Shown piece by piece: positions 1 to 64,000 of a stretch of 64,000 nt of DNA. The stretch lies in assembly GCA_965242925.1 (NCBI GenBank), contig CBDEUM010000012.1, positions 160,001-224,000 on the forward strand. The letters run 5' to 3'. Position 1 is the first letter of the stretch; every line of letters starts with the position of its first letter. The position numbers and the translations under genes were made by a program. This stretch comes from Roseibacillus sp. GTDB taxonomy: Bacteria; Verrucomicrobiota; Verrucomicrobiia; Verrucomicrobiales; Akkermansiaceae. A model generated the notes under the pieces. The model saw nothing but the letters and a program-made list of their open reading frames with translations. It searched no databases and was not told the DNA's origin.

Positions 1-315
1 CACGATGTCAATCTTCACCTGGGCCTCACCACAGATCTTCCCAATATCTTTCGTCATACGCTCGATCTCCGATCCCTTCCGTCCGATCACGAGACCAGGA
101 CGGGAGGTATGAAGCGTGACGCGAACGCTGTTCCAGGCCCGTTCGACAACCACCTTGGAGAGAGCGGCAAACTGAAGACGGCCACTCAGATACTTGCGGA
201 CCTTCAGGTCCTCATGGAGCTTCTCGCGGTAGTCCTCGCCCTCGGCGTACCACTTGGAACGCCAATCGTGGTTAACAACGAGTCGGAATCCGATAGGATT
301 TACTTTATGTCCCAT
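1..315 (-). CDS. rpsC: 30S ribosomal protein S3 (5' part, runs off window edge)
   Basis: Manual translation from ATG at 315: MGHKVNPIGFRL...WRSKWYA...TSRPGLVIGRKGSEIE; directly follows rplV. Confidence 0.97.
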   Translation of the reverse strand, partial: MGHKVNPIGFRLVVNHDWRSKWYAEGEDYREKLHEDLKVRKYLSGRLQFAALSKVVVERAWNSVRVTLHTSRPGLVIGRKGSEIERMTKDIGKICGEAQVKIDIV

Positions 316-340
316 AATTCTTGGTGTTGGGGAAAGGGTA

Positions 341-952
341 TCAGTCTTCTTTCTTTTCTTCCTCCGCGGCCTGCTGGCCCTCGGAGGACTCATCGGAAAC
401 TTCCTCTGCGATTTCGCTCACCTCGTCGATTGCTTCCGCTTCGGGTTCATTAGAGATCTCCTCCGTAACTGGAGCAGACTCAACATTGGTCAGATCGTCG
501 TTTTCCTGCGTAGCCGGCACCTCTTCCTCCGTCTCCTCGATCTCAGGCTCTTTCACCTTCGGCGCGGGCTTCTTCTTGCTCTTGGGCTTGCGGTCGCGAG
601 CGGGCTTCTCCTCCACTTCCATTTCATCGGTGAGGATGATATAGATGTGACTGGTGCGTTTGCGGATGGCGCTGGCCGATCCGCGAGCACGGGGCTTGTA
701 GCGACGGAAGGAGGGGCCATCCGAGATGTTGGCTTCCTTCACATGGAGGCTGTCAGCCGCCAGGTCGTGATTGTTCTCGGCATTGGCCACCGCGCTCTTG
801 AGCGTCTTTCCGATCAGAAAGGCCGCCTTCTTGGGGGTGAAATTGAGGGTATCGATGGCGTCGGATACCGGGAGACCTTGAATCTCACGGGCCACATCCC
901 GTGCCTTCTTGGGCGAGATGCGCGCATACTTGTAAACGGAACGAACTTCCAT
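341..952 (-). CDS. rplV: 50S ribosomal protein L22 with ~90-aa charged C-terminal extension
   Basis: MEVRSVYKYARISPKKAR...SAVANAENN...PRARGSASAIRKRTSHIYI; start moved to ATG 952 (track start 1051 overlaps the upstream gene). Confidence 0.97.
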   Translation of the reverse strand: MEVRSVYKYARISPKKARDVAREIQGLPVSDAIDTLNFTPKKAAFLIGKTLKSAVANAENNHDLAADSLHVKEANISDGPSFRRYKPRARGSASAIRKRTSHIYIILTDEMEVEEKPARDRKPKSKKKPAPKVKEPEIEETEEEVPATQENDDLTNVESAPVTEEISNEPEAEAIDEVSEIAEEVSDESSEGQQAAEEEKKED

Positions 953-969
953 GACAGGAGGGGGAGAGA

Positions 970-1686
970 TTAGTTCTTCTTGAGGGAAGCGGTGTCGTTG
1001 AATCGCACCGGATTGTTTTCGTTTTGGAGTTGCTGAACGAACACCCCGCAAATATCGGGGCGCACATCGGCCACCATCGCTTCAGCCACTACCTGGTCGC
1101 CACGCATGATGTTAAAAATCATTCCGATCCGCGCATTCTCCTTCGTGCCCACGTTAAGCACCACCAGACCACTCTTTTCATCGATGCTCTTGACGAGAGC
1201 ATGCTGGAGATTTCCACGGTCGATATTCTGTTCAGGTTTGTTGCGCAATCCCAGTTCCACCTCCAGAGCCCGCAGGTGAGCCTCAAGTTGAGATCGGGCC
1301 TCGGGATCGGCTGTGATGGCGGTCTTGATGAAGGCCTGCGCCGCAGCCGAAAGACGGATGGAAGTTTCCTCCAACCGGCGCAGACGGCGGTCCAGCACGG
1401 TCACGTTCTGCCAGGCCTCCACCGTACGCTCATCGCCATCGCTGAGGAGATCCTTGCCCAAGGCCTGCAGTCGCACCTTGATCTTGACCAGTGCCTCGGC
1501 GGATTCCTTCTCGCGCCTGTTCGCTTCCACCAGGCTTTCTTGCAAACTGCCATTCCGGATTTTCAGTCGAGCGTTTTCGGCCTGGAGCCGAGTCAGGTCG
1601 TCCAACTCCTGACCTCCGGCCACCGAAACTCCCGCCCCTGCCGCCAGAATGGCGCCGAGGATGAACTTTGCGGGAGTATACTTCAT
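970..1686 (-). CDS. Hypothetical exported protein (signal peptide, coiled coil, C-terminal beta-rich domain) between rpsS and rplV
   Basis: 238-aa ORF fills the gap with short spacers (38 nt after rpsS, 17 nt before rplV); MKYTPAKFILGAILAAGAGVSVAG is signal-like. Confidence 0.85.
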   Translation of the reverse strand: MKYTPAKFILGAILAAGAGVSVAGGQELDDLTRLQAENARLKIRNGSLQESLVEANRREKESAEALVKIKVRLQALGKDLLSDGDERTVEAWQNVTVLDRRLRRLEETSIRLSAAAQAFIKTAITADPEARSQLEAHLRALEVELGLRNKPEQNIDRGNLQHALVKSIDEKSGLVVLNVGTKENARIGMIFNIMRGDQVVAEAMVADVRPDICGVFVQQLQNENNPVRFNDTASLKKN

Positions 1687-1724
1687 GTGGAGCGAAGGGT
1701 GGAGTTGCAGGATTCTTCTACGCG

Positions 1725-1994
1725 TTATGTTTTGCCCACGCCCCCGTGAGCCCTGAAAATACGAGTGGGGGCAAATTCGCCCAGCTTGTGACCCACCATG
1801 TTTTCGGTGACATAGACATTGGTGAACACCTTCCCGCTGTGCACGAGGAAGGTGAGCCCCACGAAATCCGGCGTAATCATGGACCGGCGACTCCAGGTCT
1901 TGATTGGCTTCTTATCACCCTGGGCGACCGCAGTATCGATCTTGGCCAGAAGTTTCTGGTCAACGAAAGGACCTTTCTTGAGGGAACGTGGCAT
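1725..1994 (-). CDS. rpsS: 30S ribosomal protein S19
   Basis: [12 protein letters not shown]...KTWSRRSMI...[13 protein letters not shown]. Confidence 0.99.
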
Positions 1995-2006
1995 GATTCA
2001 GAGTGG

Positions 2007-2849
2007 TTAACGCTTCTTCGACTTACGGCGCTCGACAATAACCTTATTGCTGGCCTTGTGTTTGGAGCGCGTACGCTGCCCCTTGGTATGACCCCAGGGT
2101 GACTTCAGGTGCTGGCGACCGCCGCCGGACTTGGACTTGCCCTCCCCGCCACCGTTGGGATGGTCGACCGGGTTCATGCACATTCCACGCACGGTCGGGC
2201 GGACACCCTTCCAGCGGGTCCGGCCGGCCTTGCCGGAGACCTCATTCATGTGATCGCGGTTTCCAACCTGACCGATCGTGCAATAGCAATTCTCGTGGAA
2301 GCGGCGGATTTCGCCCGACGGCATCTTGATCAGGGCGTATCCACCTTCCCGGTTGGAGACCACTGCCTGCTGTCCAGCAGATCGGGCCACCTTCCCTCCT
2401 CCTCCCGGACGCAATTCAATGTTATGAACGGCCGTTCCAAGCGGAACGCTCTTGAGAGGCATCGCGTTGCCGGGAGTAGGCGGAGCATTATCCCCTGCCA
2501 GCACGGTAGCTCCCACCTGAAGTCCCACCGGACAGAGGATATAAGCCTTCTCGCCATCGGAATAGTCAATGAGAGCGATACGGCAGGTCCGGTTCGGATC
2601 GTACTCCACCGCGATCACCCGGGCCTCCACCTCGCGCTTCCTTCGCTTGAAATCAATCAGGCGGTATTTGCGCTTGTGACCTCCGCCGATATGACGACAG
2701 GTGATTCTGCCCTGGTTGTTCCGACCCCCGCTCTTGGGAAGCGGTTCGGTCAGTCCCTTCTCGGGCTTCTTCTTGGTGATCTCCTCGTAGGTCGGCCACA
2801 TCTTGTAGCGGTTCGACGGAGTCACTGGTTTGAAGCTTCTAAGTGGCAT
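2007..2849 (-). CDS. rplB: 50S ribosomal protein L2
   Basis: [38 protein letters not shown]. Confidence 0.99.
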
Positions 2850-2937
2850 GATTGGAAATTGGTTAAATCGCTAAATCGTCAATTTGTTGATTCGGATCCG
2901 GCTTCCCTAATTCAAATCTATTCAACGGGTTGAATCG

Positions 2938-3222
2938 CTAGATGAGATCGATGGTGTCTCCGTCCTTCAGGCGAACCATGGCCTTCTTCCAGGATGCAGT
3001 CTTGCCCTGGTCCGCACGGCGCTCTCGCTTGACCTTGCCGCTGTAATTGGCCGTGCGCACGCCAATCACCTTCACCCCGAAGGCCTGCTCTACAGCACGC
3101 CTGATCTCGATCTTGTTGGCACGACGGTCCACCTTGAAGACGTATTCATTGTTGAGCTCCTGCAGCAGGGTGGACTTCTCGGAAAGTCTCACGTTATCGA
3201 TGACGGAGTAGATGTCTCTCAT
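2938..3222 (-). CDS. rplW: 50S ribosomal protein L23
   Basis: LSEKS, YVFKVDRRANKIEI, WKKAMVRL; operon position. Confidence 0.97.
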   Translation of the reverse strand: MRDIYSVIDNVRLSEKSTLLQELNNEYVFKVDRRANKIEIRRAVEQAFGVKVIGVRTANYSGKVKRERRADQGKTASWKKAMVRLKDGDTIDLI

Positions 3223-3242
3223 TGTTCAGTGGGGTTCGTTCC

Positions 3243-3854
3243 TTAGCTGGTCCGCGTCGCCAGCACCTCCAGGGCGTCGGCAGTAAGGATAATGGTATCG
3301 TGATAAAGAAGCTCCTCGATGGTGACCTCATTGGCCGGAAGACACATCACACCCGGGAGGTTCCGGTGGGCAAGGAGGGTCCTGTCATCGAACTTGGGCG
3401 CAACCACCAGAACCTTGGTGGCGTCGGTGATCTTCCGCACTTCAGCCTGGAAGGATTTCGTCTTGCCGTCTGCAATCTCAAACGAATCGACCACCTGGAT
3501 GCTCCCGTTCGCAATGCAATCGCCCAACACACGCTGGAGCGCCAGTTTGCGGATCTTCTTGGGAACATTCTTTGAGTAGTCACGCGGACGTGGGCCATGA
3601 GCCACTCCACCTCCGACATATAAAGGCACCTTCGAAGTGCGGTGACGAGCATTACCCGTGCCCTTCTGGCGGTACATCTTACTCCCGGTTCCCCGGATCT
3701 CTCCACGGGTCTTGGTGTTGGCGGTTCCCGAGCGACGATTCGCCTGGTAGGCCACGATCAGGTCGTGCACGGCCTGATCCCCCTTCTCGCGGTTTTCCAC
3801 GATGGTCAGGTTAGCAGCCTTGGCGGCTTCAAGAGTGAGCGTTTTGTCGGACAT
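3243..3854 (-). CDS. rplD: 50S ribosomal protein L4
   Basis: [35 protein letters not shown]. Confidence 0.98.
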
Positions 3855-3884
3855 GTTGCTTCCTGGTTAAGGGGTTCGGTGTAG

Positions 3885-4538
3885 TTATTCCGCGGCAGCA
3901 GGAGCGGACTTTTTCTTCGCAGGACGCACAACAACATAACTTCCCTTTGACCCCGGAACCGCGCCCGAAACAAGGATCACGTTGTCGTCCGGACGCACCT
4001 GCACGATTTTCAGGTTCTGAGTGGTGCGGTTGCGCTGACCATCGTGCCCGGGCATGCGCTGGTTCTTCCAGATCCGACCCGGCCAGGTTCCTGCTCCGAC
4101 CGCCCCGGGACGCCGGTGAGTCATATGACCATGGGAGCCGGGTCCGCCCGCGAATTTGTAGCGCTTGACCACGCCCTGAAAACCCTTCCCCTTGGTCGTG
4201 CCGATCACATCCACCCACTGGCCGTCCTGAAAGAGCCCGACACCCGGGTGGGACTCGGGAAGTTCTTCACCCTCATCCAGATGGAACTCCCGGATAACGC
4301 GTTTGGCGGAAATTCCGTGCTTCTTGAGATGCCCCATCGCCGGTTGCTTCATGCGCTGCTCCTTCTGGTCGGAGTATGCCACCTGCACCGCATTGTAGCC
4401 GTCCTTGCTGTCGCTCGTCTTGCGTTGTACGAACTCATTACCGGTCACATCGATCACGGTGACCGGGATCGCGCTCCCGGCCTCCTGGTCGAAGACCCGG
4501 GTCATCCCGATTTTTTTGCCAATCAGTCCTAGTGACAT
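3885..4538 (-). CDS. rplC: 50S ribosomal protein L3
   Basis: GKKIGMTRVF, DGYNAVQ, KGKGFQGVVKRY, GAVPG. Confidence 0.99.
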   Translation of the reverse strand: MSLGLIGKKIGMTRVFDQEAGSAIPVTVIDVTGNEFVQRKTSDSKDGYNAVQVAYSDQKEQRMKQPAMGHLKKHGISAKRVIREFHLDEGEELPESHPGVGLFQDGQWVDVIGTTKGKGFQGVVKRYKFAGGPGSHGHMTHRRPGAVGAGTWPGRIWKNQRMPGHDGQRNRTTQNLKIVQVRPDDNVILVSGAVPGSKGSYVVVRPAKKKSAPAAAE

Positions 4539-4570
4539 GGTTGCGTGGAGTTGAATATTTCGGTCTGGAT

Positions 4571-4879
4571 CTAGATGCGGATCGTAATGTCCACCCCGGC
4601 AGGGAGATTGAGTTTCTTGAGTTCGTCCACTGTCCGGGAGGTTGGATCCACAATATCGAGAAGACGCTTATGGGTCCTGATCTCAAACTGCTCGGCTGAT
4701 TTCTTGTTCACGTGCGGAGAGCGGTTCACGGAGAACTTCTCGATCCGGGTCGGCAGGGGAATCGGGCCCGCTATCTTCGCTCCCGTGCGCTTGGCCGTTT
4801 CCACTATCTCCATTGCGGACTTGTCGATCGCCCGATGGTCAAAGGCCCGGAGGCGGATTCTGATTTTCTGGTTTTCCAT
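4571..4879 (-). CDS. rpsJ: 30S ribosomal protein S10
   Basis: [35 protein letters not shown]. Confidence 0.99.
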
Positions 4880-4910
4880 GACGAGAGAAGGGTGTTGGTT
4901 CCGGGGCTGG

Positions 4911-7067
4911 TCAGGCGGCTACTGTTCCGCGTTCCTTGCAGATAGATTCCACTATCGACTGCGGAACGGGATCGAAACTGGCGGGAGTCATCACAAAAGA
5001 GGCGCGTCCCGATGAAATGGTACGAACGTCCGTCGCGTAGCCGAACATTTCAGCCAGGGGCACCTTTGCCCTCACGATGGCCACGTTGCCCTTGGTGCCC
5101 ATTTCCTGAATGTGCCCCCGTCGGCGGTTGATATCGCCCATGATGTCACCCTGGTATTCTTCCGGTGTGGTCACTTCCACATCCATGATGGGTTCCAGCA
5201 GGATGGGTCTGGCCTTCTTGAAGGCGTTCTTCATGGCGAAAATGGCCGCCATTTTGAAAGCGTTTTCGTTGGAGTCGACATCGTGCGATGAACCGTCCGT
5301 GATATTGACGTGCACGTCCACCACCGGATAACCGGCCACCACCCCGTTGGTCATGGCTTCTCCCACGCCCGCGTTGACCGCATTCATGTATTCCTTGGGA
5401 ATCGCTCCACCCACCACCAGGCTCTTGGTCGTCAGACCGCTTCCCTTTTCGCTGGGAGCCACATCAAGGACCACGTGCCCATACTGGCCGCGACCACCGG
5501 TCTGCTTCTTGAGAAGCCCCTCACCATCCGCTTCAGTCGTGATCGTCTCGCGGTAGGCGATCTGGGGCTTGCCCACGTTCGCTTCCACGCTGAACTCCCG
5601 TCGCAAACGGTCGATAATGACCTCCAGGTGCAGTTCCCCCATCCCGGAGATAATGGTCTGCCCGGTCTCCTCATCGGTATATACCACGAAGGTGGGATCC
5701 TCCTCCATGAGACGTCCGAGGCCCATCGACATCTTCTCCTGATCAGCAGTGGTCCTGGGCTCCACCGCCATCGAGATGACCGGTTCCGGGAAGCTCGGCG
5801 GCTCAAGTAAAATATCGAATTTCTGGGCACAAAGAGTGTCACCCGTGGTCACGTTCTTAATCCCCACGACAGCCGCAATGTCACCCGCATAGCAGGTCTG
5901 GATCTCCTCGTGCTTGTCAGCCTGGATCTGGATCAGGCGGCCAATCCGTTCCTTCTTGCGAGTTCGTGGGTTAAAGACCGTGTCACCCTTGGAAACCGTA
6001 CCGGAGTAAACGCGGAAGAAGACCAGTTTCCCCACGTACTTGTCGGCCCACAGCTTGAAGGCCAACGAGCAGAACTTTCCATTGTCATCCGTGGGAGCGA
6101 TCACTTCCACATCTTCATCATCTGCCTCCTGCCCCTTGGCGGCAGGAATCTCGAGCGGACTGGGGAGATAGTCCACCACTGCGTCCACCAGATACTGGAC
6201 CCCTTTATTCTTGAAGGCCGACCCCCCCGCAATGGGGACCACCTTGTTCGCAATGGTGGCGCGGCGCATCGCACGCTTGAGGTCTGTCACCGTGATTTCT
6301 TCCTCCTTGAGAAACTTCTCACCCAACTCGTCGTCAATGTTGGCGAGGGTGTCGAGAATCTCAACGTAAGCCTCCTCCGCGAGAATCAACTGCTGATCAT
6401 CGAGATCCATGATCTCAAAGGTCGAACCCAGTGCATCGTTCTCGGTGTAGACCACCGCCTTCTTGTTGAGCACGTCGATTTGCCCCTTGAGCTGGTCCTC
6501 TGCGCCGATTGGGATGAGAATCCGGAGCGGGGTGGCTCCCAGTTTCTCCCGCACCTCGTCCACCACGTGCTGAAAGTCCGCCCCCACCCGGTCCATCTTG
6601 TTGACGAATACGATGCGGGGAACACTGTATTTGGAAGCCTGCCGCCAGACTGTCTCGGTCTGCGGCTGCACGCCAGCCACTCCGCAGAAAACAACAATCG
6701 CTCCGTCCAGAACGCGGAGGGAACGCTCAACTTCGGCGGTAAAATCAACGTGTCCCGGGGTATCGATGATGTTGACCCGCTGTTTCTGTTCTTCGAACAG
6801 CTTGCAGACACTCTCGTCCTTCTCCTGGACCCACTCACAGGTCACCGCCGCAGAGGTAATGGTGATTCCCCGCTCACGCTCCTGCTCCATATGATCGGTA
6901 GTCGTTGCACCATCATGCACCTCCCCGATCCGGTGAATCATCCCGGTATAGAAGAGAATCCGCTCGGTAAGCGTTGTCTTCCCGGCGTCAATATGTGCCG
7001 CAATCCCGATATTCCGCGTCCGCTCAAGCGGGTACGGTCGATCGGGGCTGTTCGGACTTTCAGACAT
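4911..7067 (-). CDS. fusA: Elongation factor G
   Basis: [36 protein letters not shown]; likely start ATG 7067 (track start 7103). Confidence 0.99.
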
Positions 7068-7112
7068 TCGGGGAAATGCGGCTGTAGCGGTGGCGAGCAT
7101 CAAATCTGTTTC

Positions 7113-7586
7113 TTACCAGCGGAAGTGGGCAAAGGCGCGGTTGGCCTGCGCCATCTTGTGAACGTCGTCGCGCTTGCGAACCGCTCCACCGGTATTATTG
7201 GAGGCATCCTTGATTTCATTGGCAAGGGCGACGTGCATCGGGGTGCCCTTGCGACCACGTGCAAATCCGATAATCCAGCGCATTGCGAGAGCTTCGGACC
7301 GGGAGGCCGCCACCTCGAGGGGAACCTGGTATGTGGCTCCACCAACCCGACGGCTTTTCACCTCCACCCGCGGCTTGGAATTCTCGAGCGCCCGCGTGAC
7401 CACCTCTAGCGGATCAACGGTGTCGGTTCCTTCATTGGCCTTATCGATGGCGGCGTAAACGATCCGCTCAGCCAGGGATCTCTTGCCATCCTTCATCACC
7501 TTGGCGATGAGATGTCCGATCAGATCGCTGTCGAACTTTGGATCCCGTCGATCGGGCTTGTGGTAAACTTTTTTTCTTCGGGCCAT
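7113..7586 (-). CDS. rpsG: 30S ribosomal protein S7
   Basis: EVKSRRVGGATYQVP, HKMAQANRAFAHFRW. Confidence 0.99.
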   Translation of the reverse strand: MARRKKVYHKPDRRDPKFDSDLIGHLIAKVMKDGKRSLAERIVYAAIDKANEGTDTVDPLEVVTRALENSKPRVEVKSRRVGGATYQVPLEVAASRSEALAMRWIIGFARGRKGTPMHVALANEIKDASNNTGGAVRKRDDVHKMAQANRAFAHFRW

Positions 7587-7619
7587 GCTAGTATCTCCCT
7601 TTTCGTTTTCAGGTTCAGA

Positions 7620-7994
7620 TCACTTCTTGGGCCGTTTGGCTCCATACTTGGAGCGACTCTGTTTCCGGTTCTCCACACCGAGGGTATCATGGGATCCCCG
7701 CACAATGTGATAGCGCACCCCTGGCAGATCCTTCACCCGGCCACCGCGCACGAGCACGATGCTGTGCTCCTGCAGATTGTGTCCTTCCCCTCCAATGTAG
7801 GCGATGATCTCGTAGCCGTTGGTGAGACGAACCTTCGCTACCTTACGGAGCGCGGAGTTCGGCTTCTTCGGCGTCCGGGTATATACCTGCAAGCACACTC
7901 CTCTTCGCTGCGGACAATTGGAGAGCGCCGGCGATTTCGATTTTCGGATCGCCTGCTTGCGGCCCTTGCGGACAAGTTGGTTGATGGTCGGCAT
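7620..7994 (-). CDS. rpsL: 30S ribosomal protein S12
   Basis: [34 protein letters not shown]. Confidence 0.99.
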
Positions 7995-8180
7995 GATTCC
8001 TGCTTCTTGAAAGTCTCTCGTCGGGTCATTGCATGCTCAAGGAGCGCAGAAGGCAGGCAACGAGGATGACCCTCGCAGGAAGCCTGTTATCCGGAGCTGC
8101 ACCCGATGAGCTGGTAAATCGCTGTTTTCCGCCGTTTTCCGTATGGAAATACGGATTCCATCCGCGATTTTGGGGCCGCG

Positions 8181-8208
8181 ACTATAGGAGTGCGCTCCCT
8201 GTTGACAA
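8181..8208 (-). promoter_or_regulatory. Putative sigma70 promoter of the str-S10 operon
   Basis: Minus strand TTGTCA (8208-8203), 16-nt spacer, TATAGT (8186-8181), then GC-rich CGCGGCCCC discriminator-like stretch. Confidence 0.6.
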
Positions 8209-8655
8209 GGCCTATTTCGGCAATTTTTTCAGGAGTTTTCCGTGCCGGAGTAAATCGTTAGTTTCTTCAGATTTCTTCTCTCCCCAAAGTGCCTCGAAAC
8301 ACCTCCAAGAGAGCAGGATAGTAAACTCCGCCTCCCATCTGCGGTCCCGCCAGCGAGGGGCGCAAGACCCAGGCGCGCCTTGCTGGTAAACTTCCCGCAG
8401 TCTCCGCTTCTCTGCGCAGCCTTTCCGGTGTCGATTACCCGAGGGAAGAAGGCCTTTGTTCGGAAACCGCTGCCTGCCCTCCCGGCCATTAAGGCCGTCT
8501 TTCCTGCCCCTGCCTTCCAAGCAGATTCCAACCTGGTATCCTGAGCCCCCATGGTGCTCCCGTAAGCTACCTGCTCCCCTCACTGATCGCTATTTTGCTG
8601 TCGACACCGTCGCAGTCAGAATATAGTCCCCCCGTCCCCGCACAGGGAGTAAATC

Positions 8656-8727
8656 GGCAGGGTAGCTCAGGGGTAGAGCAAAGGACTCATAAGCCTTGGG
8701 TCGGCGGTTCGAATCCGCCCCCTGCTA
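8656..8727 (+). tRNA. tRNA with CAT anticodon, non-initiator (elongator Met or Ile2); CCA not encoded
   Basis: Acceptor GGCAGGG/CCCTGCT, D-stem GCTC/GAGC, anticodon loop CTCATAA, T-arm GGCGG-TTCGAAT-CCGCC; position 1 is G paired, not the fMet C1 mismatch. Confidence 0.95.
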
Positions 8728-8805
8728 TTTTCCCTCCAGCATCGGGCTGGATTGGACGCATTGCGTTGACATTCAATAACCTGTGGCTCAGGTTCCTCTC
8801 CACTT

Positions 8806-10161
8806 GTGGCTGGTGCTCGCTTTACTCTCCTCAACCGGGCTAATGAAATCGGAGCCAACAGCTACCTGCTTGAAATCGGGGACACCAAGGTGGTGCTTGA
8901 TGCCGGGATGCACCCCAAGGAGAGAGGTTCAGGGGCTCTCCCCCGCTACGAAGATATTCCCCACGACAGCGTCGATGCCATAATCGTCACGCATTCGCAT
9001 CTCGATCATGTGGGAACGCTCCCGATCCTAATGCGTGACCAGCCCTCCGCGCGGGTATTCATGACCCCCGCTACCAGCGCCCTGGCCGATGCCCTCCTCC
9101 ACAACTCCGTCAATGTGATGAAGTCCCAGCGGCAGGAGCTGGGCATCGAAGAGTATCCTCTTTTTACGCATCGTGCCATCGAAGAGCTCACTCCACGCAT
9201 CGAACCACGCGATTATGAAAAACCCTTCGATCTCGACTGGAACGGAACGGCCCGCGCAACCTTCCATGATGCCGGTCACATCCTCGGTTCCGCAGGAGTC
9301 CTGTTAGAGGGTGTCGGCAAAAGTGTCTTCTACAGCGGGGATATCCACTTTGAAGACCACGCTCTCATCCGTGGGGCCCGCTTCCCGGAACTGGGAGACA
9401 GGAACCTCGACGCTCTCATTGTCGAAACCACGCGCGGTGACGCTCCCCGGCCCACCCATTACCGCCGCGAGAGCGAAGAAGAACGCTTCATCGGGGACAT
9501 CCGCCGCTGCCTGGATGGTGGCGGCTCCGTGCTCATCCCCGTCTTCGCCATCGGCAAGACCCAGGAGGTACTCACCATGATCCACGAATGCAAGGAGGCG
9601 GGGCGCCTTCCGGACGCGCCTGTCTACATCGGCGGCCTGAGCACCAAGATGACCATCATCTACGACAAGTTTTCAGACTCCACCCGCCGCTGTTCACCGG
9701 GTTTCAAGATCCTGCGCGATATGAATCCCATCACCGGGAATCGGAGGGGTCGCAAACGTATTCCCCTTGAGCGGGGGGCTATCTACGCCCTCTCCAGCGG
9801 CATGATGACAGAGAAGACCACCTCTAATGGTTTCGCGCGCGGTTTCATCGATAACCCGGAGAACATGCTCCTTTTCGTAGGCTATGCCGATCCCGACAGC
9901 CCGGGGGGGAAAATTCGCTCCGCACAGCCCGGTGACAATATCCGACTCGACGAGGATCTCCCCGAGGTGCCGCTCAACTGCGGGGTGGAGATCTACGACT
10001 TCAGCGGACACGCCCCGCGCGACCAACTCCTGAATTTCATGCAGCAAACCAATGCTCGTCAGACCGTCCTCGTTCACGGCGATCCCGCGGCCCAGAAATG
10101 GTTCGCTAATCAAATCGAGCGAGCCGTTGTCCCTTCCCCGGGAAAACCCCTCCTGCTGTAG
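8806..10161 (+). CDS. Metallo-beta-lactamase/beta-CASP ribonuclease (YSH1-like)
   Basis: THSHLDH, AGHILGS, YSGD, IPVFAIGKTQE, FSGHA, VHGD. Confidence 0.9.
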   Translation: MAGARFTLLNRANEIGANSYLLEIGDTKVVLDAGMHPKERGSGALPRYEDIPHDSVDAIIVTHSHLDHVGTLPILMRDQPSARVFMTPATSALADALLHNSVNVMKSQRQELGIEEYPLFTHRAIEELTPRIEPRDYEKPFDLDWNGTARATFHDAGHILGSAGVLLEGVGKSVFYSGDIHFEDHALIRGARFPELGDRNLDALIVETTRGDAPRPTHYRRESEEERFIGDIRRCLDGGGSVLIPVFAIGKTQEVLTMIHECKEAGRLPDAPVYIGGLSTKMTIIYDKFSDSTRRCSPGFKILRDMNPITGNRRGRKRIPLERGAIYALSSGMMTEKTTSNGFARGFIDNPENMLLFVGYADPDSPGGKIRSAQPGDNIRLDEDLPEVPLNCGVEIYDFSGHAPRDQLLNFMQQTNARQTVLVHGDPAAQKWFANQIERAVVPSPGKPLLL

Positions 10162-10167
10162 GAGAAG

Positions 10168-11202
10168 CTAGCTTCCCTTCAGCTCGTCCAGCTCCTTGCG
10201 CAGGGCCTTCACCTCCTGCCGCGTTTCTTGCAGCTTGCCCAGCTCTCGCCAGATTCGAATCTCTTCCTTGAGGGGTTTGGCTGGAGTGCCCATGTAGGCC
10301 CCCGGCTCGGTGATGCTCTGAAAAGCACTCGACCTGCCGCCCAGTTGCACCCCACTGGCAATCTCGATGTGCCCGTTGATTCCTGCCTGGGCCGCGATAG
10401 TCACGTGGTCCTGCAGCTTTGAGCTTCCCGCCACTCCGGACAGTGCCACCAGGATGCAGTGTTTGCCGATCTGCGCATTGTGCCCAACCTGCACCAGATT
10501 GTCGATTTTGCTCCCTTCTCCCACCACGGTTCTGCCAATGCGGGCTCGATCCACGCAGGCATTTGCACCAATCTCTACGTCATTCGCCAGCACCACGATC
10601 CCGAGCTGGGGAACCTTCTGGTGCCTGCCGTCAGCAAATTCGTAGCCGAAGCCATCCGAGCCGATCACCGCCCCCGGCTGCAGGATCACCCGATCACCAA
10701 GAATACACCCTTCCCGGACACTGGCATTCTGGTAGATGACGCAGTCCTCGCCAACCTGCACACCACGTCCAATCACCGCACCAGCACATACTTCTGAGCC
10801 GGATCCGATGACCGCTCCATCCTCCACCACCGCGCCCGGATGAACCGCTGCGCCGGGATCGACCTGAGCGTGCTCCGAAACATGCGATCCGGATCGGATG
10901 CCGGGAGTGAAGGCTCGCGCCATCTCTTCCACCTTCTTCACAAGAGCAGCCAGAGCGTAGGACGGGTTCTCGACTTGAATAAGCGCCACCCCCTCCGGAC
11001 CCGAATCAACATCCGGCGTCACCAGGACGGCACCGGCCCTGGTCGCATCAAACTGGTCCCGGTACTTTGCAACACCGAAGAAACTCAGATCGCCAGGACA
11101 GGCCTCCTCCAGGGTCTCGACTCCGTTCAGGACGATCGTCTCATCGCCCGCAACCAGTGTTCCCCCTGCCAAGGCGACCACTTCCGCGACCCGGAATTCC
11201 AC
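10168..11202 (-). CDS. lpxD: UDP-3-O-acylglucosamine N-acyltransferase
   Basis: Hexapeptide repeats, IGSDGFGY, KIDNLVQVGHN; adjacent to skp. Confidence 0.96.
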   Translation of the reverse strand: MEFRVAEVVALAGGTLVAGDETIVLNGVETLEEACPGDLSFFGVAKYRDQFDATRAGAVLVTPDVDSGPEGVALIQVENPSYALAALVKKVEEMARAFTPGIRSGSHVSEHAQVDPGAAVHPGAVVEDGAVIGSGSEVCAGAVIGRGVQVGEDCVIYQNASVREGCILGDRVILQPGAVIGSDGFGYEFADGRHQKVPQLGIVVLANDVEIGANACVDRARIGRTVVGEGSKIDNLVQVGHNAQIGKHCILVALSGVAGSSKLQDHVTIAAQAGINGHIEIASGVQLGGRSSAFQSITEPGAYMGTPAKPLKEEIRIWRELGKLQETRQEVKALRKELDELKGS

Positions 11203-11235
11203 AGTGGTATTCTGTTAGAGCCGAAGTCGTGTCGG

Positions 11236-11835
11236 CTATTTGCCGCCCTCGGGGGTGGGAGCGGGTGCATCCTTGTTCAGCACACCCAGCAGGCCCGCCG
11301 TGATGTCGGTGGCATCCTTGGTGTAGAGCAGGAAGGGGACCTGAGAGGTACTCATGCCGGACTTGTCGAAAACGTAATCGTAGGCATCGGACTTCGCACG
11401 ATCTTCCACCAGTTTCCGGATCTCCTCGAGGATACCCCGCATCTTCTGCATCATCTTCTCGTTGAGGGCAGTATTACGGCGCTGGAGAAATTCCCGGCGC
11501 TCCCGGTCAAGGGCCACCCCTTCCTGAGTCTTCATCTGGAAGTCCTTGAAAAGCTCCTGCTTCCGCTTGTCACTGAGAGAAGGATCGTCCAACTGCTTGC
11601 GCAGGCCCTGCAACTCACCCTCCAGGGCACGGATGGTTTCCAGACGATCATTGTTGTTTTGCTGGATCTTGGCACGCTCGACGTTGACTTCCCTCTGAGC
11701 GTCGGTCGTGCGATGATACTGCTTGAATAGCGTCTGCATATCCACCGTGGCGATCTTGAGTTTGTCCTGCGCGGTCGCGGGCAGAGCAAAAAGCAGGGCA
11801 GTAACAGCAGCGAGAGTCAGTTGGCGAAAGGTCAT
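11236..11835 (-). CDS. skp: Skp/OmpH periplasmic chaperone
   Basis: Signal peptide, KIATVDMQTLF, long helical body, YDYVFD...DIT. Confidence 0.9.
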   Translation of the reverse strand: MTFRQLTLAAVTALLFALPATAQDKLKIATVDMQTLFKQYHRTTDAQREVNVERAKIQQNNNDRLETIRALEGELQGLRKQLDDPSLSDKRKQELFKDFQMKTQEGVALDRERREFLQRRNTALNEKMMQKMRGILEEIRKLVEDRAKSDAYDYVFDKSGMSTSQVPFLLYTKDATDITAGLLGVLNKDAPAPTPEGGK

Positions 11836-11909
11836 TTGCTTAGCGTTTCTTAGGATTAAGGCGGAGCTTGGAGAGAAATTATGGAGTCGTCAAACCCCAA
11901 CCCCGGCTC

Positions 11910-12560
11910 TCAATCCCTCGAAGGGCCGTTTTTGTTGAGTTCCTTGAGGATCATGGGCGTGATGTCCATGGCGTCCCTGACAAAAAGGAGCATGGGAACC
12001 TGGGAGCTACTGGTCCCGTCGATATCGAACACCAGATCGAAGCCCAGGCGCTCGGCCTGTCCGGCCACGAGGTCGTGAATCTCCTGAAGGAGCGCATCCA
12101 TGCGCGCCACCATCTTCCTGTTCAACTCGGTATGGCGAGCCTGCAGATCGGACGTCCGCTCGTGGTTGATCCGCTCCCGCTCATGAAACCGCACACCCTT
12201 TTCACGCTCCAGCGAGGAACGGTTTTGCCCGGTCAGATTCGTGCTCTGCAAGGAAACCTCCAATTCCCGCAGGCTCTGATCCATGCTCCGTAGACGACCG
12301 GCCACATCATTGTGCTCCTTCTGGATACGGGCGCGCTCCATGTTGATCTCCTCCTCCGCCTTATCCACCTTGTGATAATTGCGGAAGAGTTTCTGGATAT
12401 TGACAACTGCCGTCCGCAGCTTTTCTTCTTCTACAGACCCCACCACCTTCTCACTCGAACCGAGCCTGGCAGCAACTTTCTCCTGATCCTCGTTTCCACT
12501 CTGCGCCCAGGCCGGGAACGCCAAGCCAAGTCCCAGTCCCAACGCCATTAGTTTTCTCAT
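11910..12560 (-). CDS. Second Skp/OmpH-family chaperone
   Basis: Signal peptide (AWA-Q), TAVVNIQKLF, GFDLVFD...MDIT. Confidence 0.85.
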   Translation of the reverse strand: MRKLMALGLGLGLAFPAWAQSGNEDQEKVAARLGSSEKVVGSVEEEKLRTAVVNIQKLFRNYHKVDKAEEEINMERARIQKEHNDVAGRLRSMDQSLRELEVSLQSTNLTGQNRSSLEREKGVRFHERERINHERTSDLQARHTELNRKMVARMDALLQEIHDLVAGQAERLGFDLVFDIDGTSSSQVPMLLFVRDAMDITPMILKELNKNGPSRD

Positions 12561-12649
12561 CTCTGCATCCAAGTTTGCTTCACGTTAGACAGCCCCTCCA
12601 GAAAACTCAAGTTCATTAAAGTATTGATCATCTGCAAGCAGACCGCCAC

Positions 12650-13483
12650 ATGCGTCATCTTTCCTCACTTGCCGACATTCCGGACATGCCCGCGCCTTCC
12701 GTGCTGGTTCCCACCATGGGAGCCCTGCATGAAGGACATGCCGCCCTCTTCCGGGCTGCCAGGGAAATAGCGGACAACGATGGATCGGTCCTGGCTTCCA
12801 TCTTTCTCAATCCCCTGCAGTTCGACCGGCCAGACGATCTGGCAGACTACCCGCGCACCCTCGAGACAGATCTCGCCCTCTGTGAAACCCTGGGCGTGGA
12901 CGCTGTGTTCACTCCGTCCCCCGTGGAATTCTACGCGGCCGACCATTCCATCATGGTAAGGGAGACCCTCCTCTCCCGAAACCTCTGCGGAGCCACCCGC
13001 CCCGGTCACTTCGAGGGCGTGTGCACCGCAGTGCTCAAGCTCTTCCATGTCCTGCGCCCGGCAGCGGCCGTTTTCGGGAAAAAGGACTACCAGCAACTCG
13101 CCATCATCCGACGTCTCGTGCGAGACCTTTCCCTGCCCGTGGACATCCACGGCATTGAAACGGTCCGCGAACCCGATGGACTGGCTCTTTCCTCACGCAA
13201 CCTCTCCCTGGATCCTGAGCACCGCGCTGATGCGTCCCGTATCCGCCGCGCCCTCCTCGCTGCCCGCGATCTGCGTGAGACCGGTGAACAACGCAGCGAG
13301 GGCTATCTTCAAGCCGCCCGCCATCATCTTCTGCAAGATGCTCCGCCCGGCCTGAAAATCGACTATCTTGAGCTGGTGGATCGTGAAAATCTGCAACTCC
13401 TTCCCAAAGTGGCCGGTCCGGCCCTTCTTGCCACCGCCGTCCTGTATGACGACGTGCGCCTGATCGACAACGTGGAGATCTGA
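12650..13483 (+). CDS. panC: Pantoate--beta-alanine ligase
   Basis: VPTMGALHEGH, NPLQF, RPGHFEGV, FGKKDYQQ, SSRN, RLIDN. Confidence 0.98.
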   Translation: MRHLSSLADIPDMPAPSVLVPTMGALHEGHAALFRAAREIADNDGSVLASIFLNPLQFDRPDDLADYPRTLETDLALCETLGVDAVFTPSPVEFYAADHSIMVRETLLSRNLCGATRPGHFEGVCTAVLKLFHVLRPAAAVFGKKDYQQLAIIRRLVRDLSLPVDIHGIETVREPDGLALSSRNLSLDPEHRADASRIRRALLAARDLRETGEQRSEGYLQAARHHLLQDAPPGLKIDYLELVDRENLQLLPKVAGPALLATAVLYDDVRLIDNVEI

Positions 13484-13499
13484 CAGCCACGGCTGTCAG
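13480..13499. terminator. Perfect inverted repeat spanning two convergent stop codons; possible bidirectional hairpin
   Basis: CTGACAGCC-AC-GGCTGTCAG; no U-tract on either side. Confidence 0.4.
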
Positions 13500-14746
13500 C
13501 TGCCGGTCAGCTTGTCCCAGAGCTTGAGGGCGGTCAGGACCGCGAAGAAAAACGCCACCCCCGTGCCCACCCCCGCGACTGCAAGGAGAGCAGGTGGCGT
13601 CCGGCGTTCCCCGGCAAGGTCCTTTTGCACTGCCAGGAACAGAAGCGCCAGAGCGAGGGCCGGAATCCCAAGAACAGTAAGGGCCTGCGCCACGGTGATC
13701 AACCCGACGGTGCTTCCCTCCTTCGCGAAGGCCAGAATGGCTATCAGCATTCCCACTATCAGGGCAGCAGCAGTGCCGTGTCGTGACCAACGGTCACCGA
13801 TCTTACTCCCCTTCCCAAGACCATCCGCCATCACCGTCCCGCCGATGATGGCATTCACAAGAAACGAGCTGAAGGCTCCGGCCAGGATCCCAACCGCGAA
13901 GATGTACTTGGCGCTCGAACCGAAGAGCGGCTCCAGCTGGCTCGCCACATCCCCCACACTCTTGAGCTGAGCTGCCTCCGGCGTACGGTAAAACACCATG
14001 ATCGAGGTAACCAGGATCACAGCGGTTACTCCGCCCAGAATCGAGATTCCCACCACCGAGTCAATCATGCCCTTGCGCAGGTCGCGCAGTCCCCAGCCCT
14101 TCTCCCTGACAAGATAAGCCTGGAAGAAGGCTCCTCCCACAGAGAAGGTCGTGCCCACCATTCCTATCAGGGGCAACCAGTCCGCAGGCGGATCCGACTC
14201 CATCACCCGTTCCACGGGATCCGCCACCATCACGGTCAACAGATTGATCAGGAAGACCACTATCATGAGCGCCATCAGGATCTTCATGGCCTTCTCGACA
14301 AGCCCGTAGAGACTGCGCATGGCGTAAAGCGAGAAGATCACGAGAGCGTTCACCAGAACCACGATCAGGATCCGCGCCCCACTCGAATCCAGGGGGCCGT
14401 CAGTGCTGTCGAAGAGCGGTTCCAGCCCACCCACCACCGCAATGTTGTTACTGGACTGGAAGAGCGCCACGATGAGGAACAGCGTAGCCGCAACGGCAAT
14501 TGCGAATGAACGGTTCAACCGCCGGGTCAGTTCATCACAGAGACTGTGCTTATATACCACCCCCAGGCGGGCGGAGAGCGCCACCATCCCGATCATGAGG
14601 GCCACCGCCACCACCAACACAGGCACTCCAAGCCAACCGAACTGCGCTCCCACCTTGGAACTGGTGAGAATGCTGCCCGGTCCAAGAACGACTGCCGCCA
14701 CGATAATGGCTGGCCCAACCGACTTCAGCGTTTCACGAACATTCAT
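13496..14746 (-). CDS. Nramp-related (YcsG-like) membrane transporter
   Basis: About 11 hydrophobic segments, VGPAIIVAAVVLGPGS, GMVGTTFS; start moved to ATG 14746. Confidence 0.8.
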   Translation of the reverse strand: MNVRETLKSVGPAIIVAAVVLGPGSILTSSKVGAQFGWLGVPVLVVAVALMIGMVALSARLGVVYKHSLCDELTRRLNRSFAIAVAATLFLIVALFQSSNNIAVVGGLEPLFDSTDGPLDSSGARILIVVLVNALVIFSLYAMRSLYGLVEKAMKILMALMIVVFLINLLTVMVADPVERVMESDPPADWLPLIGMVGTTFSVGGAFFQAYLVREKGWGLRDLRKGMIDSVVGISILGGVTAVILVTSIMVFYRTPEAAQLKSVGDVASQLEPLFGSSAKYIFAVGILAGAFSSFLVNAIIGGTVMADGLGKGSKIGDRWSRHGTAAALIVGMLIAILAFAKEGSTVGLITVAQALTVLGIPALALALLFLAVQKDLAGERRTPPALLAVAGVGTGVAFFFAVLTALKLWDKLTGS

Positions 14747-14795
14747 CGTCACACTCCGCACTCGCCATTCTCCAATATCCGGCCGGAATAACCAA

Positions 14796-15704
14796 TCACG
14801 AATAACCGATAACTTCCCTCGGCCGCTCCCAGCAGAGATCTGCGATTTCTCCGTTCTCCAGACCAATTCCACGCAAAACTCCCGCCACCCCGGGCATGGT
14901 CGTGGTCGATCCCACGAAGTGCGCACCATCCGGCGCACGCGCGATCATGTCCTCCCCGATTTCCAAATCCCACCCCGCCAGAGTGTATTTCCCCGGACCG
15001 GCCCGTGCTGCCGAGATCGCATCGGTCACCATGAGAGAACGCTCTATTCCCGCCGCCCGGAGATAATTCCGCAGGGCAAAGGGCGGCACATGCACTCCAT
15101 CCCCTATGAAGCAGATCCAGAGATCTTCCGAGAGACTGAGCACTCGCTCCACGATGTTGTCGTGCCGTTGCAACTGCATGGGACAACCATTTCCAAGGTG
15201 CGTGAACATTGAGAGCCCCGCATCAATGGCCGCCCGGAGTTGATCGAGGGACGGGTCACAGTGTCCGGCGGAAACCACGATGCCCTCTCCCGCCAGAAAG
15301 CGGGTGGTCGCAAACCCCTCATCACATTCAGGCGCCAGGGTCACTATTCTGGTGAGATCCCCTGCCGCTTCCAGCAGCTCCTTCATGGCATCCACTGTGG
15401 CGGGCCGGGTCCAATCGCGCGGGTGGGCTCCGATGAACCCGTCGGCCTGATTCAGAAATGGGCCTTCGATATGCAGCCCCACAAGCACCTTCCGCACCAC
15501 CTCATCTTCCTCACGCGCTCGAACCAACCTCTGGAGTTTTCCTTTCATGCTCTCAATAGAGTCCGTGATTACCGTTGCCAGGGCGCCGGTAGTCCCATCC
15601 TCCTGCATGGCCTCGCAGGCCACGCGGGCCTGCTCGGTTGTCAGAAAATCGGAATTGAAATCGATTCCTGCGTATCCATTGACCTGGAGATCGAAGTAGC
15701 TCAT
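14796..15704 (-). CDS. nagA: N-acetylglucosamine-6-phosphate deacetylase
   Basis: DLQVNG, GLHIEGPF, GAH, TLAPE, SAGH, THLGN, DGVH, VTDA. Confidence 0.88.
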   Translation of the reverse strand: MSYFDLQVNGYAGIDFNSDFLTTEQARVACEAMQEDGTTGALATVITDSIESMKGKLQRLVRAREEDEVVRKVLVGLHIEGPFLNQADGFIGAHPRDWTRPATVDAMKELLEAAGDLTRIVTLAPECDEGFATTRFLAGEGIVVSAGHCDPSLDQLRAAIDAGLSMFTHLGNGCPMQLQRHDNIVERVLSLSEDLWICFIGDGVHVPPFALRNYLRAAGIERSLMVTDAISAARAGPGKYTLAGWDLEIGEDMIARAPDGAHFVGSTTTMPGVAGVLRGIGLENGEIADLCWERPREVIGYS

Positions 15705-16447
15705 TGCTGAAGTAAGCTGGCCGCCGGCTCGTCGAGAAAGAGCATGCAGTCGCCATGATCCTGCAGGATTGTGGCGGGCACGTCGGGACTCACCTCTCCC
15801 TCCACTGTCTTCTGTACCGCATCCGCCTTCCGGTCATCAGGCACCGCACAGATGATCCGGTCTGCCTTGAGGATCTGCTGCACGGACATCGATATTGCGT
15901 GGGTGGGCACGGCAGCAAGATCGGGGAACCATCCTTCTCCCACCTGCTGCTGGCGGCACACCCCGTCAAGTTCCACTACGAGGTAGGGTTCCTCGGTCTC
16001 AAAGTCCGCGGGTGGATCGTTGAAGGCAATGTGCCCATTCTCGCCAATTCCGATGAAAGCGACCACCGGCGCTTCTCCTGCCAGTACTCTCCCCATCCGC
16101 ACACACTCCATCCGGGCCTCGTTCTCGCCCTCGATGGCGTGAAAGGCCTTCAATTTCCCAGGGAGCCTGGCAACGAAGCGTTCCCGCAGAAACCTGCTGA
16201 AAGAGGCCGGATGGTCCGCCGAAATGCCGATATACTCGTCCAGGTGAAATAGCGTCACCCCCTCCCAGGCAATGTCCGGCTCCCTTGTGAGTGCCTCCAC
16301 CACCTCAAACTGGGAAGCTGCCGAGGCCATCACGATCCGGGCCTCCCCACAATCCGCCAGAGCCTCCCGGATCTTCTCTGCCCCGGCGGCCGCTGCCGCC
16401 GCTCCCATCTCGCCCTTCGTTGCAAAGATCCTAGCCTCCATCTCCAC
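15701..16447 (-). CDS. nagB: Glucosamine-6-phosphate deaminase family protein
   Basis: FHLDEYIG, HPASF, GIGENGHIAFNDP, PATILQ; 4-nt overlap with nagA. Confidence 0.8.
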   Translation of the reverse strand: MEMEARIFATKGEMGAAAAAAGAEKIREALADCGEARIVMASAASQFEVVEALTREPDIAWEGVTLFHLDEYIGISADHPASFSRFLRERFVARLPGKLKAFHAIEGENEARMECVRMGRVLAGEAPVVAFIGIGENGHIAFNDPPADFETEEPYLVVELDGVCRQQQVGEGWFPDLAAVPTHAISMSVQQILKADRIICAVPDDRKADAVQKTVEGEVSPDVPATILQDHGDCMLFLDEPAASLLQQ

Positions 16448-16540
16448 CCTACTTTGACACCATCTTTAAACCTCCACCAACCAATAACTCAATAACCGGC
16501 TTGTCCTTCGCTCCTTCAGGACGGAAGGATAAGCACGAAC

Positions 16541-18151
16541 ATGACCTCCGACTTTCTAGTCATCGGCAGTGGCGTGGCCGGCCTCTCATTTGCCATCAAG
16601 GCTGCCGAACACGGGTCCGTCACCCTGATCACCAAGAACGACGCTCTCAATTCCAACACCGCCTGGGCTCAGGGTGGAATCTCAGCCGTCCTGCCCGACG
16701 GCCTGTGCGACCGGAATGACAGCATCGAGAAGCACGTGGACGACACCCTCGACGCTGGAGCGGGTCTCTGCAACGAGAAGAACGTACGCACCATCATTGG
16801 CGAGGGCGCACAGACCATCGAGGAACTGGTGGCCTGGGGCACCACCTTCGACAGCGAGGGTAACCGATACTCCCTCGGACGGGAAGGTGGGCACTCCGAG
16901 CGCCGCATCCTCCACTCCAAGGACACCACCGGTCATGAGATCGCTTCCTCTCTTCTGGAAACCGCTCGCAACACTCCCCGCCTCTCCATCCTCGCGGATC
17001 ACATTGCCATTGAACTCATCACCACCGGCAAACTGGGTAGTGTAACCGATGACCGCGTGTTGGGCGTCTATGCCCTTGAAAAGGAAACCGGCGAGGTCCG
17101 TGTCCTTCGCTCCGACCGTGTCGTGCTGGCTACCGGCGGTTGCGGAAAAGTCTACCTCTATACCACCAACCCGGATTCCGCCACTGGCGACGGAGTGGCC
17201 ATGGCCTGGCGCGCAGGCGCTACCATCGCCAACATGGAATTTGTTCAGTTTCATCCCACCTGCTTCTACAATCCTGCCGCCATAGGACCGGAGGCCCGCT
17301 CCTTCCTTGTCTCCGAGGCCTTGCGTGGAGAAGGCGCAACGCTGCTCAACGAGAGGGGTGAGGACTTCACCCTTAACTACGACAAGCGCGGCTCTCTTGC
17401 TCCCCGTGACATTATCGCCCGCGCAATCGATACCGAGATCAAGAAGACCGGGGCTCATTGCGTCTACCTTGATGTCACCCACAAGCCGAAGGGTTTCGTC
17501 GCACAGCGATTCCCTTTCATCTACCAGACTCTCCTCGAATTCGGTCACGATGCCGAGGTGGCCCCCATCCCGGTCGTGCCTGCTGCTCACTATCAATGCG
17601 GTGGCGTGGTTGCCACACCTGACGGCACTACCTCCATTCGTGGTCTGTTTGCCATCGGCGAGGTAGCCTGTACGGGACTGCACGGGGCCAATCGGCTCGC
17701 CTCCAACAGTCTCCTGGAAGGAAACGTCATGGCCCGCCGGGCCCTCGCGAAAATCCTTCACCACTTCCCGCCCGGGAAGGACGCTCCCACCCCCTCTATC
17801 CCCGACTGGGAACACGGGGATACCGCTCCGCCCGATGAATTGGTCAACATCTACCACAACTGGGACGAGATCCGCCGCACCATGTGGGACTACGTCTCCA
17901 TCGTCCGCACGGACAAACGACTCCTCCGGGCCAGTTTCCGCCTCCGGAACCTCGACCGGGAAGTGCGCGAGTTCTACTGGGGATACCGCATCAACGCCGA
18001 CATCCTGGAACTCCGCAACCTCGTGGCAGTGGCCTCACTGATCGTCGACTGCGCTCTCCGTCGCAAGGAGTCGCGCGGCATCCACTTCACCCTCGACTTC
18101 CCCCAACCGAACCAGCAGTACCAACACGATACCATCATGCGGCGATTCTAG
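16541..18151 (+). CDS. nadB: L-aspartate oxidase
   Basis: IGSGVAG, AQGGI, REGGHS, QFHPT, SEALRGEG, GLHGANRLASNSLLE, ESRGIH. Confidence 0.97.
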   Translation: MTSDFLVIGSGVAGLSFAIKAAEHGSVTLITKNDALNSNTAWAQGGISAVLPDGLCDRNDSIEKHVDDTLDAGAGLCNEKNVRTIIGEGAQTIEELVAWGTTFDSEGNRYSLGREGGHSERRILHSKDTTGHEIASSLLETARNTPRLSILADHIAIELITTGKLGSVTDDRVLGVYALEKETGEVRVLRSDRVVLATGGCGKVYLYTTNPDSATGDGVAMAWRAGATIANMEFVQFHPTCFYNPAAIGPEARSFLVSEALRGEGATLLNERGEDFTLNYDKRGSLAPRDIIARAIDTEIKKTGAHCVYLDVTHKPKGFVAQRFPFIYQTLLEFGHDAEVAPIPVVPAAHYQCGGVVATPDGTTSIRGLFAIGEVACTGLHGANRLASNSLLEGNVMARRALAKILHHFPPGKDAPTPSIPDWEHGDTAPPDELVNIYHNWDEIRRTMWDYVSIVRTDKRLLRASFRLRNLDREVREFYWGYRINADILELRNLVAVASLIVDCALRRKESRGIHFTLDFPQPNQQYQHDTIMRRF

Positions 18152-18297
18152 GGCCAATCCTCCCGGATCCCCCCTCGCTGGAAAGAGTGGGGATGGAGAA
18201 AAGAGGTTCCCTGTCCATCAGCAGGTCTCCCGCCGGGCGGATGTCCCAAGCCCATCATTGCGTCGCCTTGAATGTTTGCTTTAGTAGGGCCGCCAGC

Positions 18298-20544
18298 ATG
18301 CCTGTTTTCTCCCGCCTGATCCTCCCCGCACTCTTCGCTCTCTGCGGTTCCCTTCGGTCAACCGCCCAGGACGACATCGAAAACGCCATCTCCACCATGC
18401 TGGCCGGGATGAGCCTGGAGGAGAAGGTCGGCCAGATGACCCAGCTCACCCTGGGTGCCCTTTCCAGCGGAGAGGCCAATTCCGGAAATCCGGATGGACA
18501 TCAACTCGATCCCGAAAAACTCCGTCACGCCATCGTGAACAAACACGTGGGCTCCATTCTCAATGTCCACAACATGGCCTTCAGCGCGGAGCACTGGCAC
18601 AAGATTCTGACTCAGATCCAGGACCTGGCTACCAAGGAGACCGGGAACAAAATCCCCATCCTCTATGGAATCGACAGCGTCCATGGAGCAAATTACCTGC
18701 GGGGGGCCACCCTCTTTCCCCATAATCTGGGGCTTGCCGCCACGCGCAACAGGCAACTGGTGGAGCAATGTCACGCCATAACAGCCCGCGAAACCCGCGC
18801 CGCCGGTATTCCCTGGAACTTCGGGCCCTCTCTCGACGTGGGTCGACAACCGCTCTGGTCCCGCTACGTCGAGACCTTTGGCGAAGACGTCCACATTGCC
18901 AGCGTGATGGCCGTTGCCGCGGTGCGCGGCCTGCAGGGCGACTCGCTTTCCTCCCCCCGCTCCGTTGCCGCCACCGCCAAACATTTCCTAGCCTACAGCT
19001 TCCCCGCCAGCGGGCGGGATCGCACTCAATCTCTCCTCCCCGAACGCTACCTCCGCGAGCATTTCCTTCCCCCCTTCATGCACGCGGTGGAACAGAATGT
19101 GCAGGCGATCATGGTGAACTCCAGTGAAGTGAACGGCCTGCCCGTACACGCCAATCACAATGTGCTCACCAAGCTCCTGCGCGGTCAGATGAAGTTCAGG
19201 GGAGTGGTAGTCACTGACTGGGAGGACGTAAGGAAACTTCACAGCCTTCATCGGATCGCGCCCACCATCAAGGAGGCCGTCCGCCTCTCGGTGGAAGCCG
19301 GCATCGACATGTGCATGGCACCGGACGATTTCCACTTCACCGACAACCTGATCGGACTGGTCAGTGAGGGGCTCATCCTGGAAGAAGCGCTCGACACCTC
19401 CGTTCGCCGTATCCTCCGGCTCAAGTTTGCCCTCGGTCTCTTCGAGAATCCCTATCCCGACCCTGCCGCTGCCGGTGAAATCGGCAAGGAGGATGCACAC
19501 GCACTTTCCAGGCAGGCCGCCCGCGAGTCTCTCGTTCTCCTCAAGAATAATGGAGTCCTCCCCCTGTCCAAGGAAAGCAAGATCCTGCTCACCGGACCCG
19601 GTTGCCACTCGTTGTCCGCCCTCCATGGAGCCTGGTCCTACACCTGGCAGGGGACAGATGAGACGGCCTACCCGGAGACCCTTGACACCGTCCTGGAAGC
19701 CTTCAATGCCCACCACGGTCGGGACAACGTCCTCTGGGCGCGGGGAGCGCAGTGGGATGGATCCACTGACTTCGATTACGCTCTGCGCAAGGCACGGAAT
19801 GCCGATGTCATCGTGTGCGTCCTGGCGGAGAAACCCAGCACTGAAACCCCCGGGAACATCAACGACCTGGCCATGCCCGAAAACCAGTTGCGCCTGGTAA
19901 GACGCCTCGCCACCGGAAAGCCCCTTGTCCTTGTTCTCCTGGAAAATCGCCCCCGCCTCATCACCAGGGTCGCAGGCCTTTGCCATGCCATCATCTATGC
20001 CGGGCAGCCGGGGCCCCACGGTGGCGGCGCGCTCTACGAATTACTGACCGGACAGTTCAATCCCTCGGGACGGCTTCCTTTCACTTACCCCCGCGATCCA
20101 CACAACCTCCTCCCTTACGATCACAAGCACAGTGACAGTGTTGGTCCGGACGGGGACACCCCCGGATTCAATCCTCTCTACGAATTCGGACACGGACTGA
20201 GCTACACGACCTTCAAATACGACAAACTTGAGATAGCACCCGGACCTCTCACCCAAGTCGACAGTCTCAATCTGTCAGTGGAGGTCACCAATACCGGCCC
20301 ACGCAAGGGAACGGAAACCGTCCACGTTTTTGTCCGTGACCTGTTTGCTGAGATCGTTCCCCCGGTCAAACGCCTCCGGGCTTTCAGCCAAATCGAACTC
20401 TCACCCGGTGAAACCAAGACCGTCACCTTTGACATCCCCGCCATCGATCTCGCCTATTTCGGTCCGAAAAACTATCCCATTCTGGAACCCGGGGAGTTTG
20501 AGGTGATGATCGCCGACCAGAAGGCCACCGTCACCGTGCAGTAG
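18298..20544 (+). CDS. Secreted GH3 beta-glucosidase (BglX-like) with C-terminal Fn3-like domain
   Basis: MSLEEKVGQM, DSVHG, ETFGED, KHF, VVTDW, PSGRLPFTYP, FGHGLSYT; signal peptide after ATG 18298. Confidence 0.92.
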   Translation: MPVFSRLILPALFALCGSLRSTAQDDIENAISTMLAGMSLEEKVGQMTQLTLGALSSGEANSGNPDGHQLDPEKLRHAIVNKHVGSILNVHNMAFSAEHWHKILTQIQDLATKETGNKIPILYGIDSVHGANYLRGATLFPHNLGLAATRNRQLVEQCHAITARETRAAGIPWNFGPSLDVGRQPLWSRYVETFGEDVHIASVMAVAAVRGLQGDSLSSPRSVAATAKHFLAYSFPASGRDRTQSLLPERYLREHFLPPFMHAVEQNVQAIMVNSSEVNGLPVHANHNVLTKLLRGQMKFRGVVVTDWEDVRKLHSLHRIAPTIKEAVRLSVEAGIDMCMAPDDFHFTDNLIGLVSEGLILEEALDTSVRRILRLKFALGLFENPYPDPAAAGEIGKEDAHALSRQAARESLVLLKNNGVLPLSKESKILLTGPGCHSLSALHGAWSYTWQGTDETAYPETLDTVLEAFNAHHGRDNVLWARGAQWDGSTDFDYALRKARNADVIVCVLAEKPSTETPGNINDLAMPENQLRLVRRLATGKPLVLVLLENRPRLITRVAGLCHAIIYAGQPGPHGGGALYELLTGQFNPSGRLPFTYPRDPHNLLPYDHKHSDSVGPDGDTPGFNPLYEFGHGLSYTTFKYDKLEIAPGPLTQVDSLNLSVEVTNTGPRKGTETVHVFVRDLFAEIVPPVKRLRAFSQIELSPGETKTVTFDIPAIDLAYFGPKNYPILEPGEFEVMIADQKATVTVQ

Positions 20545-20605
20545 GGCTCCGGAAGAGCAGAGGGAGCCATTGACCCCTATGCTACGGTATCCCTAACACC
20601 ATCCT

Positions 20606-21418
20606 GTGTCCCGTCTTCTCCTCATCGCCATCCTGATGCCGCTCTGGGCCTCCCTTCCCGTCCCGGCCCAGGAAGGGCCATTGGTCACCTCTCCCACCAA
20701 GGCCCCGCCCAATCCCTATCAGTACCGCAAGACCGTTTACCCGTGGCGCCGGAATATCACCGCCACCATCTTCTGGATCGGTGAAAAACCAAGCGGACAA
20801 AATACCACTTCCAATCACCACTCCTCCTGGGACGGCAAGTGGGCCAAGAACTACGGCGGATACGACGACCCGGATCCAAAGGCACGGCAAAACTTTGCCC
20901 CCAGGGCCTTCCGCCCCGGTCTCAATCCGTTCTACGTGGCTCTCCCCTACAACGACTGTCTCAACCACCGTCGGCACCGCCCCGAAGCCTCCCGGGTAAT
21001 CCCCTGGTTCTCTCGCTACAATCCACCACCGGGTGAGAGCATCTGCAAGGGCCGTTGGATCCAGCTCTACTACCGTGGCAAGATCTGCTACGCCCAGTGG
21101 GAAGACTGCGGGCCCTGGGTCACCGACGACTGGAAATACGTCTTCGGTGGGCAACCCCCACACAACAACAGGGCCGGCATTGATGTCTCCCCCTCCGTCC
21201 GCGACTACCTCGGCCTGAAGTCCGGCGAGAAATTGCACTGGCGATTCGTGGAGTTCGGCGGGGTTCCCCGAGGACCGTGGTCATGGTATGGATCCAACAA
21301 CCCCTTCGTCGACCCGGAGGTCGATCCCGACGTGGCAGTGGTACGCCGACTTTACCGGTATCTTGAGCAGAAGAAACTGGAAGAGTTCCGCAGGAAGAAC
21401 AATCAGCTGCCACGGTAG
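20606..21418 (+). CDS. Secreted hypothetical protein, possible double-psi beta-barrel (RlpA-like) domain
   Basis: Signal peptide; YVALPY...AQWEDCGP...GIDVSP. Confidence 0.7.
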   Translation: MSRLLLIAILMPLWASLPVPAQEGPLVTSPTKAPPNPYQYRKTVYPWRRNITATIFWIGEKPSGQNTTSNHHSSWDGKWAKNYGGYDDPDPKARQNFAPRAFRPGLNPFYVALPYNDCLNHRRHRPEASRVIPWFSRYNPPPGESICKGRWIQLYYRGKICYAQWEDCGPWVTDDWKYVFGGQPPHNNRAGIDVSPSVRDYLGLKSGEKLHWRFVEFGGVPRGPWSWYGSNNPFVDPEVDPDVAVVRRLYRYLEQKKLEEFRRKNNQLPR

Positions 21419-21489
21419 AAATTCCGCGCTCCCTTTTTACGCAACGACGCATGGGGGATGTCCCCGGTGCCACCAGAGCACTGCCAATC

Positions 21490-22773
21490 TCACGCGCGCT
21501 CCAACAGGTTGCGAAGGTGCAGGATAATACGCGCCGTCGCGCCGCGATGTTGTTCGAGCACTGCCGTGGCCCTGGAGGTGAGCGTCCGCCGGTATTGTGC
21601 CGACTCCAGAACAGCGCGCAGGCCCTTCGGAAGATCCGATTTGGAGACACTCTCGACAGCCGATTCGGCGCGAAGCTCCGTGATGAGCGGCTCAAAGTTC
21701 TCCATGTGCGGACCACAGACTACCGGAGTGCCGACTGCGATCGCCTCGACCGGATTCTGTCCTCCCCGACTCAGGAAACTCTTACCGATGACCACCACGT
21801 CCGCATGAGCGGTCCAGTCCAGCAACTCACCGGTGGAATCCACCACCAAGACTGCCTTCTCAAGTTTACCCGGACCCTTGAAGCAGCTCCGCAGAACCAC
21901 TTCGAAACCGGCAGCTTCCAGATCAGCTCGAACTGTATGTCGGCGCTCGGCGTGCCGCGGAAGAATCACCGCCAACCCTCCCGGAACCTGTCTCACGGCC
22001 TCAGCAATCAGGCGTTCTTCACCGGCGTGACTACTGGCGACCACAACAACCGGACGCCCCGGACCGAAGGCATCTATCATCTCCTGGAACTCAACCCGTT
22101 TGACCGGGCATTCCAATCCTTCCAGATCAAACTTGAGACTGCCTGTCACCACCAGTGCCTCGGGCAGGACGCCTATGTTCGACCATCTCTCTGCATGCTC
22201 GGCCACCTGCGCGCACACCAACTTCAATTGACCGAACAGGGATGCGGTGATTACCCGGAAGCACTCGTAGCGGCGGGCCGATCGTGGCGACAGGCGGGCA
22301 TTCACGAGAGCTGTCGGAATTCCCCGGCGGTTGGCGACATGCAGGAGGTTGGGCCAGAGTTCGGAGTCTATCAGCACAATCAGCGCCGGTTCAAAGCGGT
22401 TGAAGATGTGGCGGATGATCGGGGAAAGATCGAGTGGACTGTAAATCACCCGCACCCCATCGGGAGCTTCCGTCTCCGCCAGTTGAAATCCCGTGGAGGT
22501 CGTGACCGCGATCACGAATTGCTCCTCCGGATGTAGCTTCAGCCACTCTGCAACCAGGCGAAGCGCCATCCTGACCTCACCAACACTGACGGCATGGACA
22601 TAAATCGCACCGACCGGCTCAAATTCAGCGGGACGCTGGAACATCCCCAGTCGCTGAAGAAGCCGCGTATCGAGTCCGCCCCGCCGGGCCATTCTGAGCA
22701 GCCATGCTGGCGCAGCGAGAAGCAGAAACAGGGGAAGCAGCCAGTTGTAGAGTAACCGCACCGCCATGTTCAT
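21490..22773 (-). CDS. waaA: 3-deoxy-D-manno-octulosonate (Kdo) transferase
   Basis: HAVSVGE, ELWPN, NARLS, GSLKFD, SSHAGEE, PRHAER, GGQNPVE; start moved downstream of the rsmD stop. Confidence 0.95.
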   Translation of the reverse strand: MNMAVRLLYNWLLPLFLLLAAPAWLLRMARRGGLDTRLLQRLGMFQRPAEFEPVGAIYVHAVSVGEVRMALRLVAEWLKLHPEEQFVIAVTTSTGFQLAETEAPDGVRVIYSPLDLSPIIRHIFNRFEPALIVLIDSELWPNLLHVANRRGIPTALVNARLSPRSARRYECFRVITASLFGQLKLVCAQVAEHAERWSNIGVLPEALVVTGSLKFDLEGLECPVKRVEFQEMIDAFGPGRPVVVVASSHAGEERLIAEAVRQVPGGLAVILPRHAERRHTVRADLEAAGFEVVLRSCFKGPGKLEKAVLVVDSTGELLDWTAHADVVVIGKSFLSRGGQNPVEAIAVGTPVVCGPHMENFEPLITELRAESAVESVSKSDLPKGLRAVLESAQYRRTLTSRATAVLEQHRGATARIILHLRNLLERA

Positions 22774-22784
22774 GGGCGGGAAAC

Positions 22785-23342
22785 CTATCGGGACTCCTCC
22801 CGAGCGTAAAACAGAATCGCGCTGCTCCCGTACTGCCGCCGGTCGATCATCTTCCACCCGGGCGCGGCTGGTTCCTCCCCCTCTGCTTCCACCTCCAGCA
22901 CAACCAGACCACCGTCTGACAATCGTGACGGAAGGGCCGCATCTTTCATGAGAGCCCCGGCCAGGTCGTAATCCGCGCTGGCCGCATAGGGTGGATCCGC
23001 CAGGATAAGATCAAACACCGCGGAGCAACTCCCCAGATAGGCGAAGACATCGCGCTGATGCACCGTACCCTGCCCTGCAAGTCGCGCCTTCCCCAGGTTT
23101 TCCCTGAGGATCCTACCGGCCGCTCCGCTTGCTTCCACGAAGACGGCTTCCTTCGCCCCCCGGCTCAGAGCCTCGATTCCCAGCGCTCCGGAACCCGCAA
23201 AGAGATCCAGGACCCGCGCGTCTTCCAGACGGACCTGCAGAATTGAAAAGAGGGCTTCCCGGAGCCGATCCGTGCTGGGCCGGGTCCCCCGAGCCGGCAC
23301 CTTCAAGCGCATTCCCCGTGCTATGCCTGCAATCACTCTCAT
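22785..23342 (-). CDS. rsmD: 16S rRNA m2G966 methyltransferase
   Basis: MRVIAG, TRPSTDRLREALF, DLFAGSGALGIEALSRGA, DPPY. Confidence 0.95.
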   Translation of the reverse strand: MRVIAGIARGMRLKVPARGTRPSTDRLREALFSILQVRLEDARVLDLFAGSGALGIEALSRGAKEAVFVEASGAAGRILRENLGKARLAGQGTVHQRDVFAYLGSCSAVFDLILADPPYAASADYDLAGALMKDAALPSRLSDGGLVVLEVEAEGEEPAAPGWKMIDRRQYGSSAILFYAREESR

Positions 23343-24832
23343 TGGGAAAGGAACTGGTCCTGATGACTGGGCGCAACATCCCGCTTAGTTTCTTCCGTCT
23401 CGTTCTTCAAAAAAGCCATCATCCGGTTCCATGCCTGGGACACCTCCATATCCTCGCCTTTCCGTCCCACGTCAACCACCGCCCGGTCCAGCGTTCCCTG
23501 CAGCTGAAAATCACGATAGTGACGATCGGATGTGACGAGCGGCGCCAACCAGGAGCGCGTCCAACCGCCGGTCAACATTGCCCCCACTGCGAATCGCGTG
23601 ATGGTCGCGGCACGGTCCTGATCAGCCACCACGCGCAGCACTCCCCGAACCCGGCCATCCGGAACGATCATTCCATTACCGAGAAAAGAAAGTTGCTCGC
23701 TGTGGAGTCGACCGTCAATGACCTGAAAGGTTCCTCCCCGCATGCTGGCAGTCAGTTTCCCGTGCTCAAACTCCACCTTGTCACCCCACACCGCATGAGT
23801 CAGACCGAGACCGGACGCCTCCAGCTCAAGGTTTCCTCGCCAGCTATTGAGAGAGGTCAGGGTCCCTCCCAGGCTTCCCTGCATATGAACGCGTCCAGCC
23901 TCCACTCCCATCTCAGACCACGGAGCCATCGGCACACTATTCATCCGCATCGGCCCGACCGGCACTTCAATTTTCACCAGGAAACGGGGCGTCCCCCTCA
24001 TTCGGATTGAACCTTCGCTACGAACGGACAGGCCTTCCCAGTCGTACTCGGTCGGTGCCAACCGAAGAAAGGGACGGTGCCATTCGATCCGATTGCGCCA
24101 GGCACCGCTCAGGACCCGGCCTCCGAGAGTGAGCCCATCGCATTCGATCCAGCCCGGAGCATCCTCTCCCTGCAGAGGCACCTTTCCCCGGAGGTTATGC
24201 AGAACAAACCCGCCTTTGCCCTTACCTTTACTGGAGTAAACGCCTATCTCACAGCGATCCAGGATGACCATGGACCGACGACCCGCAGGGGGACGACCCC
24301 GCTCCGGGGCCCTGACAGGCTGACTCCCCGATTTCTTCCCTCCCGGCTTCGGACCGGTCTCACTTTTCTCTCCTCCCGGTGCCGGGAGCGGCTCCGGAGA
24401 AGCAGTGGTTTCCTTCCCCGGCGTCTCCCCCCCGGGCAGGAGAGCCAGCAGTTCCATGGGAATGGCAATCGTTCCCCGTCGTATCCGAATCTCGCGCAGC
24501 TCAAGTTCTCCCTTCGGGAGAGCATCCCAGTAAACCTGCACGTCAACATCGGCCCGGCAGAGCGCCCGAACCGTCATGCCGATCTCCTGATTGCGGATCT
24601 CCGCGGTAACATCCCGTATCTGAATTCCCGTCCACGGTGTCCAGGAAAGAGATCCTATGTTCCATTCGAAATCCGATCGGCGTTCCAGTTTGTGCTCGAA
24701 CCAATTTCGGACCACGCGTGTCTGCAGCATCAGATTGGAGACAATGAGCAAACCGAGCGAAAGCACCGACAAGGGCACCAGAAACCAACGGATGATCACA
24801 ATGCCCGCAGATGTTTTCTCGCGCGCCTTCAA
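23339..24832 (-). CDS. Membrane-anchored beta-rich hypothetical protein (AsmA-like N-terminus suspected)
   Basis: Single N-terminal TM, amphipathic beta pattern, LPKGELELREIRI; 4-nt overlap with rsmD. Confidence 0.65.
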   Translation of the reverse strand: MKAREKTSAGIVIIRWFLVPLSVLSLGLLIVSNLMLQTRVVRNWFEHKLERRSDFEWNIGSLSWTPWTGIQIRDVTAEIRNQEIGMTVRALCRADVDVQVYWDALPKGELELREIRIRRGTIAIPMELLALLPGGETPGKETTASPEPLPAPGGEKSETGPKPGGKKSGSQPVRAPERGRPPAGRRSMVILDRCEIGVYSSKGKGKGGFVLHNLRGKVPLQGEDAPGWIECDGLTLGGRVLSGAWRNRIEWHRPFLRLAPTEYDWEGLSVRSEGSIRMRGTPRFLVKIEVPVGPMRMNSVPMAPWSEMGVEAGRVHMQGSLGGTLTSLNSWRGNLELEASGLGLTHAVWGDKVEFEHGKLTASMRGGTFQVIDGRLHSEQLSFLGNGMIVPDGRVRGVLRVVADQDRAATITRFAVGAMLTGGWTRSWLAPLVTSDRHYRDFQLQGTLDRAVVDVGRKGEDMEVSQAWNRMMAFLKNETEETKRDVAPSHQDQFLSQ

Positions 24833-24845
24833 AAGGGGTGAGGCG

Positions 24846-25562
24846 CTATTTGCCGGGCATGGGGAACCTGATCACCATGCTCCGGTCAAAGAGGATTCTG
24901 CCCGAGGGGGAAGTCGACTGCAGCCGGTAGACCAGAAGCCCCCACCGGGTTGCCACCAGTGTCCCGATCCCGAAATTCTCCTTGGTCTTTCCCAGGCTGT
25001 CCTCCTCCTGAAACCTCCACTCGTGTCCCGTCCACTTACCCAGAATGCTGCGGGGATCCGCATCAATGTCCTTAAGGCGGACGAGCTCTCCATTGGGTGA
25101 TTTGACCACGTCCTTCCCCTCCTGGTAGCGCAACAGGGAAATAGATGCGCCCCTTCCTGACACCCGGACCATCCACTCCCCCTTTTTCGTCTGCTCCAGC
25201 CGCACCACCACGTTTCCGTCCTTCAATGGAACCAGCTTCCGCTCATCCCACAACCTGTTATAGGTATCGTAATCCTCCTTGGTGAGCCCGAGCTTCTCGT
25301 GGAAAGGCAACGGAACACCGGGTCTGGCATTCTTGGAGTAGGTCTTGAACCACTCCGGGTCTGCCTGCGCAGCCTTCTCGACCTTCCTCACATACCCGTT
25401 GATTTCCTTGGGAGGTTCCACCACCACCACCTGTCCACGCGCAGCCACCCCGGGGGTCAGATACTTCCCGAGAACTACGGGAACCTTCTGGCCGATCGCT
25501 CCCTGGGAGAGGATCACAAGAACGCTGCATACCATGCCCACTGACTGGATGATTTTTTTCAT
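24846..25562 (-). CDS. Exported hypothetical protein
   Basis: MKKIIQ...signal-like N-terminus; 13 nt upstream of next gene. Confidence 0.75.
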   Translation of the reverse strand: MKKIIQSVGMVCSVLVILSQGAIGQKVPVVLGKYLTPGVAARGQVVVVEPPKEINGYVRKVEKAAQADPEWFKTYSKNARPGVPLPFHEKLGLTKEDYDTYNRLWDERKLVPLKDGNVVVRLEQTKKGEWMVRVSGRGASISLLRYQEGKDVVKSPNGELVRLKDIDADPRSILGKWTGHEWRFQEEDSLGKTKENFGIGTLVATRWGLLVYRLQSTSPSGRILFDRSMVIRFPMPGK

Positions 25563-25674
25563 TTCAAGGCGGGGTCAGGAGTCCGCCGGAGGATGGCACT
25601 ACGAGTACCCTCCTGCCAGCATGGCAACTCCTTACCACCACTGAGTCACCCCCGCAACCAGACTGATCGCAAAC

Positions 25675-26748
25675 TCAGGGTTGGACCGCGGATTCGCTCT
25701 CTTCGATTTGGATCCAGGAGCTTGCCAGCACCTTCTCCACCAGCACCGAGCGCCGGGATCCTGTGTCCGGAAGGAACCGCAGGCGCAGGCGCAATGGGAG
25801 TTGTCCCTTCCTGTTCCCCAGCAAAGCGGTCAATCCACGCCCGTGCGCGCTCCCTTTCTCAATGTATCCAAAAAGGAACTCATCCTCGTCCCGAAAGGTG
25901 AGTTTCAGGGACTGGTAGCGTTCCTTGTCCGAAAATTCGTATCCGTAGAACGTATCCAGTGCCGCATTAACCCGAAAGTCCATCGCCTCGGTCGGCTTTT
26001 TCTCCAGGTAGTCCGAGATTGCCATCGGCTGATAGCTCACTTCCGATTCCCAATCAAAACGCAGTTCTCCGTCCGCACAATCCTCCACGAGCAGCAACCG
26101 TGCATCTGATTTCCCTTCGACCATCCCATCGATCACGAAAAACGGATAGTTCTCCACTTGGGTCGGCTTGATATCCCCGACCGCCTCAAAGCGGGCACTT
26201 GTCAGTTCGTGACGCCGGTAATACTCCCTCATGAGCGGCAGAACCCGTGCCCGATGCCTTACATACCTTGATTTCTCCTCCACCGAGGTGGCAGCCAGAT
26301 ACTTCCTGGTCACCTGCTCTACCCTCTCCAGGAGTTTTTCAGCATCCCCGTCTTGCTTCATCCTCACCTCCTCCTTGACCACGTTCTTCTCGGTCACCGC
26401 CTTCTCTCCTCTTATCAACATGAATAATCCCCCCAGTCCCATTACGAGAAGCAGCACTCCGATCAGGACCAGCCACCCCATCGGCGTGGTTTTCTCCGAT
26501 TCTCTTTCATCAAAGTCCCAGGCAACCCCGAGTTCTTCGGCCGCCGCCTCCGGATCGGCCTCCATCTCTTCCATGGGCTTCAGTTCCCGGTCCACTTGCA
26601 TGCGAACCTTCTCCTCCCCCATCAGGGATAGCGGCGTATCAAGCTGTTGCCCCGGACCGCTCTCGGGCCCGGGCAATCGGACTACTTCCTGATCGGGAGC
26701 AGGCGTACCTTCCTGCTCTCCTCCACTGGGTCGACGCTGGTTCGCCAT
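25675..26748 (-). CDS. Bitopic membrane hypothetical protein
   Basis: Acidic disordered N-terminus, one TM (MGWLVLIGVLLLVMGLGGLFML), globular C-terminal part. Confidence 0.75.
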   Translation of the reverse strand: MANQRRPSGGEQEGTPAPDQEVVRLPGPESGPGQQLDTPLSLMGEEKVRMQVDRELKPMEEMEADPEAAAEELGVAWDFDERESEKTTPMGWLVLIGVLLLVMGLGGLFMLIRGEKAVTEKNVVKEEVRMKQDGDAEKLLERVEQVTRKYLAATSVEEKSRYVRHRARVLPLMREYYRRHELTSARFEAVGDIKPTQVENYPFFVIDGMVEGKSDARLLLVEDCADGELRFDWESEVSYQPMAISDYLEKKPTEAMDFRVNAALDTFYGYEFSDKERYQSLKLTFRDEDEFLFGYIEKGSAHGRGLTALLGNRKGQLPLRLRLRFLPDTGSRRSVLVEKVLASSWIQIEESESAVQP

Positions 26749-26869
26749 CGCAGGAACCCAATGTGCTCCAAAAACCCTCCGCTGGCAACCCTAGACCCTG
26801 CCTGCGAACCTCGTAAATATATGCAACATCACTGGTCGGATCCCCTGCCATACCCTACAACCCGCTCTC

Positions 26870-28009
26870 ATGAGCCTCTCCCGCCCGCCCCGAGTTCTCA
26901 TTGCAACTGCGGGCTTTGGCGACGGACACAATACCGCCGCCCGGGGGCTCGCCAAGGCCCTGGAAGGTCAGGCTGAGTCCCTCGTAACCGATCCCTGCGA
27001 GGAGGCGGCCCCCTGGCTCAACAACGTTCTGCGCAATGGTTATCGCTTCGTGACCACCTACCTGCCCCGCACCTGGAAGCGAATCTACAACAGCGTGGAA
27101 CACCACGACTTCTCCCGTCAGAAAATCCCGTTCATGCGTAATGTGGAAACCGCGTTTGCAGCACAGGTGAAGAGGTTCAATCCGGATGTGATCGTCTCCA
27201 CCTATCCGCTCTACCCCTACTTTGTTGAACGCTACATCAAAGGTGGTGGCCGCCCCTGTCCCATGGTCACCATCGTCACCGACTCCATCGAGATCAATGC
27301 CTCCTGGCGCAAATCCCCAACTGATTTCTGGCTTGTCACCGACCGGGAAACAAAAAGCTCATTGATCGAACAGAAGCTGCCGGAACAAAAAATCATCGAG
27401 ACAGGATTTCCGGTGGATCCCATCTTTGACAAGCTGTCGCCGGTCCCGACAGACGACCACGCCAAACCCTTTCGAGTTCTTTACTTTCCCACGGCGAGCA
27501 AGTCTTCCCTGATCCCTACGGCCCATACCATCCTGGAACATCAACCCTGGCCCATCGAGCTTACCATTGTGCTCGGACGAAATTTCCGGCGACTCTACCA
27601 CCTCGCGCGGAAACTCGTGGACGCTTACCCCAATCGCGTCCGGATCAAGGGATGGTCCCGAAGGGTTCCGGAACTGCTCTGCGAGCATCACCTGGTAGTG
27701 GGCAAGGCCGGTGGCGCCACCGTTCACGAATCCATCGCCGCGTGCTGCCCCATGCTGATTCAGCACCTCGTGCCCGGGCAGGAAGAGGGCAACCTCGAAC
27801 TACTGCGCCGGATTGGAGCTGGTGACCTCGCTGAAACCGGACCAGCCCTGGCCGCCGCACTGCGCGATCTCCTTTCCGACCGGGCCTCTCACTGGCACAG
27901 GCAGAAACACCGCCTCGCCCTCCATGCGCGTCCGGCGGCTTCCAGGGTGGCCGCCGGCTTTGTTCTGGAACTCGCTGCAAAAGCCCGGTCCAGTCCGGCC
28001 CCTAACTGA
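26870..28009 (+). CDS. MGDG-synthase/UgtP-like GT28 glycosyltransferase
   Basis: FGDGHN, STYP, VTD, TGFPV, GKAGG, PGQEEGN. Confidence 0.88.
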   Translation: MSLSRPPRVLIATAGFGDGHNTAARGLAKALEGQAESLVTDPCEEAAPWLNNVLRNGYRFVTTYLPRTWKRIYNSVEHHDFSRQKIPFMRNVETAFAAQVKRFNPDVIVSTYPLYPYFVERYIKGGGRPCPMVTIVTDSIEINASWRKSPTDFWLVTDRETKSSLIEQKLPEQKIIETGFPVDPIFDKLSPVPTDDHAKPFRVLYFPTASKSSLIPTAHTILEHQPWPIELTIVLGRNFRRLYHLARKLVDAYPNRVRIKGWSRRVPELLCEHHLVVGKAGGATVHESIAACCPMLIQHLVPGQEEGNLELLRRIGAGDLAETGPALAAALRDLLSDRASHWHRQKHRLALHARPAASRVAAGFVLELAAKARSSPAPN

Positions 28010-28024
28010 TCCACCCCCATCACC

Positions 28025-28672
28025 ATGCCTGTGCCGCCCACTGCCGCCCTCTTCGATATCGGAAATGTCCTCGTAGAGGTTGATTTTGCCCGGGGATTGA
28101 CTCCGCTTGTCTCCCCGGAAGCTGGCCCACCCCACCTGCGCCTGCGGAGCCTGCTGGAAAAGTGCAATGAACTGGAGACCGGCCAGGTCGCGCCCGACGA
28201 GTTCATCGCCATGGCCTCTGAATGCCTCGCTTTCACCGGTCCGGCCGAAGAATTCCGGGACGCCTGGAATTCCATTTTCCGTCCCCTGCGCTCGATGTGG
28301 TCAGTCGTGTCCTTCCTCAGATCACTCCGCCTGAAGCTCATTCTCTTCTCCAACACCAACTGCATGCACATTGAGTGGCTTCTCACGAACCACGAGATAT
28401 TCGAGGAGTTCGGAGGGCGGGTCTTCTCCCACGAAGTGGGTTTCACCAAGCCCGACCCGGCCATCTACCACCACGCCATCACCGAATTCAACCTCACCCC
28501 GGAGGAGACGCTCTACATCGACGATCTCCCGGAAAACATCGCCACCGGCCACACCCTGGGACTGCGATGCCACCAGTATTCACGGGAGAGACACCACGAA
28601 TTCATTGCCTGGCTCGATCAGGAATTCGGCCTGCCGGGCGGGGGGGCACACGGCACAATGGCCCCCACCTAA
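28025..28672 (+). CDS. HAD-family phosphatase (YihX-like)
   Basis: FDIGNVL, SNTN, KPDPAIY, YIDD. Confidence 0.88.
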   Translation: MPVPPTAALFDIGNVLVEVDFARGLTPLVSPEAGPPHLRLRSLLEKCNELETGQVAPDEFIAMASECLAFTGPAEEFRDAWNSIFRPLRSMWSVVSFLRSLRLKLILFSNTNCMHIEWLLTNHEIFEEFGGRVFSHEVGFTKPDPAIYHHAITEFNLTPEETLYIDDLPENIATGHTLGLRCHQYSRERHHEFIAWLDQEFGLPGGGAHGTMAPT

Positions 28673-30090
28673 TCCCTGGTCTTTTCGGCAAAAAGCCGCT
28701 GCATGGAGTCGAGATACTCCGAAACCGGGCCTTGATGACGGCGGGGTTTGGTTTGCAGTTTCTCCTTCAATTCGACAAAGCTCTCGAAGTCGCCCGTGAG
28801 TTGCTTTGAGTTGGTGATACGGTACCACTCAAGGTAGTCGCGAGCCCGGTTCCCAAGGGAACGAAGCCGCTCGCGTTCCTGGGCAAGTTCCTGCAGACGC
28901 TCCCCAATCTGCTCATCCCGGTCTGAGGCAATCTCACCCAGAAGAGTGAGATACTCCACTAACACCGGCCGATGGGACGGGAAGGCACGATACAGGAACT
29001 GCCCGCCCCGTTCCACCACCGGGCGAATGGAAGCCTGCCGTTGCTTGAGAGGGAGCGCGAGGAGATCGCGGAACTGATCGGTCCCAACTTCGATCAGATT
29101 CCCGGAGGGATCATTGAAACGCACCACCAGAAGAGCCTGCAACTCCTTCTCCGTCTCCCCGATGGTGAGGACATGGGGAAACGGCTTCTCGGCCATCTGT
29201 GCCAACTGGAGGGCCCACCACTTGGAAAAGCTCTCGGGGCCCAGGTTCATGCCCGGAAAATGCTTCATCAGCAGCGCCATCTCATCCCCCTCAAAGGTGG
29301 ACAGTTCGCGAAGCATTGTCCGCATCGACTTCCGCCCGCCATTCTGCTCAAGGAGGGACATGACCAGTGCCCCGGAAGAAGCCCGGAAGGCCGCCCGTGC
29401 AATCGAATCCATCTCCTCAAGCGGTCTCATCTCAAGGAGTTTCTTCACGGGGTAGAGTTCATTCTTCCTGAAGAGGGCCGCATAGAGAGCGTGCTCGCGC
29501 TCGCCACGCTTCCAGCGAAAACTCTCAAGCATACCCTCCACCAGCCAGCCCGGAACACCCAACGATCCCACCGCCTCATCTCCCCTCCCCCGCAATCCAT
29601 ACTCGATCAGGAGGAGCTCCAGGAGGGCAGGTTCCAAGCCAACGGGCTTTCCCCGGGCCAGGAACACATCGAGTTGCAGGCGGTAGCCTCCAGGCACATG
29701 AAAAAAGTTCGTCTTCATGGGGGACTCACCTTCACGAAGCTGGATCGCAATGGCATGTTCCCATCCCTCCTCGTCCTTCCCGATCGTCTCCAGAAGAGCC
29801 CCCCGGGTGCTTTCCGCTACCGAGGCGATGGCCCCCCGGGTGACGAAGTCGGCCCCGTGTACCACGAACTGCCGCGATTCACTCTCGGTCCGCTGAGAGG
29901 GAGCCTTGGACTCCTCCTCACCCACCAGTTCCAATGCGATGGAAGGAGCAGGCTGTGGGGCGGCCTCCGGGATGACTTCCCCCGGGCGCTCCGGCAGCGG
30001 GTCGGGGCGCACCTCTCCCTGACCCAGGGCAATGACCGAGATGCCGAATATCCACGGGGCACTGGCCAGACCTGGACGGAAATACTTCAC
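28669..30090 (-). CDS. Exported hypothetical protein, possible degenerate gluzincin
   Basis: Signal-like N-terminus; VPGWLVEGM motif; no HExxH. Confidence 0.7.
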   Translation of the reverse strand: MKYFRPGLASAPWIFGISVIALGQGEVRPDPLPERPGEVIPEAAPQPAPSIALELVGEEESKAPSQRTESESRQFVVHGADFVTRGAIASVAESTRGALLETIGKDEEGWEHAIAIQLREGESPMKTNFFHVPGGYRLQLDVFLARGKPVGLEPALLELLLIEYGLRGRGDEAVGSLGVPGWLVEGMLESFRWKRGEREHALYAALFRKNELYPVKKLLEMRPLEEMDSIARAAFRASSGALVMSLLEQNGGRKSMRTMLRELSTFEGDEMALLMKHFPGMNLGPESFSKWWALQLAQMAEKPFPHVLTIGETEKELQALLVVRFNDPSGNLIEVGTDQFRDLLALPLKQRQASIRPVVERGGQFLYRAFPSHRPVLVEYLTLLGEIASDRDEQIGERLQELAQERERLRSLGNRARDYLEWYRITNSKQLTGDFESFVELKEKLQTKPRRHQGPVSEYLDSMQRLFAEKTRD

Positions 30091-30201
30091 AAGGAAAAGG
30101 AAGCACCCTCATGCCCCAGAACCCTCTCCATTGCAAGGAGCCAGGCGATCAAGTCGTTCCCTCCCCAGGGACAGCACCCTTCACGGAATGATTCGCCCGC
30201 C

Positions 30202-31003
30202 TTATTCGGCGAACCGGACTGACAGACTACCATCAGTCTTCCTGAGGGGGGGCTCTTCCGGTGGGGACAGCTCCATTACACCGTCCGAAACCTTGATCTG
30301 AAACTTGCCGCGGAACATGTCCCACACCTGCTTGGTCTCCTCAGCGTAGGCTTCCCGGAGGGCGGTAAAGGAGGGTCCTATCAACCACACGAATCCGTTA
30401 ATCACACGGGTCCGCCCCCACCTCCCCGTCCTCTTCTTATTTAGGAGCTGCGTAGAAACCTTTCCATCTTCATCCTTGGTCTGCCGCGGAAACAGGAGCA
30501 TCGAGACCGTGTGCCGCTTGTCCCACCAGGTGATCTCTCGCTCAATGATCACCTCGATGACGCCCTCCTCCAGTTTTATCCACGCCCCACGCGCAGTGAC
30601 AAAACTCTTGAACCAGCCCTCCTGCTCGAACTTGAGAGTGCGACGGATGTAGTTGTTGATCTCTTCTTCCGTAATCCGCACCCCATGCTTGTTCTTGGCC
30701 GCATTCTCAAGAACAGTGCCAAGATTGCGTCCTCCCAACAGAGGGAGCGGGGAATCATTCCGATCCTTCTGATACCCCTCGATATCGGAGAGATCCTGAG
30801 GATCAAAGGAGAGATAGGCCAGACCCCCAATCACCACCAGGCCCAACAGAGATACAAAGAGGAGATTCTTGAAGAAGGTGCCTTTCTTGGTGGGTGGGGG
30901 CGCCTTACGCTTCTCCTTGCTCGAATCCTTGCTCGAATCCTTGCTCGAATCCTTTCCTCGTCTTCAGCCATCGCTCATCCTTGTCTTTCTCGTCTTCAGC
31001 CAT
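30202..31003 (-). pseudogene. Membrane-anchored hypothetical gene with 5' end frameshifted by a local duplication (or assembly error)
   Basis: Frame of ORF 30202-30846 extends upstream as KDSSKDSSKDSSKEKRKAPPPTKKGTFFKNLLFVSLL to an in-frame TGA; ATG 31003 (MAEDEKDKD) is out of frame. Confidence 0.55.
30914..30954. repeat. 12-bp tandem repeat, about 3.4 copies
   Basis: (TCCTTGCTCGAA)x3 + TCCTT; encodes KDSS units on the minus strand. Confidence 0.95.
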
Positions 31004-31009
31004 CGCTCA
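30957..31009. repeat. 21-bp direct repeat, two copies
   Basis: CTCGTCTTCAGCCATCGCTCA at 30957-30977 and 30989-31009. Confidence 0.95.
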
Positions 31010-31048
31010 GTGGGGAGTATTCCGTATCCCGCGGACACTGTCGAGAAA

Positions 31049-31396
31049 TCAGAGTTGGGCTGACAGGGTCACAATGTCACTCGTCCTTGGCCGCGCCACC
31101 TCCCCGCCACCGGCATCTGTCTTCGAGCCGGATGCGGAGGACTCACCTGATTTGGATTCTTTGGGCTTCGCGGCCTCCGATTCCTTCTTGGCTCCGCTCT
31201 TGTAGGACTCGCTGCGGTAGTCCGTCTCGTAAAACCCCCCTCCCTTGAAGATGATGCCAGCCCCGGTGCCCAGCAACCGTTTCACCGCTCCATCACAATC
31301 CTCCTTTGGACAGTCTTTCAGCTTCTCGTCATTCATGCTTTGGAAGTACTCGAACTCGTGTCCGCACTTCTCGCAAACGTAGTCGTAGGTCGGCAT
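31049..31396 (-). CDS. FmdB-family zinc-ribbon protein
   Basis: MPTYDYVCEKCGHEFE...CPKEDC...IFKGGGFYETDY, low-complexity tail. Confidence 0.92.
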   Translation of the reverse strand: MPTYDYVCEKCGHEFEYFQSMNDEKLKDCPKEDCDGAVKRLLGTGAGIIFKGGGFYETDYRSESYKSGAKKESEAAKPKESKSGESSASGSKTDAGGGEVARPRTSDIVTLSAQL

Positions 31397-31523
31397 GAGG
31401 GTGGGTTACAAAGCACCAAGACCGCCCCTTGGCAAGAGGGATGTCCCGTGGATCCGCTTGCATCCGCCCGAAAGGCTGGAACAATGCAGTCCCCAACCGC
31501 TCTTTCGCGAAATCCGCCAACCC

Positions 31524-33902
31524 GTGAGCCAGGAATCGAGCCAGCGCACCTCCACCTCTCCTGCTTGGAATCGTGCACTCACCCTGGCCTGGCTCGCTGG
31601 AGCCCTTGTCCTCCAGGTTCCCTTCCAGCGCATTCTCAAATTCGGACCCGGAAATCTTGGCTACAATATCCTGATGGGAGCGGCCGCCATCACCCTCGGC
31701 GTGGTGATGCTCGTCGGCCTTACCCATTTTTACCGTCGTCTTTTCGAAAACAGCTCCAACGAATATCTAGCATATCGCCTCACCCTGGGAACTCTCGGAA
31801 CTGCCAACTTCATCCTTCTCGTCACTCTGTTCCCGGTTGTTCCCTATGGCCTCTATTGGGCAGCCCTGGCCACCCTCGGCGCCTGGTTGGTCATTCTCTT
31901 CATACAGGTCTGCAACTCCCTCCGAAAACCGGGCAAGGAGCAGATCCGCCATGTCATCCCCTCCGGTATCCGGCACAAGTCCTGGCCCTTCAACGGTGCC
32001 TTCTGGGTGCTGGTTCTGGTCCTGCTTCTCGTCCGCGATCTGACTTCCTTCGCCGAGATCAAGGACAAGACCGTGTGGGAATCCCTCCTCCTCATTCTGG
32101 GCCGCGTCCTTTCCCTGGGCGGCTTCACGATGGCGGCAATCCTGATCTCCCACGCCCTTCTTGCCTTTTCCCCTCCCTGCACCCGCTGGCCGGTCATTGC
32201 TGGAATCGTTCTCATTCCTCTCGTGGTCCTGGCCGACTCCGCCGCCAACCTGTACTGGCAGCAACCCCTGGTGGATCTCGTCAACAATCTTACTCTCGAC
32301 GGCAAGTTCGATATGCGCGTGGAACTGGAGGCCGCGGGAATCAGGCAGTCCCCCCTGCAGGTCACTCTGGCCGTGCTCGGAGTAATAGCCCTCGCCAGCG
32401 GAGCCTACTTCGGTCTGCAGAGACTCTCCCGCAAATTCAATCTCCGCCTGCGCACTTCGCGAGCTGTTCTCATATTTGGCGGACTGTGGATGGGTGCGAT
32501 CCTCCAGCAGTCCCTCAGCATGGTGAGCGTGCGCAAGGAAGTCTGGCAGGCCGAGCATGCCACCTTTTCCATCCATCTGGGCCTTCTCCGGCCCGATCCC
32601 GGCCTCGAAAAACTCTCTGTTCGCTTCATCCTCACCCAAACCAAAAGTGAGGAAGAACACCTCCTGTCCGATCCCCTTCCCTCTCTCGAAAGGAAGCCTG
32701 ATATCTATATCGTGATGGTGGAGACCTGGCGCGCTGATACCGTACGTCCCCCGATCATGCCCTTCCTCTCCCGCTTCGCGAAGGAGGAGTGCCAGCAGTT
32801 TGACATCACCTTTTCCGGATCCAACTGCACCCCGGTCTCCTGGTATACCCTCTTTCACAGCAAAATTGGCATCGGCTGGCGCGACGCCCTGGGAGAGGCC
32901 GGGGAACCGGGCGGCTTCAAGGGGTCCTACCCCATCCGCCTTCTCCACAAGCTCGGCTACCGCTGCAGCGTCCGGGCGGTATGCGATCTGGCCTACAAGC
33001 AGATGTGCGACCTTAATTTCGGGACTGAGCACAAGTTTGCGGAGCAGTTTCTCGATGCCCCTTTAATTCCGGGCGGCCTCGGAATTCCGGAACGCGAAAT
33101 GGTGATTCTGGATGATCTCAAGACCCAGCTGGAAAACACGCCCAAGGGTGGCAACCTGCACTTCATCTCCCTCGACTCGGCCCACTACAACTACTACTGG
33201 CCCGACAAGGACTTCATTCCTATTCACCGGGACTGCTCCACCATCGACTTTGGTGCCCTCAAGCCCACCCCGGGACAGATCCGGGAAGTGGTCAAGCGCT
33301 ACGAAAATGCGGTGAACTGGATTGACCGGCAGATGGAGGAGTTCATCACCTATCTCAAGAAGCAGGGCCGCTACGACAACTCGATCATCATTCTGACCGG
33401 AGATCACGGGGAGGAATTCCAGGAAAACGGGGCCTGGTTCCACTGTTCCAGCCTGCGGCGGGAACAGGTCGAAGTGCCTATCATGATCCGATGGCCCGGG
33501 TGGGTGCCGAACCAGCCTCGACAGGCTCTCGTCTCCCACATGGATGTCATGCCCAGCGTCCTCGATGCGCTGGGTCTGGATCCCAAGTACTTCCAGGGGC
33601 TGGCCGGCTACTCCGTTCTGAGTGATCACCCCGGGGAAGCTCTCCTCAGCACGCGCTGGCCCGGCAAGTCCGGCATTGGCGTGTGCCTTGTGGCCGACGG
33701 AAAGAAAGCCAACTTCAAGGCTACCAAGCTCTGGCTCGACGGAATTCCGGAGACTCTGTTCTTCATGGGATGGACAGACTTCGGCGACCACCCGCTCAAT
33801 CCCCTGGAGATCCGTAGAACCCGCCACTGCCGCGATACCCTCCAGGATCAATACCCGCACTCCATCGAGCGTCATTTTGACCGATTTCAGGTGGCCGAGT
33901 GA
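31524..33902 (+). CDS. Membrane-bound alkaline-phosphatase-superfamily protein (YejM/LtaS-like)
   Basis: Multiple N-terminal TMs; VMVETWRAD, SGSNCT, TGDHGEEF, SHMDVMPS; GTG start 31524 inferred. Confidence 0.8.
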   Translation: MSQESSQRTSTSPAWNRALTLAWLAGALVLQVPFQRILKFGPGNLGYNILMGAAAITLGVVMLVGLTHFYRRLFENSSNEYLAYRLTLGTLGTANFILLVTLFPVVPYGLYWAALATLGAWLVILFIQVCNSLRKPGKEQIRHVIPSGIRHKSWPFNGAFWVLVLVLLLVRDLTSFAEIKDKTVWESLLLILGRVLSLGGFTMAAILISHALLAFSPPCTRWPVIAGIVLIPLVVLADSAANLYWQQPLVDLVNNLTLDGKFDMRVELEAAGIRQSPLQVTLAVLGVIALASGAYFGLQRLSRKFNLRLRTSRAVLIFGGLWMGAILQQSLSMVSVRKEVWQAEHATFSIHLGLLRPDPGLEKLSVRFILTQTKSEEEHLLSDPLPSLERKPDIYIVMVETWRADTVRPPIMPFLSRFAKEECQQFDITFSGSNCTPVSWYTLFHSKIGIGWRDALGEAGEPGGFKGSYPIRLLHKLGYRCSVRAVCDLAYKQMCDLNFGTEHKFAEQFLDAPLIPGGLGIPEREMVILDDLKTQLENTPKGGNLHFISLDSAHYNYYWPDKDFIPIHRDCSTIDFGALKPTPGQIREVVKRYENAVNWIDRQMEEFITYLKKQGRYDNSIIILTGDHGEEFQENGAWFHCSSLRREQVEVPIMIRWPGWVPNQPRQALVSHMDVMPSVLDALGLDPKYFQGLAGYSVLSDHPGEALLSTRWPGKSGIGVCLVADGKKANFKATKLWLDGIPETLFFMGWTDFGDHPLNPLEIRRTRHCRDTLQDQYPHSIERHFDRFQVAE

Positions 33903-33948
33903 CGCCTCTCCTGCTCGAATCCAGCCCCACCCCGAATCCCGATCTGGC

Positions 33949-34920
33949 ATGAATCGTTTTTTCACCCTGTTTCTCATCTGCACCGTTCCGGCACTTCCCG
34001 GGTCCGCCTTTGCGAAAGAAAAGGTCGTCAGGGTTTTCATCCTGGCCGGACAATCGAACATGGAAGGCCACGGCCGCATCGCCGGGGAACAGAAAGGAAC
34101 CCTTGAGACCGTCTCCCGGGACCCTGCCACCGCAAGCCGCTATCGGCACCTGCACAGGAACGGCAAGTGGATCACCAGGAAGGATGTGTGGATCACCTGG
34201 CTCGACCGAAAGGGCAAACTGGGGGTGGGAGGTTGGGCTGCCAAGGGGGCCATCGGTCCCGAACTGGGCTTCGGCTGGATGGTGGGCGACTTCCTCGACG
34301 ACCCCGTCCTCCTCCTGAAGTTCGGACCGGGTGGAACCAGCCTGGCCGGACCCTGGCGCCCCCCCAGCTCCGGACCCCACCCCGGTGGCAAGCCACGGGG
34401 AGACGACATCGGCAGTCAGTACGATTACCTCATCGCAAGCGTGAAACAGCGCATGGTCAACCTGGCAACGGAGTTCCCGGAACTGGCAGATCACCGCCCC
34501 CAACTCGCGGGCTTCGGCTGGCACCAGGGATGGAATGACGGCTGCAGCAAACCTGACTGCCTCGAATACGAAACGAACCTGGCTCATTTCATCCGCGATG
34601 TGCGCAAGGCCCTCAACTCTCCCGGCCTGCCCTTCGTTATCGCGGGAAGTGGATTTGGCGGATGGGAACAGAAGATTGACCGCCGTCTCATGATCATGAA
34701 GGCACAGGAAGCCATCGCCAAACACGACGAATTCAAGGGTGACACCCGCTATGTGGAAACGCGGAGCTTCTTCCGCGATGGCCCCGTCTCTCCCCGCCCC
34801 ATCCGTTACCACTGGTGTTGCAATGCCGAGAGTTACTGGTTGATCGGGGAGGGGATGGGCCGGGCCATGGTAGAACTGCTGGGCGGGCCCAAGGCTCCCC
34901 CTAATGCTGCCGGGCCCTGA
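33949..34920 (+). CDS. Secreted SASA/sialate O-acetylesterase-family SGNH esterase
   Basis: Signal peptide; FILAGQSNMEG, GPELGFG, WHQGWND. Confidence 0.85.
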   Translation: MNRFFTLFLICTVPALPGSAFAKEKVVRVFILAGQSNMEGHGRIAGEQKGTLETVSRDPATASRYRHLHRNGKWITRKDVWITWLDRKGKLGVGGWAAKGAIGPELGFGWMVGDFLDDPVLLLKFGPGGTSLAGPWRPPSSGPHPGGKPRGDDIGSQYDYLIASVKQRMVNLATEFPELADHRPQLAGFGWHQGWNDGCSKPDCLEYETNLAHFIRDVRKALNSPGLPFVIAGSGFGGWEQKIDRRLMIMKAQEAIAKHDEFKGDTRYVETRSFFRDGPVSPRPIRYHWCCNAESYWLIGEGMGRAMVELLGGPKAPPNAAGP

Positions 34921-35002
34921 TCCGCCCGGGCACGGGCATCAATCGGATCAAGGCATCTTCCCCGCGGCTTGCCTCTTGCCGTTCCTCTGCTTGGATGACC
35001 GG

Positions 35003-35782
35003 GTGCTGATCACCCTGACTACCGACTTCGGAACCAGCGACTGGTTTACAGGCTCCATGAAGGGTGTGATCTCAGGGATTGCCCCGGCCACCCGCATTAT
35101 TGATATCACGCACCAGATCCCCCCTGGTGATCTGGTTGACGGAGCCTTCACCCTGGCTGCCTCAACGCCCTACTTCCCTGCCGGCACGATCCACGTCGCA
35201 GTGGTCGACCCGGGAGTGGGGAGTGCCCGCCGGGCCATCACCCTGCGCACCCGGCACGCCATTTTCATCGGCCCCGATAACGGGGTGCTCTCCTGGGCCG
35301 TAAGGGAACAGCAGATCGAGGAAATCCGGGTCCTCAATAATGAGGACTGGTTCCTTGAACCCGTAAGTCACACTTTCCACGGGCGCGACATCTTCGCCCC
35401 TGCTGCCGCCCGCCTTGCAACCGGTGCCAGCTTCGATGAAGCAGGAGATACGATTGAGGATTTCGTGCGTCTCCCCTGGCCGGAAGTGGTGGAAGGGGAC
35501 AACGAGGTGCGGGGCGAAGTTGTCCACATCGATCGCTTCGGCAATGCCATTTCCAATCTGCCCGCCTCCGTCTTCCCCCGGGATCTGCTGGATAGCGGAG
35601 GCATCACCACAATGTGCGGCGGACGCCCCGCTCCGCTCCATCATTCCTATATGGACGTAAACCTCGGCAAGCCTCTTGCCCTCCTGGGATCAAGCGACCT
35701 CCTCGAACTCGCCATCAATGGCGATGACTTCGCCGAACAGAATGGTATTGAAGTAGGCTCGCCCGTACATGCCAGATGGTAA
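35003..35782 (+). CDS. DUF62 SAM hydroxide adenosyltransferase (chlorinase/fluorinase superfamily)
   Basis: ITLTTDFG, VVDPGVG, GPDNG, TFHGRDIF, IDRFGN. Confidence 0.92.
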   Translation: MLITLTTDFGTSDWFTGSMKGVISGIAPATRIIDITHQIPPGDLVDGAFTLAASTPYFPAGTIHVAVVDPGVGSARRAITLRTRHAIFIGPDNGVLSWAVREQQIEEIRVLNNEDWFLEPVSHTFHGRDIFAPAAARLATGASFDEAGDTIEDFVRLPWPEVVEGDNEVRGEVVHIDRFGNAISNLPASVFPRDLLDSGGITTMCGGRPAPLHHSYMDVNLGKPLALLGSSDLLELAINGDDFAEQNGIEVGSPVHARW

Positions 35783-35818
35783 GGGCGAGGGACCCCCGCC
35801 CGTCCTGCCATGATCCCG

Positions 35819-38800
35819 CTACTCCACGCGGGCACGGTAGAACCGCCGCTCCTGACCAGCTGCGCCGGGATCGAGTTGGGAGGTGGACGACCCCGTCGCC
35901 AGAATGCCTGACGACGCGTCAACCCAGTTCACCATGTCCGAACTCGCTTCCAGGGTGTAACTCTTGCCCGGAACACTGCTCCAGATGACCGTCAGGAATC
36001 CGGTAACCGGATTCCTGCTCAATCTGATGATCCTGAAGATGGACGAAGAATCGAGGGGGTCAGTCCCTGCCTGCACTTCCGCACCATCCAGAGACCCGTC
36101 AGAGTCGGTATCGGGATTGAGGGGATTCGTTCCTGCCAGGGCCTCATTGGTGTCACTCAAGCCATCCCCGTCAGTGTCGAGGACAACTCCCGCTCCCGGA
36201 GTTCCACCCACGATTGCACTGGCTCGCCAGTTGGCCGGGTCGTTATAGTCACCCTCGGTATCGATGACTTCGAGGGAAGGCCCCTGTCCGGCCGGCGCAA
36301 CCGGCCAGGGTGCCACCGTATCATAGTTGAAATCGTGAATGATGTTGCCTGCGTCGTCGCGCAGAACAATCTTCTCTCCGCTGTTGGACAGAGATCCCCC
36401 CGTCCACTCGCCCATGACGCGGACGGCACCTCCGTATTCCGCCTGGAAGGCGGCAGTATCGGCCACCAGCACGACATGTTCGTCAGGATCGAGAGTGAGC
36501 GCACTGAAGGTGAAGGCATCAAAGGGATCACCCCCGTCGAAACTCACCCCGTCGAGATTCAACGGAGTGTTGCCGGTGTTGACCAACTCGACGAACTCCA
36601 GAATGTTCCCTCCGGTGGGCTCATACATGAGCTCCGTAACCCGGAGATGGTTTACCGCCGGACCGGATGCCGAGGGATCGACCACCATCACATAGTCGAA
36701 CCTGAAGCGGGACGCCCGCGCGGTATCATTGGCTGCAAAAAGGCCCCCCCGGCCCATCGTGGAGGAGTCCGGTATGGAACGCGAGTAAATCGTGGTCCAG
36801 ACACCAGGCTCCAGACGTCGCTCAAAACGCAGGTTTCCGCCCTCACGCCGGATGCGAATCACCGCCGTTCCCCCGGAGTAACTCCGGTTATAGAGCTGCG
36901 TATAGGAGCCTCCGCTGGAGCGCTTGACCCGCAGGGCGTTGCCATCCTCCATGCCGAAGACATAACGTGATGAGGTTGCACCTTCCTGAACCTCCAGAAT
37001 AAGACCAGCCATGAAGTCCCCACGCTGAACCGAATCCAGCGTCATATCGGTCTGCAGCGTGAAGTCCCCACTGTCCGGAACCTCACGCCACATGACCGGG
37101 TGGGAGGGATTGGATCCGGTGAGGGGCCTGGGCGCGCTGTCCCCCAGCTTCACTATCAAATTACCCGGCCGGTCATTGAGGGAATACCACGAGCCTCCGC
37201 TGTAGTCATGACGCACCTCCATATTCTCGAGAGTCCACCAACTCTCCAGCAGGCGGTCGGTGAAGGGGCTCCAGCCGGAATCGGCATAAACAGAGACCTC
37301 CCGTACTTCCGAGGACCCTCCTCCATTGGCGTCGGAGGCGGTTACCGTGATATCGTAGAGTCCCGGATTCCCGAAGATCACTTCAGAGGTATCGACGGTG
37401 GGATTTGTCAGGGTCGCCCCAGCTTCCGGATTCACGCTCCACGAAAAGCTCAGATTCGTTCCTTCCGGATCGTAACTGCCGGTGGCATCCAGATCGAGGT
37501 CATCGACCACGGACACGTTGAAGGAGTCCGGCCTGGAATCCACATCCACCACAGGGCGGGCATTCCCGGACTTGTTCACGTTGACGGTATCGGTGTGCAC
37601 CACGTTTCCGTCGCGGTCGAGTCCCTGGATGGTGAGAGTCGTGAGACCCTGCCTGAGCTGGATCGCGTTGATCGTCCAGCTCGTTTCCGAATTGAAAACG
37701 CACTCCGCCTCCGGATGACCAAGAATCCCCACTGTAAAAACATTGTAGGGGCTGGTGCCTCTGAGGGAGAGAGTCTGTCCGCTCGTTCTGATTGTCCCAC
37801 CTCCGCCCGAAGTCACGTTGAAGGCCATGTTCAGCGCAGTCGATCCGATCGCACTGCTCCGGGCGTTGTTGGCCCGTCTGTTGTTGAAGTTGTTGTAGGT
37901 GGAGGCATTTGCCGAGTAGGAACCGGAAGCCGCCTCCTCCAGAGTGAACCAGGTGCTCAACCGTCCCGATCCGGCGGTGTAGTTGTCGACCATCTCACCA
38001 ATATAATAATTGAGACGCTGCCGGACATATGGCTTAAGAAAGAAGTTCCGCACACCCGTCAGGTTCCCGATGAACTCTGCCGAGCTACTGCCGAAGGTGA
38101 GATCAGAATCCCACTGGGCCAACTGCCACTTGCCATCGGAGTAACGCCGCAGGAAATACCCGTTCTTCCCACGGTTGCGGGTAAGAGTATCCCAATCATC
38201 GCACCACCCACGGACCGCCGCATTGGCAGCCATCAGATCAATGTCCGCCATTCGTTCAATCTCCGGCCGGGAGAACGTGTCCTGGCCGACCAATTCCACC
38301 CAGTTGATGAATGAAGAATAATCATACTCGTCCTCCCGGGAACGTTTAATCCACTCCGCATGGTAACGCTCCGGTTCACGGGTTCCCTTGTAACTCCAAT
38401 CCGCATTCCTCTGTCCCCGACTCCAACTGTCCTCAAACCACCACTCGTCGTCGATGCGGTAGAGTTCCCCTTTTTCACCCTGATCCCAGTTGCGCTTGAG
38501 AAAATCGTTGGCGTTCGGTTCCACATCTTCACGCAGAGACGCGCTGCTTCCGTTGACAATCACGCGAACAAACTCGTTCTCGTTATAGGCATGCCCGAGG
38601 AGGTAGAGCCAGTAACGGATGATCCGGTTGTGATAACCCTTGCTGCCTCCCGCATCATTGTCAATCGAGCGCCGGGTGTAACCCCGGAAACGGCGATCCC
38701 TCGGTGATTTCCACTTCGCACGCGACAGGCTCTCCCCCTCCGATCGCGTCCACGGACTCCCGCTCTTGCGGATCTCCGAGTTGTAGATGACCTCACTCTC

Positions 38801-41800
38801 ATTGCTGATGAAAGTCGCATTGAAATACTGGTTCGAAAGACGTGGGAAGGCATAGTTGTTCTTTGACTCTCCCGATGCTCCCCCACCGAGATAATCGATA
38901 TCACGGGTCGAGATCACGAATCTCTGCGTGCGCAGGTCACTTGCAATGTTGCTGTTATCAACCACGTAGAGAGCTGGAGCACCAGGCGCCAGTCGGGGCA
39001 CATGATTCGTGCCTGCCGCAGAGGCGGCCTCCACGTAAAACTGGGTGATGGTATTATCGCTGCGGGACGGAAGAGTCGTGCTGTAGATTCCGTCACTTGC
39101 CACCAGGTCGCCATTGACACCGCTGTCATTCATGACCTGGGTTCCCCATGAATTGCTCCAGGTGGCGTTGTCCAACCGATGCCGCAGGTTAACGGAAGTC
39201 AGGGGACGCACAGATTCCACCCGCACCGTAATGGCAACTGAATCCGAGGAGGTGGGCACCGCCGGACTGTGCATGATCTCCGAGAGTGTGGGCAGGGGAC
39301 TGGCTTCCGTCCGGGAGTTGGATGCTCCCGGCGTCCCCAGGTTCCGCGGAATGGGTAACCGGATGATATCCCCGAAGCTACGATCCCAGGTATGCACAAT
39401 CAGGGTGGGTTTGCCATACACCCAGCGGGCCTGGCACTCCCATACCAGGTCGTCATTGTCTGAGATGGAGGTCACATCAATCTCGCAGCGATTCGCCTTC
39501 ACATCTCCGTGACCGGTCGAGACGATGCGGAATTCGTTCCCGGACATGTAACTCTGGTAATGAGTGCCCTGGCACAGCCAGCCGTTGGAAGCATTTCCGT
39601 TGGTAACCACTCTTTCTCCGTCATTCGGAAGAAAATTGGATCCGGCTCCGTTTTCTCTCAGGCTCATATTGCGCAGCGCGATGTGGGCATCTCCCACCGC
39701 ATGCACGTGGAGTTCCTTGTAGTTTGAACTGCCCCCCCGTGAGTTGTTCTGCAGGTACCGGTCGGAAATGGTGTAGGTCTGGAAGGTTGATTTTCCGGAC
39801 TCATCCGAGTCGGCCCACGCACTCGCCTTTGAGTTGTCCATGTCGGGATTCCGCAACTCGAGACTGCTTCCCAGTCCACCCGCCAGGAAGGGCCATTCAC
39901 CACCGGTGGCATAGTGCACTTCGTCCGCAAGGTTGCCCCACGAGTCAATGAGTCGGACGCACTCTCCACTGTTGCTGAGATTATCGGTGAAGGGACCGAG
40001 GACGCGTGCACCTGGATGGGCCTGCCGGGTATACTCAGGGTTGGAGGCAACCACCAGGTATTCCCCCGGAGCAAGGCTCGTGCCACCAGGAAAGGCGTAT
40101 GTTACTCCCTCGTCGATTCTCCATCCCCCCAGATCGATTGCGGAGCCAGAGTTGTTATACAGTTCAACATACTCCCCATCCCGCTGGCTCGAAGGAGGCT
40201 CCACCATCAACTCGGTCATCACGATACCCGTTTCCCTGGTGGGATTGTTGAGAGCATCCTTACTTCCCACCACCGAAGAGTAAAACTCCCCCGATCCATC
40301 CGGGTAGGCCGCCGAGTAATCCCTCCCGGATGCCTGCTCCACAACGGCGGCATCGATCACACGGTTTCCTGCGTCGATGAGCCAGAGCACTTCGTCGCCA
40401 CCTCCCGTGGAGAAGGAAACCGGCCAACTCCTGACTCCCTGGGGCGAAATCGATCCAGTGAGGGGAACCTTGTCAGTGAAATCACGGCGACTCGAAAGAA
40501 AGAGTCCCGACATGTTCTGGGTGACGCTGCTGCCATTATGGAGTTCGATCCAGTCGATATCCCCTCCGGCATCGTAGTGCACTTCATTGATGGCAAGCAC
40601 GGTCCCGAGTTCCGAGGCACTTGAGTTGGCCGCATCCCGCGTGGGCGAGGTGAAAAGAAACCAGCTGCCTGATCCTGATGGCTTGCGTCCCAGGGAACGT
40701 CCATCGATGGGCATGGCGGTATCGACCCCGTTCACGATGGTGGACCCGTCACTCTGGGTCAGATAGACCACGGTGGGACTGCCCACCGTGAGGCCGGCCT
40801 CCGAGTAACCGAGGGAGACGAGACCGCCCGCCGGCACGTTGAGCGCACCTGGGATCTGGTACTTGGTCAGGTTGCTCACCGAGTTACTGAGATACCAGCC
40901 CCCGATATCCATATCCGTCCCGGTGGGATTGTAGAACTCCACGAATCCCGTTCCGTTCTGCGGAAGCACCTCGTTGATCACGATACTCGGTGCATTCGGA
41001 GTGGAAATATTCACCCGCGCGCCGAAGACCACGTCCGAACTGCTTGTTCCCGTCTGATGCACCTCAACCGCAAGAACATTGGTCCCCACCACCAGCGACG
41101 GAGCACTGCTGGTAACAACGGCTTCCTCTTCGCTGGCATCACTAATCGTGCGACTGGCGGTGGTGGTATGACTTGCGCCCTCGCTCACTCCAATACCGCC
41201 CAGCCATTGACCATTGAGCCAGAAGCCCGCCCCATCATCGAGAATGGTGTCGATCGAGATGCCCGTGCCCACCACCGTGCCGTTGAATTCAAAGGTGGTC
41301 CGGAAGTAGTAGGTGAGGATGTCGTTTCCCGGAGAGTTGGGATTTTCGAACGGGGTTGTAATTCCAGGAGAGGGCACCACTGAAGTTTCATAGCCGAAGA
41401 GTCCCGGACCGCTGTCCCACCCTGCATCATTGAAACCCACCTCTTTCCAGGATATGCCCTGGTTGGATCCGTCATCGAGATACTTCCAGCTGTGGTCGTA
41501 ATTGATGTAGGGAGCCCCTACCGAAAGATCGACTTCCGGATTGGAATAGGGCTCCTCTGCGGCAGTCGGCTCCCCCGTTCCGGGAGTTCCCCCAGGCGCG
41601 CTGCTAGGGCCCCAGAGACGATAGTCATCGATGGCATAATTGTCGTTCTTCAGAACCAGGCTGTGCCCGCCCCCATCCGCTTCAATGGACCACGGTGCCC
41701 GGTCATCGTAGCGGAGAGTACATACCATCGCACCGTTCTTGTCGCGCAGGTTGATTCGCTCGCCTTCGTTGGCCATGGAACCGGTCCAGGGACCGAAGAC

Positions 41801-42121
41801 CCTTACCGATCCGGGCAGACTGTAGGCGGCCCGGAAGGCGGCTGGATCAACCCCACAGATCACGATGCGTTCCCAGGGTTTGAGAAAATTGCTCTCGTGG
41901 TCGCCATCGTTGTATCCCGGGAAGTCGTATGCGACCGCCCCGCGCATACGCCACTGCGCGATATCAAAAACCGTCGCGGTGAGGTTCTCGACTTCCAGAA
42001 ATTCGTAGAGGCCTGCCGGGGGATGATACATCACCTCGCTGACGACAACCTGCTCTGCCTTGATCTGTGAGAACGAACCGACTGCCATCAGGACAGTGGG
42101 GATCAACAGGTGGATTTTCAT
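35819..42121 (-). CDS. Giant secreted protein: lamin-tail domains, CotH-type kinase, PKD/Ig, lectin-like domain, TSP3-like Ca-binding repeats, C-terminal module
   Basis: Signal peptide from ATG 42121; repeated LTD starts (VVSEVMY, VINEV, AINEVHY, VMTELM, RVTELMY); DWDT...KNGYF...WDSDLTFG; DTDGDG repeats. Confidence 0.88.
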   Translation of the reverse strand: MKIHLLIPTVLMAVGSFSQIKAEQVVVSEVMYHPPAGLYEFLEVENLTATVFDIAQWRMRGAVAYDFPGYNDGDHESNFLKPWERIVICGVDPAAFRAAYSLPGSVRVFGPWTGSMANEGERINLRDKNGAMVCTLRYDDRAPWSIEADGGGHSLVLKNDNYAIDDYRLWGPSSAPGGTPGTGEPTAAEEPYSNPEVDLSVGAPYINYDHSWKYLDDGSNQGISWKEVGFNDAGWDSGPGLFGYETSVVPSPGITTPFENPNSPGNDILTYYFRTTFEFNGTVVGTGISIDTILDDGAGFWLNGQWLGGIGVSEGASHTTTASRTISDASEEEAVVTSSAPSLVVGTNVLAVEVHQTGTSSSDVVFGARVNISTPNAPSIVINEVLPQNGTGFVEFYNPTGTDMDIGGWYLSNSVSNLTKYQIPGALNVPAGGLVSLGYSEAGLTVGSPTVVYLTQSDGSTIVNGVDTAMPIDGRSLGRKPSGSGSWFLFTSPTRDAANSSASELGTVLAINEVHYDAGGDIDWIELHNGSSVTQNMSGLFLSSRRDFTDKVPLTGSISPQGVRSWPVSFSTGGGDEVLWLIDAGNRVIDAAVVEQASGRDYSAAYPDGSGEFYSSVVGSKDALNNPTRETGIVMTELMVEPPSSQRDGEYVELYNNSGSAIDLGGWRIDEGVTYAFPGGTSLAPGEYLVVASNPEYTRQAHPGARVLGPFTDNLSNSGECVRLIDSWGNLADEVHYATGGEWPFLAGGLGSSLELRNPDMDNSKASAWADSDESGKSTFQTYTISDRYLQNNSRGGSSNYKELHVHAVGDAHIALRNMSLRENGAGSNFLPNDGERVVTNGNASNGWLCQGTHYQSYMSGNEFRIVSTGHGDVKANRCEIDVTSISDNDDLVWECQARWVYGKPTLIVHTWDRSFGDIIRLPIPRNLGTPGASNSRTEASPLPTLSEIMHSPAVPTSSDSVAITVRVESVRPLTSVNLRHRLDNATWSNSWGTQVMNDSGVNGDLVASDGIYSTTLPSRSDNTITQFYVEAASAAGTNHVPRLAPGAPALYVVDNSNIASDLRTQRFVISTRDIDYLGGGASGESKNNYAFPRLSNQYFNATFISNESEVIYNSEIRKSGSPWTRSEGESLSRAKWKSPRDRRFRGYTRRSIDNDAGGSKGYHNRIIRYWLYLLGHAYNENEFVRVIVNGSSASLREDVEPNANDFLKRNWDQGEKGELYRIDDEWWFEDSWSRGQRNADWSYKGTREPERYHAEWIKRSREDEYDYSSFINWVELVGQDTFSRPEIERMADIDLMAANAAVRGWCDDWDTLTRNRGKNGYFLRRYSDGKWQLAQWDSDLTFGSSSAEFIGNLTGVRNFFLKPYVRQRLNYYIGEMVDNYTAGSGRLSTWFTLEEAASGSYSANASTYNNFNNRRANNARSSAIGSTALNMAFNVTSGGGGTIRTSGQTLSLRGTSPYNVFTVGILGHPEAECVFNSETSWTINAIQLRQGLTTLTIQGLDRDGNVVHTDTVNVNKSGNARPVVDVDSRPDSFNVSVVDDLDLDATGSYDPEGTNLSFSWSVNPEAGATLTNPTVDTSEVIFGNPGLYDITVTASDANGGGSSEVREVSVYADSGWSPFTDRLLESWWTLENMEVRHDYSGGSWYSLNDRPGNLIVKLGDSAPRPLTGSNPSHPVMWREVPDSGDFTLQTDMTLDSVQRGDFMAGLILEVQEGATSSRYVFGMEDGNALRVKRSSGGSYTQLYNRSYSGGTAVIRIRREGGNLRFERRLEPGVWTTIYSRSIPDSSTMGRGGLFAANDTARASRFRFDYVMVVDPSASGPAVNHLRVTELMYEPTGGNILEFVELVNTGNTPLNLDGVSFDGGDPFDAFTFSALTLDPDEHVVLVADTAAFQAEYGGAVRVMGEWTGGSLSNSGEKIVLRDDAGNIIHDFNYDTVAPWPVAPAGQGPSLEVIDTEGDYNDPANWRASAIVGGTPGAGVVLDTDGDGLSDTNEALAGTNPLNPDTDSDGSLDGAEVQAGTDPLDSSSIFRIIRLSRNPVTGFLTVIWSSVPGKSYTLEASSDMVNWVDASSGILATGSSTSQLDPGAAGQERRFYRARVE

Positions 42122-42328
42122 GTGAGATTTTTCTGCGAGGGGTGACGTTCTGACACCACGGACCTTTAGAATATCGTCACTCTGCATTCGGGCAAAGTTG
42201 AATGATCACGCCAATTCCTGCTAATTCAGCCATCTTTACCCCAGAAGAGGCACCCGGTCAGCCCCCCCAAGGCGGCGGCATGACCCTGGTTAAATCAGCG
42301 CTTCCATCACGACCCTGCCTCCCCTGCA

Positions 42329-45300
42329 CTACTCAACAATCACGCGATAGAAGAGTTCGGTGGCCCCTGCCCCGTCATGAGGAATCATGGTGGTGCCCTC
42401 CGTGGCCTCCACGGTAGAAACATCCGTCCAACTTCCCTCCGTCAGGTCCGGGCTCACCTGCAGGGTGTAGCTCCGCCCCGGAACGCTGTGCCATGTCGCC
42501 TGGGTGGCACCTCCCACGCGCACCACTTCGATAAGGCGAAAGACCGAGAGACGGTCCAGGGGATCGGTCCCGGCCGCCACCTCTGCGCCATCGAGCGCTC
42601 CATCGCCATCGGTGTCAGGATTGAGAGGATCCGTTCCGATCGCCGCCTCTTCGCTATCGTCCAGTCCATCATTATCCGGGTCACCGAGGGACACTTCACC
42701 GGGTGTTCCGCCCACCTCCACACTGGCACGCCAGTTGGCAGGATCATTATAGTTTCCTTCCGTGTCGATCACTTCCAGGGAAGCCCCCAGTCCATCCGCT
42801 TCAATTGGCCAGGACGGTTGATCAGAATACTGGAAATCGTGGATGATGTCTCCCTGCGGATCAATGAGCACGATCGACTCGCCACCATTGCTCACACTGC
42901 CATCCGCCCATGCCGCCAGAACCCGGATGCTTCCCCCGTAGATGGCCTCGAAGTCGAGTTCGTCGGCCACCACCACAGCCACCTCACCAGGTGCCAGGTC
43001 GATATCGCCGAAAACCAGTTCGGCAAAGGGATCGCCGTCCTGGAACTGTACCTGAGAGAGATTGATGGTGGCGTTCCCGATATTCATCAGTTCGATGAAC
43101 TCCAGATCGAACCCGTTTCCGAGATCGAGAGGATTATACATAATCTCCGTGATCCGCAGTGAGTCCACGGCCGGGCCGATCGCCGAGGCATCTGCCACCA
43201 TGAAGTAATCAAACTCAAAACGGGCCATGATGGGCGCGGGCGTAGAGGCAAAGATTCCCGTCTGCGTGAGGGTGGATTCGGCCGCCATCCCCGCCACGTG
43301 AAGGGACTCCCAGACACCCGGGCTGGTCCGATAGTCGAAATGGAGGTCATCCCCCACCCGCCGGATGCGGACCACCGCGCTGTCTTTGACCCAGGAGATG
43401 GAGGCCAGGCGCGTCTCGGTCGTTCCCACGATTTTCTTCACCCGGAGGAAATCTCCGTTTTCCATGCCCACCGCATAAATCACCTGCTGTCCATCTTCCT
43501 GCGCCTTGAGGATCAGGCCCGCGATGAATCCTCCCTGCTGAATGTTGGAAAGTTTCACGTCGGTCTGCAGCAGGACGTCGCCAGTCCCGGAAACATCACG
43601 CCAGAGGACCGGATAGGCCGGTGTCTGACTGCGCATCGACTTGGCCACGTCGTCGTTCAGTTTGAGGACCAACTGACCCGGTCGATCACCGAGAGAGTAC
43701 CAGGCGCTCCCGCTGTAATCATGACGCACTTCCACGTTCTCTTCGGTCCACCCCTCCGAGAGCGTCTCATCGGTGAAGGGATGCCAGCCGGATTCCGCGT
43801 ACACTGCAATCTGCCGGGTGGCCACCGTTTCACGCTGGTCGTCATCTTCCACCGTTGCGGTGAGGAGATAGAGCCCCGGTTGAGGGAACTGAACGTTAAC
43901 ACGATCAGGAGATGGATTGTCCAGGACCGCCCCTTGATCTACTTCCCAGGAGAAGGTGAGGCCCGTGCCCTCCGGATCAAAACTCGCGCTCGCGTCCACC
44001 ACCAGGGTCTCGTGCATGCCGATGTTGAAGGAAGACGGCGTGCTGTTGAGATCCACGACTGGAGGTGCATTACCACTCTTGTTGATGCTGAAAGTGTCAC
44101 TGTCCACTATCAGGCCTTCCGAATCGAGCGCCTCGAACTCAAGGGCATTGCGCCCTTCCCTCAGGTAGATGCCCGAAACCGTCCACTCAGCCTGGTCGGT
44201 GAACTGGATCACCGCCTCCGGGTGCCCGACCACGCGGATATCGAAAGCCCGGTGATTGCTTGTCCCCTCCAGGTCTATGACATTCTCCGAAGTGTTGGAG
44301 GGGCCACTCACTTCAAAGCGCGCGTTGGAGACCGCGCTTCCAATCTCGTTGTTCATGGCATAGCTCACCCGCCCGTTGTTGAAGTTGTGGTACCTGCTCG
44401 GGTTGATGGAGACTCTCCGGTTGGAGCGCGTTTCCAAGTCGAACCAGGTCTCGAGGCGCTCGGAATCCTTGGTGTACTTTTCCACCATCTCACCGATGTA
44501 GTAGTTCACCCGCTGCTCGACATAGGGCTTATAGAAGAAGTTGCGCACGCCCGGAAGGCCCCCGATGAAGGGAGCCGAGGTATTCCCAAAGGTGAGATCG
44601 GAGTCCCACTGCAGCAGGATCCACTTGCCATCGCTGTACCTGCGCAGGAAATAACCGTTCTTGCCCCGGTTGCGGGTAAGGGTATCCCAGTCGTCGATCC
44701 AGCCCCGCACCACTGCATTGACCGCCATCAGATCAATGTCCGCCATACGCTCCACTTCCTCGCGGGTGAAGCGGTTCTGTCCCACCGCAAAGACCCAGTT
44801 GAGGAAAGACCCGTAATCGTATTCATCCTCCCGGGAACGTTTCATCCACTCGGCGTGGTACATGTTGGGTTCAACACTGCGACCGTCCACTCCCCAGTCG
44901 GCATTCTCCTGAGAGCGGCCCCAACCGTCGTCGAACCACCACTCGTCATCGATGCGGTAAAGCTCCCCCTTCTCTCCCTGCTCCCAGTTGCGTTTCAGGA
45001 AATCGTTGGCGTTGGTCTCCACGTCTTCCCGGATCATTGCCGGTCCGTTGTTGATCACGATTCGAATGAACTCGTTTTCGTTCGAGGGATGCCCGAGAAG
45101 ATAGAGCCAGTAGCGCGTCAGACGGTTGTTGTGGGACCTGCCCTGCACCGGGTCGTCATCGATCGCACGGCGGGACCAGCCCCGGTAACGCCTGTCCCGG
45201 GGACTCTTCCACTTGAGGCTCTTGCCCTGCGAGGTGCTGAAACCGTCGGAGCGCTGCCACGGACTCCCGGCCTTGCGAAACTCGGCATTGTAGATGATGT

Positions 45301-47683
45301 GCCGTTCGTTGGCGATGAAGGTGCAGTTGAAGAACTGGTTGGAGAGGCGGGGAAAGGCATAGTTGTAGGAGGAACCCTGTCCCGTATTCCCCAGGGCCTG
45401 CACGCTACGGGCAGACAGGATGAAGCGCTGGCTCCGCAGATCCCGTGGGACTGCGGTGGTATCAACGATGAACATGGCTGGTCGCGCCGGCGCCAGACTC
45501 GGCATCACGGTGGCATCTCCGTTCCCGTTGTCGCTCTCCACGTAGAACTGCGCAATCGTGCCATCCGAGGCATACTGGTCCAGGGTGGCCGTATAGATTC
45601 CGTCTCCCGCCACGTTGTCCCCGTTGGTCCCATCATCCACCATGAGGGTCGTGCTCCAGGGCGAATTCTGGTTCGTGCTGTCGAGGCGATGGCGCAGATT
45701 AACGGTGGGCACGGTGGCAGAATCCACTTTCACTGTGACCTCCACCGAATTGCCACGCGGAACGGCCGGACTGTGAATGAGTCCGCTCAGAGTAGGCACC
45801 GCCGCGGAAATCAGCGCCGAATTGGGTGCTCCCGCGGTCCCCAGATCCCTGGGCACGGGCAGCCGCAGCACCCCACCGAAGGAACGGTCCCAGGTGTGCA
45901 CGATCACGGTAGGCTTTCCGTAGACCCACCGGGCCTCGCACGCAAATGTCAGGGAATCCGACCTGTTCATCCCGGTCACGTCGATCTCCACCCGGTTGGC
46001 CTTGATGTCCCCGTGACCGGTCGAGACAAGATGAAACTCGCGTCCCTCCATGTGGCTGAGGTGTTGGGTTCCCTGGCAGAGCCATCCGGTTGATCCCTGG
46101 CCGTTGTTGCTGACCCGCTCCCCGTTGCTCGGCAGCAGATTGGGTCCCACCCCTCTCACGGAAAAGTTCATGTTCCGCATTGCGATCTGGCAATCGCCCA
46201 CGCCATGCATATGCAACTCCTTATAGCTGCTCTCCTGACCCATCGTACGCAACCGATCGTAGCGGTCCGTGATGGAAAAGCTCGTCCACTCTCCCTTCTC
46301 TGACTCGTCGGAATCCCTCCAGGCAGTGGGGACGGAGTTGTCCATCTCCGGATGACGCAGTTCGAGGGAACTGCCGAGGCCGCCCGCTTTCTCGGGCCAG
46401 TCCCCGCCGGTATGGTAGTGAACCTCGTCCACCAGGTTGCCCCAGGCATCCTCAATGCGGAGGAGTTCGTTGTTATTGCTCAGGTTGCCGCTGTACTGAC
46501 CGATGATGCGGGCCTGCGGGAAGGCGGCCCCCGTAATGCGCTGATTGGCAGCAATGATGACATGCTCGCCGGAGTCGATCACAGCCCCATCCGGGAAGCG
46601 GAAGCTCACTCCCTCCGAGATCTGCCAGCCACTCATGTCCACGCCGGAACCTCCCTTGTTGTAAAGCTCGATGAACTCACCATCACGATGCCCGGAAGGC
46701 GGCTCTACCATGAGTTCATTGATGACCACCCCGGTCTCACGATCCGGATTGTTCGGAGCGTCCCGGCTTCCCTGGGCAGAGGAGAAAAAGTCGGACGATC
46801 CATCGGGGTAAGCCGCGGCGTGATCACGCCCCGTCTCCCGGTCATAATCCACCGCACTACGCACGACATTGTTGGAATCGACGAGGAAGGCCACGCTGTT
46901 GTTGGAGAACCCCACATCAAAGCTGAGGAAGCCATTCCCCGGCACTGATCCCGAGATATTCACCTTGTCGCCAAATCCTCTGGCCCCGCTCAGGAAGAAC
47001 CCGTCCACACTCTGGGGCGCCTGGGAGCTGTTGTGGATTTCAATCCAGTCGACATCCCCATTCTCGTCGAAATGCACCTCATTGATGAAGAGCGCGGAAA
47101 CCACCGCACTGTCGGAATTGCCGGGAAATCCGCCCACTCTTGAACTGGAACCCCAGCTCCGGTAGTCATCAGTAGCGCGCTCGCTATCTGTCAGGACCAG
47201 ACTGTGCCCCGCACCGTCGGGAGCAACAGGCCACGGGTACTCGTCATCGTAACGCACCGACGCCACGATGACTCCGTTCTTGTCCCGTAACGTGATCCGC
47301 TCACCCGCGTTGTCCAGAGAGCCCGTCCATGGACCGAACACCTGGATCGCTTCCGATACGCCGTAGGCGGCACGGAAGGCAGCAGGATCGCCCTCACACA
47401 CCACAATCTTCCGTCGACCAATAAGGAAGGAATCCGTGGCAGCGGCGGGATCGAATGCAGGGAAGGTGTAACTGACACCGCCGGTCACCTCCCATTCCGC
47501 AATATCAAAGACGGTAGAGGTAAGATTCTCGATCTCGATGAATTCCGGAAGCGGAGTTTCACCCTCTGGAACCATCTGCGGATGATACATGATCTCCCTG
47601 ATGACAACCTGCTCGGCACGGAGGGATTGAGTGAACAAAGGGACACAAAGGAACGATATGGTGATCGCGAGGGAACGTTTCAT
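42329..47683 (-). CDS. Paralogous giant secreted lamin-tail/CotH-kinase protein
   Basis: Signal peptide; VIREIMY, FINEVHF, VINELM, RITEIMY; same kinase motifs; DPDNDG/DTDGDG repeats; C-terminal FYRVIVE. Confidence 0.88.
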   Translation of the reverse strand: MKRSLAITISFLCVPLFTQSLRAEQVVIREIMYHPQMVPEGETPLPEFIEIENLTSTVFDIAEWEVTGGVSYTFPAFDPAAATDSFLIGRRKIVVCEGDPAAFRAAYGVSEAIQVFGPWTGSLDNAGERITLRDKNGVIVASVRYDDEYPWPVAPDGAGHSLVLTDSERATDDYRSWGSSSRVGGFPGNSDSAVVSALFINEVHFDENGDVDWIEIHNSSQAPQSVDGFFLSGARGFGDKVNISGSVPGNGFLSFDVGFSNNSVAFLVDSNNVVRSAVDYDRETGRDHAAAYPDGSSDFFSSAQGSRDAPNNPDRETGVVINELMVEPPSGHRDGEFIELYNKGGSGVDMSGWQISEGVSFRFPDGAVIDSGEHVIIAANQRITGAAFPQARIIGQYSGNLSNNNELLRIEDAWGNLVDEVHYHTGGDWPEKAGGLGSSLELRHPEMDNSVPTAWRDSDESEKGEWTSFSITDRYDRLRTMGQESSYKELHMHGVGDCQIAMRNMNFSVRGVGPNLLPSNGERVSNNGQGSTGWLCQGTQHLSHMEGREFHLVSTGHGDIKANRVEIDVTGMNRSDSLTFACEARWVYGKPTVIVHTWDRSFGGVLRLPVPRDLGTAGAPNSALISAAVPTLSGLIHSPAVPRGNSVEVTVKVDSATVPTVNLRHRLDSTNQNSPWSTTLMVDDGTNGDNVAGDGIYTATLDQYASDGTIAQFYVESDNGNGDATVMPSLAPARPAMFIVDTTAVPRDLRSQRFILSARSVQALGNTGQGSSYNYAFPRLSNQFFNCTFIANERHIIYNAEFRKAGSPWQRSDGFSTSQGKSLKWKSPRDRRYRGWSRRAIDDDPVQGRSHNNRLTRYWLYLLGHPSNENEFIRIVINNGPAMIREDVETNANDFLKRNWEQGEKGELYRIDDEWWFDDGWGRSQENADWGVDGRSVEPNMYHAEWMKRSREDEYDYGSFLNWVFAVGQNRFTREEVERMADIDLMAVNAVVRGWIDDWDTLTRNRGKNGYFLRRYSDGKWILLQWDSDLTFGNTSAPFIGGLPGVRNFFYKPYVEQRVNYYIGEMVEKYTKDSERLETWFDLETRSNRRVSINPSRYHNFNNGRVSYAMNNEIGSAVSNARFEVSGPSNTSENVIDLEGTSNHRAFDIRVVGHPEAVIQFTDQAEWTVSGIYLREGRNALEFEALDSEGLIVDSDTFSINKSGNAPPVVDLNSTPSSFNIGMHETLVVDASASFDPEGTGLTFSWEVDQGAVLDNPSPDRVNVQFPQPGLYLLTATVEDDDQRETVATRQIAVYAESGWHPFTDETLSEGWTEENVEVRHDYSGSAWYSLGDRPGQLVLKLNDDVAKSMRSQTPAYPVLWRDVSGTGDVLLQTDVKLSNIQQGGFIAGLILKAQEDGQQVIYAVGMENGDFLRVKKIVGTTETRLASISWVKDSAVVRIRRVGDDLHFDYRTSPGVWESLHVAGMAAESTLTQTGIFASTPAPIMARFEFDYFMVADASAIGPAVDSLRITEIMYNPLDLGNGFDLEFIELMNIGNATINLSQVQFQDGDPFAELVFGDIDLAPGEVAVVVADELDFEAIYGGSIRVLAAWADGSVSNGGESIVLIDPQGDIIHDFQYSDQPSWPIEADGLGASLEVIDTEGNYNDPANWRASVEVGGTPGEVSLGDPDNDGLDDSEEAAIGTDPLNPDTDGDGALDGAEVAAGTDPLDRLSVFRLIEVVRVGGATQATWHSVPGRSYTLQVSPDLTEGSWTDVSTVEATEGTTMIPHDGAGATELFYRVIVE

Positions 47684-48027
47684 CTTTCTGGGATCCTATA
47701 AAAAGGGGGAATAATGGATTTCGGCCGCCCAGTGGCCTCGACATTCATTTTTCCCGCACAAACCCTCATGTAAAGGTGGAAAGAGAGCAGTCTCGACAGT
47801 GTTCTTTTGAACAGTTTTTAAGGCGGATCCGGCCGGAATACCTGTCACCCATCCACTCGCCTCCCGCAAGGATTTCTTGCAATCGCTTGAAGAAAAACAA
47901 ATCTGGCAGGCCCCTCCTCTCCACCCTTGGCCCACGTGAACGAGTGAGTAGGCAAATTCGGGTTGAGATGAGATAATGATTATTTAACACCAACTACGCG
48001 GAAGACCGACCGGATCCGCTCCCTGTC

Positions 48028-50496
48028 ATGAGATTTCCAATCCTGCTTTTGCACATGGGCTCCCGTCAGGGTGCCTTATTGCTCGCCGCCCTCATCTTCA
48101 CAGTCCCCCCCGCCGCCCTGGGCCAGGAGATCGACTTCGCCCGCGAGGTGCTCCCCATTCTCTCCAACAAGTGCTTCGTCTGCCACGGACCGGACACCAA
48201 GAAGAAGAACCAGCTCCGTCTCGATTCCCACGAGCATGCCACTGCCGACCGCGACGGCTATCACGCTATCGATCCCAAGGATCCCGCCGAGAGCGAGATG
48301 CTCGTGCGACTGCACGACAAGGAAGATCCCATGCCGCCCGAGGATGCCGAGAAGCAGCTGTCCGATGCCGAACGGAAGATCCTGATCCAGTGGGTGAAGG
48401 AAGGAGGAACCTACGCCAGACACTGGTCCTTCGTCCTACCCCGACGCACCGATCCGCCCAAGGGCGTCACTTCACAGGCTCCCATCGATCGTTTCGTGGA
48501 AGCCAGGCTCAAGGAAAAATCCGGCGGCAAGGTGGGTTTCGCCCCGGAGGCTGATCGCGCCACCCTCGCCCGGCGAGCCGCTCTCACCCTGACTGGCCTC
48601 CCCCCGGAACCGGCTGAACTCGCCACTTTCCTTGCCGATGACAAAGCCGACGCCTATCCCCGCTTCCTCGACAAGATCACGCAAAGTCCGCGTTACGGAG
48701 AGCATCAGGCCCGCTATTGGCTCGACGCCGTGCGCTACGGCGACACCCATGGACTCCATCTCGACAACAAGCGCGGGATCTATCCCTATCGAGACTGGGT
48801 TGTCCGCGCCTTCAACAAGAACCTCCCACTCGACGACTTCATCCTCTGGCAACTGGCTGGTGATCTCCTTCCAAATCCCTCCATCGAACAAAACGTGGCC
48901 ACGGGCTTCGTCCGCATGAACCCCTCCACTGCTGAGGGCGGTGCCATTCCGGCCGAGTTTCAGTGCAAGAACAATTTCGATCGCACCGAGACCCTTGGAA
49001 CAGTCCTGCTCGGAATGACAATGACCTGTGCACGCTGCCACACCCACAAGTACGACCCCATCACACAAACCGAGTATTACCAGCTCCTCGCCTTCTTCAA
49101 CTCCACTTCGGAGTCCCCCATGGATGGCAACAAATACGAATACGGGCCCGTCATGAAGGTTCCTGCTGATCAGGATGCCTGGGATGAATTGGAAACTTTA
49201 GCTGCCGATCATAAGGCCCTCCTGCAAGACGCAACCCGCAAGCATGCCGCCCTGCTTGCGGGTGCCGAGAAACAACAATGGGGGAAATCTTCGGACCGGG
49301 ACAAGCTGAACCGGATTGCAGACCCCAAGGGCCCCTTCAAGGATTCCCCGCTCCATCAGAAGGCCTCAACCCTGGCCCAGCGTTTCAACGAAGCAGAGAA
49401 GCGCTTCACTCCTACCCTCGTGGCTCGCGAACTGGGCAAGCCTCGTCCTACCAAGATGCTCCTGCGCGGCGAGTACGACCGCCCTGTCGGCGAACCGGTG
49501 CAACCTGATATCCCTTCGGCCATGGGAGCGCTTCCCGAGAATGCCCCGCGCAATCGCCTCGGACTCGCCCAGTGGCTCATCTCCCGTGAAAATCCGCTCG
49601 TCGCCCGCGTCCTCGTCAACCGTATCTGGCAACGGATCTTCGGTGAGGCTATCGTGCGCTCGCCTGAGGACTTCGGCCTCCAGGGCAAGCAACCTACCCA
49701 CCCGGAACTGCTCGACTGGCTCGCGGTCGAACTGCAGGAAAGCGGTTGGGATCTGCAGCACATGCTCCGTCTCATCCTCACCAGCAGGACCTTCAGACAG
49801 CAGTCCGCTCACCGGAAGGTCGCCTTTGAAGATCCCGAAAACCTCTGGTATTCACGGGGACCAAGTTACCGCCTCGACGCAGAAGTTATTCGCGACATGG
49901 CTCTCTGGTCCAGCAAGCTCCTCGACGGACACATGGGCGGGGAAGGAGTGAAGCCCTACCAACCCGCCGGCCTCTGGAAGGCGCTCATGCACCCCGGCAG
50001 CAATACCAAGAACTACGTCGCCGACAAGGGGAGCAAACTCTACCGTCGCAGCCTCTACGTTTACTGGAAGCGCACCAGCCCCCATCCCATGATGATCCTC
50101 TTTGATGCCCCTGACCGCGAGTCGAGTTGTGTCCGCCGCTCGCGTACCAACACCGCCCTGCAGTCACTGGGGCTTCTCAATGAAACGCAGCGCATTGAAA
50201 TGTCCCGCATACTGGCGGAGCGCCTTGTTACCGAGGCCAGGGACGACGACAGCCGAATGGATCTCCTCTTCACCCTGGCGGCCAGCCGGCCGCCCACCGA
50301 CGCCGAAAGAACAGCCTGTGACACCCTTCTGGAAAAAATGCAGGCCCGCTACCAGTCTGCGAAGGAAGATGCCCTTGCCCTCCTCTCCACCGGCAACTCA
50401 CCCCGTAACGAAATGCTCAACCCCGCCGAGGTGGCCGCCTGGAGCCAGGTGGCGACTACGGTCCTCGCAAGCGATGTGGCCCTCCTGCTCCGCTGA
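48028..50496 (+). CDS. Planctomycete-type cytochrome c + DUF1549 + DUF1553 protein
   Basis: CFVCH and CARCH haem motifs; HWSF, LTGLPP, YGEHQARYWLD, PTHPELLDWLA, RRSLY. Confidence 0.92.
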   Translation: MRFPILLLHMGSRQGALLLAALIFTVPPAALGQEIDFAREVLPILSNKCFVCHGPDTKKKNQLRLDSHEHATADRDGYHAIDPKDPAESEMLVRLHDKEDPMPPEDAEKQLSDAERKILIQWVKEGGTYARHWSFVLPRRTDPPKGVTSQAPIDRFVEARLKEKSGGKVGFAPEADRATLARRAALTLTGLPPEPAELATFLADDKADAYPRFLDKITQSPRYGEHQARYWLDAVRYGDTHGLHLDNKRGIYPYRDWVVRAFNKNLPLDDFILWQLAGDLLPNPSIEQNVATGFVRMNPSTAEGGAIPAEFQCKNNFDRTETLGTVLLGMTMTCARCHTHKYDPITQTEYYQLLAFFNSTSESPMDGNKYEYGPVMKVPADQDAWDELETLAADHKALLQDATRKHAALLAGAEKQQWGKSSDRDKLNRIADPKGPFKDSPLHQKASTLAQRFNEAEKRFTPTLVARELGKPRPTKMLLRGEYDRPVGEPVQPDIPSAMGALPENAPRNRLGLAQWLISRENPLVARVLVNRIWQRIFGEAIVRSPEDFGLQGKQPTHPELLDWLAVELQESGWDLQHMLRLILTSRTFRQQSAHRKVAFEDPENLWYSRGPSYRLDAEVIRDMALWSSKLLDGHMGGEGVKPYQPAGLWKALMHPGSNTKNYVADKGSKLYRRSLYVYWKRTSPHPMMILFDAPDRESSCVRRSRTNTALQSLGLLNETQRIEMSRILAERLVTEARDDDSRMDLLFTLAASRPPTDAERTACDTLLEKMQARYQSAKEDALALLSTGNSPRNEMLNPAEVAAWSQVATTVLASDVALLLR

Positions 50497-50538
50497 CTCT
50501 TCCGCCTCCACTCCAGAAACTGAAAACCATGCCCTGAC

Positions 50539-52035
50539 ATGAATCTTCACGACCACCAACTCTCCCTCACGCGCCGCCAGCTCTTTGGGCGCTCCGCCCT
50601 CGGACTTGGAACCGCGGCCCTGACACAGATGCTGCCCCACCAACTGCTGGCGACCGAGGGAAAGGCCGACCTCAATGGCGGAATTCACCATCGTGCCACT
50701 GCCAAGCGCGTCATCTACCTCTTCATGAGCGGGGGGCCCAGCCACCTCGACACCTGGGACTACAAGCCCGGGATGCGTGAGATGTTTGGCCAGGACCTGC
50801 CCAAGCATATCCGCGACGGACAACGGATCACAGGGATGACCGCCGGGCAGAAAACGCACCCGGTCTGCCCTTCCAAGTACAAGTTTACCAAACATGAAAA
50901 CAACCAGGAGGGTCTGTGGGCAAGTGAGCTGCTTTCCCATACCGCCAAGGTCGCCAAGGAGCTCTGCGTGGTGAACAGCACCTACACCGAGGCCATCAAC
51001 CACGATCCCGCCATCACTTACATCCAGACCGGCAGCCAGGTCCCCGGGCGTCCCAGCCTGGGCGCCTGGCTCAGCTACGGACTGGGCAGCATGAACAGGG
51101 ACCTGCCCGGCTACATCGTCATGCACGCCAAAACCAGCTTCCCCGAGCAAAGCCTTTTCAACCGCCTCTGGGGTCCGGGCTTCCTGCCTGCCGAGCACCA
51201 GGGTGTCCTCCTCCGCAGCCAGGGCGATCCGGTCCTCTACCTCAGCAACCCCAAGGGCACCTCCCGCGAGGATCGCCGCGCCCAGCTCGACACCCTCGCT
51301 GCCCTCAACAGGAGCCAGCACGAGAAGTCCCTTGACCCTCAGACCCTCGCCCGCATCAAGCAGCACGAGTTGGCCTTCCGCATGCAGACTTCCGTCCCTG
51401 AACTGATGGATCTCACCAAGGAAAGCGACAAGACCTTCGAACTCTACGGCGAGGAGGCTCGCCAGGCCGGCACTTTCGCGGCCTGCTGTCTCAATGCCCG
51501 CCGTCTCTCCGAGCGAGGAGTCCGCAATATCCAGATCTTCCACCGCGGATGGGATGCCCACGGTGGCCTGCCCCGCGAGCACGAATCCCAGTGCAGGGAC
51601 ATCGACCGCGCCTGCTACGCCCTCATCACCGACCTGAAACAGCGCGGGATGCTCGATGAAACCCTCGTCGTCTGGGGCGGAGAATTCGGCCGCACCTCCT
51701 ACTGCCAGGGCAAACTCACCAAGGAAAACTACGGACGCGATCATCACCCCCGCTGCTTTACCACCTGGATGGCCGGCGGCGGCATCAAGCCCGGTATCAC
51801 CTACGGAAAGAGCGATGACTATGGCTACAATATCGCCAACCCCGACGGAACCCCCATGTTGCCCAAGCCAGAGAAGGACAAGTGGACTCCCGGCACCATG
51901 CACATCCACGACCGCAACGCCACTATCCTGCATCTTCTGGGTATCAACCACCGCCGCCTCACCTACCGCTACCAGGGACGCGACTTCCGCCTCACTGATA
52001 TCCACGGTCACGTGCTGAAGGATATCCTTACCTGA
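50539..52035 (+). CDS. DUF1501 protein with Tat-like signal
   Basis: TRRQLF; VIYLFMSGGPSHLDTWD, GWDAH, WGGEFGRT, GRDHHP, GRDFRLTD. Confidence 0.92.
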   Translation: MNLHDHQLSLTRRQLFGRSALGLGTAALTQMLPHQLLATEGKADLNGGIHHRATAKRVIYLFMSGGPSHLDTWDYKPGMREMFGQDLPKHIRDGQRITGMTAGQKTHPVCPSKYKFTKHENNQEGLWASELLSHTAKVAKELCVVNSTYTEAINHDPAITYIQTGSQVPGRPSLGAWLSYGLGSMNRDLPGYIVMHAKTSFPEQSLFNRLWGPGFLPAEHQGVLLRSQGDPVLYLSNPKGTSREDRRAQLDTLAALNRSQHEKSLDPQTLARIKQHELAFRMQTSVPELMDLTKESDKTFELYGEEARQAGTFAACCLNARRLSERGVRNIQIFHRGWDAHGGLPREHESQCRDIDRACYALITDLKQRGMLDETLVVWGGEFGRTSYCQGKLTKENYGRDHHPRCFTTWMAGGGIKPGITYGKSDDYGYNIANPDGTPMLPKPEKDKWTPGTMHIHDRNATILHLLGINHRRLTYRYQGRDFRLTDIHGHVLKDILT

Positions 52036-52229
52036 GGATTGCCGGAGGGCAGGCATCCGCCGGACACCACCCGTAGCGGGCATGGTCACGGTGGGCTTGA
52101 GTCGTCGTTGAACAGACCGGGCAGGTGACGGCCCGGAATCTGTTCCCTGCTGGCGGCTCAGTGAAACTGCCCTTCTCAGCTTTACACCTCTCCTTCCACG
52201 CTCGATACTGCAGAATCGCCTTCGCGGAC

Positions 52230-53675
52230 ATGTCCCGACTTCCGCATTATCATCCCACCCGCCGCACCGTCCTCCAGGCGGGTTCCATCGGTCTCATGGG
52301 GCTGGGGATGAACCACCTGGGGCTGATTCGCTCGCTGGCAGCCGCAGGGACCAGAACCAGCAGCGCCAGGGCCCGTAACGTCATTTACATCTTCCTCTCC
52401 GGTGGACTTGCCCAGCACGAGTCCTTCGACATGAAGCCGGAGGCGCCTCGCGAGATCCGAGGGGAGTTTAGTCCCATCAAGACCAGGACCCCAGGTCTCC
52501 ATATCTGCGAGCACCTCCCCGAATTGGCCAAGCGCAGTGAGATGTGGTCGCTCTGCCGCTCTCTGACCCACCCCTCGAACGAACACTCGCAGGGCCATCA
52601 CATCATGCTCACCGGGCGTAGCGAAATACCGCCCAACTTCAGCCCCAGCAAGCCACAGGAGAGCGATTGGCCATCCCTCGCGGCCCTGGCAAACGAGCTG
52701 CTTCCCCGACGTGGCAACCTCCCTCCCGCGATTGTTCTCCCCGACAAGATCAAGCATCGCACCGGCCGCATCATTCCCGGGCAGTTTGCCGGTCAACTGG
52801 GTGCCAAGAAGGAGCCCTTCTGGATTGAAGCCTCCCGATTTGACCCGAACTCCTACGGCGCCTATCCGGACTACCTTTTCCACCACGCCCGGGGAAAAGA
52901 AGACGGCAGCAAATACAGTTTCGATTCTCCCGCCTTTTCGCTTCCGGAGGGATTGGACTTCCGCCGCCTGCGCGATCGGGTGAGCCTCCTAGAAAATCTC
53001 AATCAGCAGAGCATTCACCTTGAGAAGGCCGGCGAAACCCATCAACTCGACCGTTATCAGGAGATGGTGGCCAACCTCCTGTTGGATCCCACCGTCAAGG
53101 ATGCCTTCGATGTGCACTCCGCCGATCCCGCATTACAGGAACGCTATGGACGGAATTCCTTCGGCTGGTCCCTCCTTCTCGCCCGCCAACTGGTCGAGTC
53201 CGGGGTGCGCCTGGTACAGGTCAACCTCGGCAACAATGAAGCCTGGGACACTCACCAGGCCGCTTTCCCCAATCTCCGGAACTACCTCCTCCCTCCCATG
53301 GACCGCGCCGTCTCGGCCCTCCTTGATGACCTCAGCGAACGCGGACTGCTGGAGGACACCCTCGTGGTGATGGCCAGCGAGTTCGGACGCACCCCGCGCA
53401 TCTTCAAGATCCCCAAGGCCAAGCTTCCCGGCCGCGATCACTGGGGGGCGGTCCAGACCGTTTTCTTCGCCGGGGGCGGTGTAGAGGGTGGGCGCGTCAT
53501 CGGTTCGTCCGACCAGAAGGGCGAATTCCCTGCCAGTGATCCCCAGAAGCCGGAAGATCTCGCCGCCACCATTTACGACGCCCTGGGCCTGCCCCCCAGC
53601 ATCAGGTGGCATGACCCCGAGCAGCGTCCGCACTTCCTCTATCACGGGAAACCCATGGCCGGGCTGTTCTCCTGA
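52230..53675 (+). CDS. Second DUF1501 protein with Tat-like signal
   Basis: TRRTVL; FLSGG, FDMKP, WDTH, EFGRTP, GRDHW; start moved to ATG 52230. Confidence 0.92.
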   Translation: MSRLPHYHPTRRTVLQAGSIGLMGLGMNHLGLIRSLAAAGTRTSSARARNVIYIFLSGGLAQHESFDMKPEAPREIRGEFSPIKTRTPGLHICEHLPELAKRSEMWSLCRSLTHPSNEHSQGHHIMLTGRSEIPPNFSPSKPQESDWPSLAALANELLPRRGNLPPAIVLPDKIKHRTGRIIPGQFAGQLGAKKEPFWIEASRFDPNSYGAYPDYLFHHARGKEDGSKYSFDSPAFSLPEGLDFRRLRDRVSLLENLNQQSIHLEKAGETHQLDRYQEMVANLLLDPTVKDAFDVHSADPALQERYGRNSFGWSLLLARQLVESGVRLVQVNLGNNEAWDTHQAAFPNLRNYLLPPMDRAVSALLDDLSERGLLEDTLVVMASEFGRTPRIFKIPKAKLPGRDHWGAVQTVFFAGGGVEGGRVIGSSDQKGEFPASDPQKPEDLAATIYDALGLPPSIRWHDPEQRPHFLYHGKPMAGLFS

Positions 53676-53719
53676 TCGGTTCCTCCGCAGGCAACCCCTG
53701 ACCCCGGGCCAACTGACCT

Positions 53720-54358
53720 CTACTGTTCCTCCACCCCGGGACCGTCACCCGGATCTCTGCCAACCAATTTCGACGAACCAACCCCGAACATGGTGAGAGA
53801 TTCCAGGGTGGCATGCATGGAGGCCTGCAGGGGGTGGACTCGTTCCCTGGGAACCAACTGCACCTGTCCAATGGTGGCAGCCGGTACCGAGGGCAGGAAG
53901 ACTGCCACTTTTCCGTCAGCCAACTCTTCGATTTCAAATCCAACCGCCCGCGAATCGGAGCCGTAGAGATCCACCAGCACAGGACGAAACTGTCGTTCTT
54001 CCTCATGCCCGAGATACTGGTGAATCAGGGTCCGGATCATGCTGTATCCCGGAATACGCTCGAGAAGAAAGCGCTCGATCCAGCCCCGCATCGCTGATCC
54101 CCACCGCGTCCTGACCGCGACCCCCGTAAAGTAGCAGAGCAGAAATACGGCCGACAGAGCCATGGCGATTACCGAGTAGCGCAAGAAGATGGAGTCAAAG
54201 GGAAGCTTCTCCACCACGGGGAGCAGAAGCGACCTGAAGAGAGAGGTAATCTGCCAGAGGGCAAATCCGATAATCCCGATCGGAACCACCACCAGTACGG
54301 CACCCATCAGCGTTGTCTTCAAAAACCCGAGGGGCTTTCCATCCTTGTCAACGGCCAT
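53720..54358 (-). CDS. DUF502-family membrane protein
   Basis: Two N-terminal TMs, ERIPGYS, VFLPSVP; start moved to ATG 54358. Confidence 0.8.
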   Translation of the reverse strand: MAVDKDGKPLGFLKTTLMGAVLVVVPIGIIGFALWQITSLFRSLLLPVVEKLPFDSIFLRYSVIAMALSAVFLLCYFTGVAVRTRWGSAMRGWIERFLLERIPGYSMIRTLIHQYLGHEEERQFRPVLVDLYGSDSRAVGFEIEELADGKVAVFLPSVPAATIGQVQLVPRERVHPLQASMHATLESLTMFGVGSSKLVGRDPGDGPGVEEQ

Positions 54359-54469
54359 GACGTATTTCTGCACGAATCGACTGGAGTGTCGACGCTTTGG
54401 AGCAGATCCTCCCTTTAAAGCGGCTTCAACCTGAAGGAGGCAGTTTCTCCTCAGGTCTATCAGCCTCAA

Positions 54470-56500
54470 TCAGTTCCTCCCCTCTAATCCGCCTTCCGTT
54501 CCTTCAGCCTGCGCCGGCTCATACCACTCGCCGCGCAGCCAATCAACGATGAAGCCGATTTCCTCGTCGCTGATTTGAGCCGGCCGTTCAAGCGATCCAT
54601 CCTCCCTGTATTTCGGGCCGAAAATGGACATGCGGTCATTTCGTTTCCCGTAGAAACGCTTGTGCGCGGGATTCCTGATGAAGGCAATTTGCCACTCCCG
54701 GTTGCCATAGCCCGTCAGATCGATGCCCTTCTCCCCTTCCCCGTGGTAGACGTGACAGTCGGTGCATTCAATCGAAAGCAATTCACGACCCTCCTCGACA
54801 AGTTCTGCATCAGCCGCATCTAGCACGCTCTGGGCCTTGAGTTTGGCTTCCGCAGAAAGGGCCACTGCCATCGCGTGAACCTCTTCGGGAGGAAGATCCC
54901 CAAAGCTGTCACCCTTGAGAAACTTCAACATCTTGCTGCCTTCCATGAGCTTGGTTGCGCCCAGGAGATCACGATGCGCGAAGGACTCCGCATTCAGAAT
55001 ATTCCTGGACCACTCACGCCCCGCGAAGCCTTTCAGATCGGAGGCGCTCTGCCTGTTCTTGACCGGTTGGCCCGTTCCGTCGTGCCCACCGTAAACATGG
55101 CAGGAGGCGCAGTTCTTCGCAAAAAGATTGGGCCCCTGGATAAGCGGATCGTTGCGCAGCAAGCTGATCGCCCCCTCCGGCGGGATCCCGTCGGGCGACT
55201 TGGCGAGCACCTTGACCCGGTCGGCTTCACGATGGGCTACCGCCACTGCCGCCTGATGCCCGGCACTGGTCCAGTCATGCGTAAAGGCCACCAGCGTGTA
55301 ATGCACGAACCCTCCCAGCACTACCACGAGGAATACGAGGTTGAACATGTGCCCCATCCGCTTGCGGCCAATGAAGGGCATCAGGAAGACAACCGTCGCC
55401 ACCACGCCCGGAATGACGAAAGCGCCCGTCATCAGGTCGAAGTCCTTGAGCAGGGCAAAGAGGGCCATGAAATACCAGTCCGGACGGGCCGCGGAGTAGT
55501 TTTCCGATGGATCAGCGGGCGCGCTCAGCTCCGTTCCAACCTGGCTCACGAAAAAGAGGATCCCGCCCATCACCACTGCACAGGCAATGGCATCCCGCAG
55601 GACCTGGTCCGGCCAGAAATAAGCGTCCCCGCGACGGGGGCGGGCGTTGTCCTCTTCCTCCAGGCCTCTCTTGCGCACGTAAAGATAGAGCACCCGCAAC
55701 AGACAGAGCAGCGTGATCACTCCGGGCACGATTCCCACCAACGGCTTGGAGCCCTCCGGGAAAGCCTCCCAGTTGATCCCAACCATCACCATCGCAAAAC
55801 CCATCGTAAAAAGGGAGACCCACCAGAAGGGGCGGGTGGAGGCGGCTGTCTTGTGTGCCGCCGGTGTGATCCCGTGCTTCCGGAACAGATAGATGTGCAG
55901 CACGATGAGACCGATCAGGAGGGCCGGCAGCACCCCGGCATGCAGGGCAAAGAAACGGGTGAGGGTATGATGCCCTGCCTCGTTGCCGCCGATGAGAAGC
56001 TGCTTGAGATAATCTCCGATGAGGGGCGTGTTCCCCACGATGTTGGTGGCTACCTCGGTAGCCCAGTAGCCTTTCTGGTCCCAGGGCAGGAGATAGCCGG
56101 TGAGCCCGAGACCCATCGTCACTCCCAGGAGGGCGAGGCCAAACCAGAAGTTGAATTCCCGCGGGGCCTTGTAGGCCCCGTCCACAAGCACCTGGACCAG
56201 ATGAAGGACCAGTAGCACGATCATGAACTGCGAAGTCCAGTGATGAATCCCCCGTAGCCAGTCGCCGCCTTTCACGTTCTCCTGGAGATGATAAACGCTC
56301 TCCCACGCCGAGTTCGCACTCGGACTGTAGAACATCCATAGCATGATCCCGGTAATGAACTGGACCAGGATGGCAAAGGTCAGGGTGCTCCCCCACACAT
56401 AGCGCCAGCGCGCCCCGCCAGGGATATTTTCGAAAAGGGCCTCTCGGGTGAGCCGCCGGATTCCGGTACGGTTGTCGATCCAGTTCAGCAGGTTCTTCAT
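54470..56500 (-). CDS. Cytochrome b of a Rieske/cytb complex fused to a diheme cytochrome c
   Basis: RGIHHW...LH, GYLLPWDQKGYWA, FFALH...LH, RPDWYF; CASCH and CTDCH. Confidence 0.95.
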   Translation of the reverse strand: MKNLLNWIDNRTGIRRLTREALFENIPGGARWRYVWGSTLTFAILVQFITGIMLWMFYSPSANSAWESVYHLQENVKGGDWLRGIHHWTSQFMIVLLVLHLVQVLVDGAYKAPREFNFWFGLALLGVTMGLGLTGYLLPWDQKGYWATEVATNIVGNTPLIGDYLKQLLIGGNEAGHHTLTRFFALHAGVLPALLIGLIVLHIYLFRKHGITPAAHKTAASTRPFWWVSLFTMGFAMVMVGINWEAFPEGSKPLVGIVPGVITLLCLLRVLYLYVRKRGLEEEDNARPRRGDAYFWPDQVLRDAIACAVVMGGILFFVSQVGTELSAPADPSENYSAARPDWYFMALFALLKDFDLMTGAFVIPGVVATVVFLMPFIGRKRMGHMFNLVFLVVVLGGFVHYTLVAFTHDWTSAGHQAAVAVAHREADRVKVLAKSPDGIPPEGAISLLRNDPLIQGPNLFAKNCASCHVYGGHDGTGQPVKNRQSASDLKGFAGREWSRNILNAESFAHRDLLGATKLMEGSKMLKFLKGDSFGDLPPEEVHAMAVALSAEAKLKAQSVLDAADAELVEEGRELLSIECTDCHVYHGEGEKGIDLTGYGNREWQIAFIRNPAHKRFYGKRNDRMSIFGPKYREDGSLERPAQISDEEIGFIVDWLRGEWYEPAQAEGTEGGLEGRN

Positions 56501-56528
56501 CGAGGAAGGGAATCAGGAGTTGAACAGG

Positions 56529-57197
56529 TCACGAGACCACCTTCTTTTCGGAGATGCCGGCCTTGAATTTCTGGAAGCGGACCCAGATTTCCCCCTCCTC
56601 CAGCTTCTCCTGGTCAACTTCCAGAACGTCCAGACCGCGCTTGGCCTGGGTGTTGTCAGGAGCAAGGCTGCCATCCGTCCGGAAGCTGCTTTCGTGACAG
56701 GGACAATAGTAATGTGCCCCATAAGCGCCCTCCCTGCGGTACTCCACTGCACACCCGGCATGCGGACAACTCGCGCTGAAGACCACTACCTTCTTCTCTG
56801 CAACACGCTGGGCGTAAACAAGCCCCAGCGGAAGATCCTTGTAGGTGGTCCAGGCATCGGTCTTGTCCGCAATCACCTTGAAGGCCTGAGGAGGACCACC
56901 CGCTTCCAGGCTGTCGAGGGTTGTCAGACGTGCCAGAATCCCCCCCGCCTTGCTGCTGAAAAGCGGACTGAGCACCACCCGCAACCCTACCATGGTGGGC
57001 GCCGCCACGATCGCACTCCCGAGCGCAATGCTTAAGAATTCCCGTCGTGGGGGACTTGCATCCTCGGGAGACGCAGGCTCAACCGGATCCTCTCCTTCCT
57101 CTTTCAGCTTTTCGTGCGCCCCCCCATCCTGCACCCCACGAAGCGCCTCAGACATCGGCACATCGGCAATATCGTCATCTGGATCGTTAATGGACAT
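56529..57197 (-). CDS. Rieske 2Fe-2S subunit
   Basis: Tat motif RREFL plus TM; CPHAGC and CPCHESSF. Confidence 0.95.
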   Translation of the reverse strand: MSINDPDDDIADVPMSEALRGVQDGGAHEKLKEEGEDPVEPASPEDASPPRREFLSIALGSAIVAAPTMVGLRVVLSPLFSSKAGGILARLTTLDSLEAGGPPQAFKVIADKTDAWTTYKDLPLGLVYAQRVAEKKVVVFSASCPHAGCAVEYRREGAYGAHYYCPCHESSFRTDGSLAPDNTQAKRGLDVLEVDQEKLEEGEIWVRFQKFKAGISEKKVVS

Positions 57198-57343
57198 CGT
57201 TTGTTCCGAATGATACGGCCGGGACTCTACCGCTAAATCACTTTCATCTCAAGGCCGCCGCGTGATCGCACGATCTCAACTCTCAGACTGAAGATCTTCC
57301 AATGCAGATTCTCTCCAATGGGAGCTCTCAATCCTGAAATCCA

Positions 57344-58658
57344 TCAAATACCCCACCCCTTCCGCGGCTCACTCCTGATGAGTTGATCGGCTTCCGGGTT
57401 CCCCTTGGCTTTCAGATTCTCCGCGTCCCACTCAATTTTTCTGCTGCTCCGCAAGGCCACATTGCCCAGCAGGACCATCTCGGTGAGAGGCACGGAATAC
57501 TCGAAGTTCGAGAGGCAGAGAGAGCCTCCCTTGCAGGCCTTGATCCACTCCTTATAGGGGTTGTCTCCCACCCGCGGGAAGATCGGATCGGGATCCTCGT
57601 AATTCAACTCCTTGCCCTCCGCCAGCACGCGGAAGCCATTCGGGTTCCACTCCCGGAAGGCGATGGTGGCCTTTGACCCGACGATGAGACTGCCATTCTT
57701 GGGCAGGCTCTTCTCCCCTATGATATCAGGACTCGGCTTCTTGCCTCCATCATACCAGGTCAGGCTCACCGGCGGCTTTTCACCCCGGGCGGGAAACTCA
57801 TAGCGGATCACGCTCCACTTCGGCGCGGTGTCCTTGTTCACACCCGAGACATCGGCCATCACGCTGGTAGGCGCACCAAGGTCCAGTGCCCAGAAAGCGG
57901 CATCCATATTGTGACAACCCATATCCCCAAGCGCCCCCGTCCCGAAGTCCCAGAAACCACGCCATTTGAAGGGATGGTACCCGTCGTGATAAGGGCGCTC
58001 CGGAGCGGCTCCCAACCACAGATCCCAGTCGAGATACTCGGGCACCGGCTTGGAACCCTCGGGCCGATCCATTCCCTGCGGCCAGATCGGTCGGTCGGTC
58101 CACACGTGTGCCTCCTTCACCTCCCCTATGATCCCGGCCCGCACCACTTCCACCAGCTTGCGCGTGCTGCTGTAGGAGTGCCCTTGGTTACCCATCTGCG
58201 TGATGACTTTCTTTTTCCGGGACAGCTTCAGCATTTCACGGGCCTGCCAGACATTGTGCGCGAGCGGCTTCTGCACGTAGACGTGCAACCCCAGCTGCAT
58301 TGCCAGCATGCTGGCCGGAAAGTGATGATGATCCGGGGTGCTGACCGTCACCGCATCAAGCTTATCGCCGATTTTCTCCAGCATCACACGATAGTCGCTG
58401 AAAGTCTCCGCCTTGGGAAACCTCCCCTTCCGGGCGCGCAACGTCCGTTCGTCGACATCGCAGAGCGCGACAATGTTTTCGCTCATTACGCCCTCACTGT
58501 CCGCGGTTCCCTTGCCGCCCGCACCAATCACACCGATATTAAGCTTTTCGTTTGGGGAAACCTTGCGCCCGAAGAGCGAACCGCTGGGTAGGATCAAGGG
58601 ACCGGCAACTGAAGCGGATGTTCCAAGAAAATCGACGACGGGACAGATTGGCTCTCAT
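57344..58658 (-). CDS. Gfo/Idh/MocA oxidoreductase; Tat signal separated from the body by a +1 frameshift
   Basis: IGAGGKG, STPDHHH, VQKPL, QMGNQ, GALGDMGCH; ATG 58658 (MRANLSRRRF) lies 61 nt upstream of the in-frame TTG at 58597. Confidence 0.88.
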
Positions 58659-58802
58659 TGATGGCATTCGATGAATTTCAGGACTTGAGGTCAAGCTGTT
58701 GGAGCACCGACTCCCCTCACATGAGTCCGCTACGAGGGCAGGCCAGGACCGCCTGACAGAATCCGTCTTACCATTGCTCGCCCGATGGAGCCGCTCCACC
58801 CG

Positions 58803-59765
58803 CTACCGGGAAAGATTCTTTTCTCCCTCTTCCCCCATCCTGGCCTCCAAGGCCTCGTTACCACCCACCACGTAGTCACTCCGTGACTCCCGGGCCAGTG
58901 CTGCCATGGCACAGCCCCTTTTCAGGGCAAGATCCACCTCGTCCTCCAGAAGCGAGTAAAGCACACCAGCTGCAAAGGCATCCCCGGACCCGATCGGACT
59001 GACCACCTCGGACAGGAAGGCCCCGTGGTCACACAAATGGTCGTCAAGCAGGGCCCGGGCCCCAAGCGCACCCCGGGTGAGAACCACATTGGCAATTCCA
59101 AAATCATCCTGAAGGCGGTGCAATTCGTCGTCGGGATCTCCCGTGCGTTCCCATACCGTCCCCAGATCGTCCTGCCCGATGAAGAGCACGTCGATTCCGC
59201 TGATGATGGAGGATAGAACCTCGCGGGCCCGGGCCGGCTCCCAGAGCTTGGCACGATAGTTCACATCGAAGGAAACCCGCACCCCGGCCTTGCGCGCCAG
59301 CCGTACCGCTTCCGACACGGTGTGACGGCAGTTCTCCGAGAGGGCCGGGGTGATCCCGGTGGCATGAAAGAAGGTGCTTTGCTGCAGGGCCGTCAGATCT
59401 ACTTCCTGGATCTTGAACGATTCCACCGCCGCCCCCGCCCGGTCGTATGTGATCATCGTCCGGTTCCCGCCAAGCCCGGCTTCCACCCACATCTGTTCGT
59501 TACGTCCACTCTCGCTCCAGAAGACGGAGGAGACGTCCACGCCGTGGGCGCGAATCCCCGAGACAATGCGCTCCCCAAGGGATGTCCGTGCCACCTTGGA
59601 GTGCCAGGCTACCCGCTTCCCCAGTCGCGCGAGCGCGATCGCGCAATTGGACTCCGCCCCCGCAATGTCGAGACGGATGCCTTCGCTTGAAAGGAGAGGC
59701 GCCCCCGGCTCGGTGGTGAGGCTCAACATCGTCGAACCGAGGGTGGTGAGATCCCAGGTTTTCAT
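58803..59765 (-). CDS. PfkB-family sugar kinase (KdgK-like)
   Basis: AGAESNCA, TGITPALS, FDVNYRAKLW, GSGDAFAAG; start moved to ATG 59765. Confidence 0.9.
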   Translation of the reverse strand: MKTWDLTTLGSTMLSLTTEPGAPLLSSEGIRLDIAGAESNCAIALARLGKRVAWHSKVARTSLGERIVSGIRAHGVDVSSVFWSESGRNEQMWVEAGLGGNRTMITYDRAGAAVESFKIQEVDLTALQQSTFFHATGITPALSENCRHTVSEAVRLARKAGVRVSFDVNYRAKLWEPARAREVLSSIISGIDVLFIGQDDLGTVWERTGDPDDELHRLQDDFGIANVVLTRGALGARALLDDHLCDHGAFLSEVVSPIGSGDAFAAGVLYSLLEDEVDLALKRGCAMAALARESRSDYVVGGNEALEARMGEEGEKNLSR

Positions 59766-59838
59766 CTTATGCGAGGTCCACGCTACCCGGATCGTCCATT
59801 GTCGGATTCCACCGGAATGAAAAGGAAGGCGTCCGCAC

Positions 59839-61731
59839 CTAGGAGTGGGGCGGGTCCACCCGATCCAGACTGGCAGGAGCCACCACCGGTGCCTGACGGT
59901 CGTCCTGGCCTTCGACCTCCGCCGCCAGCGGCATGACCGCAATACCGGCAGCCGCGGCACCAGCCAGAAGCTGCTTGCGCTTGTTGGAGTGTCCGAAACG
60001 CTCCCGGCGAATGACCAGCGAGTTCCTGTCGTGGACGCGGTAGATCACATTCCGCACCTCGTCATCGCGGAAGAACTCACCACCCGCCTGGAAAATACGG
60101 TACCAGAGATGATAATCGTCGGCCCCGAGACCAACCGCGCGCTCCTGGTAGTTGCCCGCCTTGAGAGCAATCTTCGTCCGCATGGTAACCGACGAATGGG
60201 GCAGCATGTTGTCGTCCGAGTTACCGGTGAACATGGTCTCCAACGGCTTGTTGGGCCAGTGCAGGCGCGGGGCAATCTCTCCTTCCTGCAGGGTGTTGAG
60301 AAGGCAACCGTAAACATCCACCCCCTTCAGGTCCAGGGTCTGGACCGCCCGCTCAAGGTAGGTGGGCAGGAGCTGATCATCGTAGTCGAGGGGTTTGTAG
60401 AACTCCGTCTCGCACCGTTCGAGAGCCTGGCGGTGCAGCCAACTGCAATGTTCGATGTCGGCCTCGAGACCAGTGCATATCAGCGGCAGGTCATAGCGCG
60501 CGGCGAGCTTCTCGCCCAGCGACCACGGTCCATCTACCAGGAGAACAGTCTTGAACCTGCGGTAAGTCTGGGTCGCGACACTATTGATGGCTTCGTCAAG
60601 ATAGGAAACATCCACCCCGTCGTGGATGCGGACCCCGAAAGTCACACGAGCGTCTTCATGCTGCAGTCCGGTATGAGTAAGCCGCGCCAGGACCGGGCGA
60701 TAGGAGCGAGCGTAGTTGGAACCAAGGGAGAGCTGATCCATGGAGGCGAGACACTTGACCGGGTCGAGCCTGGCCGCCTTGAGGATGGCACGGTGCGCCA
60801 CCTTTGCCAGTCGCCTGGGATTGTCATTCCAGTCGATGAGGTAACCATTCTGTCCGTTCCTGATAAAATCCGCGATGCCACACGTTTTCGTCACCACTAC
60901 CGGGATGCTGCAGCTCAGGGCTTCCGCGGCGGTGAGGAGAAATCCTTCCTTTCGGCTATTGCCCAGCAGAACGTGGCAACCCTCCAAACGATGGCGATAA
61001 CTCAGAGCATTGAAGTCGAGAGGCCTGATATCGAACCGATCCATCACCCCCAGCTTGCGCGCCAGTTTCATGACGGCCTCCATCGCTTCACTCTGCACCC
61101 GGAGAGTGTAGTCCAGACCCGCGGTTTCAGCGCCAGTCCAGGCCCGCACCACAAGACGTGGGTTTTCGGCGAGGAGGTAGGGCAGAGTCATCAACCCCTT
61201 GTCTTCGAGTGGACGTCCCATCCAACCCACCACGATGCGTCCCTGGGGATCGTAATTCCCCTTGGCCATGCAGAACTCGGTCACCGGCGGAGGGAGAATC
61301 CCACCATCCACATGATCATTCTCGTCAATCCACTGCCCGTAGCGATCCATCACCTTTTGCGAAACACCCGCCACCGTCATTCCCCGACGACCCGCATACG
61401 CCTTGCTGAAATAACGCCAACCCGCCTCGTCCCAGGAATGGAGCACCAGCGAGGTCGGTCTCTCCGGCAGGCCCTCAAGGTTGCCGTAACTCAAGAACCA
61501 CGCACTCGGGTCATTGGGTGCCACCCGGGTGATCTCGCCACACGCGAATCCGTCCTCGACTGCCCTGTCGAGGAGCGGCGTGTCATCGGACTGGCAATAG
61601 AGCGTGGTCCGATCACGAACCCACGCCGGCAATGTTTCAATGTAACGCAAGACCGCTGTCTGGGCCCCTCCCAAGGCCATATTGTGACTCACGAAGCAGG
61701 GAGAAATCTGAGGGAGCATGGTGTGCGACAT
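59839..61731 (-). CDS. Bifunctional glycosyltransferase (GT4-like + GT2-like)
   Basis: GGAQ, GRPLEDKG, EGFLLTAAEAL (GT-B); SVATQTY, LVDG, LDYDD, ADDYHLW (GT-A). Confidence 0.85.
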   Translation of the reverse strand: MSHTMLPQISPCFVSHNMALGGAQTAVLRYIETLPAWVRDRTTLYCQSDDTPLLDRAVEDGFACGEITRVAPNDPSAWFLSYGNLEGLPERPTSLVLHSWDEAGWRYFSKAYAGRRGMTVAGVSQKVMDRYGQWIDENDHVDGGILPPPVTEFCMAKGNYDPQGRIVVGWMGRPLEDKGLMTLPYLLAENPRLVVRAWTGAETAGLDYTLRVQSEAMEAVMKLARKLGVMDRFDIRPLDFNALSYRHRLEGCHVLLGNSRKEGFLLTAAEALSCSIPVVVTKTCGIADFIRNGQNGYLIDWNDNPRRLAKVAHRAILKAARLDPVKCLASMDQLSLGSNYARSYRPVLARLTHTGLQHEDARVTFGVRIHDGVDVSYLDEAINSVATQTYRRFKTVLLVDGPWSLGEKLAARYDLPLICTGLEADIEHCSWLHRQALERCETEFYKPLDYDDQLLPTYLERAVQTLDLKGVDVYGCLLNTLQEGEIAPRLHWPNKPLETMFTGNSDDNMLPHSSVTMRTKIALKAGNYQERAVGLGADDYHLWYRIFQAGGEFFRDDEVRNVIYRVHDRNSLVIRRERFGHSNKRKQLLAGAAAAGIAVMPLAAEVEGQDDRQAPVVAPASLDRVDPPHS

Positions 61732-62041
61732 GGTAAGGATCGGTGAACTGTCGGGGGGCGCAGAGTTTACCGAACTCGGCCGCCGCTGGCAACAACCACG
61801 CGACGTGCCCTTATATTCCTACGGTGGTAATTCAGTCCAAAATATTCAAATTTCGTGCCAGAACCCCATTTTCCCCGGTTTTCCCCCGCTCTGTCACTAC
61901 ATGAAGTGACTCGCAGCCAACGCGCCCCAACTAGGAAGGATCGTTCTGTAAAATGCGGAAAAATGTTCAAGTGAAGACAATGGTGCTGTCACGCTGTAGA
62001 ATTCCTCTCGGCTGATTTAAACTGTTCCCAAGTTCGCCCCC

Positions 62042-64000
62042 ATGAAGCCCTGCCCCCTCGTCACGGTTCTCTGCCTCGTGTTCACGACGGCAGGGAATCT
62101 CGTGGGCGGGGAGAAACTCCACTGGTCCTTTCAGGAACTGCGGAAACCCGACCTGCCTTCTCCCTCACAGGATGGCTGGGGGCACAACGAGATCGACCGA
62201 TTCGTGAGTGGTCCCCTGCGGGCAGCGGGACTGGAACCCAGCTCCCGGGCCGACCCTCTCACCCTTCTCCGTCGCCTCACCCTTGACCTCACCGGCCTCC
62301 CCCCGACCCTCGGGGAAATCGAACGCTTCGAATCTGCGGTGGAGGACCAGGGTCCGGATCAGGCCTACCTTGGGCTCGTCAATCGCCTTCTTGCTTCACC
62401 TCATTACGGGGAACGCTGGGGACGGCACTGGCTCGACGTGGCCCGCTACGTACAGGGCAAGACCAAGGTGGCCGCGGTGGCCCGTACCGACATGGCTGAA
62501 CCCTACCGCGATTACGTGGTGCGCTCTCTCAATGCCGACAAGACCTTTGACCGATTTGTCCTCGAGCAGCTGGCCGGCGATCTCCTTGCGCGGGATCCTG
62601 CCACCGGGCAGGACCCCGAAGACGAGCAGTCCTACTTGGCCCTGATTTCCGCTCCCGGCTTTCTCTCCATCGGTCCATGGTTCGCAGACTGCGCCGATCC
62701 CAACTCGCTGCGCATGGACATCATCGACGAACAGATGACCACCACAACCCAGGCGTTCCTCGGCCTCAACTTCGGCTGCGCCCGTTGTCATGACCACTTC
62801 TTCGATCCCATCCCCACCCGGGACTACTACGCCCTGGCCGGGATTTTCGGGAGCACCCGGATCCTGAAGGAGAACAGCGAGAACTGGCGGGACGGACGCT
62901 ACCGGTTGACGCAACCCGAGGCCTCTGCGGAGCGGGTCGAGGCGGAACAACACGTCCGTGAAATCATCGCCAACCTGCGCCAGGACCGGTGGGAACACCT
63001 CATGGATGCTCGCGAGGGATTCGTGACCCGGCAAGTCGAGGCCCGGGGCAACTTCTACCGCCAGGCTCTCGGGAGCCTCCCTGCCATGCCGAGTGTTCAG
63101 ATCGAGGCGGAGGACTATAAGGGGCAAAACAACGTCCGCCGGATCGAACTGGGCGATGAGATGGTGGTGGAAACGCAGCGGGAACGCCTGCAATGGGTCG
63201 GCTGGCGCCCTGATCTTCCCGAGGCCGGAACATACACCCTCCTGATTCGGTGCGCAGCTCCGGAGTCCTACCGCGTGGAACTCAAGATCGACGGCAAATC
63301 CGTGGCGGAAGATCTCGCTCTCCCCGCTACCGGTGGCTGGGAACCCGAACACTTCCGCTGGGTCAGTCTCGGTCACTACCTCTTTCGCAAGGGGAAGAAC
63401 GACGTGCGATTCCGGGCACAGGATCACTCCTATCTTCCACGTCTCGACAAACTGCGCTTTGTCCGCACCCCACCCCAACGGGGGAAATGGCTCAATGCCG
63501 CTGTGAAGAAATTTGATGTTAACAAATCGATCCTCTCCGAACTGCAATTCGTACCCCGGGCCTGGCCCCCCGGCATTGCGGATCTTGAACGGTTCCTCAT
63601 ACCTCCCGCCCTGCCCCGGCTCGACGCAGAAATTGCAGCGCTCCACGACCTCCACCCTCCATTGCCCCGCATGCTCGCGGTGACCGATGCCACCGAGACC
63701 CGGAATGAACCCGTCCACCGCAGCGGTGACGTCTACGACGTGGAGAAGGAAGCCGTCCCGCGCGCCGTTCCCTCCTTCGCCAGAAACCTTCTCCGCAGCC
63801 CGACGATTCCGGGCAACGCGAGCGGACGTCTCCAACTCGCGCAGTGGATAACAGATCCCAAGAACCCACTCACCGCCCGCGTGATCGCCAACCGTCTCTG
63901 GCAAGGGCACTTCGGGACCGGCATCGTGGCCACCCCGGGCGATTTCGGAATACAGGGAGCCCGTCCCAGCAATCAACCTCTCCTCGACTTTCTTGCCACC
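62042..64000 (+). CDS. DUF1549/DUF1553 haem-c protein with internal CBM-like domain (3' end beyond window)
   Basis: Manual translation from ATG 62042: signal peptide, HWSF, IDRFV, LTGLPP, YGERWGRHWLDVARY, CARCHDH (62777), NPLTARVIANRLWQGHFG; missing from the ORF track because it has no stop in the window. Confidence 0.9.
   Translation, partial: MKPCPLVTVLCLVFTTAGNLVGGEKLHWSFQELRKPDLPSPSQDGWGHNEIDRFVSGPLRAAGLEPSSRADPLTLLRRLTLDLTGLPPTLGEIERFESAVEDQGPDQAYLGLVNRLLASPHYGERWGRHWLDVARYVQGKTKVAAVARTDMAEPYRDYVVRSLNADKTFDRFVLEQLAGDLLARDPATGQDPEDEQSYLALISAPGFLSIGPWFADCADPNSLRMDIIDEQMTTTTQAFLGLNFGCARCHDHFFDPIPTRDYYALAGIFGSTRILKENSENWRDGRYRLTQPEASAERVEAEQHVREIIANLRQDRWEHLMDAREGFVTRQVEARGNFYRQALGSLPAMPSVQIEAEDYKGQNNVRRIELGDEMVVETQRERLQWVGWRPDLPEAGTYTLLIRCAAPESYRVELKIDGKSVAEDLALPATGGWEPEHFRWVSLGHYLFRKGKNDVRFRAQDHSYLPRLDKLRFVRTPPQRGKWLNAAVKKFDVNKSILSELQFVPRAWPPGIADLERFLIPPALPRLDAEIAALHDLHPPLPRMLAVTDATETRNEPVHRSGDVYDVEKEAVPRAVPSFARNLLRSPTIPGNASGRLQLAQWITDPKNPLTARVIANRLWQGHFGTGIVATPGDFGIQGARPSNQPLLDFLAT

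Follow-up and report, generated by a model that had tools for sequence, protein, structure and literature searches.

The window analysed here is a 64,000-nt stretch of a Roseibacillus sp. genome (contig CBDEUM010000012.1), and near its start a 238-aa ORF, which we call gene X, lies between the ribosomal protein genes rpsS and rplV. In bacteria, this pair is among the most stable of all gene adjacencies. The features of the locus are as follows:

341..952, minus strand: rplV (uL22, 203 aa), downstream neighbour of X (Pfam Ribosomal_L22, E 1.8e-35; TIGR01044, 2.4e-35)
953..969, minus strand: X–rplV spacer, 17 nt, read from the sequence
970..1686, minus strand: gene X, 238-aa ORF with an ATG start (ORF listing and translation)
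973..1209, minus strand: C-terminal six-stranded beta-barrel of X, approximately residues 160–238 (AlphaFold2 model and structural matches)
1255..1623, minus strand: helical region of X, with helices at residues 22–80, 86–122 and 128–144 (AlphaFold2 model)
1618..1686, minus strand: signal peptide of X, approximately residues 1–23, predicted from the sequence
1687..1724, minus strand: rpsS–X spacer, 38 nt, pyrimidine-rich and without a Shine-Dalgarno-like run
1725..1994, minus strand: rpsS (uS19, 89 aa), upstream neighbour of X (Pfam Ribosomal_S19, E 9.2e-36)
2007..2849, minus strand: rplB (ORF listing)

The rplV gene is read from the ATG at 952 to 341, and its product has a long charged C-terminal tail. 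An earlier reading of this DNA, made from the sequence only, had described X as a co-oriented ORF with 38- and 17-nt spacers and no obvious terminator or mobile-element ends, and both the coordinates and our scans agree with it. In a consensus scan of window positions 1–8000, neither spacer contained or adjoined a promoter-like or terminator-like site; the two promoter-like sites in that interval are both on the plus strand, at 272 and 4532, and none of its ten terminator-like sites (7.3 expected) falls within 900–1760. Given that the spacers are only 38 and 17 nt long and lack promoter and terminator signals, we infer that X is co-transcribed with its neighbours. No inverted repeats occur within 800–1900, where the direct repeats are all short (12–16 nt). 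The GC3 of X (0.686) is close to that of the ribosomal genes (0.691) and the genome background (0.708) and so gives no sign of recent acquisition; X also occupies the same place in the genomes of the family, and the locus lacks the marks of a mobile element or recent insertion. An Rfam search of the window at gathering scores matched tRNA alone.

At the N terminus of X, a positively charged n-region precedes some 15 residues of hydrophobic core, followed by small residues at −3/−1 and an acidic mature end; from these features a Sec-type signal peptide and export of the protein are predicted. Most orthologues have an N-terminal segment that appears cleavable, and our reading of the table of 82 barrel-model ORFs upstream of rplV gives 77 with an N-terminal 12-residue hydrophobic peak (Kyte–Doolittle at least 1.5). 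A single-sequence AlphaFold2 model was poor (pLDDT 48.5), and we used instead a model built with alignment A1 (mean pLDDT 86.4). Its first helix is a heptad coiled coil: L, I, V or M make up a fraction of 0.62 of the a/d positions of residues 25–80, against 0.40 after shuffling (p 0.005). A conserved LEALG motif breaks it at about residue 77, where G77 is nearly invariant. The barrel is modelled with high confidence (pLDDT 96–98 over residues 161–230) and contains three invariant residues, G180, G188 and R209; the segment quoted in the earlier reading, VVLNVGTKENARIGMIFNIMRG ... VADVR, corresponds to residues 174–209. Short forms of X in the Opitutales retain the signal peptide and barrel alone, which argues that the barrel is the core functional unit, and we propose that the coiled coil acts as a variable spacer or as an oligomerisation arm. 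A search through 30 candidates turned up no fused, longer form of the barrel; as evidence this is weak.

No Pfam or NCBIfam family matches X, and this includes the ribosomal and assembly-factor families of both collections, in keeping with the earlier description of X as non-ribosomal. Location within the S10 operon might nonetheless suggest a cytoplasmic or membrane-tethered factor associated with the ribosome, and the barrel does resemble Gar1 (Z 7.4) as well as the barrels at the N terminus of ring ATPases. We find this hardly credible: in addition to the lack of a family match, the charge of X is positive before and acidic after the hydrophobic segment, as expected for an N-in/C-out topology or cleavage, and the top structural matches are periplasmic proteins. 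A Skp-like chaperone was also considered for X and set aside; the genome has three OmpH/Skp genes, and the topology differs.

Among 48,161 chains compared with the barrel (residues 155–237), the best structural match is chain 5 of PDB entry 8z5n (Z 11.1, rmsd 1.9 Å over 75 residues), a chain of the Vibrio LPHT ring that we take to be FlgT from its length and the title of the entry. Foldseek also ranks 8z5n first (E 9.4e-4) and places FlgT 3w1e eighth (E 2.0e-3). The sequence-only reading had proposed export, a coiled coil and a C-terminal barrel of the FlgT type; the predicted signal peptide, the heptad-enriched helix of the model and this top match bear out all three. At the level of sequence, the FlgT_C family (Pfam: PF16538) gives weak matches in 31 of 114 relatives (best E 5.5e-4), none to X itself at E ≤ 1 and none genome-wide at E ≤ 0.1, and X does not reach the gathering score of 27 bits. 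The likeness to FlgT is confined to the six-stranded barrel of its C-terminal domain and to localization, FlgT being exported and periplasmic as X is predicted to be. The N-terminal and middle domains of the three-domain FlgT architecture are absent from X, which consists of a signal peptide, helices that include the coiled coil, and one barrel, and its gene lies in the S10 operon between rpsS and rplV, not with flagellar genes. Roseibacillus and Akkermansia are described as non-motile.

The barrel is also found in TsaP, the type IVa pilus secretin-associated protein, which builds a periplasmic ring. The A1 profile matches TsaP on the barrel (E 0.021), as does the structure (PDB 3jc8 chain Ta, Z 6.8). 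X differs in having a single barrel with a coiled coil and no link to pilus genes; a Pfam search of X found no LysM domain. Barrels of the FlgT-C, MreC and TsaP type build rings or filaments beside peptidoglycan or outer-membrane machines. Since ATPase crown barrels and HerA domains are also among the structural matches at Z 8.4–9.3, we are cautious in assigning a function to X, as the fold alone does not name one.

X recalls MreC in its architecture: an N-terminal hydrophobic segment comes first, then a coiled coil, then a beta-barrel that belongs to the same fold class. X could be a divergent MreC-like regulator, that is, an anchored protein that scaffolds or activates peptidoglycan synthases. 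Four MreC entries match the barrel (PDB 6zlv, 7eft, 2j5u and 2qf4, with Z values of 8.5, 8.1, 7.5 and 7.4 among them), the MreC family (Pfam: PF04085) matches 4 of the 114 relatives weakly, and hhalign aligns a similar glycine-rich strand–turn motif between A1 and the genome's own MreC. However, that alignment has a probability of just 0.2 (E 0.36), PF04085 does not match X, and the same genome encodes a canonical MreC in a different gene context (C34:167254-167700; PF04085 E 3.9e-32, above the cut-off). MreC has two barrels, X one, and the N-terminal segment of X looks cleavable in most orthologues and not like a stable anchor. Akkermansia, which is oval and not rod-shaped, also retains X. 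On balance we consider an MreC-like role quite doubtful, and the further suggestion that X might be a division component found no support.

X is widely conserved. Its homologues number 355 cluster representatives at E ≤ 0.001, and dN/dS is 0.12–0.14, indicating purifying selection; on both counts the ORF is far beyond a chance reading frame. Within the taxonomic family, 98 of 101 genomes carry X as a single copy and all 89 of good quality have it, and its identity follows that of rplB (Spearman 0.87, n = 48 genomes that are kin and not independent). The order rpsS–X–rplV was seen at all 49 loci chosen by similarity to X (20/20 and 29/29). In two samples of 30 loci that were chosen by rplV alone, and not by similarity to X, a barrel-model ORF lies immediately 5' of rplV in 20 loci of the phylum sample and 21 of the class sample, whereas rpsS directly adjoins rplV, with no X, in 8 and 9 loci, respectively. 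Carriers include Roseibacillus, Akkermansia (Amuc_0299/B2UMT5 in Akkermansia muciniphila), Phragmitibacter, Terrimicrobiaceae, Opitutales (the short forms; Rariglobus), Kiritimatiellia and Lentisphaeria. The survey of synteny that the sequence-only reading had called for places this gene order well beyond the lineage of Roseibacillus, and its phrase "of this lineage" proved too narrow: X is found across the phylum, though several lineages represented by near-complete genomes lack it. In eight of ten X-less genomes (95–99% complete), the A1 profile finds nothing genome-wide at E ≤ 0.001.

The position of X relative to rplV is better preserved than its position relative to rpsS. Thirteen of 20 weak matches in the phylum adjoin rplV on its upstream side, and in 7 of these 13 rpsS was not found within 2.5 kb upstream, so that X goes with rplV when the operon is split. 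The X–rplV spacer is short throughout (median 22 nt across 82 X-like loci). An exported ORF that ends 17 nt before rplV and stays with this gene rather than with rpsS has the placement of the monitoring ORFs SecM, MifM and VemP, and one could imagine that translation or export of X regulates rplV in cis; uL22 lines the ribosome exit tunnel that senses arrest peptides. We regard this as very improbable, because X ends in a conserved folded barrel (pLDDT 94–98) rather than in a short arrest motif, its final GD-containing strand is followed by no conserved arrest-like residues, purifying selection extends across the whole protein, and paralogue-like proteins occur away from ribosomal genes. The surroundings of X-like genes off the ribosomal loci (L060 and L061) and of a paralogue pair in the Roseibacillus genome itself offered no functional hint.

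A transposon insertion survey (TraDIS) of Verrucomicrobium spinosum bears on the importance of X. A single locus tag, VSP_RS22560, lies between rpsS and rplV in this organism, and from its position and a length fitting 261 codons we infer that it is the X orthologue. The survey reports an insertion index of 0.00127 for VSP_RS22560, which it calls essential, and indices of 0.0024–0.0154 for the ribosomal neighbours. Polarity on rplV and on the essential genes beyond it may account for this call, a point that the paper does not discuss. Given that rpsS and rplV are directly adjacent, and X absent, in some near-complete genomes, X cannot be essential in general.

X is transcribed. RNA contigs from marine metatranscriptomes cover it in four runs from four studies, bridging the rplV–X junction in all four runs and the rpsS–X junction in three, although contigs of this kind are no proof of one continuous transcript and DNA may be present in RNA libraries. 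Stranded RNA-seq of Akkermansia gives Amuc_0299 DESeq2 counts of 98 and 196 on the sense strand. The sequence-only reading had listed lack of homologues or expression, independent transcription, and a match to a characterised family or mobile gene as outcomes that would speak against it, and none of these was observed. Its claim that X is expressed together with ribosome synthesis stands only in part: in Akkermansia, Amuc_0299 rises 2-fold while its ribosomal neighbours rise 7- to 25-fold. Counts divided by gene length place Amuc_0299 near its neighbours in the mucin condition and about 3–8 times below them in the mucin-depleted condition. The coupling of X to ribosome synthesis is loose in Akkermansia. 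The sequence-only reading also supposed that the protein is abundant. Codon usage is uninformative on this point in this genome, since the codon adaptation values of X (0.703), the ribosomal genes (0.655–0.767) and the genome median (0.700) are all alike, and the published data sets that we searched gave no proteomic record of it.

The unequal response of Amuc_0299 favors a reading in which X is a historical passenger, a dispensable periplasmic protein whose place beside rplV is a frozen accident and whose level would be governed independently, through local RNA structure, decay of mRNA segments or weak translation. The loss of X from several lineages and its background-like codon usage point the same way, as does predicted RNA folding. 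Around the X start, a 135-nt segment has a more stable predicted fold than shuffled sequences do (mean z −1.50, with 39% of 67 distinct loci below −2), unlike the control at the rplV start (mean z −0.16, 6% below −2). In the window, the predicted fold of 1590–1724 on the minus strand (−54.1 kcal/mol, z −2.10) pairs the 38-nt rpsS–X spacer with the coding region of the signal peptide. RNAalifold, however, found no consensus pairs and so no conserved RNA structure in 14 5' regions of the genus Akkermansia, and the scan found no promoter-like site internal to the locus. A frozen accident also sits poorly with an adjacency to rplV that is held across classes even where rpsS is not upstream, with spacers that remain short, and with the very low TraDIS insertion index. 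We give the passenger explanation a limited but real chance of being correct.

We favor a different explanation, with a probability of roughly 0.55: X is a gene that has been inherited vertically and encodes a Sec-exported protein of the periplasm, likely a structural scaffold or spacer, that is partly tied to transcription of the ribosomal operon. According to this model, X became fixed in the S10 operon, immediately 5' of rplV, at an early stage of Verrucomicrobiota evolution and would be transcribed on the polycistronic mRNA of that operon. The protein would be exported by means of its N-terminal signal peptide, and in the periplasm its elongated coiled coil would present the six-stranded C-terminal barrel of the FlgT-C/MreC/TsaP type. 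X would not be a component of the ribosome, its role probably being structural, and its supply would follow ribosomal-operon transcription at least in part. There is precedent in the spc operon, where secY, adk and map are non-ribosomal genes that are stably embedded and co-transcribed, one of them with an envelope or export function. X is likewise a non-ribosomal gene held stably within a ribosomal protein operon; it differs from these in splitting the rpsS–rplV pair of the S10 operon in one phylum, whereas secY, adk and map are near-universal and lie at the end of the spc operon.

A stronger version of this model casts X as an organiser of the periplasm that is specific to the phylum and conditionally essential; its synthesis would be hard-wired to the gene for uL22, so that envelope scaffold is metered against ribosome output. 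Its argument is that an X–rplV adjacency kept despite separation from rpsS implies coupling at the level of translation or mRNA. We consider this version unlikely; if it were correct, the Verrucomicrobiota, including Akkermansia, would have a dedicated means of linking envelope assembly to growth rate.

The X protein family and its operon position appear to be undescribed. The main texts found in a literature search contain no mention of Amuc_0299 or B2UMT5 and no description of the gene, and a search on the Verrucomicrobia S10 operon and rplV showed nothing on the topic among the papers listed, as judged by titles and the opening lines of abstracts. The part of PMC2474590 that we covered mentions neither S19 nor L22. 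Neither the supplements of PMC4960237 and PMC13055324 nor the part of the PMC11148096 supplement that was covered has an entry for Amuc_0299 or B2UMT5.

A non-ribosomal gene for a predicted exported protein is wedged into the rpsS–rplV pair of most Verrucomicrobiota, including the gut bacterium Akkermansia. Two tractable organisms carry an insert at this position, A. muciniphila (Amuc_0299, transcribed) and V. spinosum (the locus tag called essential by TraDIS), and the role of X is therefore directly testable. Should the essentiality prove real, a phylum of ecological and medical importance would have a new core factor of its envelope, and X would exemplify the tying of envelope synthesis to that of ribosomes. 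Should it be a polar artefact, X still provides a clean marker of synteny in Verrucomicrobiota, Kiritimatiellia and Lentisphaeria. In the protein atlas, X leads to Verrucomicrobiota clusters without names and, with a value of 0.82, to a Planctomycetota cluster in which 40% of the members carry FlgT_C.

Gene X, the reading frame between rpsS and rplV, and its immediate surroundings are as follows; the ORF list and the sequence bear out both the ORF and the two short spacers that the sequence-only reading had described.

970..1686, minus strand: gene X, 238-aa ORF between rpsS and rplV
1725..1994, minus strand: rpsS (Pfam S19, 9.2e-36)
952 (ATG) down to 341, minus strand: rplV, 203 aa (Pfam L22, 1.8e-35)
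1687-1724: spacer between rpsS and X, 38 nt from the sequence
953-969: spacer between X and rplV, 17 nt from the sequence

The genes rplB, rplW, rplD, rplC, rpsJ, and fusA lie upstream of rpsS on the same strand, and X matches the ribosomal genes in GC3 (0.686 against 0.691). A consensus scan detected no promoter- or terminator-like sites in or beside either spacer, and no inverted repeats were found around the ORF. The neighboring uL22 (341-952, minus strand; 203 aa) ends in a Lys- and Glu-rich C-terminal tail of ~90 residues and matches NCBIfam NF008917 ("L22/unknown domain fusion protein") below threshold; the Akkermansia protein has only 112 aa. The first-start ORF that contains rpsC (1-393, minus strand, running past the window start) comprises 386 aa in the full contig, compared with 229 aa for Akkermansia uS3, which implies either a C-terminal extension or a wrong gene call. 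At gathering scores, Rfam recovers nothing in the 64-kb window but a tRNA (8656-8727, plus strand).

A single-sequence search returned 69 clustered homologues of X, named Roseibacillus where a name is given, which places the window in or near this genus. Of 1.84 billion representatives searched exhaustively, 355 matched at E <= 0.001, 141 of them at E <= 1e-10. One match per genome is present in 98 of 101 genomes of the same family (89/89 of good quality; 20/20 genera), and the three genomes lacking a match are 85–89% complete. Values of dN/dS against congeners are 0.12, 0.14, and 0.14, taken from the three comparisons with unsaturated dS among six tried. The identity of X declines in step with that of rplB, a pattern consistent with vertical descent (Spearman 0.87; the 48 loci are related, not independent).

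The order rplB-rpsS-X-rplV occurs in 20/20 family loci and 29/29 further loci (23 in the same family, one in a different family of the order, and five in different families of the class), all picked by similarity to X. Because of this selection, we drew samples on rplV only (TIGR01044), one of 30 loci from the phylum and one of 30 from the class, with seven loci common to both. In the phylum sample, an ORF matching our profile of the C-terminal β-barrel (E <= 4e-6) lies directly upstream of rplV in 20 loci, rpsS adjoins rplV in eight (gap 40–155 nt), and two loci of one genus have neither the barrel ORF nor an adjacent rpsS; the class sample gave 21/30 and 9/30 (gap 27–175 nt), respectively. 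In eight of ten genomes with adjacent rpsS and rplV (95–99% complete), a profile of the 114-sequence alignment of X relatives found nothing at E <= 0.001, and the other two have barrel-type matches elsewhere only. Gene X is not universal.

Public names of identical or clustered proteins place X loci in Akkermansia muciniphila, Terrimicrobiaceae, Phragmitibacter flavus, "Verrucomicrobium sp. GAS474", Rariglobus hedericola, Opitutales, Kiritimatiellia, and Lentisphaeria. When 20 weak phylum-level matches were fetched, 13 were just upstream of rplV. Seven of these 13 (L054, L055, L058, L064, L065, L067, and L068, of which L065 and L068 carry the names Lentisphaeria and Kiritimatiellia) have no rpsS in the 2.5 kb upstream of X and another long ORF preceding it, with X, rplV, and rpsC kept together. 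X therefore remains with rplV when the operon is broken, and the S10 operon seems to have been split exactly in front of X in these distant loci. In Planctopirus limnophila, our comparison outside the group, rpsS and rplV have the consecutive locus tags Plim_0481 and Plim_0482, so the insertion seems to be confined to Verrucomicrobiota sensu lato.

X reached threshold with no Pfam or NCBIfam model, and its best family match, ZapB (E 0.017), is rejected as a coiled-coil artefact. The AlphaFold2 model built with the 114-sequence alignment (mean pLDDT 86.4) has an N-terminal hydrophobic helix (8–18), helices at 22–80, 86–122, and 128–144, and six strands within 163–235 (pLDDT 96–98); heptad periodicity in helix 25–80 is significant (p 0.005). 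Given its operon, X might be taken for a ribosome-associated factor; the N-terminus, which speaks against this unlikely rival, begins with positive charge, followed by a hydrophobic core of ~15 residues, by small residues, and by an acidic stretch. Our table shows a comparable segment in 77 of 82 X-like ORFs, and among the five exceptions are three first-start ORFs whose span overlaps the rpsS end. We infer that X is exported via Sec and that its signal segment is probably cleaved; a lipobox cysteine is absent in most orthologues. X-like ORFs span 111–368 aa, and the Opitutales forms of 111–125 aa consist of a signal peptide and the barrel only, which identifies the barrel as the conserved core and the coiled coil as a variable arm. 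The alignment shows invariant G180, G188, and R209 and near-invariant R195, G214, and D231 in the barrel.

Among 48,161 chains, the barrel is matched best by one chain of entry 8z5n, the Vibrio LPHT ring (Z 11.1, rmsd 1.9 Å over 75 residues); we take this chain to be FlgT from its length and the entry title. It is followed by N-terminal crown barrels of rotary and related ATPases (Z 9.0–9.3; EscN 8.4; FliI 8.1), HerA (8.6), four MreC entries (7.4–8.5), and TsaP (6.8). Foldseek concurs, with 8z5n first (E 9.4e-4) and FlgT 3w1e at rank 8, and the earlier suggestion of a FlgT C-terminal type barrel is thus right as a statement about fold. X itself does not qualify for Pfam FlgT_C; among the 114 relatives, 31 match FlgT_C weakly and four match MreC, and the alignment profile matches the barrel of TsaP (E 0.021). 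The MreC matches speak for a less likely rival reading of X as an MreC-like synthase regulator; X as the cell's own MreC is ruled out because a canonical MreC lies elsewhere in the genome and the hhalign probability is 0.2. Likewise, OmpH/Skp genes elsewhere in the genome rule out X as the only Skp-like protein; a tandem pair lies in the window (~11296-11757 and 11937-12413, minus strand) and a third copy on contig C13.

The best-supported reading is that X would be made from S10 operon mRNA, exported by Sec, and act in the periplasm as a barrel module borne on a coiled coil, the barrel being of the ring- or filament-forming kind that FlgT, TsaP, and MreC deploy next to peptidoglycan or outer-membrane machines. 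In our assessment, the barrel fold of X is known, its family is unnamed, and its place in the operon is unusual and deeply conserved. A literature search found no paper naming Amuc_0299 or B2UMT5, the A. muciniphila orthologue (AMUC_RS01705; L024:1498-2205, minus strand), and literature searches on the Verrucomicrobia S10 operon and on PVC signature proteins yielded nothing about gene X.

Four marine metatranscriptome runs, each from a different study, contain near-identical sequence (95–99%). The rplV-X spacer is bridged by RNA contigs in all four (634-1180, 608-1176, 703-1011, and 850-1021) and the rpsS-X spacer in three (1215-2900, 1421-1829, and 1491-2900), although such contigs cannot establish a single transcript and DNA may be present in RNA libraries. 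X could also be a historical passenger under separate control, and stranded RNA-seq of A. muciniphila bears on this rival. The sense-strand, DESeq2-normalised counts with and without mucin, from PMC6538878, are 98 and 196 for Amuc_0299, 32.5 and 369 for rplV, 32.4 and 241 for rpsS, 81 and 1780 for rplB, and 46 and 654 for rpsC, a 2-fold change compared with 7- to 25-fold for the flanking ribosomal genes. Dividing these counts by the L024 gene lengths, we obtained ~138 per kb with mucin, level with the neighbors (66–120), and ~276 per kb without, 3–8 times below them (892–2126). On these counts the gene is therefore transcribed, yet its level does not strictly follow that of the ribosomal genes; the smaller change may point to segmental decay of the mRNA or to control of X on its own within the operon.

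The 135 nt around the X start (1590-1724, minus strand) fold at -54.1 kcal/mol (z -2.10 against dinucleotide shuffles) into a predicted stable hairpin formed by the rpsS-X spacer with the coding region of the signal peptide, start codon included. The mean z over 67 distinct loci is -1.50, and 39% of them fall below -2, compared with -0.16 and 6% for the rplV start as a control; RNAalifold on 14 loci of the genus Akkermansia gave no consensus pairs and no alignable shared structure. We conjecture that this fold may set X translation apart from that of its neighbors. A further, unlikely rival casts X as a SecM-like monitoring ORF.

In Verrucomicrobium spinosum, VSP_RS22560 is the sole tag between rplV (VSP_RS22555) and rpsS (VSP_RS22565), and we infer that it is the X orthologue. 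In PMC12283558, it is called essential by TraDIS with an insertion index of 0.00127 (row 28 of a table ascending by this index; neighbors 0.0024–0.0154), although insertions would be polar on downstream essential genes, a matter on which the paper is silent. The index equals one insertion per 785 bp, which fits the 261-codon orthologues of this family.

The remaining seven of the 20 weak phylum-level matches have no ribosomal genes nearby and look like paralogues, with a hydrophobic N-terminus, coiled coil, and barrel. The gene context of paralogue-like ORFs gave no functional hint. Outside the window, contig C29 of the same genome encodes two adjacent ORFs of this kind on the plus strand (53710-54621, 303 aa; 54643-55452, 269 aa), whose products combine a hydrophobic N-terminus with a long coiled coil and a barrel (barrel model E 1.1e-7 and 0.028); the Opitutaceae-type loci L053, L056, L057, L059, and L063 encode similar proteins at a distance from ribosomal genes.
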